Both the position numbers and the translations under genes were made by a program. From positions 1 through 45,257 of the forward strand of contig JAYORB010000001.1 of the NCBI GenBank assembly GCA_038123155.1: a stretch of DNA of 45,257 nucleotides. Reading direction: 5' to 3'. The notes beneath the pieces are model-generated. The model ran no database searches and was not told the origin of the DNA. It worked only from the letters and a program-made list of their open reading frames with translations. This document shows positions 1-45,257 of the stretch, piece by piece; positions within the stretch are counted from its first letter, which is position 1; every line of letters begins with the position of its first letter. This DNA comes from Aquiluna sp. GTDB taxonomy: Bacteria > Actinomycetota > Actinomycetes > Actinomycetales > Microbacteriaceae.

Positions 1-1
1 T

Positions 2-772
2 GCGATGCTCACCCAAGAGCTCGAGAAGCAGCTCAAGGGCAAGAAGTACGACATCAGTGAGTGGTGGAAGTATCTCGATGGCCTCAAAGAGCGCTACCCG
101 CTGGGTTACAACGACCTAGAGGACGGCAAGCTCGCTCCGCAGTACGTTATCGAGAGAATCGGCCAGCTCTCCGGACCCGAGGCAATCTATGCAGCGGGTG
201 TGGGACAGCACCAAATGTGGTCTGCTCAGTTCATCAATTATGAGAATCCCAACACCTGGCTCAATTCGGGTGGTGCTGGGACCATGGGCTATGCGGTTCC
301 AGCCGCAATGGGAGCCAAGGTCGCGATGCCGGATAAGTTGGTTTGGGCCATTGATGGCGATGGCTGCTTCCAGATGACCAACCAGGAGCTTGCCACCTGC
401 ACAATCAACAACATCCCAATCAAGGTCGCAATTATCAACAATTCCTCTCTGGGGATGGTGAGGCAGTGGCAGACACTGTTTTATAACCAGCGCTACTCAA
501 ACACTGACCTCCACACCGGTACCGACACCGCAATGGTGCCGGACTTCGTGAAGCTTTCTGATGCCTATGGCTGCCTGTCGATTCGCGTTGAGAAGGTGGA
601 AGAGGTTGATGCAGCAATCAAGCTCGCGATGGAGACCAACGATCGGCCAGTAGTTATTGACTTCATCGTCGGACGTGACGCGATGGTTTGGCCTATGGTG
701 CCAGCAGGTGTGTCAAACGATGCGGTGCAATATGCTCGCGATGCGGCGCCGATTTGGGATGGTGAGGAGTAG
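2..772 (+). CDS. ilvB: Acetolactate synthase large subunit, C-terminal part (5' end lies outside the window)
   Basis: TPP-binding motif GDG..(N)N (IDGDGCFQM...INN), [15 protein letters not shown]; frame open from the window start; followed by ilvN and ilvC. Confidence 0.96.
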
Positions 773-774
773 TC

Positions 775-1281
775 ATGAGCCAACATGTGCTTTCTCTTTT
801 GGTTGAAGACAAGCCAGGTATCCTCACCCGAGTAGCTGCGCTGTTCGCTCGCCGCGGGTTCAACATCGAATCCCTTGCCGTTGGCACTACCGAGGTTGAG
901 GGCGTTTCCCGAATGACTGTGGTTGTAAACCTGGATGGCCAGCCATTGGAGCAGGTAACCAAGCAGCTAAACAAACTCGTGAATGTTCTAAAGATTGTTG
1001 AGCTGGAAGACAATGCATCGGTTGCCAGAGATCACATGCTCGTAAAGGTGAAAACTGACGCAGCCACCAGGTCACAGGTTTTAGAGGCCGTAACCCTATT
1101 CAGGGCGAGGGTAATAGATGTCGTCAGTGACTCCGTGGTAATCGAGGTCACCGGGGACAGCGCTAAGTGCAAAGCATTTATCAAGGTGCTCGAGCCGTTT
1201 GGCATCAAAGAGTTGGTCCAGTCCGGGGCCATTGCAATTTCTCGTGGATCAAAGTCCATGAGCGAGAAGGTTCTTAAGTAA
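775..1281 (+). CDS. ilvN: Acetolactate synthase small (regulatory, ACT) subunit
   Basis: LVEDKPGILTRVAALFARRGFNIESL and QVTKQLNKL motifs; operon context. Confidence 0.96.
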   Translation: MSQHVLSLLVEDKPGILTRVAALFARRGFNIESLAVGTTEVEGVSRMTVVVNLDGQPLEQVTKQLNKLVNVLKIVELEDNASVARDHMLVKVKTDAATRSQVLEAVTLFRARVIDVVSDSVVIEVTGDSAKCKAFIKVLEPFGIKELVQSGAIAISRGSKSMSEKVLK

Positions 1282-1295
1282 GAGCTTTTAGATAG

Positions 1296-2339
<1,044 letters not shown>

Positions 2340-2349
2340 TAGAAGGATT

Positions 2350-2380
2350 AGGACCCCGGGAGACCGGGGTCTTTTTCTTT
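2350..2380 (+). terminator. Intrinsic terminator of the ilv operon
   Basis: Stem AGGACCCCGG / CCGGGGTCTT with a GAGA (GNRA) loop, followed by a T-rich tract, 10 nt after the ilvC stop. Confidence 0.9.
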
Positions 2381-2387
2381 CGGCGAG

Positions 2388-2417
2388 TTGCTATACCCCT
2401 AGGGGTATTAGTAAACT
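2388..2417 (+). promoter_or_regulatory. Putative sigmaA-type promoter containing a CsoR/CstR-family operator
   Basis: TTGCTA (2388-2393), 18-bp spacer, TAAACT (2412-2417); perfect 16-bp palindrome ATACCCCTAGGGGTAT at 2393-2408 fills the spacer. Confidence 0.8.
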
Positions 2418-2450
2418 AGTGTGATTGACGTCTGTAGAAAAGGATTGTTT

Positions 2451-2570
2451 ATGTGCTCACAAGCTATTTGCTCAAGCTGCGGCAAGGTCACCTGGCAAGG
2501 TTGCGGCCAGCACGTCGAAGAGGCGCTGGCTGGTGTTCCAGAGTCACAACTCTGCACCTGCCCTAGATAG
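2451..2570 (+). CDS. 39-aa Cys-rich small protein MCSQAICSSCGKVTWQGCGQHVEEALAGVPESQLCTCPR (not in the ORF track)
   Basis: Translated by hand. ATG 2451 with an AAAGGA RBS about 7 nt upstream, TAG 2568-2570, own promoter/operator. The C-x4-C-x2-C-G-K-x-T-W-x-G-C-G-x-H...C-x-C pattern resembles a conserved uncharacterised small-protein family recalled from actinobacteria. Confidence 0.85.
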   Translation: MCSQAICSSCGKVTWQGCGQHVEEALAGVPESQLCTCPR

Positions 2571-2628
2571 CAATAAACGCTAGACTTAGCGGAAATCCCA
2601 TCACCGTTGATTTTCGTTAGGTCAGCTA

Positions 2629-4224
2629 TTGTCCAAACCCATAGTTCTGATTGCCGAGGAGCTGTCCCCGGCAACCGTTGAGGCGCTCGGTCCAGATTTC
2701 GATGTCCGAAATGTGGACGGGACCGATCGTGCTGCCCTCTTTACTGCGCTCGCAGATGCGAATGCTGTCTTGATTCGCTCCGCGACAAAGATGGATGCAG
2801 AGGCTGTCTCCAAGGCACCAAAGCTGAAGGTAATTGCCAGGGCTGGCGTCGGCCTAGACAACGTTGATATCAAAGCTGCAACCGAGGCTGGAGTCATGGT
2901 CGTGAATGCTCCGACCTCCAACGTGATTTCAGCTGCAGAACTCGCTATCGGCCACATCATGGCTCTGTCTCGCCACATCCCCGATGCACACGCATCCTTG
3001 AAGGAGGGCAAGTGGCTCCGGAGCAAGTTCACCGGGGTTGAGCTCTATGAAAAGACCATTGGAATCGTTGGACTGGGCCGAATCGGAACCCTGGTTGCTC
3101 AGCGCCTAGCTGGGTTTGGTGCGACTCTCATTGGCTACGACCCCTACGTAACCCAGGCACGAGCTGAGCAAATCGGGGTCGAACTGGTTGACCTGGACGA
3201 GCTTATGAAGCGCAGTGACTACGTCACGATTCACATTCCAAAGACCCCAGAGACTACCGGGATGATCAGCGATGCGCAGTTCGCTACCGCAAAGCCAAAC
3301 CTGAGAATCGTGAATTGCTCGCGCGGTGGAATCATTGACGAGGATGCCCTTTACAAGGCTTTGAGCTCGGGCAAGATTGCGGGAGCCGGGCTGGATGTGT
3401 TTGTTTCGGAACCCCCAACCGGATCTCCGCTGCTGGAGCTGGATAACGTAATTCTCACCCCGCACCTCGGGGCTTCAACCGACGAGGCTCAGGAGAAGGC
3501 AGGTGTTTCAGTCGCAAGGAGCGTCCGGCTCGCCTTGGCGGGAGACCTAGTTCCGGATGCAGTCAATGTTGCGGGCGGTGTAATCGACTCGTCCGTGAAA
3601 CCAGGCATCCCGCTTGCGGAAAAGCTCGGTCAGATTGTCGCTGGATTGGCCCACACTTCAATCGTCTCGGTTGAGTTTGAGGCACGTGGCGAAATCGCAG
3701 CTCACGACGTGACGGTTTTGAAGCTGGCTGCACTCAAGGGGCTCTTTCAAACAATGGTTACCGAGCAGGTCTCCTACGTAAATGCGCCAATCATGGCCGA
3801 GCAGAGAGGCGTCGAGGTTCGTCTAACTCAGGACACGGTGAGCGATGAGTATCGAAACGTCACGACCCTAAAGGCAGTTTTGTCAGACGGCACTGTGGTC
3901 TCTGCTGGCGGCACGGTAATCGGCCCAAAGCACCACCAAAAGGTTGTCTCAATCAATGGGTATGACGTTGAGCTTGCGATGGCTGACAACATGGTCGTCA
4001 TGGTCTACCAGGACCGACCAGGCATCGTCGCGATCTACGGCGCAGCTTTTGCAGACGCCAACATCAACATCGCTTCAATGACCATTGCTAGGCAGCAAAA
4101 GGGCGGTAAAGCTCTCAGCGTGATAACTGTTGACTCGCCAATTGCCCCAGAGCTCCTAGAAGGGCTAAAGAGCAAGATTCAGGCGGAGATGATGCGGGCT
4201 ATCTCGATTAGTGAGCAGTACTAA
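2629..4224 (+). CDS. serA: D-3-phosphoglycerate dehydrogenase (type I, with ASB and ACT domains); TTG start
   Basis: RAGVGLDNVD, GLGRIG, TPHLGAST, C-terminal ACT (DRPGIVA). Confidence 0.97.
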   Translation: MSKPIVLIAEELSPATVEALGPDFDVRNVDGTDRAALFTALADANAVLIRSATKMDAEAVSKAPKLKVIARAGVGLDNVDIKAATEAGVMVVNAPTSNVISAAELAIGHIMALSRHIPDAHASLKEGKWLRSKFTGVELYEKTIGIVGLGRIGTLVAQRLAGFGATLIGYDPYVTQARAEQIGVELVDLDELMKRSDYVTIHIPKTPETTGMISDAQFATAKPNLRIVNCSRGGIIDEDALYKALSSGKIAGAGLDVFVSEPPTGSPLLELDNVILTPHLGASTDEAQEKAGVSVARSVRLALAGDLVPDAVNVAGGVIDSSVKPGIPLAEKLGQIVAGLAHTSIVSVEFEARGEIAAHDVTVLKLAALKGLFQTMVTEQVSYVNAPIMAEQRGVEVRLTQDTVSDEYRNVTTLKAVLSDGTVVSAGGTVIGPKHHQKVVSINGYDVELAMADNMVVMVYQDRPGIVAIYGAAFADANINIASMTIARQQKGGKALSVITVDSPIAPELLEGLKSKIQAEMMRAISISEQY

Positions 4225-5866
4225 TTACTTTCGCTCGCTCTCTGGCATCCATGCCTGAGCGCCAGGTGGTGTAGCCGCCGTCTAGGTTTCTAACCTTCAG
4301 GCCGTGTGAGCGAAGCAGCTGTGTCGCCGTGTGGCCCCGCTGACCAACTGCACAGGTCACAATGAGGTCTTTCCCCTCCAGCTTTGAAATGTTGTCTCGC
4401 AGCGTATCGACTGGGATCAGGGTCGAACCCGGGATGCTTCCCGCAGAGTTCTCCTCACTGGTTCTCACATCTACAAGCAGCGCTCCCTCTTGCATGGCAC
4501 TCTCTAGCTCGTGCCACTGAATGCTTGGCGTCTTTCCTGAGAGTGAGTTGTTGCCAACGTAGCCGGTTTGATTGATGGCATCTTTTGCACTTCCAAAGGC
4601 TGGCGCGTATGCGAGCTCGAGGTTCATCAGATCATCCACGGTTAGGCCCGCATAGATGGCCGTGGCAATCACGTCAATTCTCTTGTCGACGCCCTCACGC
4701 CCAATGCCCTGAGCCCCCAGGAGTTTTCCCGTTTCGGGGTCAAAGAGCACCTTGACACTAAGCCTCTCGGCACCTGGGTAATAGCCTGCGTGGCTGGATG
4801 GGTGGAGGTGAATTACTCGGTGGGGAATCTCCATGCGAGTCGCAAGCCCTTCGGTAAGCCCGGTAAGTGCCGCGGCCATGCCGTAGGCACCGATGATTCC
4901 GGTTCCAATCGAGGGCCTAGAGCTAACTTCTTCACCTGCGATGACGTCAGCGACGAGCCTGCCGTGGCGATTTGCAAGGTTGGCAAGCCAAATCATTTGG
5001 GGTTCTCCCGTGAGGAGGCTGGTCTTCTCAGCGGCATCACCGACCGCAAAAATGTTCGGGTCCGAGGTCTGCATACGTTCGTTTACCGCAATGCCACCGG
5101 CCTTGCCAATTTCCAGTCCCGCATCAACGGCGAGCTGGTGGTCGGCGACAACACCAATTGCTGCAACTACCAGGTCAGCAGGAATTACCCTGCCGTCCTT
5201 GAGCCGGAGAGAGTCAGCAAGGACCTCCTCGGTCTCGGCACCAAGAGCCAGCTTGATTCCGTTTTCGACAAGAACTGCCTGCAGCGGCTCAATCATCTCT
5301 GGATCGAACTGGGGGAGGATGTTGTCCCTGAACTCCACGATCGTGGTCTCAATCCCTCGATCCCGGAGGTTCTCCGCTAGCTCGACTCCAATGAATCCAG
5401 CACCAATGATTGCCGCGGACTTGATTTTCTTTTCATCCACCAATTTCTTGATCTCAGTTGCATCCTGGACGTCTCTGAGAACCTTGGCTCGCTCGAGCCC
5501 TGGAATTGGAACCATTCGGGGCTTAGCACCGGTGGAGAGTACGAGGGAGTCAAAGCTCTCGAGGTATTCCTCGCCATTTTCCAGGTTTTTCACGGTCACC
5601 GACTTTGAGCCGCGGTCAATGTTTGTGACTCTTGAGTTGACCCGGACATCCAGGCGGAAGCGCTCTCCAAGGCTCTCCGGGGTCTGAAGCAGTAGGTCCT
5701 TCTCAGCAGGAATTACCTCTCCAATGTGATACGGCAGGCCGCAATTCGCATATGAAACGTGAGGTCCCTGTTCAAAGACAATGATCTCTGCATATTCGCG
5801 GAGCCTGCGGAGCCTCGTGGCGGTGGACATGCCTCCCGCAACGCCACCGACAATTACTACCTTCAT
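4208..5866 (-). CDS. CoA-disulfide/persulfide reductase-rhodanese fusion (CoADR-RHD, Npsr/CoAPR-like)
   Basis: GGVAGG FAD site, SYANCGLPY redox Cys, GAGFIG NAD site, LAYAP, C-terminal rhodanese domain DVR...CAVGQRG. Confidence 0.92.
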   Translation of the reverse strand: MKVVIVGGVAGGMSTATRLRRLREYAEIIVFEQGPHVSYANCGLPYHIGEVIPAEKDLLLQTPESLGERFRLDVRVNSRVTNIDRGSKSVTVKNLENGEEYLESFDSLVLSTGAKPRMVPIPGLERAKVLRDVQDATEIKKLVDEKKIKSAAIIGAGFIGVELAENLRDRGIETTIVEFRDNILPQFDPEMIEPLQAVLVENGIKLALGAETEEVLADSLRLKDGRVIPADLVVAAIGVVADHQLAVDAGLEIGKAGGIAVNERMQTSDPNIFAVGDAAEKTSLLTGEPQMIWLANLANRHGRLVADVIAGEEVSSRPSIGTGIIGAYGMAAALTGLTEGLATRMEIPHRVIHLHPSSHAGYYPGAERLSVKVLFDPETGKLLGAQGIGREGVDKRIDVIATAIYAGLTVDDLMNLELAYAPAFGSAKDAINQTGYVGNNSLSGKTPSIQWHELESAMQEGALLVDVRTSEENSAGSIPGSTLIPVDTLRDNISKLEGKDLIVTCAVGQRGHTATQLLRSHGLKVRNLDGGYTTWRSGMDARERAKVISTAH

Positions 5867-6198
5867 TTTCGTACCGTCCTAAGTCCTGCTCTTTGCCAGG
5901 CGACCATGCCGCCGGAAACATTTGTCACGTTGTAGCCCTCTTTTGTCAGCAGTGTTGCTGCCTGGGAGGAGCGCCCGCCCGAATTGCAAATAACCAATAT
6001 CTCTCGCTCTTTGGGAATCTCTTTGAGCCTGCGGGGGAGCACTCCCAATGAAATCAACTTCGCACCCGGTGCGTGGCCACTGCGATACTCGACGCTCTCC
6101 CTAACATCAAGCAGCATCGCACCAGCCTGGATGCGAGCCTCTGCCTCCTGCGGCGTAATCGAAGGAAACTTTGGTTTCAAAAAATCGAACAGTCCCAT
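5863..6198 (-). CDS. Single-domain rhodanese (sulfurtransferase)
   Basis: LLDVRE..EY..GH.PGA, active-site loop CNSGGRS, GGMVAW; 4-nt overlap with the CoADR-RHD start. Confidence 0.92.
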   Translation of the reverse strand: MGLFDFLKPKFPSITPQEAEARIQAGAMLLDVRESVEYRSGHAPGAKLISLGVLPRRLKEIPKEREILVICNSGGRSSQAATLLTKEGYNVTNVSGGMVAWQRAGLRTVRK

Positions 6199-6204
6199 AT
6201 GTTC

Positions 6205-6462
6205 CTAACTCAGTGCCAAAAAGGCTTTTTCGAGGCGCGCGCGATCCCTTTCGCCCTCTTCGCCGGTGCCGCAGTTCGAGATTCCAGATGCCAGAAGAGC
6301 AAAAGCGGCTTTGTTCACCGCGGAGTTGGCGGCAGCAAGCTGAGTCAGCACATCAGTGCAGTCTCTACCCTCGTCCAGCATTTTGATGATGCCCCCCAGC
6401 TGGCCCTGGGCCCTTGCGAGGCGCTTCTTTACAGCGTCGATTTCTAGTGCTGGAATCTCCAT
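6205..6462 (-). CDS. CsoR/RcnR-family (DUF156) repressor, CstR/Rv1766-like; start reassigned to ATG 6462
   Basis: RLARAQGQLGGIIKMLDEGRDC..V..QLAA...GISNC signature; a GGAG RBS lies just upstream of ATG 6462. Confidence 0.9.
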   Translation of the reverse strand: MEIPALEIDAVKKRLARAQGQLGGIIKMLDEGRDCTDVLTQLAAANSAVNKAAFALLASGISNCGTGEEGERDRARLEKAFLALS

Positions 6463-6480
6463 AACACGCTCCATTCGAAC

Positions 6481-6518
6481 TTGACTAAACAAACTCTAGC
6501 ACATACCCTAGGGGGTAT
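6481..6518. promoter_or_regulatory. Divergent promoter region with a CsoR/CstR-family operator
   Basis: Operator ATACCCTAGGGGGTAT at 6503-6518. Plus strand: TTGACT (6481-6486), 17 bp, TACCCT (6504-6509, inside the operator). Minus strand: extended -10 TGcTAGAGT (hexamer 6493-6498). Confidence 0.8.
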
Positions 6519-6533
6519 CTGAAAGGACACCCA

Positions 6534-6902
6534 TTGAAGCTTATGAAGACCCTTGCCGCTGGCATACTTGCTGTTGTCGCCATATTCGGACTAGCAGGAT
6601 GTGCACCGGAAGAAATGAACCCACAGGACTACGCAGCAGTAATTGACGTTCGCACCCCAGAGGAGTGGGCATCCGGCCACCTCGCTGGAGCAGTCCGCAT
6701 GGGTATTGCTGACAGTGACTTTGCCGCTCAGCTCGAGACTTTGGACAAGAGTGCCGATTACTACATCTACTGCCGCTCCGGTAACCGTGCTGGCCAGGCC
6801 ATCGATTTCATGGAGAGCATTGGCTTCACCGGAGAGCTGGTCAATGGTGGATCTGTTGCTAACGCGTCCGCTCAGCTTGGCCTTGAAGTGGTAACCGATT
6901 AG
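6534..6902 (+). CDS. Rhodanese-domain lipoprotein; TTG start
   Basis: AAAGGA RBS; basic N-terminus, hydrophobic core and lipobox LAGC; DVRT..EW..GH; active loop CRSGNRA. Confidence 0.9.
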   Translation: MKLMKTLAAGILAVVAIFGLAGCAPEEMNPQDYAAVIDVRTPEEWASGHLAGAVRMGIADSDFAAQLETLDKSADYYIYCRSGNRAGQAIDFMESIGFTGELVNGGSVANASAQLGLEVVTD

Positions 6903-7506
6903 CTCAGCAGATTGGGATAGGCGCTATGCCCAGGAGGCAAGTGTCTGGTCTCTAGAGCCAAACCATTTTGTTGTAAGTGAGCTGGGAGACCTCCCTCCCG
7001 GGCAAGTAGTTGACCTTGCCGGCGGAGAAGGCCGCAATGCGCTTTGGTTTGCATCGAGAGGCTGGCAGGCCGAGAACGTCGAGTTCTCAAAAGTTGCCCT
7101 TGAGAAATTTGTTGCAAGGGCCGAGGCACTAGAGCTTGAGAACCAATGTCGCGCTACTCATGCCGATGCCAAGCACGCCAAGTTTCAGCTCAAGCCGGAC
7201 CTGCTACTTATCTGCTACCTCCAACTGCCTTGGGCAGAGCTTGAGCAAGCCCTCGATAACGCACTTGACCAGCTTGGCGAGGGAGAGATCTTCGGGGTTT
7301 GGCACGCCTTGAGGAATGTAACCGAGGGTTTCGGCGGACCTCCATTGCCTGAGCTAAATGTCGATCCCGATAAGTTGAGCAGCTGGGCGGAATCGCGAGG
7401 TCTGATCTTTGATTGTCGAGAGCGGGAGCGGAGGGTCTCCAAGGATGGCGCTGAGGTGACCGCTATCGACGTGCAATTTAGGGCAAGCGCTGACAAAAGC
7501 GAATAG
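6898..7506 (+). CDS. Class I SAM-dependent methyltransferase (TehB/thiol-methyltransferase-like), about 202 aa, apparent ATT start; the ORF track shows only 7309-7506
   Basis: Hand translation gives [56 protein letters not shown]... with SAM motif [10 protein letters not shown]. In-frame TAA at 6892-6894; no ATG/GTG/TTG until 7309. Confidence 0.85.
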
Positions 7507-7534
7507 GGTTGTCTCAGAAAATTGTGAGGCAATC

Positions 7535-8560
7535 TTGAGCGCGCTGAATCTAGCTGTAATTCCAGGTGACGGCATTGGGCCGGAGGTAACCAGCGTTGCT
7601 CTCAGGGCTCTAGAAAAGGCTCTGGAAGGGGTTAGGGTCCAGACAACCGAATATGACCTTGGTGCAAACCGGTACCTAGCAAAAGGTGAAATTCTCACAG
7701 ATTCAGATCTTTCAAACCTGAAAAAGCACGATGCGATCTTGCTTGGTGCCATTGGTGACCCGAGGGTTCCCTCTGGTGTGCTGGAGCGAGGGCTGCTGTT
7801 GAAGCTGCGCTTCGCATTTGACCACCACATCAACCTTCGCCCCACGAAACTGTTTGCAGGAGTCAGCAGCGTGCTGTCGGGTGCCAAGGACATTGACTTC
7901 GTGGTTGTTCGGGAGGGTACAGAGGGTCCATACGTTGGTAACGGAGGTGCACTGAGGGTAGGCAGCGACCAAGAGCTTGCAAATGAAGTCTCAGTGAATA
8001 CCCACCATGGGGTCTCCAGGGCGGTCCGCTACGCGTTTGAGCTAGCGAACAGCAGAGAGCGAAAGCAACTCACGCTGGTTCACAAAACCAATGTTCTGGT
8101 GCACGCGGGAAAGCTTTGGCTAAGGCTTGTTGAGGAAACTGCAAGGGAGTTTCCAGAGGTTACCCACGACTACATGCACATCGATGCGGCAACAATTCAC
8201 ATGGTCAACTCGCCTGAGCGCTTTGATGTGATCGTCACGGACAATCTGTTTGGCGACATCATTACCGATCTTGCGGCAGCCATTTCTGGTGGCATAGGCC
8301 TGGCTGCTTCCGCTAACCTAAACCCCACTGGGGCCTTTCCCTCCATGTTCGAACCCGTTCATGGATCAGCTCCTGACATCGCCGGAAAAAATCTGGCCGA
8401 TCCAACCGCGGCAATCCTCTCCGCGGCACTTCTCGCAAAAACCCTCGGACATTCGAGTGCTGCGCAGAAGATTGAGAACGCAGTCTCTGATTACCTTGCT
8501 GGAAGCGAGAAAGCCTCCGGCACCTCAGAGATCGCAACGGCGATACTGGAGAAGATTTAG
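7535..8560 (+). CDS. leuB: 3-isopropylmalate dehydrogenase; TTG start
   Basis: [43 protein letters not shown]. Confidence 0.96.
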
Positions 8561-8563
8561 AAA

Positions 8564-9649
8564 ATGCAGTTTCAGGTTTCTGTAAATGAGAATCCGCTTG
8601 CGGCAGCTGAGCGTGAGCGCATTCTCGCCAACCCCACTTTTGGCACCCATTTCACCGACCATCAGGTAGTGATCACTTGGGAAAAGGACCAGGGTTGGCA
8701 CTCGCCTCAGGTGATTCCCTACGGCCCCATCGAGATGGATCCCTCGTCGGCGGTCCTTCACTACGGCCAAGAGATTTTTGAGGGCATCAAGGCCTATCGT
8801 CACCAGGACGGGTCAATTTGGACCTTCCGTCCCGAGATGAATGCTGCAAGGTTGCAACGGTCTGCAAAGCGCATGGCGCTCCCTGAGCTGCCGGTGGAAC
8901 TATTTGTGCAGTCGATGAAGGAGCTCATTGCACTAGATGGCGACTGGGTTCCAAGTCCTGAGGGTGAGAAGACTCTCTACCTAAGGCCTTTTGAGATTGC
9001 CGCCGAGAACTTTCTCGGGGTCAGAGCTGCGCATCGGGTCGAGTATCGACTCATTGCATCTCCCGTTGGTCCCTATTTCACCGGAGGCATAAAGCCTGTC
9101 TCGATTTGGATTGCCCTCGATTCGGCCCGTGCTGGCAAGCACGGCACTGGAGAGGCTAAGACCGGCGGAAACTACGCTGCCTCGCTACTCGCCCAGCAAG
9201 AGGGAAACGACAACGGCTGCTCACAGGTTATGTTCTTGGATGCTGAAACCTCGACCTACATCGAGGAGCTGGGCGGCATGAACCTGTTCTTCGTGCACTC
9301 AGATGGCAGCGTTGTAACCCCACCTCTGGATGGCACCATTCTTCACGGCATAACGAGAGACTCAGTCATTCAGCTTTTGAAGGACGGTGGCCACGAGGTC
9401 AAGGAACAGAAGATGTCACTCGATGAGCTGCGTCAGTCCGTCTCCTCAGGCAAGATCACAGAAGTCTTTGCCTGCGGCACCGCCGCAGTGATTACCCCCG
9501 TGGGGCTCCTCAAATCACGCGAGGAGGAAATCGTGATTGGTGGAAACGAGCCAGGAGCTCTCACTGTATCTCTGAGACAGGAATTGACCGGCATTCAGTA
9601 TGGAATGGTCCCTGACCGCCATGGCTGGATGGTCAAGCTAAGTAGCTAA
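8564..9649 (+). CDS. ilvE: Branched-chain amino acid aminotransferase
   Basis: LHYGQEIFEGIK, AKTGGNYA (PLP Lys), EELGGMN, CGTAAV. Confidence 0.96.
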   Translation: MQFQVSVNENPLAAAERERILANPTFGTHFTDHQVVITWEKDQGWHSPQVIPYGPIEMDPSSAVLHYGQEIFEGIKAYRHQDGSIWTFRPEMNAARLQRSAKRMALPELPVELFVQSMKELIALDGDWVPSPEGEKTLYLRPFEIAAENFLGVRAAHRVEYRLIASPVGPYFTGGIKPVSIWIALDSARAGKHGTGEAKTGGNYAASLLAQQEGNDNGCSQVMFLDAETSTYIEELGGMNLFFVHSDGSVVTPPLDGTILHGITRDSVIQLLKDGGHEVKEQKMSLDELRQSVSSGKITEVFACGTAAVITPVGLLKSREEEIVIGGNEPGALTVSLRQELTGIQYGMVPDRHGWMVKLSS

Positions 9650-10401
9650 TGCGAATCATCAGATTCAGCCAGGGTGAATCCACCAAGTACGGAGTCCTCG
9701 ATGGCGAGATAATCAACGAGCTCGAGGGTAAGCCGTTTGAAGCTATCCGTGAGACCGGCAACACCTATGAGCTAGAAGACGTGAGCCTGCTGGCCCCTGT
9801 GGAGCCAAAAAAGATTGTTCTGGTGGGTTTGAACTTCGCATCACATGCCGCTGAGATCCATCAGCAGACCCCGAAAGAACCACTTATCTTCTTCAAGCCA
9901 ACAAGTGCGATTGTTGCCAGCGAAGAGACCATCGAGCTGCCAGTGCAGTCAGGCCAGGTAGAGATAGAAGCTGAGCTGACGGTAGTAATTGGAAAGACCG
10001 CAAAGAATGTTCCTCAGGAGCAGGTGTCTGATCACATCCTTGGCTACACCATCGCCAATGATGTGACGGCGCGGGACATACAGTTCTCCGACCTGCAGTG
10101 GGCAAGAAGCAAGGCGTTCGACACCTTTTGCCCAGTCGGCCCCTGGATAGAGACCGAATTTGACCCGAGCAATAAGCGCATTAGCTCCACCATCAATGGC
10201 GAAACCAAGCAGGATGCAAGCACCTCCGAAATGGTTTATTCGCCTGAGTATTTGGTGTCCTACATCTCCCAGAACTTCACGCTGGAGCCGGGAGATATCA
10301 TCCTGACAGGCTCTCCTGCCGGCATCTCGAAGATTGCCTCCGGCGACAGGGTCGAGTGCACAATCGAGGGAATTGGAACTCTAGTCAGCTTGGTCAAATA
10401 G
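9649..10401 (+). CDS. Fumarylacetoacetate hydrolase family protein
   Basis: [38 protein letters not shown]. Confidence 0.92.
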
Positions 10402-10415
10402 GATTTCGGGTGACT

Positions 10416-11915
10416 ATGACTTCTCTAAACGCTCCCGTCACCCAGGCCCAAGGCTCAGACATCCGAGTTAGATTTTGCCCCAGCCCCACTGGCACCCCTC
10501 ACGTTGGCCTTATAAGAACTGCCCTGTTCAACTGGGCCTATGCACGCAAGACCGGTGGAACGTTTGTTTTTCGCATTGAGGACACTGACGCCGCTCGCGA
10601 TACTGAGGAGAGCTACGAGCAGCTGGTCAATGCCCTGCGCTGGCTTGGACTGGACTGGGACGAGGGAGTGGATGTTGGTGGCCCCGCTGGACCATACCGC
10701 CAGAGTGAACGCGGGCAGATCTACCTCGATGTGATTGAGAAGCTCAAGGCCTCTGGACACCTCTATGAGAGCTTCCTCACCGCAGAAGAGATTGAGGAGA
10801 GGAATAAGGCTGCCGGCAGAGCTGTGCAGCTGGGCTACGACAACTCTGAGCGCGACCTGTCTGAAGAGGATCGAGAACGTTACATAGCGGAGGGCAGGAA
10901 GCCAGCACTTCGTTTGAAGGTTCCCGCGGAAGACATCACCTTCACAGATCTAGTTCGCGGTGAGATTACTTTTCCCGCTGGTAGCTTTCCGGATTTCGTG
11001 CTTGTCAGGCCTGGGGGCCAGCCGCTCTACACACTGGTAAACCCGGTTGACGATGCCCTCATGGGCATCACCCATGTGCTTAGAGGTGAGGATTTGCTGT
11101 CCTCGACCCCGAGGCAGATTGTTCTTTACAACGCCCTTGTCGAAGCTGGCATCACAGACTTCGTTCCGCAGTTTGGTCACCTACCTTTTGTCATGGGAGA
11201 GGGCAACAAAAAGCTAAGCAAGCGCAACCCCGAGAGCAACCTGTTCCTGCATCGCGATCGCGGATTCATCCGAGAGGGTCTGCTGAACTACCTTGCGCTA
11301 TTGGGTTGGTCAATCTCTGCGGACAGGGACATCTTCACGCTTGAAGAGATGTGTGAGAACTTCGAGATTTCAGATGTCAACCCGAACCCGGCGAGGTTTG
11401 ACCAGAAGAAGGCAGATGCGATTAACGCCTCTCACATCAGGCTGCTCGATGGGAAGGATTTCCGTGAGCGCCTCATTCCCTACCTGCAATCCGCGGGTGT
11501 TATGAGCTCAACTCCGAGTGAGCGGGAGCAAGAGATACTCAACATGGCTGCACCGCTGATCCAAGAGCGAATCACTGTCTTGAGTGAAGCACCAGGAATG
11601 GTTGGATTCTTGTTCGCGAGCGAGATCAGCTTTGAAGAGGATGCTCTGAAGCAGCTTGGCGAGGATGCGGGAAGTATTGCAAAGCTTGCCCATGATACTT
11701 TGCTGGGGCTAGAGGACTTCAAAACCGATTCAATCCAGGCAGCACTCAGCGAGGCGCTGATTGAGAGGGCTGAGCTAAAGCCGAGGGTCGCGTTTGGTGC
11801 TGTTCGCACGGCTATCTCAGGCCGGAGGGTCACCCCACCGCTTTTTGAAAGCATGGAGATTCTTGGCAAGCAGGTTACGCTGGCGCGACTAGAGGCATTC
11901 TCAAAGGCCCACTAA
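10416..11915 (+). CDS. gltX: Glutamate--tRNA ligase (start ATG 10416 or GTG 10410)
   Basis: [12 protein letters not shown] (HIGH), RIEDTD, RGEDL, KLSKR (KMSKS). Confidence 0.97.
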
Positions 11916-11933
11916 GATAGAGGCTTGCGCCCT

Positions 11934-12005
11934 TGGGGTATGGTGTAATTGGCAACACGGAGGTTTCTGGTACCTTTGTTCTTGGTTCGAGTCCAGGTAC
12001 CCCAG
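11934..12005 (+). tRNA. tRNA-Gln(CTG), CCA not encoded
   Basis: Acceptor TGGGGTA/TACCCCA, anticodon arm GAGGT-TTCTGGT-ACCTT, T-arm GGTTCGAGTCC. Confidence 0.96.
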
Positions 12006-12027
12006 CAAGTAGATTCGGAAGCCTGAA

Positions 12028-12411
12028 ATGCTTGATTCTTTCGCTTCAGGTTTTCTAGTTTTTGCTTATTTCGCAACAGCTCTCTTTCAAATAGCGATCG
12101 TTTTTGGCGCGCCCCTTGGAGAGTATGCGTACGGGGGTCGCAACCCAGGTGTCCTAAGCACTCCATTTCGCATTGCAAGTGCCTTCTCGGCCCTGGTGAT
12201 GTTCGCGATCGCCGGCCACTACCTAGCTCAGCTAGGAGTTTTCACCCCGCTGCTTGATGAAGCTGGGAACTCAGTCGCCAACTGGGGATTCGCCGTGTTC
12301 GCGGGGCTAAGCGCGATTGCGAACAACATAACTAGAAGCGAGAAAGAAAAAAGGCTTTGGGGCGGAACAACGATTGCCATGCTCCTAGCCGCGGTTATTG
12401 TTGCGGTTTAG
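12028..12411 (+). CDS. Small integral membrane protein (about 4 TM), unknown function
   Basis: Four hydrophobic segments; FQIAIVFGAPLGEYAYGG motif; fills the gap with a 4-nt stop overlap. Confidence 0.75.
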   Translation: MLDSFASGFLVFAYFATALFQIAIVFGAPLGEYAYGGRNPGVLSTPFRIASAFSALVMFAIAGHYLAQLGVFTPLLDEAGNSVANWGFAVFAGLSAIANNITRSEKEKRLWGGTTIAMLLAAVIVAV

Positions 12412-13043
12412 ATTTCCCAGCTCTCACCGGCCTTTAGGAATCTAAATTCTCCGCCGTATTGCTCTGTTAGCTCCATGATTCTCGAGTTTTGAAGCTTGTG
12501 GCCATGCTCAGAAAGCAGCGCGTTGTGAGTGGGGAAGCATCTCTTTGGCTTTATTTCGACCAGGAAGTCCATCACGTCCGCAATCTTGAGCCAGGGTGCG
12601 CTTGATGGACAGGCCAGAGTTTGCACCTCCACCTCGGGGATTGTGTAGCTGTCACCCGGGTAGTAGAGCTCGCTATTCACCATTAGCCCAAAGTTCTGCA
12701 CCAAGGGTATGGAGCGGTGGATCTCTTGGTGAAAGTAGCCGTAAAAATCCAGCGTGAATCCATCAACCACGTGCCTGTCACCGTGGTAAACCCTTGTGAC
12801 ATTTAGGCCATTGAGTTTCTCAGCAACTTCTTCGGTGCCAAAGATTTGGAGATCTGGATTCTGCTTCAGCAAAGCCTCGACGTGTGGCCCATAGCTGTGG
12901 TCGTCGTGAACATGAGAGAGAGTGATAGCCACGGGGTTTGAAACCTGGGGTGGGGTTTCGGAATACATGCCCGGGTCAACTACCAGCTGTTTGCCTGCAA
13001 CCTCTAAAACCAGGCAGGCGTGCTCAAGCTTTGTAATCCTCAT
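12408..13043 (-). CDS. MBL-fold metallo-hydrolase
   Basis: HACL..DPG, HVHDDH (HxHxDH), YPGDS, PTH; GGAGG RBS. Confidence 0.9.
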   Translation of the reverse strand: MRITKLEHACLVLEVAGKQLVVDPGMYSETPPQVSNPVAITLSHVHDDHSYGPHVEALLKQNPDLQIFGTEEVAEKLNGLNVTRVYHGDRHVVDGFTLDFYGYFHQEIHRSIPLVQNFGLMVNSELYYPGDSYTIPEVEVQTLACPSSAPWLKIADVMDFLVEIKPKRCFPTHNALLSEHGHKLQNSRIMELTEQYGGEFRFLKAGESWEI

Positions 13044-13091
13044 GGCGAACCTCCGGCAATCAGTCTATGTTTGAGGCAACAGGAGGTGGCA

Positions 13092-13979
13092 ATGAAGCCA
13101 CTAGGAGTCATTATCAATCCGGCCGCCAACCGCGGGCGAGGGAACAGTGTCGGTGAGAAGGCGCTAGCTGCCTTTCAGCAAGCAGGTATTCAAACAATTA
13201 ACCTCAGCGGAGTAAGTCAGGACGATGTTCGCGAAAAAGTTAGGCAAAAAGCGGGCGAACTTTCCGGACTAGTCGCAATCGGTGGCGACGGAACCTCGCA
13301 GCTTGGGGTAAATCTGGCGATGGAACATTCGTTACCGCTGGGCTTGGTCCCTGCCGGCAGCGGTAATGATCAGGTTCGAGAGCTTGCAATTTCTCTTACC
13401 GACACCGAGGCTGCAGTGGCAAACATCGTTGGTGCAATTGAGTGCCCACGGGCAGTTGATGTGATGTGGGTAGAGACCGACTACAGGCAGTTCTGGTCGC
13501 TGGGCTCTATCTCTGCCGGGTTCGATGCTCTTTGTGCCGAACGGGCCAATCGTTTGGTTTGGCCTAAGGGACCCAACTCCTATGTTGCAGCTTTGTTTTT
13601 GGAGCTTCCCAGGTTCAAACCAATCAAATATCGGGTAGTGGCGGATGGAGAAACCAGAGAGTTCAAGGCGATGCTTTGCGGGGTTGCGAACGTAAAGAAT
13701 TTCGGTGGTGGCATGCAAATCTCTCCAAGATCTGAGATCACCGATGGCCAGGTAGAGGTCTTCATACTGCACGAGGTATCTAGAAGAAAGCTCCTTGAGA
13801 TCTTCCCCAAGGTCTACAAAGGCGAGCACGTTAGGTATGCAGAGGTAGAGATTTTCAAGGCAGCTAAGGTCCGAATTGAGAATGCGGGTTTCCCGATGAC
13901 CTGTGACGGAGAAATAATCGGGCCCGCCCCATTCTCAGTTGAGATAAGACCAGGTGGTCTCTCGCTTCTGAGCCGTTAG
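13092..13979 (+). CDS. Diacylglycerol/lipid kinase family (YegS/BmrU-like); start reassigned to ATG 13092
   Basis: INPAANRG, GGDGT, PAGSGND, FGGG; AGGAGG RBS before 13092. Confidence 0.9.
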   Translation: MKPLGVIINPAANRGRGNSVGEKALAAFQQAGIQTINLSGVSQDDVREKVRQKAGELSGLVAIGGDGTSQLGVNLAMEHSLPLGLVPAGSGNDQVRELAISLTDTEAAVANIVGAIECPRAVDVMWVETDYRQFWSLGSISAGFDALCAERANRLVWPKGPNSYVAALFLELPRFKPIKYRVVADGETREFKAMLCGVANVKNFGGGMQISPRSEITDGQVEVFILHEVSRRKLLEIFPKVYKGEHVRYAEVEIFKAAKVRIENAGFPMTCDGEIIGPAPFSVEIRPGGLSLLSR

Positions 13980-14026
13980 ATTGCCCATCGGGCTGGTTTG
14001 TGGCATGATTTCTAGGTTGCAACTAG

Positions 14027-14099
14027 GGCCCCATCGTTTAGCGGCCTAGGACGCTGCCCTCTCACGGCAGTAGCGCGGGTTCAAATCCCGCTGGGGTCA
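14027..14099 (+). tRNA. tRNA-Glu(CTC), CCA not encoded
   Basis: Acceptor GGCCCCA/TGGGGTC, anticodon arm CTGCC-CTCTCAC-GGCAG, GGTTCAAATCC. Confidence 0.96.
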
Positions 14100-14100
14100 C

Positions 14101-14144
14101 AAATCTCACTCTTGATGACAAAATCTCGGGAGTGAGATTTCTTT
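14101..14144. terminator. Probable bidirectional terminator between tRNA-Glu and the MFS gene
   Basis: AAATCTCACTC...GAGTGAGATTT 11-bp inverted repeat (extendable with G-U pairs) between convergent genes. Confidence 0.7.
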
Positions 14145-15381
14145 ATGTACGCCATCTTCTTAAGTAGGCGGTTGCGACCACTATCAACACCACGGGCAGT
14201 AGCGCCGCCGCGTTCAGGCCGCCAAAGGTGTAGAGGGTGAGGATCGTCCCCGACACTGCCCCACCAAAAGCCCCGCTGAGGCTCATCAGAGAATCGCTGA
14301 AGCCTTGAACCACCGGCTTCTGATCTACTTCCAACACCTCTGACAGCAGTGCGCTTGCCGCGACGGTCGCGGCCGACCAGCCAAGGCCAAGCAAGAAGAG
14401 TCCGATTACAACGAGCGTGAAGTTAAACTGCCCAAAGCCAGAGATGGCCAGTGAACACAGGAGCACAAACTGCCCCAGAAGAATGGTCTGCTTGGCACCA
14501 ATGCGATCGCTGAGAATTCCAAATACTGGCGCAAACGCATACATACCGGCAACGTGCAAAGAAATGGTGAAGCCGACTTCTGCGAGTGAATGGCCCTCTC
14601 CTGATAGGTGGGCAGGGGTCATGCTCATCACGGAGACCATAACCATGTGACTCAGTGCGATAGTTAGGACGGTGAAGGCAGCGAGGGGATTTCGTCTGAT
14701 AATTCCGATGGCCTCACTGCTTTTTCGCTGCGGTAGACCCTGCTCAATTCCAGCAACCTGCTGGGCCACTAGGAGAGGATCAGGGCGCAACCCAAACCAG
14801 AACACCAGGGTCGAAGTGGTCTGCGCAAAGATTGTCAGGAGGAAGGGCCCTGCTAGATGTGGCAGCCCGATGGCGAGACCCATCGCCTCACCCGGGGCAA
14901 TTAGATTGGGCCCAACTACCGCTCCAAGAGTTGTCGCCCACACCACAATCGAGAGATCTTTGCCTTTGGGCCTGCTCGTGGGTATGTCGGCGGCTGCAAA
15001 CCGCGCCTGAAGCCCCACTGCCGTTGCGGAACCTAGGAAGAAGAGTGCCACCAGCTCAACAGGAAAAGAGCGCAGGGCCGCGGCCAGCATCATCCCTGCG
15101 GCGCCGAGGATTGCAAGAAACGCACCTAGGGCCAGAGCTGGCCTGCGTCCCTTTCGAGCTGCGAGCCTTGCAAGGGGTATAGAGAGAAATGCGGCGCCGA
15201 GAGTGCTAAGGGTTGCAGCGGCTCCGCTCCATGCCGGTGTTCCGCTTAGCTCCGTGGCCATAATCGCGCCCACGGAGAGCGTGGCTCCGAAGCCAAAGCC
15301 CCCGAGAGCCTGGCCCAGTGCCAGGACTTTTACGGCCCTCGCCTGAATTTGGTTCAGGTCATGGCCAAGCTTCTGTTGCAC
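14143..15381 (-). CDS. MFS transporter
   Basis: About 12 TM segments; motif A-like RLAARKGRR and ILSDRIGAK. Confidence 0.9.
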
Positions 15382-15437
15382 CCCACCAATCTACTCCTTC
15401 GGCTAAACTTGCATGCCGGCGCACCTGCGAGGAGATC

Positions 15438-16853
15438 ATGTCTCAAAAACCCCTAACCCTGGCTGAAAAGCTGTGGCGCGACCACCTTGTGGTCAAGGGC
15501 GAAAACGGCGCGCCAGATCTTCTCTACATCGACCTTCACCTGATTCACGAGGTCACCTCTCCACAGGCTTTTGACGGCCTCCGGCTCGCCGGTCGTGACA
15601 TCAGGCGTAAGGACCTGACAATTGCGACCGAGGACCACAACACCCCAACCGCCGACATTCACCTCCCAATTGCGGAGCCCACCTCGAGAGCCCAGGTTCA
15701 AGCACTCAGGGACAACACCGCGGAGTATGGGGTGAGGATTCACTCTCTTGGAGATAAGAACCAGGGAATCGTTCACGTTGTTGGCCCGCAGCTTGGATTG
15801 ACAATGCCGGGACTCACCATTGTCTGTGGTGACTCCCACACCTCAACGCATGGAGCATTTGGCTCGCTAGCGATGGGAATCGGCACAAGTGAGGTCGAGC
15901 ACGTCCTTGCAACTCAGACTCTTCCGCTCAAGCCGTTCAAAACAATGGCCATCAATGTTGAGGGAACTCTGAGACCAGGGGTTTCCGCCAAGGACATCAT
16001 TCTGGCCGTGATTGCAAAGATCACCACTGGTGGTGGTCAGGGTTACGTCCTCGAATATCGAGGCAGCGCAATCAGGTCGCTCTCCATGGAGGGCAGGATG
16101 ACCATTTGCAACATGTCCATTGAGGCAGGTGCAAGGGCCGGAATGGTTGCTCCTGATGAGGTCACCTTTGAATACCTAAAGGGTCGCCCACACGCGCCAG
16201 AGGGTGCAGAGTGGGATGCCGCGATGGAGTACTGGAAGACCCTGAAGACAGATGAAGATGCGGTCTTCGATGCCGAGGTCTTCATCGACGCTGACAAGCT
16301 GGACCCATTTGTTACTTGGGGAACAAACCCCGGCCAGGGAGTCTCCCTACTCGACAGCGTTCCAGACCCCGCTAGCTATGAAGACCCCTCACTTCGGGCC
16401 GCTGCGGAGCGCGCACTTGAATACATGGACCTTGAGCCCGGTACGAAGATGAAGGACATCGCTGTCAACACGGTGTTCCTAGGCTCCTGCACCAACGCTC
16501 GCATTGAAGATTTGCGAGCTGCGGCCGAAATCATCAAGGGCAAGACGAAAGCCGAGGGTATTCGCATGATGGTGGTGCCTGGTTCTCAGAAGGTCAGGCT
16601 CCAGGCCGAGGAAGAGGGTTTGGACAAGGTTTTCAAGGACTTTGGAGCCGAGTGGCGGTTTGCAGGCTGCTCGATGTGCCTAGGCATGAACCCAGACCAA
16701 CTGGGTCCCGGAGAGCGTGCCGCATCCACCTCGAACCGAAACTTCGAGGGAAGGCAAGGCAAGGGAGCTAGGACTCACCTGGTCTCACCGGTTGTGGCAG
16801 CTGCGACCGCAATTCGCGGAACCCTCTCAAGCCCGGCGGACTTGGAGGGGTAA
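15438..16853 (+). CDS. leuC: 3-isopropylmalate dehydratase large subunit; start reassigned to ATG 15438
   Basis: [39 protein letters not shown]; GAGGAG RBS. Confidence 0.97.
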
Positions 16854-17455
16854 TGGAGCGTATTTCAGTCTTCACGGGTATTGCGGCTCCCCTCAAGCGC
16901 AGCAATGTTGACACGGACCAGATCATCCCCGCGGTCTATCTAAAGCGCATCACCAAGACCGGGTATGAAGACGGGCTATTTGCAAACTGGCGCCAGGACC
17001 CCGATTTTGTCCTAAACAATGCACCTTTCGACAAAGCTGAGGTCCTAATTGCGGGAAGCGATTTTGGTACTGGCTCGTCTCGCGAGCACGCAGTTTGGGC
17101 TCTGAGGGACTTTGGATTCAAGGCTGTTTTCAGCTCCAAGTTCGCAGACATCTTCCATGGCAATGCTGGAAAGCAGGGCTTGGTTGCAGGAGTAATTTCT
17201 GAGGAAGCGACAAATCAGATATGGGAGGCCATTGACGCAAACCCAGGTCTCGAGGTGAAGGTGGACCTTCCCGCCCAGCAGCTGAGCTACGGGGACACGG
17301 TAGTGCCATTTGAGATAGACGAATACACTAAGTGGCGTCTCATGGAGGGGCTTGATGACATTGGCATCACGCTCCAGAACGAGCAGGCCATTGCCGACTA
17401 TGAGGCCAGAAGAGAGTCTTGGAAACCCAAGACCCTCCCTGCCAAAGGAGTCTGA
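16853..17455 (+). CDS. leuD: 3-isopropylmalate dehydratase small subunit
   Basis: [28 protein letters not shown]. Confidence 0.97.
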
Positions 17456-18772
17456 TTGTCTCAGATCACCATCAATGGTGGAAAGCCGCTAACCGGTCGC
17501 GTTGATCTAAAAGGTTCAAAGAATCTAGTCACCAAGGCCATGGTTGCCGCGCTCCTGGGAGATACTCCTTCGACCCTGCTGGATGTGCCATTCATCTCCG
17601 ATGTTGAGGTCGTTTCGCGGCTACTGAACTTGCACGGCGTTGCCATCAATCACGATGAGCGCACCGGAGACATGATTCTTGACCCCTCCAGGGTTGAGCA
17701 GGCTCGGATGACCGACATCGATGCCTATGCGGGATCTTCAAGAATCCCAATACTTTTCTGTGGTCCTCTGCTACATCGACTTGGCGAGGCATTTATCCCG
17801 GGTCTGGGTGGGTGCGAGATTGGCTCAAGACCGGTTGATTTTCACTTTGATGTTCTAAGAAGTTTTGGAGCAGTAATAGAGAAGCACCCGGGCGGAACCA
17901 GACTCAGTGCTCCCGAGGGGCTCAAGGGAACCAAGATTGAGCTTCCCTACCCATCTGTAGGTGCAACTGAGCAGGTTCTGCTAACCGCAACGATTTCCGA
18001 GGGCAAGACAGAGCTCACTGGGGCAGCAATCGAGCCCGAAATCATAGATCTGATCTCAATCCTGCAAAAAATGGGCGCAATTATCTCGGTTGACACTGAC
18101 CGAGTGATTCGAATCGAAGGAGTGAAGTCCCTAAAAGGTTTTACCCACAGGGCAATCTTTGACCGAAATGAGGCTGCCAGCTGGGCGGCCGCAGCGCTTG
18201 CAACCGGCGGCGACATCTATGTCGGTGGCGCAAAGCAGGTCGAGATGATGACCTTCCTAAACGTCTACCGCAAGGTTGGTGGTCAGCTTGAGATCGGCGA
18301 TGACGGCATACGTTTCTACCATCCGGGTACTGAGCTACAGCCCGTTGTCATTGAAACTGATGTTCACCCAGGGTTTATGACCGACTGGCAGCAACCTCTG
18401 GTTGTTGCCCTTACTCAGGCTCAAGGACTCTCGATTGTCCACGAAACCGTCTATGAGCAGCGCTTCGGGTTCACCGACGCCCTCAAGCAGATGGGTGCAA
18501 ACATTCAGATTTACAGGGAGTGTCTGGGTGGCCACCCTTGCCGCTTTGGTCAGCGAAACTTCAATCACTCAGCAGTAGTCTCCGGGCCCACCAAGCTACT
18601 CGGGGCCGACATCAGGGTCCCAGACCTGCGCGGTGGCTTCTCGCACGTCGTTGCTGCACTTGCCGCCGAGGGTGAGTCAAATGTCTCGAATGTGCAGCTA
18701 ATCTCAAGAGGTTATGAGCGCTTTCTGCAAAAGCTTGAGGACCTTGGGGCCGATTTCACTTTCGAGGCCTAG
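17456..18772 (+). CDS. murA: UDP-N-acetylglucosamine 1-carboxyvinyltransferase; TTG start
   Basis: GSKN, GGCEIGSRP (Cys loop), SVGATE, PGFMTD, PDLRGG, RGYE. Confidence 0.95.
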   Translation: MSQITINGGKPLTGRVDLKGSKNLVTKAMVAALLGDTPSTLLDVPFISDVEVVSRLLNLHGVAINHDERTGDMILDPSRVEQARMTDIDAYAGSSRIPILFCGPLLHRLGEAFIPGLGGCEIGSRPVDFHFDVLRSFGAVIEKHPGGTRLSAPEGLKGTKIELPYPSVGATEQVLLTATISEGKTELTGAAIEPEIIDLISILQKMGAIISVDTDRVIRIEGVKSLKGFTHRAIFDRNEAASWAAAALATGGDIYVGGAKQVEMMTFLNVYRKVGGQLEIGDDGIRFYHPGTELQPVVIETDVHPGFMTDWQQPLVVALTQAQGLSIVHETVYEQRFGFTDALKQMGANIQIYRECLGGHPCRFGQRNFNHSAVVSGPTKLLGADIRVPDLRGGFSHVVAALAAEGESNVSNVQLISRGYERFLQKLEDLGADFTFEA

Positions 18773-18774
18773 TC

Positions 18775-19536
18775 ATGGCTAAGCCCCCTATCCCAAATGC
18801 TCCAAAAACCGAAAACACATTTGCCTTTCGGCTAATCGCTTTCTTTCTGGCCCCGCTACTTAGGTTGTTTTTCAACATAAAGACCGAGGGTCAAGAGAAC
18901 CTCCCAAGTGGCGGTTACGTTCTCGTTGGCAACCACCTGAGCTATCTAGATCCCCTTGCTTTCGCCTATTCGGTGTACATCCACATGAAGCGGGTTCCGC
19001 ACTACCTTGCCAAGGAGTCTCTGTTTAGAGTTCCAGTGCTAAAACAGGTGCTACCAAAGGTTGGGCAAATTCCCGTCTATCGCACGGGCAACTCCAACGA
19101 AGATGCGCTACGAGCAGCAAAAGCCTTCCTGAGAGCTGGACAGGTGGTCGTGGTGTTCCCAGAGGGAACCCTCACACGCGACCCCGAGCTTTGGCCAATG
19201 CGTGGTAAGCATGGTGCTGTTCGAATGGCGGCGGAGCTCGGGCTGCCTATTGTTCCCGCTGCCCATTGGGGCGTGCACAAGGTGATGGGGAACTACGACA
19301 AGAAGATCCGCCCAAACCCTTTCCACACCGTCCACGTCAAGATCGGAAAACCACTCGACTTCTCCTCATTGGGAGCAGCACCAGCTGCCAAAGATCTAAA
19401 CGCTGCCACAGAGCAGGTGATGAATGCCATCGCAGACCTGGTTGGGCAGCTAAGGGGAGAAGAGCCTCCCAAGAAGCGGTGGGATCCAACCGCGCACTCA
19501 CAAGACGAGACCGGGAACTTCAGGAAGCGTAAATGA
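18775..19536 (+). CDS. plsC: Lysophospholipid acyltransferase (PlsC family)
   Basis: NHLSYLD, FPEGT. Confidence 0.88.
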   Translation: MAKPPIPNAPKTENTFAFRLIAFFLAPLLRLFFNIKTEGQENLPSGGYVLVGNHLSYLDPLAFAYSVYIHMKRVPHYLAKESLFRVPVLKQVLPKVGQIPVYRTGNSNEDALRAAKAFLRAGQVVVVFPEGTLTRDPELWPMRGKHGAVRMAAELGLPIVPAAHWGVHKVMGNYDKKIRPNPFHTVHVKIGKPLDFSSLGAAPAAKDLNAATEQVMNAIADLVGQLRGEEPPKKRWDPTAHSQDETGNFRKRK

Positions 19537-20534
19537 GTCGCTACGTAGTCTTAGGTGCTGGGAGCTGGGGCACCACAGTTGCAAAGGTGATTGCGGATGG
19601 CGGTCACGAGGTGACCCTATGGGCAAGAAAGCCAGAGCTTGCAGCGGAGATTGTTGCCACTTCTGAAAACAAACCGTATTTGCCCGGCATCAAGTTGCCT
19701 GAAAACCTTGTGGCAACCTCAGACCTCGAGGCTGCTCTTACAGGCAGCGAGCAAATCTATTTGGCAATCCCATCGCAGTCGCTGCGATCGAACCTGGAAA
19801 ATTGGAAGCCATTGATTCCAAAGGGCGCGACGCTGATAAGCCTTATGAAGGGACTTGAGGCGGAGACGGGCTTGCGAATGAGTGAAGTTATCTCAGAGGT
19901 GCTGGAGATTCCCAGCAGCCAAGTTGCAGTTTTGTCGGGACCAAACCTCGCGCTTGAGATTGCCAGGAAAGAACCTGCCGCAGCTGTGTGCGCTTGCCAA
20001 GACCCAGAGCGAGCAAGCGAGGTGGCAAGGGTTAGCTCCTCGGACTACTTCACCGTATTCACAAACCAAGATGTCATGGGCACGGAGCTTGGTGGCGTAT
20101 TGAAGAATCTAATAGCGGTTGCCATTGGAATTGTGAACGGGCTTGGCTACGGACAAAACACGAAAGCCTCCATAATGACCCGCGGACTTGGAGAGATAAC
20201 TAACTTTGCACTTGAGCACGGCGCTAGGAGGCGCACAATGTTCGGTCTTGCTGGCCTAGGGGACCTCATAGCAACCTCAGAATCCTCGCTTTCACGAAAC
20301 TTCCGCGCAGGAGAGATGCTGGGGCAGGGCATGAGCGGCCCAGAGGTTCTTGAGTCCATGAACCAGGTCGCCGAGGGCCTTGGCTCGCTCCGGCCGGTGC
20401 TGGAGATAGCAGGGCGCCTAGGCATAGAAATGCCGATTGTCTCGCAAGTCGAGGATGTTTATCAGGGCAGAATGAAACCCAGCGAATTTGGCAAGCAGCT
20501 GAATCTTGCCGACGATGTCGAGATGGAGTTCTGA
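19533..20534 (+). CDS. gpsA: NAD(P)H-dependent glycerol-3-phosphate dehydrogenase
   Basis: GAGSWG, LSGPNLA, LKN.IA, GLGDL..T..S..SRN. Confidence 0.95.
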   Translation: MSRYVVLGAGSWGTTVAKVIADGGHEVTLWARKPELAAEIVATSENKPYLPGIKLPENLVATSDLEAALTGSEQIYLAIPSQSLRSNLENWKPLIPKGATLISLMKGLEAETGLRMSEVISEVLEIPSSQVAVLSGPNLALEIARKEPAAAVCACQDPERASEVARVSSSDYFTVFTNQDVMGTELGGVLKNLIAVAIGIVNGLGYGQNTKASIMTRGLGEITNFALEHGARRRTMFGLAGLGDLIATSESSLSRNFRAGEMLGQGMSGPEVLESMNQVAEGLGSLRPVLEIAGRLGIEMPIVSQVEDVYQGRMKPSEFGKQLNLADDVEMEF

Positions 20535-21601
20535 TGCTCAAACTGGCACTTATCTACGGCGGTAAGTCGAGCGAGCACAGCGTGTCCTGCGTCACGGCGC
20601 TCGGTGTTCACGAGGCCATTGATCAGAGTAAATACGAAATTATCCCGGTTGGCATTACCCCGAGCGGGAGATTTGTGCTGGAGCCGGTGAATCCTGAATG
20701 GGAACTCTCCGGCTGGCCAAAGGTTTCCGAGGATTCACCTGAGCTGCTCTTGCCGGTTGGGGGTGGCGAGCTTCGCATGGCCGCCACGGGCATGTCCCTT
20801 GGGAGGATTGACATCGCTTTTCCCGTGCTGCACGGTCTCAACGGTGAAGACGGTTCAATTCAGGGACTTCTCCAACTATGCAAGATTCCTTATGTGGGGA
20901 ATGGAGTCTTGGCGTCTGCTCTCGCTATGAACAAGGCAATTGCCAAGAGCACATTTAGAGACGCCGGGATTCCAGTCGCCAAAGACATGGTGATAACTCG
21001 CTCCGAATGGCAATTGAAGCGAGAGCAGATATTGAAATCTGCCGGAAAGTTTCTAAATCCAAGCTGTTTTGTAAAGCCCTCGAGGTCAGGCTCTTCCGTT
21101 GGAGTCACCAAAGCTCATCACCTCCTGGAGCTTGAAACCGGCATCGAGGAGGCCCTTGGTCACGACAACACCGCTCTGGTTGAGGAGCACGTGATCGGTC
21201 GTGAGATCGAGTGCTCGGTTCTTGAGCACCCGGGCGGCGAGCTGCAAGTGTCGCTCGCGGGAGAGATTGTTGTCGCTGGCGATGGCTTCTATGACTATGA
21301 CAACAAGTATCTAGGCTCGGGCGCTGAGCTGAAAGTTCCTACTGAGCTGACTAAAAAGGAGCTTGTTCAGATGCATGAGCTAGCAATCAAAGCATTCAAA
21401 GCGGCAGGCTGCAGCGGCCTTGCAAGAACCGATTTTTTCTTGACCAAGAAGGGATTGGTGCTAACTGAAATCAATACCCTGCCTGGCTTCACCCCGATTT
21501 CTATGTATCCCGCCCTGTTTGCAGCTTCTGGGGTGAAGTACGCGGACCTGATAGAGACTCTTATCGCTAGAGGCATCGAGCTCGGTTACGAGCCTCGCTA
21601 G
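20534..21601 (+). CDS. ddl: D-alanine--D-alanine ligase
   Basis: GGKSSEH.VS, LHG..GEDG, GSSVG, FYDY..KY, EINTLPGFT. Confidence 0.95.
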   Translation: MLKLALIYGGKSSEHSVSCVTALGVHEAIDQSKYEIIPVGITPSGRFVLEPVNPEWELSGWPKVSEDSPELLLPVGGGELRMAATGMSLGRIDIAFPVLHGLNGEDGSIQGLLQLCKIPYVGNGVLASALAMNKAIAKSTFRDAGIPVAKDMVITRSEWQLKREQILKSAGKFLNPSCFVKPSRSGSSVGVTKAHHLLELETGIEEALGHDNTALVEEHVIGREIECSVLEHPGGELQVSLAGEIVVAGDGFYDYDNKYLGSGAELKVPTELTKKELVQMHELAIKAFKAAGCSGLARTDFFLTKKGLVLTEINTLPGFTPISMYPALFAASGVKYADLIETLIARGIELGYEPR

Positions 21602-22035
21602 GGGGCAGTGCAGGTCTTGGTTGCTGGGAGTTGAGCTACCGCTGCTGAAAGCCCCTCTAGGGAGGTAATGCCAGAGGCATTGTCAGAGTCCACGATCACC
21701 TCTACCGCTGGGTAGCGGGCGTAGCTGATGAATCGGTAGCTGGGTGCTAGAGCGTCGTCGACCAACCAGTCGATGCCTCCTGCGGTGACACACGGGAGCG
21801 GTGAGACCTCAACTGGCTCCAGTCCACATCTCAGCAGCACCGCCGCCGGATCTCCCCACGCGGCAGTTGCTTGGGCATTGGTGTAACGCTCCTCAAGGCC
21901 ACCCAGCTGGGATGGAAGCCGCACCATCACCTCCGCACACGCAGGATCGTTGCTACCCTCTGCAGGCTCTAGATTCACCGTCGAGGCGCAGCCGCTTAGG
22001 GCAAGCAGGACAAACCCAGCGACCAGAATTCTCAT
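21598..22035 (-). CDS. DUF3515-like lipoprotein
   Basis: Lipobox LSGC; AAWGDP...LRCG, CVT..GIDW; typical position between ddl and thiL. Confidence 0.8.
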   Translation of the reverse strand: MRILVAGFVLLALSGCASTVNLEPAEGSNDPACAEVMVRLPSQLGGLEERYTNAQATAAWGDPAAVLLRCGLEPVEVSPLPCVTAGGIDWLVDDALAPSYRFISYARYPAVEVIVDSDNASGITSLEGLSAAVAQLPATKTCTAP

Positions 22036-22058
22036 AAAAATAAGGCTAGCGTTGTCAG

Positions 22059-23054
22059 GTGACCAATAAGGACCCGTTAGTAGTAGAGCTTGGTGAAAAA
22101 GCTGCGCTCGCTTTAGCTGTGAAACACTTCAAGCGGGGGCAGAGCACTCTTGTTGGGTCTGGAGACGATTCGGCAGTCATACGGCTGAGCGGTGCTGAGT
22201 TTGCGGTGACTACAGACACCATGATCGAGGGCCATGACTTCCGGCATGATTTCTCCTCGGGTTTTGACCTCGGATTCAAAGCCGTAGCAAGCAACGTTGC
22301 AGACGTCTATGCCATAGGGGCCAAGCCGGTTGCGTTGGTAGTAGCCATGACGGTCACAGAGAAAACCACAATGGCTTGGTTTGAGGACTTTGCCAGGGGG
22401 CTTCAGACAGGATTGGATGAGCTTGCCCCGGGTGCCGAAATTGTTGGGGGTGACCTTGGGTTTGGCCCGCTAACAATGATTTCTGTTGCCGCCCATGGCG
22501 ATCTCGAGCAGAGAGCGCCAATTCTGCGCTCTGGAGCGAAACCAGGAGACCAGCTGGCGATCTGTGGCACCCTTGGAAAGGCTGCCGCAGGACTCGATCT
22601 TTTGCTCCATCAGGACAGGACTTTAGCCGCCTCCTACCCCGAGCTCGTTTCCGTGCAGCTTCGTCCGACACCGCCTGTCGAAGCCGTGACGGGAGGCTTT
22701 GAGTTTGCCTCGGCGATGCTGGATGTGTCTGACTCTTTAGCCTTAGATGCGAGCAGGCTTTCCGAGGCTTCAGGAGTAAAGCTAGTTATCGAACCGAACC
22801 TGCTTTTGGGCTTCGAGGCAGTCTTGGAGCAGGCGGCTCAGTCGCTCCTGTCGCGAGGGGGAGATGCAAGTCCTCGGGACTGGGTTCTCTTCGGCGGTGA
22901 GGACCACGGCTTTCTAGCTACATTCCCGGGCGGAAAGGTGCCAAAGGGTTTCAAGGTAATTGGGTCGGTTCAACAGGGCTTGGGTGTATTCCTAGGCGAC
23001 GCACCTCTGGAACCTAAAGGCTGGGACTCTGTTAGGCGTGAAGCTCGGAGTTAA
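22059..23054 (+). CDS. thiL: Thiamine-monophosphate kinase
   Basis: GDDSAV, TTD, N.AD..A.GA, GGD, DVSD, GGEDH. Confidence 0.93.
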   Translation: MTNKDPLVVELGEKAALALAVKHFKRGQSTLVGSGDDSAVIRLSGAEFAVTTDTMIEGHDFRHDFSSGFDLGFKAVASNVADVYAIGAKPVALVVAMTVTEKTTMAWFEDFARGLQTGLDELAPGAEIVGGDLGFGPLTMISVAAHGDLEQRAPILRSGAKPGDQLAICGTLGKAAAGLDLLLHQDRTLAASYPELVSVQLRPTPPVEAVTGGFEFASAMLDVSDSLALDASRLSEASGVKLVIEPNLLLGFEAVLEQAAQSLLSRGGDASPRDWVLFGGEDHGFLATFPGGKVPKGFKVIGSVQQGLGVFLGDAPLEPKGWDSVRREARS

Positions 23055-23982
23055 GCTCAACCCCGAGACCCTCGCGGGCAATTGCCTCGACTGCACCAGA
23101 CTGCGAGTTTCGTCTGAAGAGCATGCCGGGCAGGCCGCTTAGCTCGGCTGCCTTGACTACCTGAGTCTTACCATCAACGATCAGCGTAACCTTCGTGCCA
23201 GCGGTCACGTAGAGACCCGCCTCGACCACTGAGTCATCCCCGATTGAGATTCCAATTCCTGAGTTGGCACCCAAGAGAGCTCGCTTTCCAATTGCGACCT
23301 TGTGTTTGCCGCCACCAGAGAGCGTTCCCATGATCGACGCGCCACCACCAATGTCAGAGCCATCGCCAACTACAACACCTTGAGAAATGCGCCCCTCGAC
23401 CATCGAGGAGCCCAAAGTGCCAGCGTTGAAGTTCACGAATCCCTCGTGCATAACCGTCGTGCCAGGTGCAAGGTGAGCTCCGAGCCTCACCCGGTTCGCA
23501 TCCGCAATGCGTACCTTCTCTGGAAGCACGTAGTCAACGAGCCTTGGGAACTTATCTAGGGAGTGGACCTCTACTCCTTGTGCCTTCAGCTCCAGCCTCT
23601 TGCGATGCATTACCTCGGGAAGCATTGGCCCAAAGTTTGTAAAGGCAAGTATTGGTAGGTTTGGGATCAAGCCGTCGAGGTTGACTGAGTTGGGCTGTGC
23701 CTTGAGCATCGAGATCAAATGCAATCTGAGATAGGCATCCTCGGTCGATACAACCGGTTGACTCAGCTCAGCTTCGACCCTCACAACCTCACGAACTACT
23801 TCTCTTAGCTCGTCAGGTTGAGCCGCCAGCTCTAAGTCTTTTGGCGGAAACCACTGGAGGTCGGATTTTGGGGCCTCACCTAGGGAAACCTCTGGGAACC
23901 AAACATCAAGCACCTGGCCCGAAGTGCTCATGGTTGCAAGGCCGTGCCCCCAGGCCCTTTGCTCTAGGTATCCTTCACTCAT
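23032..23982 (-). CDS. dapD: Tetrahydrodipicolinate N-succinyltransferase (actinobacterial type)
   Basis: DAYLRLH, DKFPRL.DYV.P..VRIADA.RVRLGAHL, MVEGRISQG. Confidence 0.95.
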   Translation of the reverse strand: MSEGYLEQRAWGHGLATMSTSGQVLDVWFPEVSLGEAPKSDLQWFPPKDLELAAQPDELREVVREVVRVEAELSQPVVSTEDAYLRLHLISMLKAQPNSVNLDGLIPNLPILAFTNFGPMLPEVMHRKRLELKAQGVEVHSLDKFPRLVDYVLPEKVRIADANRVRLGAHLAPGTTVMHEGFVNFNAGTLGSSMVEGRISQGVVVGDGSDIGGGASIMGTLSGGGKHKVAIGKRALLGANSGIGISIGDDSVVEAGLYVTAGTKVTLIVDGKTQVVKAAELSGLPGMLFRRNSQSGAVEAIAREGLGVELNSELHA

Positions 23983-24012
23983 TCGAACCAGAATACAGGT
24001 AGCCTTTTTGCC

Positions 24013-25083
24013 ATGGCCTCCCTGGATCTCACCAAAAGCCTCGTAGAGCTAACTCTTGATGTTTGCAACATTGAGAGCGTCTCAGGATCCGAACAGGCAC
24101 TTGCCGATGCAGTTTTCAATGCTCTAGATGGTGTGGACCACCTTGAGGTCATTCGAGATGGCAACTGCGTTGTCGCTAGGACCAACAGCGGCCTGGAGCG
24201 CGTGATCATTGCCGGTCACCTTGATACCGTGCCGCCAAACGGAAACCTTCCAGCCGAGCTCCACCATTTTGAGCGTGAACAGACCATTGTCGGTAGGGGC
24301 TCTGTAGACATGAAGGGCGGAGTGGCCGTGATGCTCAAACTCGCATCCGAGATTTCAAGTCCGGTCAAGGACGTCACTTGGATTTTCTACGACAACGAAG
24401 AGGTCTCCAGCGAACTAAATGGTCTGGGGCGGCTTGCGAGGAACCATCCCGAACTGTTTGAGGGCAGCTTTGCGATTCTGTGCGAACCATCTAGTGGGCT
24501 AGTCGAGGGTGGCTGCAATGGCACCATGCGCGTAGTTGTTTCTACCTCTGGTAAGGCCGCCCACTCCGCTAGGCCCTGGATGGGAGAAAACGCAATTCAC
24601 GCTCTTGATGCAGTCCTAGGCAGGCTAAATGCATATGAGCCTCAGAGCGTGGCTGTAGAGGGTTTGGAATACCGCGAGAGCCTAAATGCGGTGAGGATCT
24701 CTGGTGGAGTGGCCGGAAACGTAATCCCGGATAGCGCCAAGGTCGAGGTAAATTACCGCTTCGCACCCTCAAAGAGCGCAGCCGATGCTGAGGCACACCT
24801 GCGCGAGGTTTTCTCAGGGTTTGATCTAGAGGTTGTTGATGTTGCCGAGGGCGCTAAGCCCGGACTGGATTCTGAGCTCGCCAAAGAGTTCTTGAGCGCA
24901 ACGAATACGGTTGCAAGGCCAAAGTATGGCTGGACTGACGTTGCCAGATTCTCCGCGCTTGGGATACCCGCGGTCAACTATGGTCCGGGTGATCCGTCGC
25001 TTGCTCATGCCGACAACGAGAATGTTCCAGTTGGCCACCTTTTTGATGTGGAGAGTGGACTCAGGAGCTGGCTGGCTCGCTAG
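24013..25083 (+). CDS. dapE: Succinyl-diaminopimelate desuccinylase
   Basis: GHLDTVP, DMKGG, NEE, AHSARPW.GENAIH, GWTDVARF, GPGD. Confidence 0.94.
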   Translation: MASLDLTKSLVELTLDVCNIESVSGSEQALADAVFNALDGVDHLEVIRDGNCVVARTNSGLERVIIAGHLDTVPPNGNLPAELHHFEREQTIVGRGSVDMKGGVAVMLKLASEISSPVKDVTWIFYDNEEVSSELNGLGRLARNHPELFEGSFAILCEPSSGLVEGGCNGTMRVVVSTSGKAAHSARPWMGENAIHALDAVLGRLNAYEPQSVAVEGLEYRESLNAVRISGGVAGNVIPDSAKVEVNYRFAPSKSAADAEAHLREVFSGFDLEVVDVAEGAKPGLDSELAKEFLSATNTVARPKYGWTDVARFSALGIPAVNYGPGDPSLAHADNENVPVGHLFDVESGLRSWLAR

Positions 25084-25150
25084 CGGGGTGGCAGAGGGCC
25101 CCTAAATCTGGGATAATTGGCCTTTCCGCAATTTCCAAGGAGTTTTTCTG

Positions 25151-25324
25151 ATGGCAGCAATGAAGCCTCGCACTGGTGATGGACCCATGGAGGCAGAGCG
25201 CGAGCCCCGCGGTTTGATTGTTTTGCGCGTCCCACTTGAGGGTGGTGGCCGTTTGGTTGTTTCCGTGAACGACGATGAGGCGAAGGCCCTGCACAAAGTA
25301 CTCGAAGGGGTAATTAAGAAGTAA
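25151..25324 (+). CDS. DUF3117-family small protein, 57 aa (MAAMKPRTGDGPMEAEREPRGLIVLRVPLEGGGRLVVSVNDDEAKALHKVLEGVIKK); not in the ORF track
   Basis: Hand translation; AAGGAG RBS; MAAMKPRTGDGP...RVPLEGGGRLVV is the recognisable actinobacterial DUF3117 signature. Confidence 0.92.
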   Translation: MAAMKPRTGDGPMEAEREPRGLIVLRVPLEGGGRLVVSVNDDEAKALHKVLEGVIKK

Positions 25325-25951
25325 CTACTTCTTCACCGCGACAAACAACCCATCTCCAACCATGGAGATACTTGCAATGAAGTCTTCGGCATCCGAGAAT
25401 CCGTTGATTGCGCTTCTGAGCGCAACGGTTTCATCTTCTCTCAGCGCTGGATTTGGAACCCTGTCTCGCCAGAGTGCGTGAGCGATAACCAAGACCCCAC
25501 CCGGCTTGAGAAGCAATACCGACTGAGCAAGAAGTGACCCAAGATCATTGGGGTCTAGATCCAGGAAGACTAAGTCGTAGGCGGACTCCGCCATGTTCCC
25601 CATGACCGCATTGGCCCTGCCGGAGATGACTCGAATCCGTGCCGGTGGGATCTGCGCCTTCTTGAAGTTCTCCCTGGCAACGTTTTGATATTCGGGCTCT
25701 TCGTCGATTGTCGTAACTACAGAGTCTTCGCTGGCGCTGAGGAGCCAAAGTGCCGAGACTCCTGCTCCCGTGCCAACCTCAGCGATTGACCTTGCGCGGG
25801 CAATTGCGGCTAAAAGGGCTAATTGATTGCCGGTTGCTGGGGTGACTGACTCAACACCAAGTTCTTCGGCAGTCTTTCGAGCGTCTTGAATATGTTCGGG
25901 CTCTGAGGCGAAGTCTTCTGCGAACTTCCAGCTTGCAATCTTGTCAATCAT
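25325..25951 (-). CDS. O-methyltransferase (Rv1220c-like); start reassigned to ATG 25951
   Basis: EVGTGAGVS SAM motif, YDLVFLD, LKPGG. Confidence 0.85.
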   Translation of the reverse strand: MIDKIASWKFAEDFASEPEHIQDARKTAEELGVESVTPATGNQLALLAAIARARSIAEVGTGAGVSALWLLSASEDSVVTTIDEEPEYQNVARENFKKAQIPPARIRVISGRANAVMGNMAESAYDLVFLDLDPNDLGSLLAQSVLLLKPGGVLVIAHALWRDRVPNPALREDETVALRSAINGFSDAEDFIASISMVGDGLFVAVKK

Positions 25952-26017
25952 CTTGCGCTCAAGCTTAGGTAGCGAGATGGCATTTCCCTCGCATTCATTG
26001 GGGGTAAACTGCAACGC

Positions 26018-26371
26018 ATGTTTGGTCTTAGCGCAGAGAAGCTATTGCTCCTTGCGCTACTCGCAGTGTTGATCATTGGGCCTGAGCGGCTCCCTTACTA
26101 CGCCAAGCAGATGGGCGAATGGGTCAAAAAGGGCAAGCGCATGATTGACAATGCCCAGGAGCAAATGAAGAGCGAGCTGGGCGATGGTTTCGAAGATGTT
26201 GACTGGAAGAAGCTTGACCCAAGGCAGTACGACCCTAGAAGGATTGTGCGTGACGCTCTCCGCGAAGAAAAGCGGAAGCCGAATGCTGCAGAGACCCTCA
26301 ACAGGGCTAAGCCACCACAGAAGCCTCTCGAGCTAGGGGAGACCCCACCTTTCGACCTAGAGTCGACCTAG
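26018..26371 (+). CDS. tatB: Sec-independent translocase subunit TatB
   Basis: N-terminal TM + GPERLP, DWKKLDPRQYDPRRIVRDAL, PPFD.EST. Confidence 0.88.
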   Translation: MFGLSAEKLLLLALLAVLIIGPERLPYYAKQMGEWVKKGKRMIDNAQEQMKSELGDGFEDVDWKKLDPRQYDPRRIVRDALREEKRKPNAAETLNRAKPPQKPLELGETPPFDLEST

Positions 26372-26373
26372 GC

Positions 26374-27849
26374 CTAAATCTTCCCCATCCAGCGGGCGAG
26401 CTTTGTCATAAGTGGCGCCATCTTCTTGTAGTCCCTGGCCCTATTTGGGAGCCCAATAGGTAATTTGTTGGCCACTCCGATTGTTCGATTCTCCGTGAAA
26501 CGTAGTAGGCCATCAGGACCTGAGCGCCTGTTCATACCGGACTGTTTCATGCCACCCATTGGAGCTGCCATGGTTGCCATCGAGGCCCTGTAGCCCTCAT
26601 TGATGTTGACTGAGCCCGCCATGAGCTTAGATGCAACATCCATGGCGGCTTTCTTGTCCCCCACGACCGCTGCATTTAGTCCGTACTCGGTGGCATTCGC
26701 CAGCTCGACAGCCTCGTCGAGGCTGTCATAACCAACAAGGGCGATTACCGGACCGAAGACCTCTTTGTGAAGAACTTCGGCACCGTGGGGAATGTCAGCA
26801 AGCACGGTAGGTGCGTAAAAATTGGGACCAATATCGCTCAGAACTTTTCCGCCGGTGACGAGCCTGGCACCCTCATCGATTGCGCGCTGGACAAAACCAC
26901 TCACTCTTTCGAGCTGAGCCACAGAGCTCAGGGCACCGAGATCGTATTCAAACTCTGAGGAAGAACCGACCTTTAGGGACTCGACACGGTTTTTGAGCTC
27001 GAGCTCGAACGCTGCCATCGCATGATTCGGCACGTAGAGGCGCTCAATTGAGACGCATAGCTGACCGGCGTTGCCAAACGCACTTGCCAGTGCCATCTCT
27101 GCGGCCTCGGCAACGTTGGCGCCAGGCAACACGATCATCGGGTTCTTACCGCCAAGCTCCAGCGAGTAGCCGATAAGCCTGCTCGCAGCTCTTTGGGCGA
27201 CTAGCTTCCCCGTCGCTGTTGAACCCGTGAAAGCGAGGTAGTCGCAGTGGTCAATAAGTGCATTTCCAACTTCACTGGCTTCGCCGTGCACTACCTGCCA
27301 GATGAGTTCCGGCACACCTGCCGAAACAGCAATGTCTCTAGCCATGAGGACCGTCTTCGCAGTTTGGTTGTCGGCCTTCTGCACCACCGCATTGCCCGCC
27401 ATTAGTGCTGGGATCACATCCATCATGGTCAGCGCAAGGGGGTAGTTCCAGGGGGTAACAATTCCCACAGCCCCAACAGGCGCCGGCTCGGTGTAAGCGG
27501 AAATCAGCAGCGGCACACCACCGCGAACCTTCTGCCGCTTCATTAGCTTCGGAGTCACTTTTGCGTAGTAGGAGATTGCGGCCAGCGCTCCAGTGATCTC
27601 CTCAAACGCGTGAGAGCGAGACTTGCCAGTCTCTTTCTGAAGCATGTCCATCAGATCTTCTTGCTTTGCAATCAAAGAATCCACAAGCTGGCTGGCGACG
27701 CGAGCTCTGGCCTTGCTTCCGGCTGCTGCCCAGCCGGGCTGGGCCTCTCTGGCACTTTGAAAACGCAGCGCCAAATCGCTAGCCGAATGGGCTTCGATTT
27801 CGTGGAGCTTATTACCGGTTAGCGGGTCAACAACTTTGATACTGGCCAT
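26374..27849 (-). CDS. Aldehyde dehydrogenase (succinate-semialdehyde dehydrogenase-like)
   Basis: PWNYP, FTGSTATG, LELGGKN, GQLCVS, EVFGP. Confidence 0.9.
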   Translation of the reverse strand: MASIKVVDPLTGNKLHEIEAHSASDLALRFQSAREAQPGWAAAGSKARARVASQLVDSLIAKQEDLMDMLQKETGKSRSHAFEEITGALAAISYYAKVTPKLMKRQKVRGGVPLLISAYTEPAPVGAVGIVTPWNYPLALTMMDVIPALMAGNAVVQKADNQTAKTVLMARDIAVSAGVPELIWQVVHGEASEVGNALIDHCDYLAFTGSTATGKLVAQRAASRLIGYSLELGGKNPMIVLPGANVAEAAEMALASAFGNAGQLCVSIERLYVPNHAMAAFELELKNRVESLKVGSSSEFEYDLGALSSVAQLERVSGFVQRAIDEGARLVTGGKVLSDIGPNFYAPTVLADIPHGAEVLHKEVFGPVIALVGYDSLDEAVELANATEYGLNAAVVGDKKAAMDVASKLMAGSVNINEGYRASMATMAAPMGGMKQSGMNRRSGPDGLLRFTENRTIGVANKLPIGLPNRARDYKKMAPLMTKLARWMGKI

Positions 27850-27855
27850 GGCTAT

Positions 27856-28959
27856 TTAAACGGGATTAATCCCGAGCTTCTTCCCGCTTAGCCCCCGAGG
27901 TATTGCAGCCAGCTTCGTTGCAATTTCCGAGATAGCTAGCGCCGCAGGGTCACCAGGCGAGGATGCCACTATTGGCGAGCCATTATCACTTGCCTCTCGA
28001 AGGCTTTCGCTGATTGGTATTTGCCCTAATAGATCTACTTTTTCGCCAGCTAACTCACTGAGTCTTTTGGTCACTGCCGCTCCACCGCCAGCTCCGAAGA
28101 TGTTGTGCCTTTTGCCGTCTACCTCAAGAAAACTCATGTTTTCGATTACGCCAAGAATGCTCTGTCCAGTTTGGAGTCCGATCGCACCAGAGCGCTCTGC
28201 AACGGTCGCGGCCGCTGCCTGTGGAGTGGTGACGACTATCGACATGGCCCCCGGCAAGAGCTGCCCGAGGCTAATAGCCACATCCCCGGTTCCGGGTGGA
28301 AGATCCACCACTAGGAAATCTAGGTCAGACCAATACACATCGGTCAGGAACTGCTCCACGGCGCGATGTAGCATCGGCCCGCGCCAACCAACGGGTTTGT
28401 TGTCCTCGACAAAGAAGCCAATTGAGATAACCCTGACGTCATGGGCGATGGGCGGCAGCATCAGCTCATCTACCTTTGTGGGACGCGAATCAATGCCCAT
28501 GATGCCGGGTATTGAGTAGCCAAAAATATCCGCATCCAGCAGCCCGACGTTGTGCCCCTGCTTTGCAAGAGCGACCGCGAGGTTCGCAGTGATAGTCGAC
28601 TTTCCGACCCCACCCTTACCGCTACCGACAAAGAGGACTTTTGTTAGAGAACCCTCCTGGGCAAAGGGGTTGTGTCTAATTGGCTTGTCTCCGCGAAGTT
28701 TTTGCTTGAGCTCATCTCGTTCGGATGCACTCATTGTGGTCATTTGAACTTCGACCTGGTCGAACACCGCTGCCAGGGCCTCGTTCACGTCCCGCTCGAT
28801 TGATTGTGCGGCCGGGCAGCCAACAATGGTCAGCTTTATCTCTGCGGTAATTGCTGAGTTGGTCTCTGTGAGCTTTCCGACCATACCCAGCTCTGTTATG
28901 GGTCTTCTGAGTTCAGGGTCGATGACCTTGCTCAGAGCCGCAAGTGCTCTTTTGCTCAT
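27856..28959 (-). CDS. mrp: Mrp/NBP35 Fe-S cluster carrier ATPase
   Basis: DPEL..I..LGMV, GCP, SGKGGVGKST, DLPPGTGD, ENMS. Confidence 0.93.
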   Translation of the reverse strand: MSKRALAALSKVIDPELRRPITELGMVGKLTETNSAITAEIKLTIVGCPAAQSIERDVNEALAAVFDQVEVQMTTMSASERDELKQKLRGDKPIRHNPFAQEGSLTKVLFVGSGKGGVGKSTITANLAVALAKQGHNVGLLDADIFGYSIPGIMGIDSRPTKVDELMLPPIAHDVRVISIGFFVEDNKPVGWRGPMLHRAVEQFLTDVYWSDLDFLVVDLPPGTGDVAISLGQLLPGAMSIVVTTPQAAAATVAERSGAIGLQTGQSILGVIENMSFLEVDGKRHNIFGAGGGAAVTKRLSELAGEKVDLLGQIPISESLREASDNGSPIVASSPGDPAALAISEIATKLAAIPRGLSGKKLGINPV

Positions 28960-29468
28960 TTGGTTTTCTTTGAGCGCTTTGGCTTATTTAGCTCCTCGAG
29001 GAGCTCTGCCATTGCCTGCCTGACCTCGTCGCGAACATGGTCTCTGGTCGCCACCTCTTCAATCGCCAGACGAAGCGCTGCAACCTCACGAGCTAGGTAT
29101 TCGGTATCTGCAAGGTTCTGCTCGGCTCTCTGGCGATCCTGCTCAAATTTGACCCGGTCCCGATCGTCCTGCCGGTTCTGAGCCAACAGAATCAGCGGAG
29201 CAGCATACGAGGCCTGGAGAGACAAAATCAGTGTCAAAAGCGTGAAGTTCAGCGCCCTGGGGTCAAACTGGGCTCCGGTGGGAGCCAGGGTATTCCAAGT
29301 CAGCCAGAGCGCTACGAAGACCGTCATCGCGATCAGGAAAGCTCCGGTTCCCATTGCACGGGCAAACCGCTCCGAGATCCGACCTACCGTCTCTTGGCTC
29401 AGATACGGCATACGGAAGAGACTGCGCCTGCCTAGAGGTCGCTCTAGCTGAGATTGGTTTCTAGCCAT
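28956..29468 (-). CDS. DUF1003 membrane protein
   Basis: FDP...F.LLTL.LSLQASYAAPLILLAQNRQ. Confidence 0.9.
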   Translation of the reverse strand: MARNQSQLERPLGRRSLFRMPYLSQETVGRISERFARAMGTGAFLIAMTVFVALWLTWNTLAPTGAQFDPRALNFTLLTLILSLQASYAAPLILLAQNRQDDRDRVKFEQDRQRAEQNLADTEYLAREVAALRLAIEEVATRDHVRDEVRQAMAELLEELNKPKRSKKTK

Positions 29469-30706
29469 TAGCTCTCCTCCTCACTTCTCCAGTCATCCGG
29501 AAGCAGATGATCGAGGACGTCGTCCACCGTTACCGCGCCAATGAGGTGGCGCTCGGAATCAATTACTGGCAGTGCCACAAGGTCATAAGTTGCAAGGTCA
29601 CGGTGAATCTGTCCGATCGGTGTGTGGGCATCGATTGGCTCTTGCTCGCTATCCAGAAGGGTTCCTAGACGCTCGCTCGGCGGGTAACGCAGCAGTTTCT
29701 GGAAGTGCACCACACCTAGGTATCTGCCGGCAGGAGTCTCGTACGGTGGCATGGTCACAAATACCTGTGCTGCGAGAACCGGCTCCACCTCTCTCCTGCG
29801 GATCAAAGCCAAGGCCTCGGCAACGGTCGTGTCAGCAGCGCAAATGATCGGCTCCGGAGTCATCAGACCACCAGCTGTATAGGGTTCATATTTGAGCAGC
29901 TGACGGATATCCTCAGCCTCCTCATCGTCCATGAGACCAAGCAGAGCCTCTGCCCGCTCTGAGCTCAAATTGGCCATAAGGTCGGCAGCATCGTCCGGTC
30001 CCATTAGATCCAGCACCTCAGCGGCTCGCTCATCTTCAAGGTCGTTGATGATTTCCAGCTGCTCGTCTTCCGGGAGCTCTTCAAGCAGATCAGCAAGACG
30101 CTCGTCATCGAGCTCCTCGGCAAGAGCCAACATCCGATCCTCGGGAAGGTCCAAAACCGCGGTTGCAAGGTCTGCTGGCCTAAGGTCTGCAACCGCGCTC
30201 AACAGCTGCTGGGCATCCTGATCTTGGGGGTCCTCTTGGTTTTCCGAGACGTCTTGCCAGAGCACGAACTCAGTTGGTCCCTTTGCGAAGGGGAGTGCCG
30301 TGGACTTGGGTCTTCTTACAAAGAGCTCAGTCTGAATCCACTCTCCGCGCTTGTTCTTTTCGATTGCGAAGTCTTCGATTGTTGCGATCTTCTTGTCGGC
30401 CAGAAGCGTCACTTTGCGACCGAGGATCTCTGCGATTGCCCTGACCTCTTGCCCACGCTGGGAGAACCTTCTGAGATCAATCAAACCGTTGGTGATGACC
30501 TGACCCGGCGCAATGGCTGTGACTCGGGTAATGGGGAGGAAGACTCTCCTGCGGCCTGAAATCTCAATGATGAAGCCGGTTGCCCTGGGGGCAACCGTCT
30601 TTCGATAGGCCATCAGGACATCGACCACCTTACCCACTCGATCGCCCTGGGGGTCAAAGACCCCGCAGCCCACGAGGCGAGCCACAAAGACCCTTGTTGC
30701 GCTCAT
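29468..30706 (-). CDS. MgtE N-terminal + CBS domain protein (no TM domain)
   Basis: PRC-barrel-like N-terminus, acidic MgtE_N helical repeats, TAGGLMT, C-terminal GAVTVDD CBS pair. Confidence 0.88.
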   Translation of the reverse strand: MSATRVFVARLVGCGVFDPQGDRVGKVVDVLMAYRKTVAPRATGFIIEISGRRRVFLPITRVTAIAPGQVITNGLIDLRRFSQRGQEVRAIAEILGRKVTLLADKKIATIEDFAIEKNKRGEWIQTELFVRRPKSTALPFAKGPTEFVLWQDVSENQEDPQDQDAQQLLSAVADLRPADLATAVLDLPEDRMLALAEELDDERLADLLEELPEDEQLEIINDLEDERAAEVLDLMGPDDAADLMANLSSERAEALLGLMDDEEAEDIRQLLKYEPYTAGGLMTPEPIICAADTTVAEALALIRRREVEPVLAAQVFVTMPPYETPAGRYLGVVHFQKLLRYPPSERLGTLLDSEQEPIDAHTPIGQIHRDLATYDLVALPVIDSERHLIGAVTVDDVLDHLLPDDWRSEEES

Positions 30707-30751
30707 AGAGATACCTCGCTAGCCGCTTCGAATTCGTGAAACAATTTGAAC

Positions 30752-31258
30752 ATGTCCGAAGCCAAGAACAACTCTAGAAGCAAACAGGTTGGGCCCACAG
30801 TCCCTAAGGGACACGTTCTCGGCGAATTTACCAACTATCAAGAGGCATCTGCAATGGTGGACAAGCTATTGCAGGGAGATTTCAAAGCAACGGATGTCTC
30901 AATCGTCGGCCACGATCCAGTGCTTGTGGAGAGAGTTCGAAGCCGCCTCGGCTATGGCCGGGTTGCCGCCTCGGGAGCACTCACGGGCTTTTGGATCGGC
31001 CTCATTTTTGCGCTTCTGATTGGTGCAGGGGTAACGGTGATGCCGGACGGTGGTATCTCTTATAACCCTCAGGAGTTTGCGGCGGTATTGGTAATCAGCG
31101 CAGGCTTTGGAATGCTTTTCAACATTGTCCGCTTCAGCGTCTCAAAGAATCGCAGGGCTTTTGTCTCCCAGCAGGCACCTGTTGCAACCAGGTATCAGGT
31201 GATTGTTCCCGAGGCGCAGGCTGGTCTTGCCCACAAGGCTCTAGCCGGCAACGGCTAA
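30752..31258 (+). CDS. General stress protein (YflT-like), 2 TM
   Basis: Y.EA...VD.L....F....VSIVG.D...VERV; two hydrophobic segments; ATG 30752 preferred over TTG 30746. Confidence 0.75.
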   Translation: MSEAKNNSRSKQVGPTVPKGHVLGEFTNYQEASAMVDKLLQGDFKATDVSIVGHDPVLVERVRSRLGYGRVAASGALTGFWIGLIFALLIGAGVTVMPDGGISYNPQEFAAVLVISAGFGMLFNIVRFSVSKNRRAFVSQQAPVATRYQVIVPEAQAGLAHKALAGNG

Positions 31259-32638
31259 CTGGTTATCAGCAAACCAACGCTCAATCTCTTCGGGGCGCCG
31301 TGGTAGTCCCGCACTGAGGTTTTCGCAGCCACTCTCGGTGACTAGAACGTTGTCTTCAATTCTCACGCCGATTCCGCGGTAGCTCTCGGGTACGGTGAGG
31401 TCGTTTGCGTGGAAATAGAGACCAGGCTCGATCGTGAACACCATTCCTGGTTCCAAGATGCCGTCCTGGTAGTGCTCCCTTCTCGCCTGGGCACAGTCGT
31501 GAACATCTATCCCTAGGTGATGGCTGGTTCCGTGAACCATGTAGCGCCGATGGTGCTGGTTTTCTTCCTTCAGAGCCTCTTGCGCTGTCACGGGTATCAG
31601 GCCCAGTTCAGCGACTCGACGAGCAATGACTGCGATTGCGGCGTTGTGAACCTCTCGGAACCTGATTCCTGGTTTGACAACTGAAAACGCGGCATCAGCT
31701 GCCTCTAAAACGGTGTCGTAGACCCAACGCTGCTCCTTGGTGAATTTGCCGGACACCGGGATAGTGCGAGTGATATCTGCGGTGTAAAGGCTGTCGAGCT
31801 CGACCCCGGCATCCACAAGTATCAGATCGCCGTTTTTGACCTCACCGTCGTTTTTGGTCCAGTGCAAAATACACGCATGGGGCCCTGAAGCAGCGATTGT
31901 TTCGTAGCCAATGTCATAACCCTCTTGTCGAGCCCTGGAGAAGAATGCGGTTTCAACAACCCGCTCGCCCCTAGACTTTCTTGAGGCAACCGGCAGCGAT
32001 GCCGCAACATCTGAGAACCCGGCAATAGTTATCTCGACGGCCTTACGCATCTGCGAAATCTCCCACTCGTCTTTTACAAAGCGCATTTCGGACAGGGTTG
32101 TCGCAAGTTTCTTGTTCTTTTGCGTGATGGGCTTTGGAAGTGTTTCGAGGTGCTTATCGAGCTTCTTGATGTCTGCGGTCTTGATTCCCAGCTGAGTCTC
32201 TACCTGAGCGAGCGTCGGCCTGGGTCCGACCCAGAATTCTCCAATTGCGGGGTTTGCAAAGAACTCGTCTGAGTTCTTGCCCGCTGTCGGCATCAAAAAA
32301 AGCTTTTCTTTGTGGGTCTTGGTCCTGGCATCAATCACCAGCACCGCACCGGGGACCGTCGCGCTACCCCATCCGGTGAGATGCGTAAAGGCACTATCTG
32401 GACGATAGCGGTAGTCGGTGTCATTGGCCCTTATGCGCGGCTTTCCAGCCTCAATCAAGAGAATCTTCCCCGGGAAGTGCTTTGCGAGCTCAGCCCTTCT
32501 CCTTGCGGCATAGTCAGCTACTGACCATCTCTTGATTTCCTGACCCTCGAGCTCACCCCATTGCGAACCAATGAAGTCCATGAACTTCTTGCTCTGAGGC
32601 GTGCGAGATCGATTGCTGGCGTTCTTAGATTTACCCAT
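31241..32638 (-). CDS. pepP: Xaa-Pro aminopeptidase (M24B); start reassigned to ATG 32638
   Basis: LHW, VDAG..LYTADITRT, HGTSHHLG.DVHD, TIEPG, GVRIED. Confidence 0.92.
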   Translation of the reverse strand: MGKSKNASNRSRTPQSKKFMDFIGSQWGELEGQEIKRWSVADYAARRRAELAKHFPGKILLIEAGKPRIRANDTDYRYRPDSAFTHLTGWGSATVPGAVLVIDARTKTHKEKLFLMPTAGKNSDEFFANPAIGEFWVGPRPTLAQVETQLGIKTADIKKLDKHLETLPKPITQKNKKLATTLSEMRFVKDEWEISQMRKAVEITIAGFSDVAASLPVASRKSRGERVVETAFFSRARQEGYDIGYETIAASGPHACILHWTKNDGEVKNGDLILVDAGVELDSLYTADITRTIPVSGKFTKEQRWVYDTVLEAADAAFSVVKPGIRFREVHNAAIAVIARRVAELGLIPVTAQEALKEENQHHRRYMVHGTSHHLGIDVHDCAQARREHYQDGILEPGMVFTIEPGLYFHANDLTVPESYRGIGVRIEDNVLVTESGCENLSAGLPRRPEEIERWFADNQLAVAG

Positions 32639-32655
32639 GCGACTATTCTGCTCCT

Positions 32656-33525
32656 GTGATCGACCTTCATACGCACTCAACCAGATCCGATGGGATTGAC
32701 ACTCCCACGGAACTGGTGGAAAAAGCCAAACAAGCTGGCATCACGGTCTTGGCAATCACCGATCACGACACCACATCGGGCTGGGACGAGGCTATTCAGG
32801 CTGCCCGAAGAGTTGGCATCGGGTTACTACCAGGCATAGAGGTCTCCACCAGAAGTGAGATTGCAGAGGGAAGAAGAATCTCTGTCCACATACTCGCTTA
32901 CCTCCCAAATCCTGAACACCCAGAGTTGATTTCGGAGCTAGCCAAGACCCGCGAGTCACGGGTGAACCGGGCTCGTGAGATGGTCGAGAGGCTTTCGAAA
33001 GACTATGAAATCTCCTGGGCCGACATTGAGGCCCAAATTGAGCCAGGGGCAACCGTGGGGCGGCCCGCCATCGCGGATGCCTTGGTCGAGCTTGGAATCG
33101 TGCCGACGAGATCGGATGCCTTTACCTCGATCCTGCACCGAACGAGTCCCTACTATGTCTCGGATCACTCGCTAGACACTGCGGAGGCAATTGGCCTAAT
33201 CAGGCGAGCCGGTGGAGTTTCAGTGATGGCGCACCCTTTGATTGACTTCCCAGCGGGTGCCTCGGAACTAGATCTGCCGACAGAGCACTTCGAGCGCTTG
33301 ATTGCAGCTGGGCTCGACGGAGTTGAGGTCAGGCATCGCTCAGTCCCAGACTTCGCTCGCAGGTGGCTGACTACCCTGGCGCAGAAGCACAACCTAATTC
33401 AGACTGGCTCCTCCGATTACCACGGACTTGGCGCCAAGGAAAACCTGCTGGGGGAGAACACGACGGACCCTGAGATGCTGGAGCGAATCGTAAATCAGGC
33501 GGAGGGCTTTGAGGCTCCCTTGTAG
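32656..33525 (+). CDS. PHP-domain phosphoesterase (TrpH/YciV-like)
   Basis: DLHTHS..SDG, TDHD, GRP, AHP, GSSDYHG. Confidence 0.92.
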   Translation: MIDLHTHSTRSDGIDTPTELVEKAKQAGITVLAITDHDTTSGWDEAIQAARRVGIGLLPGIEVSTRSEIAEGRRISVHILAYLPNPEHPELISELAKTRESRVNRAREMVERLSKDYEISWADIEAQIEPGATVGRPAIADALVELGIVPTRSDAFTSILHRTSPYYVSDHSLDTAEAIGLIRRAGGVSVMAHPLIDFPAGASELDLPTEHFERLIAAGLDGVEVRHRSVPDFARRWLTTLAQKHNLIQTGSSDYHGLGAKENLLGENTTDPEMLERIVNQAEGFEAPL

Positions 33526-34823
33526 TTTCTGCGGCGCTCGCGGTTTCTCTTCGGCTGCTGCTTTTCCTGTTGCCTATCCTGATGCCGCGGCCTAGAACCC
33601 CGCTTTTCCTGCTGGGGTTTCTCAGTTGGCTTTGCACTCGTGGGTCGCAATCTTCCCTTGGTTCCTGCGGGAATACCGAGGTCCTCAAAAAGGTGAGCTG
33701 ATGAAGAGTAAGTCTCAACGGGTTCTGGCATACCCAGTTCAAGCTCACGGTCGATGTGGGTCCAGCGAGCAAGATCTGCCCAGTCAACAAAGGTGACGGC
33801 AACTCCCAGCTTTCCCGCCCTACCCGTGCGACCGGTGCGGTGGAGATAGGCCTTCTCATCCTCCGGCACCGAGTAGTTGATCACGTGGGTGACATCGTCA
33901 ACATCAATGCCTCGAGCAGCTACCTCTGTAGCGACCAAGACATCCTTCTTTCCAGAGCGGAATGCGGCCATTGATCGCTCTCTAGCAACCTGGGCCATGT
34001 CGCCATGGAGGGGAGCTGCATTGAAGCCTCTGTCGATCAGCTCCTCAGAGAGCTTTGCGCTGAGTCGCTTAGTTCGAACAAAGATCACTGTCTTTCCTCG
34101 GCCCTCTGCCTGGAGAATCCTGCCAAGGACCTCATCTTTATCCAGTGCATGTGCACGGTAAATGACCTGTTTGATGTCGGCCTTGGTCTTTCCCTGGTCC
34201 GGGTCGCTAGCACGAATGTGAATCGGCTTGTTTTGGTAACGGCGAGCCAGGGAGAGAATCTGTGCGGGCATGGTTGCAGAAAAGAGGAGGGTCTGGCGCT
34301 CAGGAGGCAACAGACCAAACATCTTCTCGATGTCTGGCAGGAATCCAAGGTCGAGCATTTCGTCGGCCTCATCCAAGACTAGATAGGTAATGGCCGAGAG
34401 GTCGATTAGCTTCTGCTTGTGGAGGTCAAGAAGACGACCTGGCGTTCCGACGACCACATCGGCACCCTTGCCCAACTCCTCAATCTGACTCTCGTATGAC
34501 TTACCGCCGTAGATTTCGACAATCCTTGTGGTTCGGTTCTTCGACGCGAGCCGCAAGTCTTCTGCTACCTGAAGGGCGAGTTCTCTGGTGGGAACGACCA
34601 CTAGGCCCCTAGCAAGGTGCTGAGGGTTTGGACCTAGTAGTTGCAACATGGGTAGTCCAAAGCCGAAGGTCTTACCCGTTCCGGTCTTCGCCTGACCAAT
34701 CATGTCCACGCCAGATAACGCCAGCGGAATAGCTTGTTGCTGAATCGGGAATGGCTGTGTGATGGATTTGGAATCTAACGCGTCACAGATGTCTTCATCT
34801 ATGCCTAAGTTTCTAAAGTTCAA
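33495..34823 (-). CDS. DEAD-box RNA helicase; TTG start
   Basis: Q motif, AKTGTGKT, PTREL, TPGRL, DEAD, SAT, ARGID, HRTGRTGR; GGAG RBS. Confidence 0.96.
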   Translation of the reverse strand: MNFRNLGIDEDICDALDSKSITQPFPIQQQAIPLALSGVDMIGQAKTGTGKTFGFGLPMLQLLGPNPQHLARGLVVVPTRELALQVAEDLRLASKNRTTRIVEIYGGKSYESQIEELGKGADVVVGTPGRLLDLHKQKLIDLSAITYLVLDEADEMLDLGFLPDIEKMFGLLPPERQTLLFSATMPAQILSLARRYQNKPIHIRASDPDQGKTKADIKQVIYRAHALDKDEVLGRILQAEGRGKTVIFVRTKRLSAKLSEELIDRGFNAAPLHGDMAQVARERSMAAFRSGKKDVLVATEVAARGIDVDDVTHVINYSVPEDEKAYLHRTGRTGRAGKLGVAVTFVDWADLARWTHIDRELELGMPEPVETYSSSAHLFEDLGIPAGTKGRLRPTSAKPTEKPQQEKRGSRPRHQDRQQEKQQPKRNRERRRNYKGASKPSA

Positions 34824-34889
34824 GTACTTCTCCAGTATGTAATGACCGCATCTCAGTCTTGAGAATGGCTACGCCTATAAACTTGCTGC

Positions 34890-35645
34890 ATGCTGGATTG
34901 GATTCGACGGATCAGGAAGGTCTCTCAGACCCTAACCCTGCCCTCTCGCGATGCCTCAGCGGGCCGCAGTCAGACCCAGCTTAACCCAGCCAAGCTGATT
35001 CCCGCTACAGAAGTCTTCTTTTCTCAACTTAGCCAGCAGCACTACTTGATTGCAGATCTGCTCTCGGATGACTCCAAAGACTCTCCTAGTGAGGGATTCG
35101 CAGAGCGTCAGCGAGAGATCGCCTCTTCCTATTCCGATCGCGGCAAAGAGCTCGAGGATCAACTTCTAAAGCTTGGAAGCTCATTCATGGAGCTTCAACA
35201 GGACATGCGAGATCGACTGGATGCCCTTGTTGAGAGAACTGAGGGCTATGGCTGGCACGAAGACCTCATGCGCATCTACATCGTCTTCGGCCTCTTGGAG
35301 GATTGTCAGCTGCGGGTGGCAAAGGGGTTGCAGCCTGCCAAGCGGGTGCGGGTGGAGGCAATGCTCTCGGACAACTCGCTCATGGACTTCTGCGAGCAGG
35401 CCCTTTCCCGCTCAATCGCCGATAACCCCCAACTTGCAAACGAGCTCGCCCTCTTCGGAAGGGCAATAGTCGCAGACGCGCTGCTTGAGGTGAGGGATAT
35501 GGTCAGCTTCGAAAGCTTCAAGCTAAGTAGCTCTGGTGATCAGGCCAGCGTCACTCGGGAAAAGTTCAAGGTTTTAGAGCCGCTGACATCAGAGCTGATT
35601 GCTCAGCACACGCTCCGGATGGATGCGCTCGGCCTTACCGCCTAG
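34890..35645 (+). CDS. Ferritin-like fold (MiaE_2-like) protein
   Basis: All-helical; W.E.L...YI..GLLED, LAL.GR...DAL, H..RMDALGLTA C-terminus; usual position between the DEAD helicase and DUF3107. Confidence 0.7.
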   Translation: MLDWIRRIRKVSQTLTLPSRDASAGRSQTQLNPAKLIPATEVFFSQLSQQHYLIADLLSDDSKDSPSEGFAERQREIASSYSDRGKELEDQLLKLGSSFMELQQDMRDRLDALVERTEGYGWHEDLMRIYIVFGLLEDCQLRVAKGLQPAKRVRVEAMLSDNSLMDFCEQALSRSIADNPQLANELALFGRAIVADALLEVRDMVSFESFKLSSSGDQASVTREKFKVLEPLTSELIAQHTLRMDALGLTA

Positions 35646-35934
35646 CCGCACTCCTTATTGCCGCCAGCTCCGCCTCTTCCTTTGTCTTCCGGGAGGCTTC
35701 AAGAGCACGAGTTCCAAACCACGCCGCGACAGGCATTGAAAGCATCACGATAAACCAGATCCAAGCCTGGTCGTATTGGAATCCAAGCCAAGTCAGAATC
35801 AGCCAGGCAGCCGCGCCAGATACAAGCGAAATTCCAGCGGGCACGAGCTTCCCGTAGTGCTCACTGGGAGGAAATACAAATGGAGCAACCAAAGCCAGGA
35901 TGGCTGCATAGGCAACTACGACAAGTATCTCCAT
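35635..35934 (-). CDS. Small 3-TM membrane protein
   Basis: Three hydrophobic segments; 1-nt overlap with the DUF3107 stop. Confidence 0.7.
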   Translation of the reverse strand: MEILVVVAYAAILALVAPFVFPPSEHYGKLVPAGISLVSGAAAWLILTWLGFQYDQAWIWFIVMLSMPVAAWFGTRALEASRKTKEEAELAAIRSAARR

Positions 35935-36152
35935 TAGGCGATGAAACCAACCCTTCTGCCTTCCTCGGCACCGATTTCAACGTAGGCAATGCTTGCGGAC
36001 GGAACCATGATCAGTTTGCCCTTGTTGTCAGTCACCTTCAGCACGGAACTGCCAAGGGCCTCCTCAATAAGCGCAGACAACGACTTTGCGTCCTGGTCTG
36101 ATTCGAAGGTCAGGTCTCGACCGTTTTCCTTGATTCCGATTCTTACTTCCAC
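35934..36152 (-). CDS. DUF3107 family protein
   Basis: MEVRIGI....R.L, D.KG...VP...IAYVEIG....RRVGF; AGGAG RBS. Confidence 0.9.
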   Translation of the reverse strand: MEVRIGIKENGRDLTFESDQDAKSLSALIEEALGSSVLKVTDNKGKLIMVPSASIAYVEIGAEEGRRVGFIA

Positions 36153-36223
36153 GCTTCTCCTAAGAACTCTGGCCTCTAGGTTACGACAACAAAAATGTCA
36201 CCTGAGCCAATTAGGTTGTTCCC

Positions 36224-39115
36224 ATGGAAAGCCCTTCTCCTTTTGTGCTCGCGGAGAGTATGCCGCTGCGGGCCCCAAAGGCAGTTGAAGACTTTGAACC
36301 TTCTGGTTCCGCTGTAATCATTGGGGCGCCACTAACTGGAAAGACCACTGCGCTTCGGCATTTTGTTGCCCGATTAGAAAAGTCGGGGACTAAAGCGGAG
36401 GAGATTTTGGTAATCACCCCGTCCAGACTTGCCGCTGCAATACTCCGCGACCAAATCGCTCTTGATTCGACCCAGGCAAGCGCCGCTCCGAGGGCTCGCT
36501 CAATTTCTTCGGTGGCATTTGAGATTCTTGGTGGACGAGGTCCGATTCGTCTTCTGTCGGGAGCCCACCAGCAGATGCTCCTGCAGCGCTTGGCAGGTGA
36601 GCACCTGGTCACCGGGAAGGCCGCTGAATGGGGGCTGAGTAAAGAGAGCGTTGAACTAGCCGGCTTCATCCAGGAGCTCCGCGATCTGTTGGCGGTAATT
36701 ATCGAGAACGGCTTGAGCGTCGAGCACCTCAAGAACCTCCATGCCAAATACCCCAAGCTGAGGCTGGGGCCGGCAATCGACCTCCTTGAAAGCTACAGGG
36801 AGGAACTGGGGTTGCAGGGGTTGGTTGATAGCTCGCAGCTTGCCATTGCTGCCGCAAGTGAAGACTTGACCAAGATGCCGCACCGCTTCGTTTTTGTTGA
36901 CGATGCGCAGAATCTCTCTACCGGACAGCTGAGGCTCGTTGAGGCATTAGCTGCCGACAGAAAGCTCTTCCTTTTCGGCGATCCAGATGCGGCGACGCTT
37001 GGATTTAGAAACTCGTCCAGCGCTGCATTTTTGGAGCTTGCAACCAAGGTCGACGCTAGCCAGTTGGAGCTGGAAGAGTCAGAGTCAGGAAGCTGTGCGA
37101 GGAACTTACTCGCATCGCTGGTGTCCAGAATTCCAGCCACCGGACCAATTGGCCACAGGCCAAAGGCTTCGGAGCAAGCTGACAAAGTGGTGGCAAATCG
37201 TTTTGACAACATCCTGGCAGAGACCGACTATCTAGCTGCCGAGCTGAGGCGTTCGAGGCTGATTCGAGGCATTGAGTGGGACCAAATGCTCGTGGTCGGC
37301 CGCACTAGGACCCAGCTGGAGCAGCTTGCGAGAGAGCTGAGCTCAAGAGGTGTGCCGACAAGAATCCAGGGTGTGCAGCGCCCGCTGCGGGACCAGAGCA
37401 TGGCTAGGGCCCTCCTAACATTCATCGAGATCGCACTTGCAAAGCCGCAGAGCAAGCAGATTCTGGAACTTCTGGAGTCACCGCTTATTGGGCTAGATGC
37501 TCTGACCCTGCGGAGAATGCTGAGGCAACTGGCGATGCTTGAGGGTTTTTACGGCCTTACTCGTTCCCAGCAGTTGGAAAAGGCATTCTCTGAAAACATC
37601 GAGATTGAGAGGCTGCCTGGCCGGCTTGCAGATCTGGCCGCCGCAATCAGCCAAGTGAGAAAAATTGCTAACCCCTCGGCCCATGAGGTGGTGACAATCG
37701 GTTTTGGCCTGGCAGATCCTCGGCTGGCCGAGCTGGCTAGGGGCTTCGGCCCTGCAGCCTTGGCGGCCAATAGAAATCTCGATTCAGCGCTTGAGCTTTT
37801 TGCCGCCGCCCAGCGTTGGGATGAGAGAGAGATGGGGGAGCCGCTGGAATTCGCCGAGCTTCAGCTTGAACTGGGTATTCCTGAGGATTCCCTCGCACCA
37901 ATAGGAACAAAACCTGCCGTGGTGCTTGCCACTCCGGCCCAGATATCTCGAAGCTACAAACTGGTGGCACTACCGAGACTGCAGGAGGGAATCTGGCCCA
38001 ATCTCACACCAAGAAACTCACTGCTTGGTGCGACCTCGCTGCAATCATTCCTTATTGGTCGGCAGGATAATCCCGAGAGTCCAGCGAGGAGCGAGCTGGC
38101 TGATGAACTTCGGATGTTTTACCGCTCCTGCGGCAGCGGAACAGAGCTTCTACTACTGAGTGCAATTTCAGATGAGACAGAGCAGCCAAGCCAGTTCTTT
38201 CAGATGGCGAGGCTGGAGCTTACGGCTAACCAGAAAAACATCGATTTCGATCTGAGGCGAGTGGTGGGGAGACTTCGTCGGAGGCTCTTAAGAGGGGACA
38301 AAAGCGCCGCTCCAACCCTCGCTGCGATGGCACTGGCAGGTGTTCCGGGTGCTCATCCAGATTCTTGGCAGGGCCTCATTTCTCAAAGCGTCGAGGGCGG
38401 TTTGGATGTCTCGAAACTGAGAGTAAGCGCCTCTAAATTCGAGGAATTCGAGAAATGCCCACTGCACTGGTTTATCTCTAACTTTGGCGGCGACCAGGGT
38501 GGTTTTCAAGCCTCGGTCGGGACTCTGTTGCACTCAGCCCTTGAGGCAGCATCCTTGGGGACTTCTCCGAGCGAGTACCTGGAGAGCAGCTGGCACACCA
38601 TGGAGTTCGAGTCCGAGTGGCAGGAAAACAAGTCTCGCCGGCAGGCCTTTCAAATGGCGGGTTTGATAGCTGAGTACTTGGCATCATCAGCTGAGCTCGT
38701 AGCAGCAGAGAAAGGCTTTCGAATCAAGCTCGGCTCTTTGCAGGTCACCGGGAGGATCGACCGTATTGAACGCGGAGCAGATGGTTTGGAGGCTGTCGAT
38801 CTAAAAACTGGCAAGCGGCTTCCCAAGGAAGCTCAGATGCCCTCCCACAGGCAGCTCGGCATTTATCAGTTAGCAATTGAATCTATGTTTGAAGAGCCAT
38901 CTGCCGGGGGAAGACTCGTATCGGTCGGTTCCAAGAACCTAAAAACCCTCTCCCAGCCCGCACTTACCGACGAGCTACGCCTGGAGCTATGCGAACTCGC
39001 CGGGCAGATGCACCTGCAGCTGGAGAGCGGCGAGTTTAGCGCCAGAATTGACGAGCACTGCGGGAAGGACGGTAGCTGTCAGCTACTGATCGGTCGGGTG
39101 ATTACAGGTGGCTAA
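36224..39115 (+). CDS. adnA: AdnA-like UvrD helicase-PD-(D/E)xK nuclease subunit
   Basis: GAPLTGKT, VDDAQ, FGDPD, LQEGIWP, C-terminal RecB-like nuclease (GRIDRIE...DLKTG...QLGIYQ); paired with adnB. Confidence 0.82.
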   Translation: MESPSPFVLAESMPLRAPKAVEDFEPSGSAVIIGAPLTGKTTALRHFVARLEKSGTKAEEILVITPSRLAAAILRDQIALDSTQASAAPRARSISSVAFEILGGRGPIRLLSGAHQQMLLQRLAGEHLVTGKAAEWGLSKESVELAGFIQELRDLLAVIIENGLSVEHLKNLHAKYPKLRLGPAIDLLESYREELGLQGLVDSSQLAIAAASEDLTKMPHRFVFVDDAQNLSTGQLRLVEALAADRKLFLFGDPDAATLGFRNSSSAAFLELATKVDASQLELEESESGSCARNLLASLVSRIPATGPIGHRPKASEQADKVVANRFDNILAETDYLAAELRRSRLIRGIEWDQMLVVGRTRTQLEQLARELSSRGVPTRIQGVQRPLRDQSMARALLTFIEIALAKPQSKQILELLESPLIGLDALTLRRMLRQLAMLEGFYGLTRSQQLEKAFSENIEIERLPGRLADLAAAISQVRKIANPSAHEVVTIGFGLADPRLAELARGFGPAALAANRNLDSALELFAAAQRWDEREMGEPLEFAELQLELGIPEDSLAPIGTKPAVVLATPAQISRSYKLVALPRLQEGIWPNLTPRNSLLGATSLQSFLIGRQDNPESPARSELADELRMFYRSCGSGTELLLLSAISDETEQPSQFFQMARLELTANQKNIDFDLRRVVGRLRRRLLRGDKSAAPTLAAMALAGVPGAHPDSWQGLISQSVEGGLDVSKLRVSASKFEEFEKCPLHWFISNFGGDQGGFQASVGTLLHSALEAASLGTSPSEYLESSWHTMEFESEWQENKSRRQAFQMAGLIAEYLASSAELVAAEKGFRIKLGSLQVTGRIDRIERGADGLEAVDLKTGKRLPKEAQMPSHRQLGIYQLAIESMFEEPSAGGRLVSVGSKNLKTLSQPALTDELRLELCELAGQMHLQLESGEFSARIDEHCGKDGSCQLLIGRVITGG

Positions 39116-42100
39116 GGTCAGCGCAGCGCAGATTTACGCTGTTTTGTCGGGAAACAGTCTCACCGATGAGCAGCGGGCCATCGTTGAGGAAGCTTCTCTA
39201 GTGGAGCCATCACTTGTTATCGCCGGGGCAGGGTCTGGAAAGACAGAGCTGATGATGGTGAGGATTCTCTACCTAGTCGCTAATGGGCATGCAACCCCGG
39301 AGCAGATTTTGGGGCTTACCTTCACAAAGAAGGCAGCCGCAGAGCTCTCAGCAAGGGTTCAGCAGGGACTCATCAAGCTCCGTGAGTCAAGCCTGTGGCC
39401 AACTGGTCTAGAGGAGGACTTTCTACCCGCAAAGATCGTCACCTACAACTCCTTCGGTAATGAAATCTTTAGATCCCTCGCGCTGGAGATTGGATTCGAA
39501 TCAGATGCGAAATTGATCACCGACGCCGCCAGCACTGCTCTTTGCAAAGAGCTGTTGGACAACGCCTCGCTCGATGACTTTCCGCTGCTTGAGGGTTGGG
39601 AGCTGACTTCTGGCACATTGCTCAGCGCCGTCTTGAAAGCTGCTGGGAGCATGACCGACAACAGCGTAAGTGCCTCTGAGGTCCATGAGTACTGGGACGG
39701 GTTTGCTGCGCACCTTGCCAGCATCCCGAAAAATGAGAAACAGACAGGCCGCTATGCCTACACCCAAGACTTCCTAAATGCCGCGGACAACAACAAACTA
39801 ATTTTTGAACTGGCAGAGCGCTATCGAGACTTGAAGCGAGAGCGCAATCTCGTGGACTTCTCCGACCAGGTCGCCCTTGCCCTGCAGGCCCTCGAGAGCG
39901 TTGAGTTTCAGCTTGACTACCGATTTGTGATGCTCGATGAGTACCAGGACACCTCGAACATACAGACCGCTCTGCTTGCGAGGTTGTTTAGAAACCTTCC
40001 GGTCATGGCAGTTGGCGATCCTAACCAGGCAATCTACGGCTGGAGGGGAGCATCCAGCGAAAACCTAGCCAACTTCCAGCGCGACTTCGGTGGCGGAGAC
40101 ACTTTCACGCTCTCAGTTTCCTGGCGTTCCGGAGCAGAGATTCTCGATGCCGCTAACCAGATTGCCGCCAAGATTCCAGACTCTGGCCTGACGCCAATTT
40201 CGCTCACGAGCGGACTCGGAAATAACTCGAGCGTCTCGGCCAGCGTGTTTCAGGATGAGGTCACCGAGGCCGAAACAGTTGCTCGATACCTGTCTGAGGA
40301 GCTGGATTCTGAAACCAGTTGCGCCATCTTGTTTAGGACGAGGGCGAGTATGAAGCTCTACTCCCAGTGTCTTAGTGAGATTGGTGTTAACCACGAGGTC
40401 ACCGGGCTCTCTGGCCTCGTCGAAGAGCCAGAAGTGGCTGACCTAATTTCGATTCTGAAGGTCTTGGTGGATCCGGAAGCGGGTGCAGAGCTGATGAGGA
40501 TTGCCTCCGGCCCTAAGTTCCGTGTCGCACCAGCAGACCTGGTAGCCCTATCAGAGTCAGCCAGGAGGCTGAGCAAACTTCGAGAGGAGGTTGACGATGC
40601 AAGACCTTTGACGATTGTTGAGCTGATTGATGAAATCGACAAGCCATCCAACAAGGCCAAGCTTGGGCTGAGCGAGGAAGGAGAGGCGCGCCTAACAGCA
40701 CTTTCGGGTTTGCTGCGAAACCTCAGAAGGCAACTCTCGCTCTCCCCATCGGAGGTTGCGCAGCTTGCGATAAGGGAGTTCGAGCTCGACATCGAGCTGT
40801 ATGCGCATTCCGATGCGGAGAACCCACTACTGAATCTTCAGGCCTTTCTTGGGCGAATTGTCGAGTACGAGGCAATGGCGGAGACCCTCTCACTTTCTGG
40901 ATTCGTGTCGTGGCTTGAGCTCGCAAGGGAACAAGAGCGTTTTGAGATTCCGCGCTCTGGGAGCAAAAGGGGAGTGGTTCAGCTAATGACAATTCACTCG
41001 GCAAAGGGGCTTGAGTGGGACGTTGTTGTGCTTCCGCAGTTCGTGGAGGGCACCTTCCCGACAGGTGCCAGGGGAACTGGAGGGCAGCTGGAAGCGGGCG
41101 AGCTACCGACCTCGCTCAGACAGGACAGGGCCAGCCTTCCATCCCTGGATTACATGGCAGCAAGCACGCAACAGGAATTCAACAAGCTAAATGATTCCTA
41201 TAAGGAACAAAATCGTGAGCGGCAGCTGATCGAAGAGAGAAGACTTGCCTACGTCGGGATTACTCGGGCCGCATCCAAGCTACTTATCACCGGCTCCTAC
41301 TTTTCTCGAACGGCGACCAATCCCAAGGAGCTCTCACGCTTTCTCATCGAGCTCACGGATTCGGGAAACTTGGATGCAGAATTCGATCAGCCTGGAGAGC
41401 GGCCAGAGTTTCCAGAGCGCACTCTCAGCTGGCCATTCGACCCACTAGGCAACAGGCGTGATGACTGGGAGAGTGCGGCGGCAGAGGTCTCAAGCTCCGC
41501 TCCTGCAGGCATCGAAGATGTTGCCGAGTTGGCTCTTCTCATGGAAGAGCGCGAGCGCACTGGCGAAATCCTGGCCCAACTACCCTCGAGACTTTCAGCC
41601 TCAGCAGTGGTCTCCCTCCTCGCCGACCCTCAGAAATTTGCAGCCAGCCTGATACGTCCATTACCCAGTGAGTACTCGGAAGCCGCAGCCCTAGGGACAA
41701 GGTTTCATGCCAGCCTCGAAGAGGCCTTCCTCGCTGGCAGCGAGCTCGACTTCGCCAGTTGGGAAGAGCCCGAACAAAAACTGGGTGCAAGCTTCGAAGG
41801 CAGTCGATTTGCAACGCTAAAACCAGAGTTGGTTGAGGCTCCTATTGAGTTCTCGATCGGAGGGACGGTCGTCGTATGCAAGCTGGATGCTGTTTTCCTC
41901 GTTGACTCCATCTGGCACATTGTTGACTGGAAGTCAGGTAAACCGCCCACCACCCAAAGCGAGATTGCGGAACGGGCTATTCAGCTCGCCCTCTATCGGA
42001 TTGCCCTATCCCGCTATAAAGAGATTCCAATTGAGCGCTGCCAGGCGAGCTTCTTCTATGCATCAACCGGAGAGGAGCTAATGCCTGATCTTCCCTCAGA

Positions 42101-42152
42101 GGCTGAGCTCGCCGGGCGATTGAGTGAATTTAGAAAAGTTCGTCCAGGCTAG
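39108..42152 (+). CDS. adnB: AdnB-like UvrD helicase-nuclease subunit
   Basis: AGAGSGKT, TFTKKAA, DEYQDT, GDPNQAIYGWRGA, TIHSAKGLEW, EERRLAYVGITRA, KLDAVF...DWKSG...QLALY. Confidence 0.88.
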   Translation: MAKVSAAQIYAVLSGNSLTDEQRAIVEEASLVEPSLVIAGAGSGKTELMMVRILYLVANGHATPEQILGLTFTKKAAAELSARVQQGLIKLRESSLWPTGLEEDFLPAKIVTYNSFGNEIFRSLALEIGFESDAKLITDAASTALCKELLDNASLDDFPLLEGWELTSGTLLSAVLKAAGSMTDNSVSASEVHEYWDGFAAHLASIPKNEKQTGRYAYTQDFLNAADNNKLIFELAERYRDLKRERNLVDFSDQVALALQALESVEFQLDYRFVMLDEYQDTSNIQTALLARLFRNLPVMAVGDPNQAIYGWRGASSENLANFQRDFGGGDTFTLSVSWRSGAEILDAANQIAAKIPDSGLTPISLTSGLGNNSSVSASVFQDEVTEAETVARYLSEELDSETSCAILFRTRASMKLYSQCLSEIGVNHEVTGLSGLVEEPEVADLISILKVLVDPEAGAELMRIASGPKFRVAPADLVALSESARRLSKLREEVDDARPLTIVELIDEIDKPSNKAKLGLSEEGEARLTALSGLLRNLRRQLSLSPSEVAQLAIREFELDIELYAHSDAENPLLNLQAFLGRIVEYEAMAETLSLSGFVSWLELAREQERFEIPRSGSKRGVVQLMTIHSAKGLEWDVVVLPQFVEGTFPTGARGTGGQLEAGELPTSLRQDRASLPSLDYMAASTQQEFNKLNDSYKEQNRERQLIEERRLAYVGITRAASKLLITGSYFSRTATNPKELSRFLIELTDSGNLDAEFDQPGERPEFPERTLSWPFDPLGNRRDDWESAAAEVSSSAPAGIEDVAELALLMEERERTGEILAQLPSRLSASAVVSLLADPQKFAASLIRPLPSEYSEAAALGTRFHASLEEAFLAGSELDFASWEEPEQKLGASFEGSRFATLKPELVEAPIEFSIGGTVVVCKLDAVFLVDSIWHIVDWKSGKPPTTQSEIAERAIQLALYRIALSRYKEIPIERCQASFFYASTGEELMPDLPSEAELAGRLSEFRKVRPG

Positions 42153-43209
42153 ATTGCCCGCCATCAAAGCTTTCAGTTGGCTCGGCCTGCTGCGGCTCTG
42201 AAGCTTCGTCCTCTAGATGATCCTCTGGCTCACTGGCCGACGCAACTGAAGCCGTTGCAGCTGCCGCTCCGAGGCCAATGAAGCTGGCGGCCCTTAGCGA
42301 ACGCAGGGACCCCGCCTCGAGTTGCTCCGCAAGATCAGTCAGCATTGCCTCGGCATCCGCGATTGAACTTGCTTCTCCGACCTCGACGCAGTGAGTTAGC
42401 CAGGTTGCCAGCTCGAGCTCTGAGTAGAGCTGGGCTCGCTGCTCGATATTTTCGTCTGCATTCTCACGGTTCGCTCTGTAGTGGAGGAGCGCATCTTCAA
42501 ATGTCGATGGCAAAGCGCCCCCGGCAAGGTATTTCAAATCCTCTGCAGGGTCAGAGATTGAGAGCCTTGAAAAATCAGAAATGGCAACCACGCTCTGGTT
42601 CGAAACGAAGACGCTGTCCTGGCTTATCGAGCCGTGGGTGACGGTGGTGTGGAAGCGGAATAGCCCAACATCTTCGAGGGCTTCCTCCCATCGGGACAGC
42701 AGCTCGGCGGGAATGCGCCCAGTTGCCGCTGCCTTATCTAGCTCCTGAACTTTGGATTGCAAAACTGCCGTTGCGTCGTGTTCGACTAAGCCGTAGTCGC
42801 GAACCACAGCCGGGTCGAGTTTGTGAATTGTCGCTACAGCGGCGGCAAATGTTTGGGAGAAGGCACCGGGGGCATACCTCGAAAGATCTGGAGTCTGTCC
42901 CGACACCATAGTCATCACTACGGCACTGTTCCCGTCACTGTCTGTGGTAGTGCCGACGATTGTTGGGACTTCAAAGCCCAGTTCTTCGCGAACCTTCGCA
43001 ATGGCTTTTAGACCCATCAGCTGCTCAGCCTGCTCAGCAATGCCTGCAGTGGTTGCGGGGACAGAGAGGGTGTAGGGGTTGTCCTGCTCATCCCAAAGCT
43101 CGAGAATTTCAAGATCTGGGTTGTCAGGGATGCGTCTAAAGTTCCGGAAGTTTTTTCCAGGAGCGGCGTCGGCCGCAAGCGCAGCTAAAATCAAGGCAGG
43201 TCGTCCCAC
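42130..43209 (-). CDS. APH/macrolide-phosphotransferase-fold protein with a degenerate catalytic loop; start reassigned to GTG 43209
   Basis: F.VP..VG, A..VA.IH, RWEEALED..L..F, THGS...V...ISDF...DPAEDL; TAACCT 7 nt before GTG 43209. Confidence 0.78.
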   Translation of the reverse strand: MGRPALILAALAADAAPGKNFRNFRRIPDNPDLEILELWDEQDNPYTLSVPATTAGIAEQAEQLMGLKAIAKVREELGFEVPTIVGTTTDSDGNSAVVMTMVSGQTPDLSRYAPGAFSQTFAAAVATIHKLDPAVVRDYGLVEHDATAVLQSKVQELDKAAATGRIPAELLSRWEEALEDVGLFRFHTTVTHGSISQDSVFVSNQSVVAISDFSRLSISDPAEDLKYLAGGALPSTFEDALLHYRANRENADENIEQRAQLYSELELATWLTHCVEVGEASSIADAEAMLTDLAEQLEAGSLRSLRAASFIGLGAAAATASVASASEPEDHLEDEASEPQQAEPTESFDGGQSSLDELF

Positions 43210-43275
43210 GTCACAAAGGTTAGACAACCGAATTACTGCGCGGCTGCATCGCCACGCACACACTTAGGATTCAGA

Positions 43276-44898
43276 TTGAGCGCTCAGAGTGGTAGTGACA
43301 TCCTCAGTTCCTTGGATGCCCAGCAACTTGAGGCTGCAACAACCCTCAAAGGCCCAGTTCGCATCATTGCTGGACCCGGCAGCGGTAAGACAAGGACTGT
43401 CTCTCACCGGATTGCCCACGGCATCTCCACGGGCTACTTCAACCCTCAAAAGGTCCTCGCTCTTACCTATACGAACCGCGCTGCTGCTGAGCTAAGACAG
43501 CGGCTAAGAAGCCTTGGTGCGGGTTCGGTTCAGGTAAGAACCTTTCACGCCGCCGCGCTCTCTCAACTCCAATTCTTCTGGCCGCAGCTAACTGGCTCGT
43601 CAGCGCCAAAGCTCCTCACGAACAAGCGTGCAATTCTGAAGGAGGCAGTGGGGAACGAGGCAAAGCTCTCCGAGGCTCAGATCTCTGAGCTGGCATCTGA
43701 ATTTGAGTATCTTCGATACTCGCTAACCGAGCTCGATGACTACCTAAAGTCCGGCAGACTCCCAGGCTTTGCAAGTGAAGAGAGCTTTGCGGAGTGGCAT
43801 AAAGCCTTCCAGTCCCTCAAGCAGGAGCGGAGGCTCATTGACTGGGAAGATGCTCTGCTTTTATGCACCGGGATGCTCAGAAATGAACCGCGCGCACTTT
43901 CTCAATTTGAGCAGCAATACCGGCACTTCACCGTGGACGAGTATCAAGACATTTCTCCGTTGCAACAGGGTCTCTTGGAGACCTGGCTCGGGGAGCGGCA
44001 AGAGATATGTGTTGTCGGGGACCCCAGGCAAAACATCTATAGCTTTGCTGGATCTACAACAGAATTTCTCCTCGGATTCGATTCTCGATATCCCGGCTGC
44101 TCGAGCTTCGAGCTGACCACCAACTACCGTTCTGGTCCAGACATAGTCGATGCGGCAAATGGACTCTTCCCCGACAGTCCGATTATTGCCGCAAAGAAGG
44201 TCTCTGGCCTGGTAGGCCTTCGTAGCTACCCGAACTCTCGGGAGGAAGCTCATGCTGTTGCGGAGAGTGTGGCAAAGGCGGCAAAGAGCTCAAAGCTTTC
44301 CCGAATCGCAGTGTTGGCAAGAATCAATGCCCAGCTGGAGGTCGTGGAGTCGGAGCTCAAAGGCCTAGGAATCGAGACTCAAGTGAGGGGCCAGGGAAGA
44401 TTCTTTAGTCAGCCCAAGGTCATGCAAGCTCTCAGTGCTGTCAGGGCTCTGGCTCTAACAGAGCTGACCCAGCCACTTTTTATTGAGGTCTCAAATATTC
44501 TTTCCTCGCTTGGTTGGGAGTCTCGGGGCGAGGGGAGAGACTGGGCCGAACTCAACTGGTTCATAGAGGTTCTTGATGAGCTCGGCAGCCCTTCGCTAGA
44601 TGAATACATTCGAGAGTTAGATGAGAGAGAGCGCTCCGGTCACGAGCCTCAGCGCGAGGCAGTGTCACTCGCAACAATTCATGCGACCAAAGGTCTTGAG
44701 TGGGAGAGGGTGTTTCTGATTGGGGTAAACGATGGTTTGTACCCGATATCTCACGCTAAGAGCCCGGAGCAACTAGAGGAGGAGAAGCGTCTTTTCTATG
44801 TAGGGCTGACCAGAGCCGAGACATACCTGGAGCTCTCCTCAACTTCAAAGTCCCCAAGTCCTTTCACGAAGCACTTGCTCGACAGCCACAGTGACTAG
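43276..44898 (+). CDS. UvrD/Rep-family DNA helicase (UvrD2-like position), short form; TTG start
   Basis: AGPGSGKT, TFH, DEYQD, GDPRQNIYSF, NYRS, TIHATKGLEW, EEKRLFYVGLTRA. Confidence 0.9.
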   Translation: MSAQSGSDILSSLDAQQLEAATTLKGPVRIIAGPGSGKTRTVSHRIAHGISTGYFNPQKVLALTYTNRAAAELRQRLRSLGAGSVQVRTFHAAALSQLQFFWPQLTGSSAPKLLTNKRAILKEAVGNEAKLSEAQISELASEFEYLRYSLTELDDYLKSGRLPGFASEESFAEWHKAFQSLKQERRLIDWEDALLLCTGMLRNEPRALSQFEQQYRHFTVDEYQDISPLQQGLLETWLGERQEICVVGDPRQNIYSFAGSTTEFLLGFDSRYPGCSSFELTTNYRSGPDIVDAANGLFPDSPIIAAKKVSGLVGLRSYPNSREEAHAVAESVAKAAKSSKLSRIAVLARINAQLEVVESELKGLGIETQVRGQGRFFSQPKVMQALSAVRALALTELTQPLFIEVSNILSSLGWESRGEGRDWAELNWFIEVLDELGSPSLDEYIRELDERERSGHEPQREAVSLATIHATKGLEWERVFLIGVNDGLYPISHAKSPEQLEEEKRLFYVGLTRAETYLELSSTSKSPSPFTKHLLDSHSD

Positions 44899-45256
44899 AG
44901 CTTGCCTGGAAGGCAAGCAAGGATCCATCCCGATCAAGTCTTAGGGTGCGGCTCTCGAGCCTTTGGCTTTGATCGACGAAGTTGAGGATTTGGTTTGTTA
45001 CCACGCCAGTTGCGAAAAGAGCCATGGCGATGTCCTGATTTGATCTGTCAATTGCTAGCAGCTGCGGGGCAATTGTCTTCCAACTCGAATCAGCCTCGAA
45101 CCGTGCTTTTTCCCTGCATCCAAGGCAAGGTGTTTCGCCGGGGAACACCAAAGGTGAAATTTCTACGCCCTCCTCGTCGAAGCACATCGCGAGGTGCGGA
45201 ATGTCCCGAGCCATCCAAGGTTGGTAGGAACGCGGATTCACGATGTCGTCGGATAT
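44864..45256 (-). CDS. C-terminal part of a ThiF/MoeB-like (TOMM-type E1 fold) protein; 5' end lies outside the window
   Basis: PHL......P.V.PGETPCLGC and C-terminal HCGC; frame open to the window end (ISDDIVNP...). Confidence 0.6.
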   Translation of the reverse strand: MSDDIVNPRSYQPWMARDIPHLAMCFDEEGVEISPLVFPGETPCLGCREKARFEADSSWKTIAPQLLAIDRSNQDIAMALFATGVVTNQILNFVDQSQRLESRTLRLDRDGSLLAFQASSSHCGCRASAS

Positions 45257-45257
45257 C

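Follow-up and report, generated by a model that had tools for sequence, protein, structure and literature searches.

The accessory genes carried by a 45,257-nucleotide stretch of Aquiluna sp. (assembly GCA_038123155.1, contig JAYORB010000001.1, positions 1 to 45,257; hereafter the window) likely form a regulon that is induced by persulfide, clears sulfur by reduction and is devoid of the usual dioxygenase, and whose accessory members would act as proposed below (probability of about 0.75). This reading is drawn from sequence data, namely the gene identities, the catalytic cysteines, the boxes at likely promoters and the co-occurrence of box, regulator and peptide. The core circuit is already known in kind; the new part lies in the families of the accessory peptide and methyltransferase. 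The locus comprises a two-cysteine repressor of the CsoR family, its predicted operator in duplicate and the five genes that lie behind these boxes. Its features are as follows:

2350..2373, + strand: intrinsic terminator 3' of ilvC (stem of 10 pairs followed by a T run)
2388..2417, + strand: likely promoter of the peptide gene, with TTGCTA at 2388-2393, TAAACT at 2412-2417 and box 1 between them (picked out by eye in the sequence and its alignment)
2393..2408, no strand: operator box 1 (predicted), ATACC-N6-GGTAT (exact match, core invariant in alignment)
2451..2570, + strand: 39-aa mini-protein, C2-C7-C10-C18-H21-C35-C37, from an unnamed family extending to eukaryotes
4208..5866, - strand: CoA-disulfide/persulfide reductase-rhodanese (CoADR-rhodanese) fusion (C42, C505; Pfam and PDB matches)
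5863..6198, - strand: single-domain cytoplasmic rhodanese (C71, loop CNSGGR; PF00581, E 1.7e-20)
6205..6462, - strand: CsoR-family repressor of the x-C-x-C type (C35, C64, Gly in place of the copper-sensor His; PF02583)
6481..6509, no strand: likely back-to-back promoters (by eye, alignment of 10 genus sequences)
6503..6518, no strand: operator box 2 (predicted), between divergent operons (exact match, genus alignment)
6534..6902, + strand: lipoprotein rhodanese (lipobox LAG-C23, catalytic loop CRSGNR; PF00581)
6898..7506, + strand: Slr1183-like class I SAM methyltransferase (frame 6895-7506); its start is probably an ATT that overlaps the stop codon of the rhodanese gene

The six accessory genes are all present as reading frames in the frame listing of the window, and their arrangement in two blocks with one box each, as described in the initial annotation, is confirmed by the frames and by exact box matches. 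The blocks are split by serA (2629-4224), and the terminator 3' of ilvC sets the peptide gene apart from the ilv operon. Both boxes overlap likely promoters, although a consensus scan called none at 2300-2700. At the second box, TTGACT (6481-6486) would serve the + strand genes and TG-n-TAGAGT (6501-6493) the - strand genes. The invariance of the core of box 1 was seen in 10 genus sequences that were picked because they carry the box. The genome scan proposed in the initial annotation retrieves ATACCC-N4-GGGTAT exactly at 2393-2408 and 6503-6518 and nowhere else in the 1,230,528-bp genome. Two further sites differ by one mismatch; both fall within other coding frames and were dropped as operators, being likely due to chance. 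In five near-complete relatives from the genus, exact copies number 2, 2, 2, 1 and 1 and always occupy the corresponding positions; a control with the pattern reversed gives 0 matches. A single predicted operator common to both blocks, as first claimed, is supported. Metatranscriptome contigs also span the region, and those from two runs of one study include the peptide; as they come from strain relatives, possibly from DNA, and are blind to level and strand, they were kept out of the evidence.

The repressor, 85 aa long when counted from its ATG, is encoded by the only PF02583 gene of the source genome. It carries a Gly four residues ahead of C64, where copper sensors have a His, and thus lacks the C-H-C ligand set of copper-sensing CsoR/RicR proteins; its neighbours encode sulfide/persulfide enzymes and neither CopA, CopZ nor other copper export. 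Its best PDB match is the pneumococcal CstR 7MQ1. In a tree, it groups with the regulators of circuits combining persulfide dioxygenase (PDO), TauE and rhodanese (50-56% identity), and a 100/100 branch parts it from five C-H-C copper sensors. The box is of the type bound by ScCsoR (ATACC-n6-GGTAT). Such N6 boxes were found at 6/6 C-x-C regulator genes and at 0/5 C-H-C regulator genes, four of the latter five having an N7 box. Box spacing therefore appears to track regulator type in these sequences, though with exceptions: N7 spacing is seen in the cst operator of S. mitis, according to the available part of PMC8643695, and short spacing at the ricR promoter site (PMC3944814). Taken as a whole, these data support a regulator of the persulfide type rather than the copper type, in agreement with the initial annotation. 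In a published network (PMC8643695), a named Aquiluna 85-aa node belongs to cluster 178 (six members) and not to cluster 3, which gathers the actinomycete RSSH sensors.

The enzymes encoded next to the repressor are also consistent with sulfane sulfur chemistry. The fusion protein matches BaCoADR-RHD (3ICR, E 1.5e-154) and EfCoAPR (8A56, E 1.8e-143) over its full length, reductase and rhodanese included, and keeps both catalytic cysteines; it scores under the NCBIfam cut-offs for CoA-disulfide reductases. Export of one rhodanese, as initially annotated, is borne out by the presence of a signal and a lipobox Cys in 10/10 relatives examined. Neither PDO, already reported as missing from the window, nor TauE was found by tblastn in the source genome, which is 86% complete.

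The regulon cannot be considered as undescribed, contrary to what was first proposed. The available part of PMC7533328 describes ScCsoR (SCO0620), a persulfide sensor from Streptomyces coelicolor, with an EMSA-supported ATACC-n6-GGTAT site that also lies between divergent csoR and rhodanese genes. The source locus shares with it a two-Cys actinobacterial CsoR with a 29-residue Cys spacing, the identical 16-bp box and the placement of this box between the regulator gene and a divergent rhodanese gene. As far as that part of the paper describes it, the ScCsoR circuit is oxidative (PDO and TauE), whereas the source locus carries the CoADR-rhodanese, the lipoprotein rhodanese, the methyltransferase and the peptide; the latter was not found in 11 sampled genomes of the genus carrying ScCsoR-type circuits. 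In the same way, the cst-like operon of Enterococcus faecalis and Streptococcus mitis (cstR, rhdA, rhdB, coaP; accessible parts of PMC8643695 and PMC9405070) associates a repressor, two single-domain rhodaneses and a CoA-persulfide reductase. The reductase Cys42 is common to both systems, the rhodanese Cys being at position 508 there and 505 here. The source locus differs in that one rhodanese is a lipoprotein, its genes are split into divergent operons and a remote gene, and its box is one base shorter than the S. mitis operator. The peptide and the methyltransferase are not named as members of the cst-like operon in those parts of the two papers.

The 39-aa mini-protein belongs to a family of 701 clusters, with poplar, fungi and a rotifer among its members, and every named member that was looked up is labelled 'hypothetical'. 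No named match was obtained in Pfam, NCBIfam, PDB sequences, Foldseek, VIA-align or ESM Atlas, fold searches being weak at 39 residues, and a literature search with its motif strings found nothing. The initial annotation considered both this gene and the full-length methyltransferase gene as invisible to standard ORF calling. This holds for the methyltransferase, whose frame offers an ATG, GTG or TTG start for 7309-7506 only, but not for the peptide, which is listed at a 35-aa cut-off and whose relatives are routinely called, although its exact sequence is absent from a 15-billion-protein collection. The AF2 model of the peptide has a pLDDT of 90. Crude pN is far under pS in close relatives and about equal to it in several distant ones. 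The seventh ligand is provided by C-x-C in 108/176 sequences, by His in 68/176 and by another residue in 0/176, and this alternation speaks for a mini-protein that binds metal, more than for the plain Cys-rich sulfur sink initially suggested.

Several data support this peptide as a true member of the regulon, as initially proposed. An exact N6 box lies within 150 nt of the peptide start for 16/45 copies in a phylum draw (10 families) and for 50/131 copies in a pattern scan; the N7 box was found at one copy in each set and the downstream control gave 0. Duplicate loci L160 and L184 and two loci without the full pattern were left out. The co-occurrence check advised in the initial annotation shows that box, regulator and peptide go together, a box being found within 3 kb upstream of the peptide in 24/26 phylum genomes with a regulator match versus 0/16 without, figures that are inflated because the regulator profile was made from peptide-linked regulators and nine candidates were scored per genome. 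Among the genus genomes examined, a box lies ahead of the peptide in 21/27 that are regulator-positive and 0/3 that are regulator-negative; as the genomes are related, none of these tallies are independent. Arrangements with peptide, box and regulator are also seen in Leucobacter, Cellulosimicrobium and Microbacterium records. The recurring neighbours of the peptide include PDO-rhodanese, CoADR-rhodanese, TauE, thioredoxin, CMD and DUF302 proteins. The peptide also lives outside the regulon, since 16/42 peptide-positive phylum genomes have neither regulator match nor box, 6/27 regulator-positive genus genomes have no box ahead of it, and its eukaryotic members cannot be controlled by this regulator; sulfur genes are nearby at only 1/7 non-actinobacterial loci.

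In the RicR regulon (PMC3944814), a scattered CsoR-family regulon likewise governs a small Cys-rich protein, the metallothionein MymT, together with small ORFs, so that the peptide could be a metallothionein of a copper or other metal regulon, being a small Cys/His-rich protein behind a TAC/GTA palindrome, with two copies preceded by an N7 box, as is typical for copper CsoR, and a repressor whose best NCBIfam match is RicR, far below its cut-off. This is very improbable: RicR senses copper, whereas the peptide family travels with sulfur enzymes and His-less regulators (copper His missing in 19/19 and 32/32 readable CsoRs adjoining the peptide, 51 in total), N6 boxes outnumber N7 boxes 66 to 2, and a motif search found a heavy-metal-binding motif at 1/122 and a P1B ATPase at 0/122 peptide loci. 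A general regulon for thiol oxidation or electrophile stress, in which the peptide, alongside thioredoxin and AhpD-like (CMD) proteins, would store zinc in a redox-labile form, is less improbable but still unlikely. Thioredoxin and CMD proteins each occur in 6/44 peptide regions, and the dithiols of CstR are likewise reactive towards tetrathionate and simple oxidants (available part of PMC8643695); against this, the window's three enzyme neighbours of known family all bear rhodanese domains, the same-subfamily thioredoxin of the source genome has no upstream box, and ScCsoR, with the same box, answers sulfane sulfur (available part of PMC7533328).

Serine is a cysteine precursor. The peptide ORF, located 58 nt ahead of serA throughout the genus, might thus be a cis-acting cysteine-sensing leader for serA, the methyltransferase being a decaying passenger, an explanation that we consider the least probable of all. 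Cys-rich short ORFs do serve as attenuators in mycobacteria, but the published criterion (10.1101/834739, available part) asks for at least two Cys codons in a row ahead of a regulated cysteine-related operon, and consecutive cysteines occur in 0/132 peptides. Moreover, serA-like genes are near only 3/122 loci outside the genus set, and the non-Cys residues K12, W15, G17, G19 and H21 are kept out to eukaryotes. As for the passenger, 7/19 genus copies of the methyltransferase have no standard start, yet in five ATT-only relatives its N-terminus shows pN of 0.03-0.19 against pS of 0.25-0.80.

The methyltransferase probably starts at this ATT. A fusion with the rhodanese by +1 frameshift was judged less likely than overlapped re-initiation: the +1 frame is kept at 15/17 genus junctions, but the pre-stop codon varies, 2/17 junctions have TGATG/TAATG overlaps and a separate ATG/GTG is present in four distant pairs; no such fusion turned up in a search among longer proteins, which is weak evidence. 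The link of this gene to sulfur genes is supported by its neighbourhoods. Its co-occurrence with the regulator, suggested in the initial annotation, goes one way only, as all 19 genus carriers hold the regulator but 23/42 regulator-positive genus genomes lack the methyltransferase. Among 26 distant loci, eight have a sulfur-gene neighbour or a box within 1.5 kb (control windows 0/43), four of the 26 genes being directly 3' of a lipoprotein-type rhodanese, and 18 have no sulfur neighbour. This count excludes the unpublished genome G158, which was kept in the phylum draws and carries no positive claim.

The nearest solved relative of the methyltransferase, by sequence (E 7.8e-13), profile (1e-22) and fold, is Synechocystis Slr1183, for which no function was found in the part of the literature available. 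TehB and TPMT are more distant: the Pfam TehB score is 22.6 bits, just above the cut-off of 20.4, TPMT is below its cut-off and the NCBIfam TehB cut-offs are far from reached. Its fold comes closest to those of an uncharacterised protein, of a mycobacterial heterocyclic-toxin methyltransferase and of TehB, and not to that of a sulfide methylase. MddM1 and MddM2, the H2S/methanethiol S-methyltransferases of Actinomycetota (PMC12904073), are likewise class I SAM enzymes of about 200-210 aa from the same phylum, and the activity proposed here is by analogy with them. Identity with either was rejected, as there is no significant similarity to MddM2 (E 0.042) or to any of eight MddM1-type proteins (best E 0.91) and the protein falls short of their rule of at least 40% identity over 70%. 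S-methylation is a candidate activity, based on neighbourhood and weak TehB/TPMT similarity.

By comparison with characterised relatives, the operation of the persulfide-induced regulon can be viewed as follows. The reduced repressor would occupy both boxes until persulfides or polysulfides cross-link C35 to C64' and release it from DNA. The lipoprotein rhodanese would treat thiosulfate or polysulfide at the cell surface, the rhodaneses would hand sulfane sulfur to C505 of the fusion, and the fusion would reduce it to H2S via CoA, C42 and FAD. The methyltransferase, translated by re-initiation at ATT, might turn the sulfide or thiol product into a volatile or inert compound by methylation, a role that is possible but doubtful. 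The 39-aa protein would be a folded mini-protein in which seven ligands form a metal thiolate site, zinc being the most likely metal, and there is a near-even chance that it is induced to buffer metal or to absorb sulfane sulfur once thiols are persulfidated. More speculatively, and rather unlikely, the peptide would found an old metal-thiolate family, common to bacteria, fungi, plants and rotifers, whose part in reactive-sulfur homeostasis would be to carry persulfide or to act as a zinc switch triggered by it; together with an unrecognised methyltransferase family, the peptide would complete a dioxygenase-free 'reduce and methylate' route venting sulfane sulfur as volatile methyl-sulfur in streamlined aquatic actinobacteria.

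The core circuit adds little to what is known, and the worth of the locus lies in the two accessory families. The presence of the repressor's predicted box ahead of the peptide gene likely gives the unstudied peptide family, which is large and reaches eukaryotes, its first functional lead, by tying it specifically to persulfide sensing. If the methyltransferase does methylate sulfide or thiols, microbes would have, beyond MddM1/MddM2, one more way of producing methanethiol or dimethylsulfide, here in small-genome aquatic actinobacteria. Lastly, the likely ATT start, found in at least two sets of relatives, reveals a type of gene that is cut short by annotation.

Six accessory frames sit among ilvC, serA and leuB, together with two copies of the box ATACCC-N4-GGGTAT (ATACC-N6-GGTAT):

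2393-2408, first operator box
2451-2570, + strand, 39-aa Cys-rich peptide
4208-5866, - strand, CoADR-rhodanese
5863-6198, - strand, rhodanese
6205-6462, - strand, CsoR-family repressor
6503-6518, second operator box
6534-6902, + strand, lipoprotein rhodanese
6895-7506, + strand, methyltransferase

Pfam recognizes a reductase with a C-terminal rhodanese (pyridine-nucleotide type), two separate rhodaneses, a PF02583 repressor and a class I methyltransferase, and has no match for the 39-aa frame. The shared box on which the initial annotation built a regulon is real at both sites, and a scan of the whole genome (G000) found no further exact copy. G000 has one PF02583 gene, as does each of five near-complete relatives, which carry 2, 2, 2, 1 and 1 exact boxes, every one at an equivalent site. 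By eye, from alignments, both boxes overlap promoter-like elements; a consensus scan at the first box found an upstream terminator and called no promoter there. The GC content of the accessory genes (0.54-0.58) is like that of the backbone, and the block keeps its position throughout the genus, apart from piecemeal losses. At 4208-4224, serA and the convergent CoADR-rhodanese gene share their last 17 bases. Many related loci (L033, L034, L036, L037, L039-L042, L044) carry an additional rhodanese directly after the repressor; it is absent from the window's clade and is the sole locus gene remaining in four relatives without the rest (L035, L043, L045, L048). Several have a gene of about 175 aa between ilvC and the peptide, reductase-like by eye (L037:3301-3837, similar in L033, L034, L039, L044 and L018). 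In L036 (genome G010), the rhodanese and ilvE matches are both frameshifted, probably through assembly errors. A contig of metatranscriptome run X1 (window 2296-2578) runs from ilvC straight into the region upstream of serA, skipping the peptide, and likely comes from a peptide-less relative.

The repressor has two cysteines, C35 and C64, and no copper His; its closest solved relative is the pneumococcal CstR. In a 35-protein tree, it clusters with His-less regulators, including those adjoining persulfide dioxygenase (PDO), TauE and rhodanese genes (50-56% identity), while five copper-type (C-H-C) proteins are set apart (branch support 100/100). In the genomes checked, the N6 box occurs at 6/6 His-less genes and the one-base-longer N7 box at 4/5 copper-type genes. 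The latter agrees with the S. lividans copper consensus, as given in the available part of PMC3902906; published exceptions to this spacing rule include S. mitis and ricR. The repressor's residues, its tree placement and the N6 box support the proposed persulfide type of the regulon. The system is not undescribed, since its core is known from two sources available in part: ScCsoR of S. coelicolor senses sulfane sulfur via two cysteines and binds ATACC-n6-GGTAT, one site lying between divergent csoR and rhodanese genes (PMC7533328), and x-C-x-C persulfide sensors and a cstR-rhdA-rhdB-coaP operon have been described (PMC8643695). Judged from its sequence, the locus is a variant of this known CstR/ScCsoR persulfide system. 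One result is against a tidy filing of the regulator: in the table of PMC8643695, as far as available, a named Aquiluna 85-aa node sits in a six-member cluster, not in cluster 3.

The CoADR-rhodanese matches over its full length a CoA-persulfide reductase whose mechanism uses C42/C508 (PMC9405070, in excerpt); C42 is common to both, whereas the second Cys is C505 in the window's enzyme. As neither PDO nor TauE was found in G000 (86% complete), the sulfur route in the window looks reductive. The lipoprotein rhodanese has a signal peptide, a lipobox Cys and a CRSGNR loop, kept in 10/10 relatives examined. PspE of E. coli is periplasmic. It provides a functional precedent, converting thiosulfate to cellular sulfane sulfur (PMC10215317, in excerpt).

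The lasting result is a statistical tie between an unnamed, cross-domain family of Cys/His mini-proteins, to which the peptide belongs, and persulfide-sensor operators. Its relatives number 701 at the 50%-cluster level, from sources including Populus, Colletotrichum, Tricharina, Dissophora, Obelidium, Adineta and Demequina, all labelled hypothetical or uncharacterised; no literature on the family was found in a library mostly without subscription papers. The peptide occurs in 41/61 genus genomes and in at least 42/400 phylum genomes, a lower bound as 17 candidates were scored per genome. A 46-member alignment has invariant C2, C7, C10, G17, C18, G19, H21 and C35. The AlphaFold model is a confident small fold (pLDDT 90), for which no structural match was found. 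The seventh ligand is Cys in 108/176 copies, His in 68/176 and another residue in none, a swap that would suit a metal ligand at that position rather than a residue engaged in disulfide or persulfide chemistry. Consecutive cysteines, the published mark of an attenuator (10.1101/834739, in excerpt), occur in 0/132, which speaks against an attenuator reading. Some genomes have two nearby copies (L159, L183, L186, L097). Among N-terminally over-extended database versions (P0003-P0152), 17/69 hold a translated operator-like stretch, gene callers having read through the box.

Among all 45 phylum copies examined, 16 have a box at most 150 nt from the peptide start, against 0.0002 per 150 nt expected from shuffles, and 10 of these 16 boxes overlap the ATG itself. 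At L093, L096, L098, L100, L101, L102, L104, L114, L119 and L122, the operator ends with the AT of this ATG, which suggests leaderless transcripts with the repressor on the start codon. A pattern scan gave at least 122 stretches (118 once two duplicates and two incomplete ones were dropped). Among the matches listed, 50/118 carry the box. In the phylum copies and these matches together, exact N6 boxes precede the peptide 66 times vs 2 for N7 (none in downstream controls), and neighbouring CsoRs lack the His in 19/19 and 32/32 readable cases (two more were cut off). Copper motifs lie near 1/122 loci. At L084 and L255, the peptide gene follows the longer box typical of copper CsoR, a possible rewiring. 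Genes that recur next to the peptide encode PDO-rhodanese, CoADR-rhodanese, TauE, thioredoxin, CMD and DUF302. A thioredoxin at G000:C3:17840-18220 shares 64% identity with the peptide-neighbouring type found elsewhere and has no box upstream. The box precedes the peptide in 24/26 genomes with a regulator match vs 0/16 without, with a profile built from peptide-linked proteins and genomes that include kin and are not independent. Within the genus (62 genomes), 37 have both peptide and regulator, 5 + 5 a single one and 15 neither. The peptide occurs without this control in 16/42 carriers and in all of its eukaryotic carriers.

Both genes said to have been overlooked can be retained in the regulon, the peptide by its co-occurrence with box and regulator, the methyltransferase by its sulfur-gene neighbours and the regulator. 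From 6895 on, the methyltransferase frame is open and offers no start but an ATT ahead of the conserved W-D-x-R-Y motif. Of the 19 genus copies, 7 lack a standard start upstream of this motif and instead have an ATT that overlaps the stop of the rhodanese; in five of those seven, silent changes far outnumber amino-acid changes over the N-terminal 60 codons. In four distant rhodanese-methyltransferase pairs, the methyltransferase has an ATG or GTG of its own, which in two of them overlaps the stop, so that translation by coupled re-initiation appears likely. The regulator is present in 19/19 genus carriers, and 23 regulator-positive genomes lack the methyltransferase. A rhodanese, PDO, thioredoxin/reductase or box lies within 1.5 kb at 8/26 distant loci vs 0/43 control windows, which were non-random. 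The tie of these Slr1183-like methyltransferases to persulfide-sensor operators is weaker than that of the mini-protein. There is no significant similarity to the MddM1-type and MddM2 genes located with published primers (PMC12904073, in excerpt); the nearest relatives are Slr1183, then a mycobacterial heterocyclic-toxin methyltransferase and TehB. S-methylation is thus only a reasonable guess from context.

What the first reader, a model, noticed from the sequence alone, without database searches (positions are those of the whole stretch)
2393..6518. Twin 16-bp operator 4.1 kb apart, each placed to block a promoter
Seen: ATACCCCTAGGGGTAT (2393-2408, perfect palindrome) and ATACCCTAGGGGGTAT (6503-6518) share ATACCC-N4-GGGTAT. 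The first fills the spacer of TTGCTA-18-TAAACT. The second contains the -10 of TTGACT-17-TACCCT on the plus strand and lies just upstream of an extended -10 (TGcTAGAGT) on the minus strand, so one site could repress both divergent operons. A by-eye scan found no third full copy in the window. Inference: these are the binding sites of the 6205-6462 regulator.
Basis: partly seen in the sequence, partly recalled or inferred. Interest (0 to 1): 0.7.

Follow-up and report, generated by a model that had tools for sequence, protein, structure and literature searches.

The report
Persulfide-repressor operators controlling a hidden microprotein
Two 16-base palindromes in this small aquatic actinobacterium match the known binding site of a sulfur-stress repressor encoded between them, and likely switch off both a sulfur-detox operon and an unnamed 39-amino-acid cysteine-rich gene whose family reaches fungi and animals.

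Summary
Both sites are real. They are the only exact ATACCC-N4-GGGTAT copies in the 1.23-Mb assembly (0.03 expected) and fit the published ScCsoR site ATACC-N6-GGTAT. The one CsoR-family gene found in the assembly (6205-6462) has Cys-Gly-Cys at the X-Y-Z positions, the persulfide-sensing (CstR-like) type rather than the copper type. It sits with a CoA-persulfide-reductase homologue and two rhodaneses. Site 2 is conserved before the regulator in 15 of 15 genus loci, and both promoters proposed there are supported by comparison. Site 1 lies 42 nt before a 39-aa six-cysteine ORF (2451-2570) that the finding does not mention; serA seems to have its own -10. That microprotein family is large, has no Pfam or PDB match, and carries this operator or a sulfur-detox neighbour in 27 of 37 distant loci and 28 of 28 family loci. 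Operator and regulator are of a known kind; the microprotein's role is untested. This scan noted the same pairing three times before on other genomes (AI notes); I retested it here.

The parts
2350..2379 (+). Intrinsic terminator after ilvC; separates the site-1 promoter from the ilvBNC operon
   Evidence: 10-pair stem plus T tail
2388..2417 (+). Predicted promoter of the microprotein gene: -35 TTGCTA, 18 nt, -10 TAAACT
   Evidence: TTGC and TANNNT kept at the same offsets in 4 close relatives, one with TAGAAT; start site not mapped
2393..2408 (.). Operator 1 (perfect palindrome), between the -35 and -10
   Evidence: present before the microprotein in 11 of 18 genus loci
2451..2570 (+). 39-aa microprotein P0001: M-C-x4-C-x2-C-x7-C-G-x-H-x13-C-x-C; SD AAAGGA at 2439-2444
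   Evidence: pN below pS against 17 of 17 genus homologues; 701 clusters at 50% identity; 1919 proteins; no Pfam family above cut-off
2581..2586 (+). Predicted separate -10 (TAGACT) for serA
   Evidence: TANNNT at this place in 18 of 18 genus loci, with or without operator 1
2629..4224 (+). serA, phosphoglycerate dehydrogenase; neighbour, probably not a core target
   Evidence: TIGR01327 above cut-off
4208..5866 (-). CoA-disulfide/persulfide reductase with C-terminal rhodanese domain; Cys42 and Cys505 kept
   Evidence: E 1.5e-154 to 3ICR and 1.8e-143 to 8A56 CoA-persulfide reductase; Pfam
5863..6198 (-). Single-domain rhodanese
   Evidence: PF00581
6205..6462 (-). CsoR-family repressor, x-C-G-C type (Cys35, Gly60, Cys64), CstR-like
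   Evidence: PF02583; best PDB match is pneumococcal CstR 7MQ1, with Gly at the position of the copper-binding His
6493..6501 (-). Predicted extended -10 TGCTAGAGT of the regulator operon
   Evidence: TG, TA and final T invariant in 15 of 15 genus loci
6481..6509 (+). Predicted promoter of the lipoprotein rhodanese: TTGACT, 17 nt, TACCCT (-10 inside the operator)
   Evidence: TTGAC goes with the operator T in 11 of 11 loci, 0 of 5 without
6503..6518 (.). Operator 2, shared by the two divergent promoters
   Evidence: exact copy before the regulator in 15 of 15 other genus loci
6534..6902 (+). Rhodanese with signal peptide and LAGC lipobox (predicted lipoprotein)
   Evidence: PF00581; lipobox read from the sequence
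6898..7506 (+). SAM-dependent methyltransferase (TPMT/TehB-like hits), likely co-transcribed; no ATG/GTG/TTG start at its 5' end

Best explanation
The two palindromes are likely operators of the neighbouring CstR-like repressor, which would hold down a sulfur-detox operon, a lipoprotein rhodanese and a 39-aa cysteine-rich microprotein until reactive sulfur modifies its two cysteines. Shown here: the sites, their rarity, their conservation, the regulator's residue type and the gene contents. Inferred from studied relatives: the reduced repressor sits on both sites and blocks RNA polymerase, since site 1 lies between a -35 and -10 and site 2 covers one -10 and the -35 region of the opposite promoter. 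Persulfides or polysulfides modify Cys35/Cys64 and release it. The CoA-persulfide reductase and rhodaneses then clear sulfane sulfur, and the repressor is autoregulated. Operator 1 keeps the microprotein in the regulon although serA separates it from the operon. Least certain (about 45%): the microprotein is a small zinc-thiolate domain whose cysteines take up sulfane sulfur and are re-reduced by the rhodanese/reductase system.
For: Two exact sites in the genome against 0.027 expected. Exact motif in 24 of 41 relatives, reversed control in 1 of 41. ScCsoR binds ATACC-N6-GGTAT, is released by polysulfide through Cys37/Cys66 and has a site between its own gene and a rhodanese (PMC7533328); both sites fit and the 29-residue Cys spacing is the same. 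x-C-x-C actinomycete regulators are SSN cluster 3, candidate persulfide sensors (PMC8643695). Among 80 regulator loci: Y residue Gly 61, Ser 3, Glu 2, His 0, unparsed 14; operator 74; CoA reductase 62; microprotein 45; P-type ATPase motif 1. The operon resembles E. faecalis cst-like RhdA/RhdB/CoAPR (PMC9405070). Microprotein loci outside the genus: operator within 150 nt in 18 of 37, sulfur-detox neighbour within 1.5 kb in 18 of 37, either in 27 of 37; family sample 17, 19 and 28 of 28. Four annotated plasmid loci all hold the regulator plus sulfur-detox-type genes such as rhodanese, MBL-fold hydrolase, TauE or DUF302. In G018 the regulator cassette and both operators are missing together from one contiguous locus.
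Against: No binding, start-site or induction data; the inducer is inferred from residues and neighbours. 7 of 18 genus loci have the microprotein without operator 1, and 5 of those genomes keep the regulator. 10 of 37 distant loci show neither operator nor sulfur neighbour within 1.5 kb. Eukaryotic members exist, where no CsoR is known (recalled). G009 has an operator but no regulator was found (80% complete). Copper sensors use similar sites, and single loci have CueP or a multicopper oxidase nearby. Nothing here tests metal or sulfur binding by the microprotein; fold searches found no match.
Confidence: 0.85

Rival explanations
1. Copper circuit: the regulator is a CsoR/RicR-type Cu(I) sensor and the microprotein a MymT-like copper metallothionein.
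For: The best NCBIfam hit is RicR, 52 bits against a cut-off of 175. CsoR and RicR sites resemble the motif. The microprotein is Cys-rich, and one animal member has a His/Cys tail.
Against: The copper-binding His is Gly60, with His in none of 66 parsed relatives. Neighbours are rhodaneses and a CoA reductase; a P-type ATPase motif appears in 1 of 80 loci. Conserved Trp, Lys, Gly and a predicted sheet-helix fold are unlike a metallothionein (recalled).
Confidence: 0.05
2. Operator 1 exists mainly to induce serA by read-through, raising serine supply to fix sulfide as cysteine; the microprotein is incidental or a leader.
For: No terminator lies between the ORF and serA. The order microprotein-serA is kept across the genus. 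A long hairpin (z -5) over the serA ribosome site would form only on read-through RNA.
Against: serA has its own TANNNT in 18 of 18 loci. The operator follows the microprotein, not serA, outside the genus; serA is a neighbour in only 2 of 28 family loci. The hairpin is strong in 3 of 15 loci and has no consensus structure; it would block rather than help serA translation.
Confidence: 0.07
3. The operators are as described, but the signal is another thiol-reactive stress (peroxide, quinones, hypochlorite), and the microprotein is a general redox or zinc-release module rather than a sulfur sink.
For: CstR reacts with H2O2 in vitro, and the Asn-less actinomycete group may respond to other donors (PMC11672702). 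Thioredoxin, CMD, OsmC and SOD genes occur near some microprotein loci. The microprotein persists without the regulator in G018.
Against: The dominant neighbours are sulfur-specific: rhodanese, dioxygenase-rhodanese, TauE, CoA-persulfide reductase. ScCsoR is released by polysulfide.
Confidence: 0.15

Closest known systems
ScCsoR (SCO0620) sulfane-sulfur circuit of Streptomyces coelicolor; CsoR-family SSN cluster 3 (PMC7533328, PMC8643695)
   Same: 16-bp ATACC-N6-GGTAT site, two Cys 29 residues apart with no His at Y, site shared between the regulator gene and a divergent rhodanese, autoregulation.
   Different: Output here is a CoA-persulfide-reductase homologue, not a persulfide dioxygenase plus TauE. 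The divergent rhodanese is a predicted lipoprotein. A second operator controls a Cys-rich microprotein not mentioned in the passages I read.
CstR with the cst-like operon (RhdA, RhdB, CoAPR) of Enterococcus faecalis and Streptococcus mitis (PMC9405070, PMC8643695)
   Same: Same gene set: repressor, two rhodaneses, reductase-rhodanese fusion with both catalytic Cys; related operator.
   Different: Gly instead of the Asn wedge at Y. The S. mitis operator has 5 nt between the ATACCC/GGGTAT arms, here 4. Actinobacterial host; extra microprotein target.
Copper sensors CsoR / RicR (x-C-H-C)
   Same: Same Pfam family and a similar TACC...GGTA palindrome.
   Different: Copper-binding His absent; no copper ATPase in the locus.
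Cross-brace zinc fingers (HIT/AN1/B-box type) and bacterial metallothioneins (recalled, as analogues for the microprotein)
   Same: Six Cys plus one His in under 40 residues; predicted hairpin with a CxxC turn followed by a helix.
   Different: No sequence or fold match. Seven side-chain ligands, near-invariant Met-Cys start, and often an amphipathic or CaaX-like tail.

Membership tests
CsoR/RcnR family (PF02583) | Pfam profile above cut-off, about 90 residues | tested here: met
   76 bits against 22.8, 85 aa
CstR-like persulfide sensors (SSN cluster 3 type) | x-C-x-C motif: two Cys, no His at Y | tested here: met
   Cys35, Gly60, Cys64 by alignment to 7MQ1, 4M1P, 4ADZ; same in relatives
CstR-like persulfide sensors (SSN cluster 3 type) | Neighbourhood of sulfide/persulfide detoxification genes | tested here: met
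   CoA reductase-rhodanese and two rhodaneses; reductase in 62 of 80 related loci
CstR-like persulfide sensors (SSN cluster 3 type) | Operator ATACC-N6-GGTAT before own gene and targets | tested here: met
   both sites fit the motif of PMC7533328
CstR-like persulfide sensors (SSN cluster 3 type) | Sequence clusters with ScCsoR / Rv1766 | not tested
   those sequences were not in hand; assignment rests on motif, host group and neighbours
CstR-like persulfide sensors (SSN cluster 3 type) | DNA binding released by persulfide | not testable with these tools
   needs EMSA or anisotropy
Firmicute CstR (clusters 4 and 10) | Asn wedge at Y (x-C-N-C) | tested here: not met
   Gly60 aligns with the Asn of 7MQ1
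Copper-sensing CsoR / RicR | His at Y (x-C-H-C) | tested here: not met
   Gly60; RicR model 52 bits against cut-off 175
Copper-sensing CsoR / RicR | copA/copZ in the vicinity | tested here: not met
   none in window 1-16000; P-type motif in 1 of 80 related loci
CoA-persulfide reductase (CoADR-rhodanese) | Full-length homology with both catalytic Cys | tested here: met
   residues 2-536 align to 8A56 and 3ICR; Cys42 and Cys505 kept
Any named zinc-finger or metallothionein family (microprotein) | Profile or fold match | tested here: not met
   0 of 40 members match a relevant Pfam family; no PDB sequence or fold match; short models give weak searches
Any named zinc-finger or metallothionein family (microprotein) | Metal binding and stoichiometry | not testable with these tools
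   needs purified protein

The most novel reading that the evidence does not exclude
The 39-aa microprotein is a missing core component of persulfide detoxification: a small zinc-thiolate sulfane-sulfur acceptor or shuttle with a reactive N-terminal cysteine. It is shared by actinobacteria, fungi and some invertebrates, is often aimed at the membrane by its tail, and is wired to the CstR-type operator by several routes (inside the operon, behind its own operator, or as a leaderless gene whose ATG is the end of the operator).
Probability: 0.4. Interest if true: 0.7.

Novelty: new variant of a known kind. Interest (0 to 1): 0.42.

Why it matters
The operator and regulator type are published, so that part is ordinary and simply extends a CstR-like circuit to a streamlined aquatic actinobacterium. 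The useful result is the target of site 1. It gives a large unnamed family of mostly unannotated microproteins (no feature listed under 27 of the 30 plasmid hits shown) a regulator and a pathway, so a testable function. Since members occur in fungi and invertebrates, a sulfane-sulfur role would add a component to sulfur handling beyond bacteria.

Tried and rejected
Consensus promoter scan: no sites at its threshold; uninformative for these promoters. Third operator in the genome: the two 1-mismatch sites are inside ORFs and score about 12 bits lower; rejected. Fold of the microprotein: model pLDDT 80, pTM 0.45; no Foldseek hit at E 0.001 and no VIA-align hit at Z 2; the Atlas gave only unnamed clusters; profile search of PDB sequences gave only weak hits, best E 0.075. 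Homodimer with four zinc: no verdict, score 0.05; no evidence either way. Fusions: 55 longer proteins; the 16 records read look mostly like frameshifted or over-extended gene calls that join neighbours, so I did not count them as fusions. RNA runs: contigs of three metatranscriptome runs cover all or part of the microprotein gene, but contigs give no strand, start or level and may hold DNA; not used. Conserved RNA switch before serA: no consensus structure, 0 compensatory pairs; rejected as a genus-wide element. Literature: searches for family motifs and one accession, for Rv1766 regulon and for small Cys-rich proteins with sulfur terms found no description of the microprotein; the library lacks most subscription papers and I read no supplements.

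Full report
Observation. Both 16-mers are at the stated places. They are the only exact ATACCC-N4-GGGTAT copies in the 1,230,528-base assembly, against 0.027 expected from the two hexamer counts, and no other spacing from 0 to 12 gives a copy. A weight matrix built from operator-like sites in the fetched loci scores them 26.6 and 25.9; the next sites score 14 and lie inside ORFs. The exact motif occurs in 24 of 41 genomes searched, the reversed control in 1 of 41. The nearest named relatives are Aquiluna (Microbacteriaceae).

The regulator. 6205-6462 (-) is PF02583 and the only member found in the assembly, which is 86% complete. Against solved structures its best match is pneumococcal CstR; Cys35 and Cys64 align with the two CstR cysteines, and Gly60 sits where copper sensors have His and CstR has Asn. 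Fakhoury et al. (PMC8643695; passages and section 16 read) place actinomycete x-C-x-C proteins in SSN cluster 3 with S. coelicolor CsoR and Rv1766, as candidate persulfide sensors. A review (PMC11672702; passages) notes that these lack the Asn and that their donors are unknown. I did not test cluster membership by sequence. Lu et al. (PMC7533328; passages) report that ScCsoR binds ATACC-N6-GGTAT, is released by polysulfide through Cys37/Cys66, and has a site between its own gene and a rhodanese. Both window sites fit that motif. Among 80 loci holding relatives of the regulator, Y is Gly in 61, Ser 3, Glu 2, His 0, unparsed 14; 74 carry an operator, 62 the CoA reductase, and 1 a P-type ATPase motif (35 of the 80 loci are shorter than 10 kb).

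Site 2. It lies between the regulator operon (regulator, rhodanese 5863-6198, reductase-rhodanese 4208-5866, all minus) and a predicted lipoprotein rhodanese (6534-6902, plus), followed by a methyltransferase. The reductase aligns over residues 2-536 to E. faecalis CoA-persulfide reductase with both catalytic cysteines; that enzyme and two rhodaneses form the CstR-controlled operon there (PMC9405070; passages). All 15 other genus loci with the regulator carry an exact operator at this place. On the regulator strand TG-n-TA-nnn-T right after the operator is invariant in 15 of 15. On the other strand TTGAC lies 17 nt before TACCCT in all 11 loci whose operator reads ATACCCT, and in none of the 5 that read ATACCCC (16 loci with the window; kin are not independent). 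So one site overlapping two divergent promoters is well supported, though unmeasured.

Site 1. It follows the ilvC terminator and lies 42 nt before a 39-codon ORF at 2451-2570 with a Shine-Dalgarno sequence. The ORF is a gene: pN is below pS against 17 of 17 genus homologues, and it is found in 26 of 41 relatives, 29 of 301 phylum genomes and 58 of 151 family genomes, the window's own genome counted each time. TTGC-18-TANNNT is kept in the four closest relatives. serA, 58 nt downstream of the stop, has its own TANNNT in 18 of 18 genus loci, so the microprotein is the likely target; read-through is not excluded, as no terminator lies between them.

The link to the regulon holds far outside the genus. 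Of 37 loci from other genera (own locus, one duplicate and one locus that my motif did not match were left out), 18 have the operator within 150 nt of the start and 18 have the regulator, a rhodanese, dioxygenase, TauE or CoA reductase within 1.5 kb; 27 have either and 10 neither. In 28 family loci (the best-scoring loci returned; own and one duplicate left out) the counts are 17, 19 and 28. From the regulator side, 45 of 80 loci hold the microprotein, 14 with its own operator and many others directly after the reductase or after the divergent rhodanese. In 8 distant loci the operator's last AT is the AT of the start codon and TACCCT forms the -10, a predicted leaderless design. Of 51 operators before microprotein genes, 28 end in TAT-nn-T, a -10 overlapping the operator. 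Four annotated plasmid loci all hold the regulator plus sulfur-detox-type genes, three with operators. In G018 the regulator, rhodanese and reductase are missing from a contiguous locus together with both operators, while the microprotein stays (71% complete). Against a strict link: 7 of 18 genus loci lack operator 1, five of them in genomes that keep the regulator.

The microprotein family. 701 clusters at 50% identity, 1919 proteins; the names shown were 'hypothetical' or absent. Of 10 members I picked as eukaryote-like, named ones came from ascomycete, chytrid and mortierella-type fungi, a leech, a rotifer and a chrysophyte. Of 262 distinct cores, 253 start Met-Cys, 224 end the core in C-x-C and 29 in C-x-G-H; 62 have an amphipathic-looking tail and 5 a CaaX-like end by my patterns (the first four Cys and the His were part of the selecting pattern). 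The model shows two strands around the CxxC turn and a helix. There is no Pfam, PDB or fold match. My reading, by recalled analogy with cross-brace zinc fingers, is one site from Cys7, Cys10, Cys35, Cys37 and a second from Cys2, Cys18, His21 plus the free N-terminal amine, leaving reactive thiolates that could take up sulfane sulfur. This is untested.

Novelty. Operator, regulator type and operon are of published kinds. The microprotein target is not described in the papers or searches I ran (open-access library only, no supplements read). Three earlier AI notes of this scan report the same pairing in other genomes; I had recorded this reading before opening them, and they are not independent evidence. 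Verdict: real, a new variant of a known circuit; interest 0.42.

Noticed in passing
window 2570-2632 (+): The whole microprotein-serA spacer folds into one long G-U-rich hairpin (-24.6 kcal/mol, z -5.1) that buries serA's ribosome site and TTG start; strong in only 3 of 15 genus loci.
   Followed up: yes
window 6898-7506 (+): The methyltransferase has no ATG/GTG/TTG at its 5' end; the open frame begins CCG-ATT across the rhodanese stop. Three close relatives look the same, while four others have TTG, GTG or ATG. Possible ATT start or coupled translation.
   Followed up: partly
L061, L064, L066-L069, L075, L076: Operator ends in the AT of the microprotein's ATG, with TACCCT as -10: operator, -10 and start codon packed into 17 bp.
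   Followed up: yes
L085:3578 and L091:3690: In G010 and G009 a further operator lies before a small YgaP-like (PF11127) membrane gene next to typA; no homologue was found in G000. G009 has no regulator hit (80% complete).
   Followed up: partly
L113, L114, L118, L122, L125 and several of L145-L186: Two microprotein paralogues side by side: a short C-x-C form and a longer form with an amphipathic tail (C-x-G-H in L114).
   Followed up: no
L081, L083, L086, L088, L090, L093: A RibD-C/dihydrofolate-reductase-like gene lies just upstream of the microprotein in part of the genus; L086 also has a heliorhodopsin nearby.
   Followed up: no
L080-L090: Most relatives have a second single-domain rhodanese between the regulator and the reductase; the window has one, G016 none, and G002 lacks the reductase.
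   Followed up: no
P0060: The leech member carries a His/Gly/Cys-rich tail; five eukaryote-like members end in CaaX-like motifs.
   Followed up: no

Follow-up and report, generated by a model that had tools for sequence, protein, structure and literature searches.

We analyzed a window of 45,257 nucleotides (the whole stretch of DNA considered here) from an Aquiluna sp. genome that is 1.23 Mb in size, with 55% GC, 86% completeness, and 4.7% contamination. Between ilvC (1314-2339) and serA (2629-4224) lies a short plus-strand gene (2451-2570), and the same gene order is also seen at another Aquiluna sp. locus (L029). The features of this region are:

2350-2380, plus strand: intrinsic terminator after ilvC, with a 10-bp stem and a T run (hairpin 2350-2373; terminator scan, sequence)
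2388-2393, plus strand: putative -35 element TTGCTA (sequence; TTGCWA kept in four close relatives; below the promoter-scan threshold)
2393-2408, no strand: predicted operator 1, a perfect 16-bp palindrome, ATACCCCTAGGGGTAT, fitting ATACC-n6-GGTAT (motif search)
2412-2417, plus strand: putative -10 element TAAACT (sequence; TAnnnT at the same offset in the closest relatives)
2439-2444, plus strand: ribosome-binding site AAAGGA, 6 nt before the ATG (sequence)
2451-2570, plus strand: gene for a 39-aa microprotein with six cysteines and one histidine (translation, homologues, pN/pS)
2629-4224, plus strand: serA, phosphoglycerate dehydrogenase, directly downstream (family match)

Translation of the 2451-2570 frame gives cysteines at positions 2, 7, 10, 18, 35, and 37 and a histidine at position 21, as a preliminary description of this DNA had reported. 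A homologue of the microprotein was present in 26 of the 41 genomes searched, which is above chance: 17 of the 24 from this genus and 8 of the 16 that represent other families in the order carry it, as does the genome of the window. Against the window sequence, uncorrected pN/pS values ranged from 0.04 to 0.71 and fell below 1 in all 17 same-genus relatives, with 0.04-0.22 for the seven that resemble the window most, and third codon positions carried most of the differences among these relatives (1223, 931, and 2611 at positions one, two, and three, respectively). The microprotein gene is under purifying selection in all 17 same-genus relatives and is a real gene. The check that the preliminary description had proposed, homologues and codon-level conservation, thus turned up both (701 clusters, and pN/pS below 1 throughout). 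That description had also taken an 88-aa minus-strand ORF over the gene to be its probable shadow, and this is borne out because the antisense frame contains a stop in 14 of the 17 relatives. The opposite assignment, in which the microprotein ORF is itself a shadow or chance ORF, is ruled out by the pN/pS values, the codon-position pattern, and the broken antisense frame. A longer start at GTG 2421 was also rejected, being not conserved as a start, and the open frames of several relatives are just 40-44 codons long.

Contigs from environmental RNA libraries of close relatives cover the microprotein ORF. Four of them (X2, X6, X8, and X9, from three studies) start at 2439-2499 and run into serA, and in two runs of a fourth study the contigs span the whole intergenic region. 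The terminator-promoter stretch (2341-2438) is covered by contigs X1 and X4 and uncovered in X5, X6, and X8; the missing cover carries no weight as evidence. Since these contigs come without strand or level and possibly include DNA, we regard them as a weak hint only.

Upstream of the gene, TTGCTA and TAAACT flank operator 1 with a spacer of 18 nt. The pair matches 8 of 12 consensus bases and is missing from the promoter-scan list, so its support comes from conservation in close relatives. Of the -35/-10 pair that had been described before, the placement around the operator and the conservation stand, and the fit to consensus is poor. The palindrome sits between the two hexamers, in keeping with the proposal that the gene has its own operator-controlled promoter, and the AAAGGA ribosome-binding site of the preliminary description is present. 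Its third claim about this region, that a strong terminator insulates the gene, holds on one side: the hairpin follows the ilvC stop, and a terminator scan of 2571-2631 found none between the microprotein gene and serA. Hence, the gene is insulated upstream only. An exact operator core precedes the gene in 10 of the 17 same-genus relatives, and five of the seven relatives without it still encode the regulator described below. An Rfam scan of 1200-7600 gave no credible RNA, with one sub-threshold antisense hit inside the CoA-disulfide-reductase gene. We also noted two variants of the upstream region. In one relative (locus L006, genome G018), the microprotein gene starts 28 nt past the end of ilvC, the terminator, promoter, and operator are all missing, and a search of this 71%-complete genome did not turn up the regulator. 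In part of the genus, a RibD C-terminal-domain gene is apparently inserted between ilvC and the microprotein gene (L007-L009, L011, L012, L014, and L018; L034:4410-4943).

A second copy of the operator lies about 4 kb away, among genes for sulfur enzymes and a regulator:

4208-5866, minus strand: CoA-disulfide-reductase-like flavoprotein fused to a rhodanese (CoADR-RHD, CoA-persulfide-reductase type; TIGR03385, C-terminal rhodanese)
5863-6198, minus strand: single-domain rhodanese (family match)
6205-6492, minus strand: CsoR-family repressor, x-C-G-C (PF02583)
6503-6518, no strand: predicted operator 2, ATACCCTAGGGGGTAT, between the divergent repressor operon and the lipoprotein rhodanese (motif search)
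6534-6902, plus strand: rhodanese with a signal peptide and an LAGC lipobox, a predicted lipoprotein (sequence, family match)

The repressor gene heads an operon with the rhodanese and CoADR-RHD, the latter having a catalytic Cys motif SYANC and a TIGR03385 score of 450 bits, below the cut-off of 579. The fingerprint residues of the repressor are C35, G60, and C64 (numbered from the ATG at 6462), and the copper-ligand histidine is absent. The x-C-G-C signature is found in the window repressor and in 10 full-length relatives that were parsed, of 15. No other PF02583 gene turned up in this genome, which is 86% complete. The exact 16-mer operator pattern occurs at two sites in 1.23 Mb (2393-2408 and 6503-6518), and two further sites with one mismatch both lie within coding genes. 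At the genome's two copZ-copA copies, a genome-wide motif search found no CsoR-family operator, and no copper-type CsoR was found for them in this 86%-complete assembly; the two loci (on contigs C104 and C113 of G000) are similar and may be a strain duplication in the assembly. PDO, TauE, and SQR were not found with the seeds used in 119 tiles of the genome. The locus shows the traits of CstR/ScCsoR-type regulons, namely an x-C-x-C repressor, ATACC-n6-GGTAT at a promoter, and sulfur genes beside the regulator. The signature of the repressor, His-less and of the persulfide-sensor type, agrees with the preliminary description, which had judged the cognate regulator to be sulfur- rather than copper-sensing. 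We suggest that this neighboring His-less regulator very probably binds operator 1 and, by analogy with ScCsoR, that sulfane sulfur quite likely lifts the repression. A complex prediction with two regulator copies, the microprotein, and two zinc ions scored 0.01 and gave no usable model.

To place this arrangement in a wider setting, we called neighboring genes with Pfam-checked seeds in 80 loci, the best-scoring 80 of at least 589 confirmed matches and not a random sample; in two-copy loci, the first copy found was used. First, an exact operator core lay within 200 nt upstream of the gene in 33 of these 80 best-scoring loci, whereas 22 of 3063 control windows taken from elsewhere in these loci had one. 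At sites elsewhere, the -10 element begins inside the operator in 34 of 53 cases. Second, a sulfur gene of some type (rhodanese, CoADR-RHD, PDO, SQR, TauE, DsrE, or YgaP) was nearby in 34 of the best 80 of at least 589 loci, and a control of the same seeds gave 0 of 119 tiles of the window's own genome. By type, these best 80 loci hold rhodanese in 31, CoADR-RHD in 22, SQR in 7, and PDO and TauE in 5 each, together with CsoR in 23, a P1B ATPase in 4, and HMA in 1. Third, all 23 neighboring CsoR genes in the best 80 loci are His-less (20 parsed by script and 3 read by hand), and the CsoR seeds do detect copper-type CsoR (E ≤ 2.4e-7). In a set of five genomes, all 5 regulator loci of the x-C-x-C type had the operator motif, and none of the 7 of the x-C-H-C type did. 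Fourth, 42 of the best 80 loci lack both sulfur genes and CsoR in their neighborhood; in 26 of these 42, the operator is absent as well. A Shine-Dalgarno pattern, defined permissively and uncontrolled, precedes the Met start in 74 of the best 80.

We also looked at co-occurrence with the regulator. Among the 24 same-genus genomes, 15 encode the regulator and all 15 carry the microprotein gene, while the regulator is found in 0 of the 7 genomes without it. In 301 class-level genomes, with a regulator threshold calibrated to leave out copper types, gene and regulator occur together in 101, the gene alone in 20, the regulator alone in 55, and neither in 125 (101/20/53/125 without the unpublished regulator-only genomes G063 and G070); these counts include kin and are not independent. 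One family with genomes mostly of 7-10 Mb (f39) has the gene in 0 of 20 and the regulator in 8 of 20, and several genomes of 1.3-1.5 Mb keep the gene without the regulator. The microprotein gene is a frequent, not obligatory, member of a probable persulfide regulon; the link is not obligatory because 7 of the 17 same-genus relatives lack the operator.

Several other neighbors and arrangements were seen in the best 80 of at least 589 loci. A P1B ATPase with a TPCP motif lies downstream of three operator-bearing microprotein genes, in two cases within 112 nt (L036:5202-7124, L039:6566-8461, and L044:5208-6452), which may be a metal link to the regulon. Cytochrome bd subunit I is near the gene in five of these loci (L068, L075, L088, L090, and L098); bd oxidases tolerate sulfide. 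MMPL exporters are near it in four (L038, L049, L072, and L075). Paralogue pairs, a Cys37 type with a His38 type or a tailed form, lie within about 300 nt of each other at L030, L054, L089, L094, L101, L103, and L106.

Two characterized sulfur-responsive systems are among the closest to this locus. ScCsoR (SCO0620) of Streptomyces coelicolor is a two-Cys CsoR-family repressor with its cysteines 29 apart, as here; it binds ATACC-n6-GGTAT, the motif that both window operators fit, and is released by persulfidation of Cys37 (PMC7533328, in the part available). Its circuit is like the window in having a 16-bp operator between divergent regulator and rhodanese genes and unlike it in comprising four genes, with PDO-rhodanese and TauE and, in the available part of the source, no small Cys-rich gene described (PMC7533328). 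The window, for its part, has CoADR-RHD and two rhodaneses, with a further operator (operator 1) at the microprotein gene 4 kb away. Its enzyme set is that of the CstR operons of Enterococcus faecalis and mitis-group streptococci (RhdA, RhdB, and CoA persulfide reductase), and the S. mitis CstR operator TACCCTTATGGGGTA is very similar to the window operator; the accessible portion of the source mentions no microprotein in these operons (PMC8643695). The window regulator differs from CstR in being of the actinomycete x-C-G-C type without the wedge Asn, and fits what that portion says of SSN cluster 3, a candidate persulfide-sensor cluster of x-C-x-C actinomycete proteins that include ScCsoR and Rv1766 (PMC8643695). 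Such x-C-x-C actinomycete regulators are largely uncharacterised, according to the available part of PMC11672702.

The microprotein family extends well beyond these actinomycetes. A phmmer search returned 701 clusters at 50% identity (E ≤ 0.001) and a profile search 4005 clusters at 90% identity, and at class level 121 of 301 genomes carry the gene, at phylum level 12 of 151. The matches listed include Arthrobacter, Agrococcus, and Gordonia rhizosphera strains and, beyond Actinomycetota, Acidobacteria, Myxococcales, and Chloroflexota. Ten proteins were picked as possibly eukaryotic, six of them named (Populus, Tricharina, Colletotrichum, Obelidium, Helobdella, and Chlorochromonas), and Rhizoctonia and Fistulina are also among the matches, so the domain has fungal, plant, animal, and algal members. 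Seven viral-collection contigs (L131-L137) encode the domain as well; five are AT-rich, one is labeled GVMAG, and one has a thioredoxin nearby. Two clusters from metagenome contigs (P0299 and P0314; 8 and 24 sequences) join the domain, as the N-terminal part, to a WCGPC thioredoxin, and an intron-like break in these clusters suggests a eukaryotic source. Longer matches that join the domain to CsoR, CoADR, PDO, TauE, YgaP, or rhodanese were rejected as fusions, being mostly single sequences that look like read-through or frameshift, and were counted only as signs of adjacency.

Named matches are called hypothetical or uncharacterized, save two named for an attached rhodanese or thioredoxin domain and one for ThiC. 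Pfam and NCBIfam hold no family for the query or for 129 members (the best hits are at chance level, e.g., YyzF in 3 members), 22 members found no match in PHROGs, and the best E value among PDB sequences was 0.054, again no match. All 30 of 30 ESM Atlas matches are hypothetical and share no common Pfam, and fold searches gave no match, which means little with 39 residues. The exact 39-aa sequence is absent from the protein collection searched. Our search of the open literature, with subscription journals and the supplements of PMC8643695 (Fig. S1) and PMC7533328 outside its scope, found no description of the family. A plant family, PTHR34724 with Os12g0596101, may be related, and the same open literature yielded nothing on either identifier. 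The family had been called uncharacterised before, and in Pfam, NCBIfam, PHROGs, and the PDB that is how we found it.

To better understand what the protein might do, we considered which residues are fixed. The family pattern is M-C2-x4-C7-x2-C10-x-K-x-T-W-x-G-C18-G-x-H21-x13-C35-x-C37. The 120 best matches, chosen by a profile covering both Cys37 and His types, show no variation at C2, C7, C10, T14, W15, G17, C18, G19, H21, or C35, and 119 of them retain K12. Cys occupies position 37 in 80 matches; the other 40 have Gly there, each of them with a His within 37-39. Likewise, the best 80 of at least 589 loci comprise 63 of Cys37 type and 17 of His type, with none lacking both. Of 149 sequences in the broader phmmer set, 9 are without C35 or without the seventh ligand. 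The start falls at a Met before C2 in 119 of the 120 best matches, and in the broader set this position is Met or Val in 143 of 150. Many members carry an amphipathic-looking C-terminal tail. The exchange of Cys37 for His would point to a metal ligand at this place rather than a disulfide or persulfide. Removal of Met before Cys is established, so Cys2 likely has a free amine. We consider it likely that the microprotein is metal-folded, with zinc the most likely metal. Seven conserved ligands, the Cys37-His swap, and Cys2 beside the Met together suggest that the protein folds around two zinc ions and exposes a site at its N-terminal Cys, rather than acting as a loose store.

An AF2 model (pLDDT 90) places strands at 3-6 and 13-16 and a helix at 22-25. 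Covariation in 382 sequences (effective number about 196) was analyzed by two methods, both of which recovered pairs 3-16, 4-13, and 26-34, the first two strongly (z 3.3-5.0); pairs 8-36 and 9-36 were weak (z 2.0-2.7). These pairs would bring C2 near C18/H21 and C35/C37 near the C7-C10 knuckle, and the ligand pairing proposed below is compatible with them, on a weak signal. Cross-brace binuclear zinc fingers (B-box and AN1) have an ordered set of eight side-chain ligands. The microprotein is like them in its CxxC knuckle, a CxxH at the helix start, a C-terminal x-x pair, and two predicted strands followed by a helix, and unlike them in having seven side-chain ligands, the first pair being reduced to one N-terminal Cys. 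An hhalign comparison with five bacterial B-box sequences gave a probability of 5.3%, and no B-box or AN1 Pfam matched; given this negative comparison, we do not file the microprotein as a cross-brace zinc finger.

Our best explanation, which we hold tentatively, is that the microprotein belongs to a persulfide regulon and is a two-zinc mini-domain whose site at the N-terminal Cys takes up sulfane sulfur. Reactive sulfur would modify the His-less CstR/ScCsoR-type repressor and thereby derepress the reductase-rhodanese operon, the lipoprotein rhodanese, and the microprotein gene. C7, C10, C35, and C37 (or H38) would form a structural zinc site A, and C2, C18, and H21 an exposed zinc site B, with a fourth ligand that may be the alpha-amine that Met removal frees on Cys2, or else an exchangeable HS- or RSS-. 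It is conceivable, at a little under an even chance, that site B captures sulfide or sulfane sulfur and that the co-regulated rhodaneses and CoADR-RHD, or thioredoxin in the fusions, then regenerate the site. On this reading of the sequences, the microprotein likely helps the cell to handle excess reactive sulfur. We are doubtful of the boldest form of the proposal, in which the cross-domain 37-residue fold is a new protein persulfide carrier between rhodaneses, CoA-persulfide reductase, and thioredoxin, with a reactive zinc site completed by a free N-terminal Cys. If true, it would be a missing component of sulfide handling in bacteria and eukaryotes (actinobacteria, fungi, plants, animals, algae, and a few viral contigs).

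The same domain might serve metal rather than sulfur, as a sulfur-induced buffer for zinc or another thiophilic metal that holds or releases the ion when sulfide disturbs the pools and transfers no sulfur itself. The seven conserved ligand positions, one of them open to exchange of Cys for His, the P1B ATPase downstream in 4 of the best 80 of at least 589 loci, and the retention of the gene without the regulator in several 1.3-1.5 Mb genomes would suit such a buffer, which we nevertheless consider unlikely: its capacity is low (about two ions), sulfur-transfer enzymes are the dominant neighbors and thioredoxin the clearest fusion partner, and the invariant K12, T14, W15, G17, and G19 and the fixed N-terminal Cys would exceed the needs of a store. 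By the same residues, together with the confident predicted fold, the "persulfide buffer or Zn/Cu-thiolate store" of the preliminary description is probably too loose a formulation, and a folded metal site fits better.

Invariant non-ligand residues would also suit a small zinc-stabilized adaptor or redox switch whose conserved KxTW-GCG surface docks onto a partner protein such as the repressor or CoADR-RHD. The gene often lies directly beside that of the regulator or CoADR-RHD (less than 100 nt in many of the best 80 of at least 589 loci), and many members have the amphipathic-looking tail. We judge an adaptor quite improbable, as neither neighbor is constant (regulator in 23 and CoADR-RHD in 22 of these best 80 loci) and eukaryotic members exist; to our knowledge, CsoR-family regulators are not expected in eukaryotes. 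A comparably slim case can be made for an iron or Fe-S redox carrier (rubredoxin-like Cys4 or Cys3His) that serves the neighboring FAD reductase. A flavin pyridine-nucleotide reductase is the commonest enzyme neighbor (22 of the best 80 of at least 589 loci), and CxC with CxxH could make a Cys3His set. CoADR-RHD, however, already has its own SYANC motif and a rhodanese, and position 37 is exchanged for His in one-third of members; frequent Cys-to-His exchange is more typical of zinc sites. Rubredoxin has two CxxC knuckles and CDGSH proteins the CDGSH motif, unlike the microprotein with its one CxxC, one CxxH, and one CxC, and no family match exceeded its cut-off; among 129 members, none matched rubredoxin or CDGSH at E ≤ 0.05 save one at E 0.042.

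A MymT-like copper metallothionein under a copper sensor is very improbable, because all 23 CsoR genes at the best 80 of at least 589 loci are His-less (copper-type 0 of 23) and both copZ-copA copies are operator-free, with HMA in only 1 of those 80 loci and no metallothionein family match, even though the protein is tiny and Cys-rich, the operator core is in common with RicR sites, and a copper-type CsoR could be missing from the incomplete genome. The likeness to MymT/RicR of Mycobacterium tuberculosis is that of a tiny, Cys-rich protein (here 6 Cys in 39 aa) with its own promoter and a CsoR-family palindrome of the same core, as in the RicR site TACCCCGCTGGGTA (PMC3944814, in the part available). 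The motif alone is therefore not sulfur-specific, and the sulfur-type assignment rests on context. RicR is an x-C-H-C copper sensor, and MymT binds up to six Cu(I) and, in the available part of the source, is limited to pathogenic mycobacteria (PMC3944814). The microprotein family, in contrast, has no library match, is broadly distributed, and co-travels with a His-less regulator; a metallothionein sequence match and an x-C-H-C repressor with copper genes are both lacking. As a statement of membership, the MymT/RicR analogy drawn in the preliminary description thus fails: no metallothionein match for the query and 129 members, no copper-type regulator at the best 80 of at least 589 loci, and no operator at copZA.

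The persulfide regulon may also reach the gene downstream. A conserved -10-like TAGACT precedes serA at 2581-2586, and a -10-like hexamer occurs in 17 of 18 loci. With no terminator between the two genes and RNA contigs that bridge them (a weak hint), sulfur induction could read through into serA, which would feed serine, the precursor for cysteine synthase; the genome encodes a cysteine synthase. A hairpin in the serA leader of the window was set aside, since the 18 loci compared do not share it as a single structure.

Among CsoR-family persulfide sensors, those of actinomycetes form a large branch, with 3,175 sequences according to PMC8643695, that is barely characterised. By its presence in 121 of 301 class-level genomes, the microprotein gene looks like one of the commonest targets of these sensors. 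The type of regulon is already known, and the microprotein family is its new component, with no model, name, or structure in the libraries searched. A 39-mer can be synthesized or expressed tag-free, which makes its metal content, N-terminal chelation, and persulfidation directly testable. As fungi, plants, an animal, and an alga share the domain with its Met-Cys start, the bacterial regulatory context would provide a first testable handle on a eukaryotic family.
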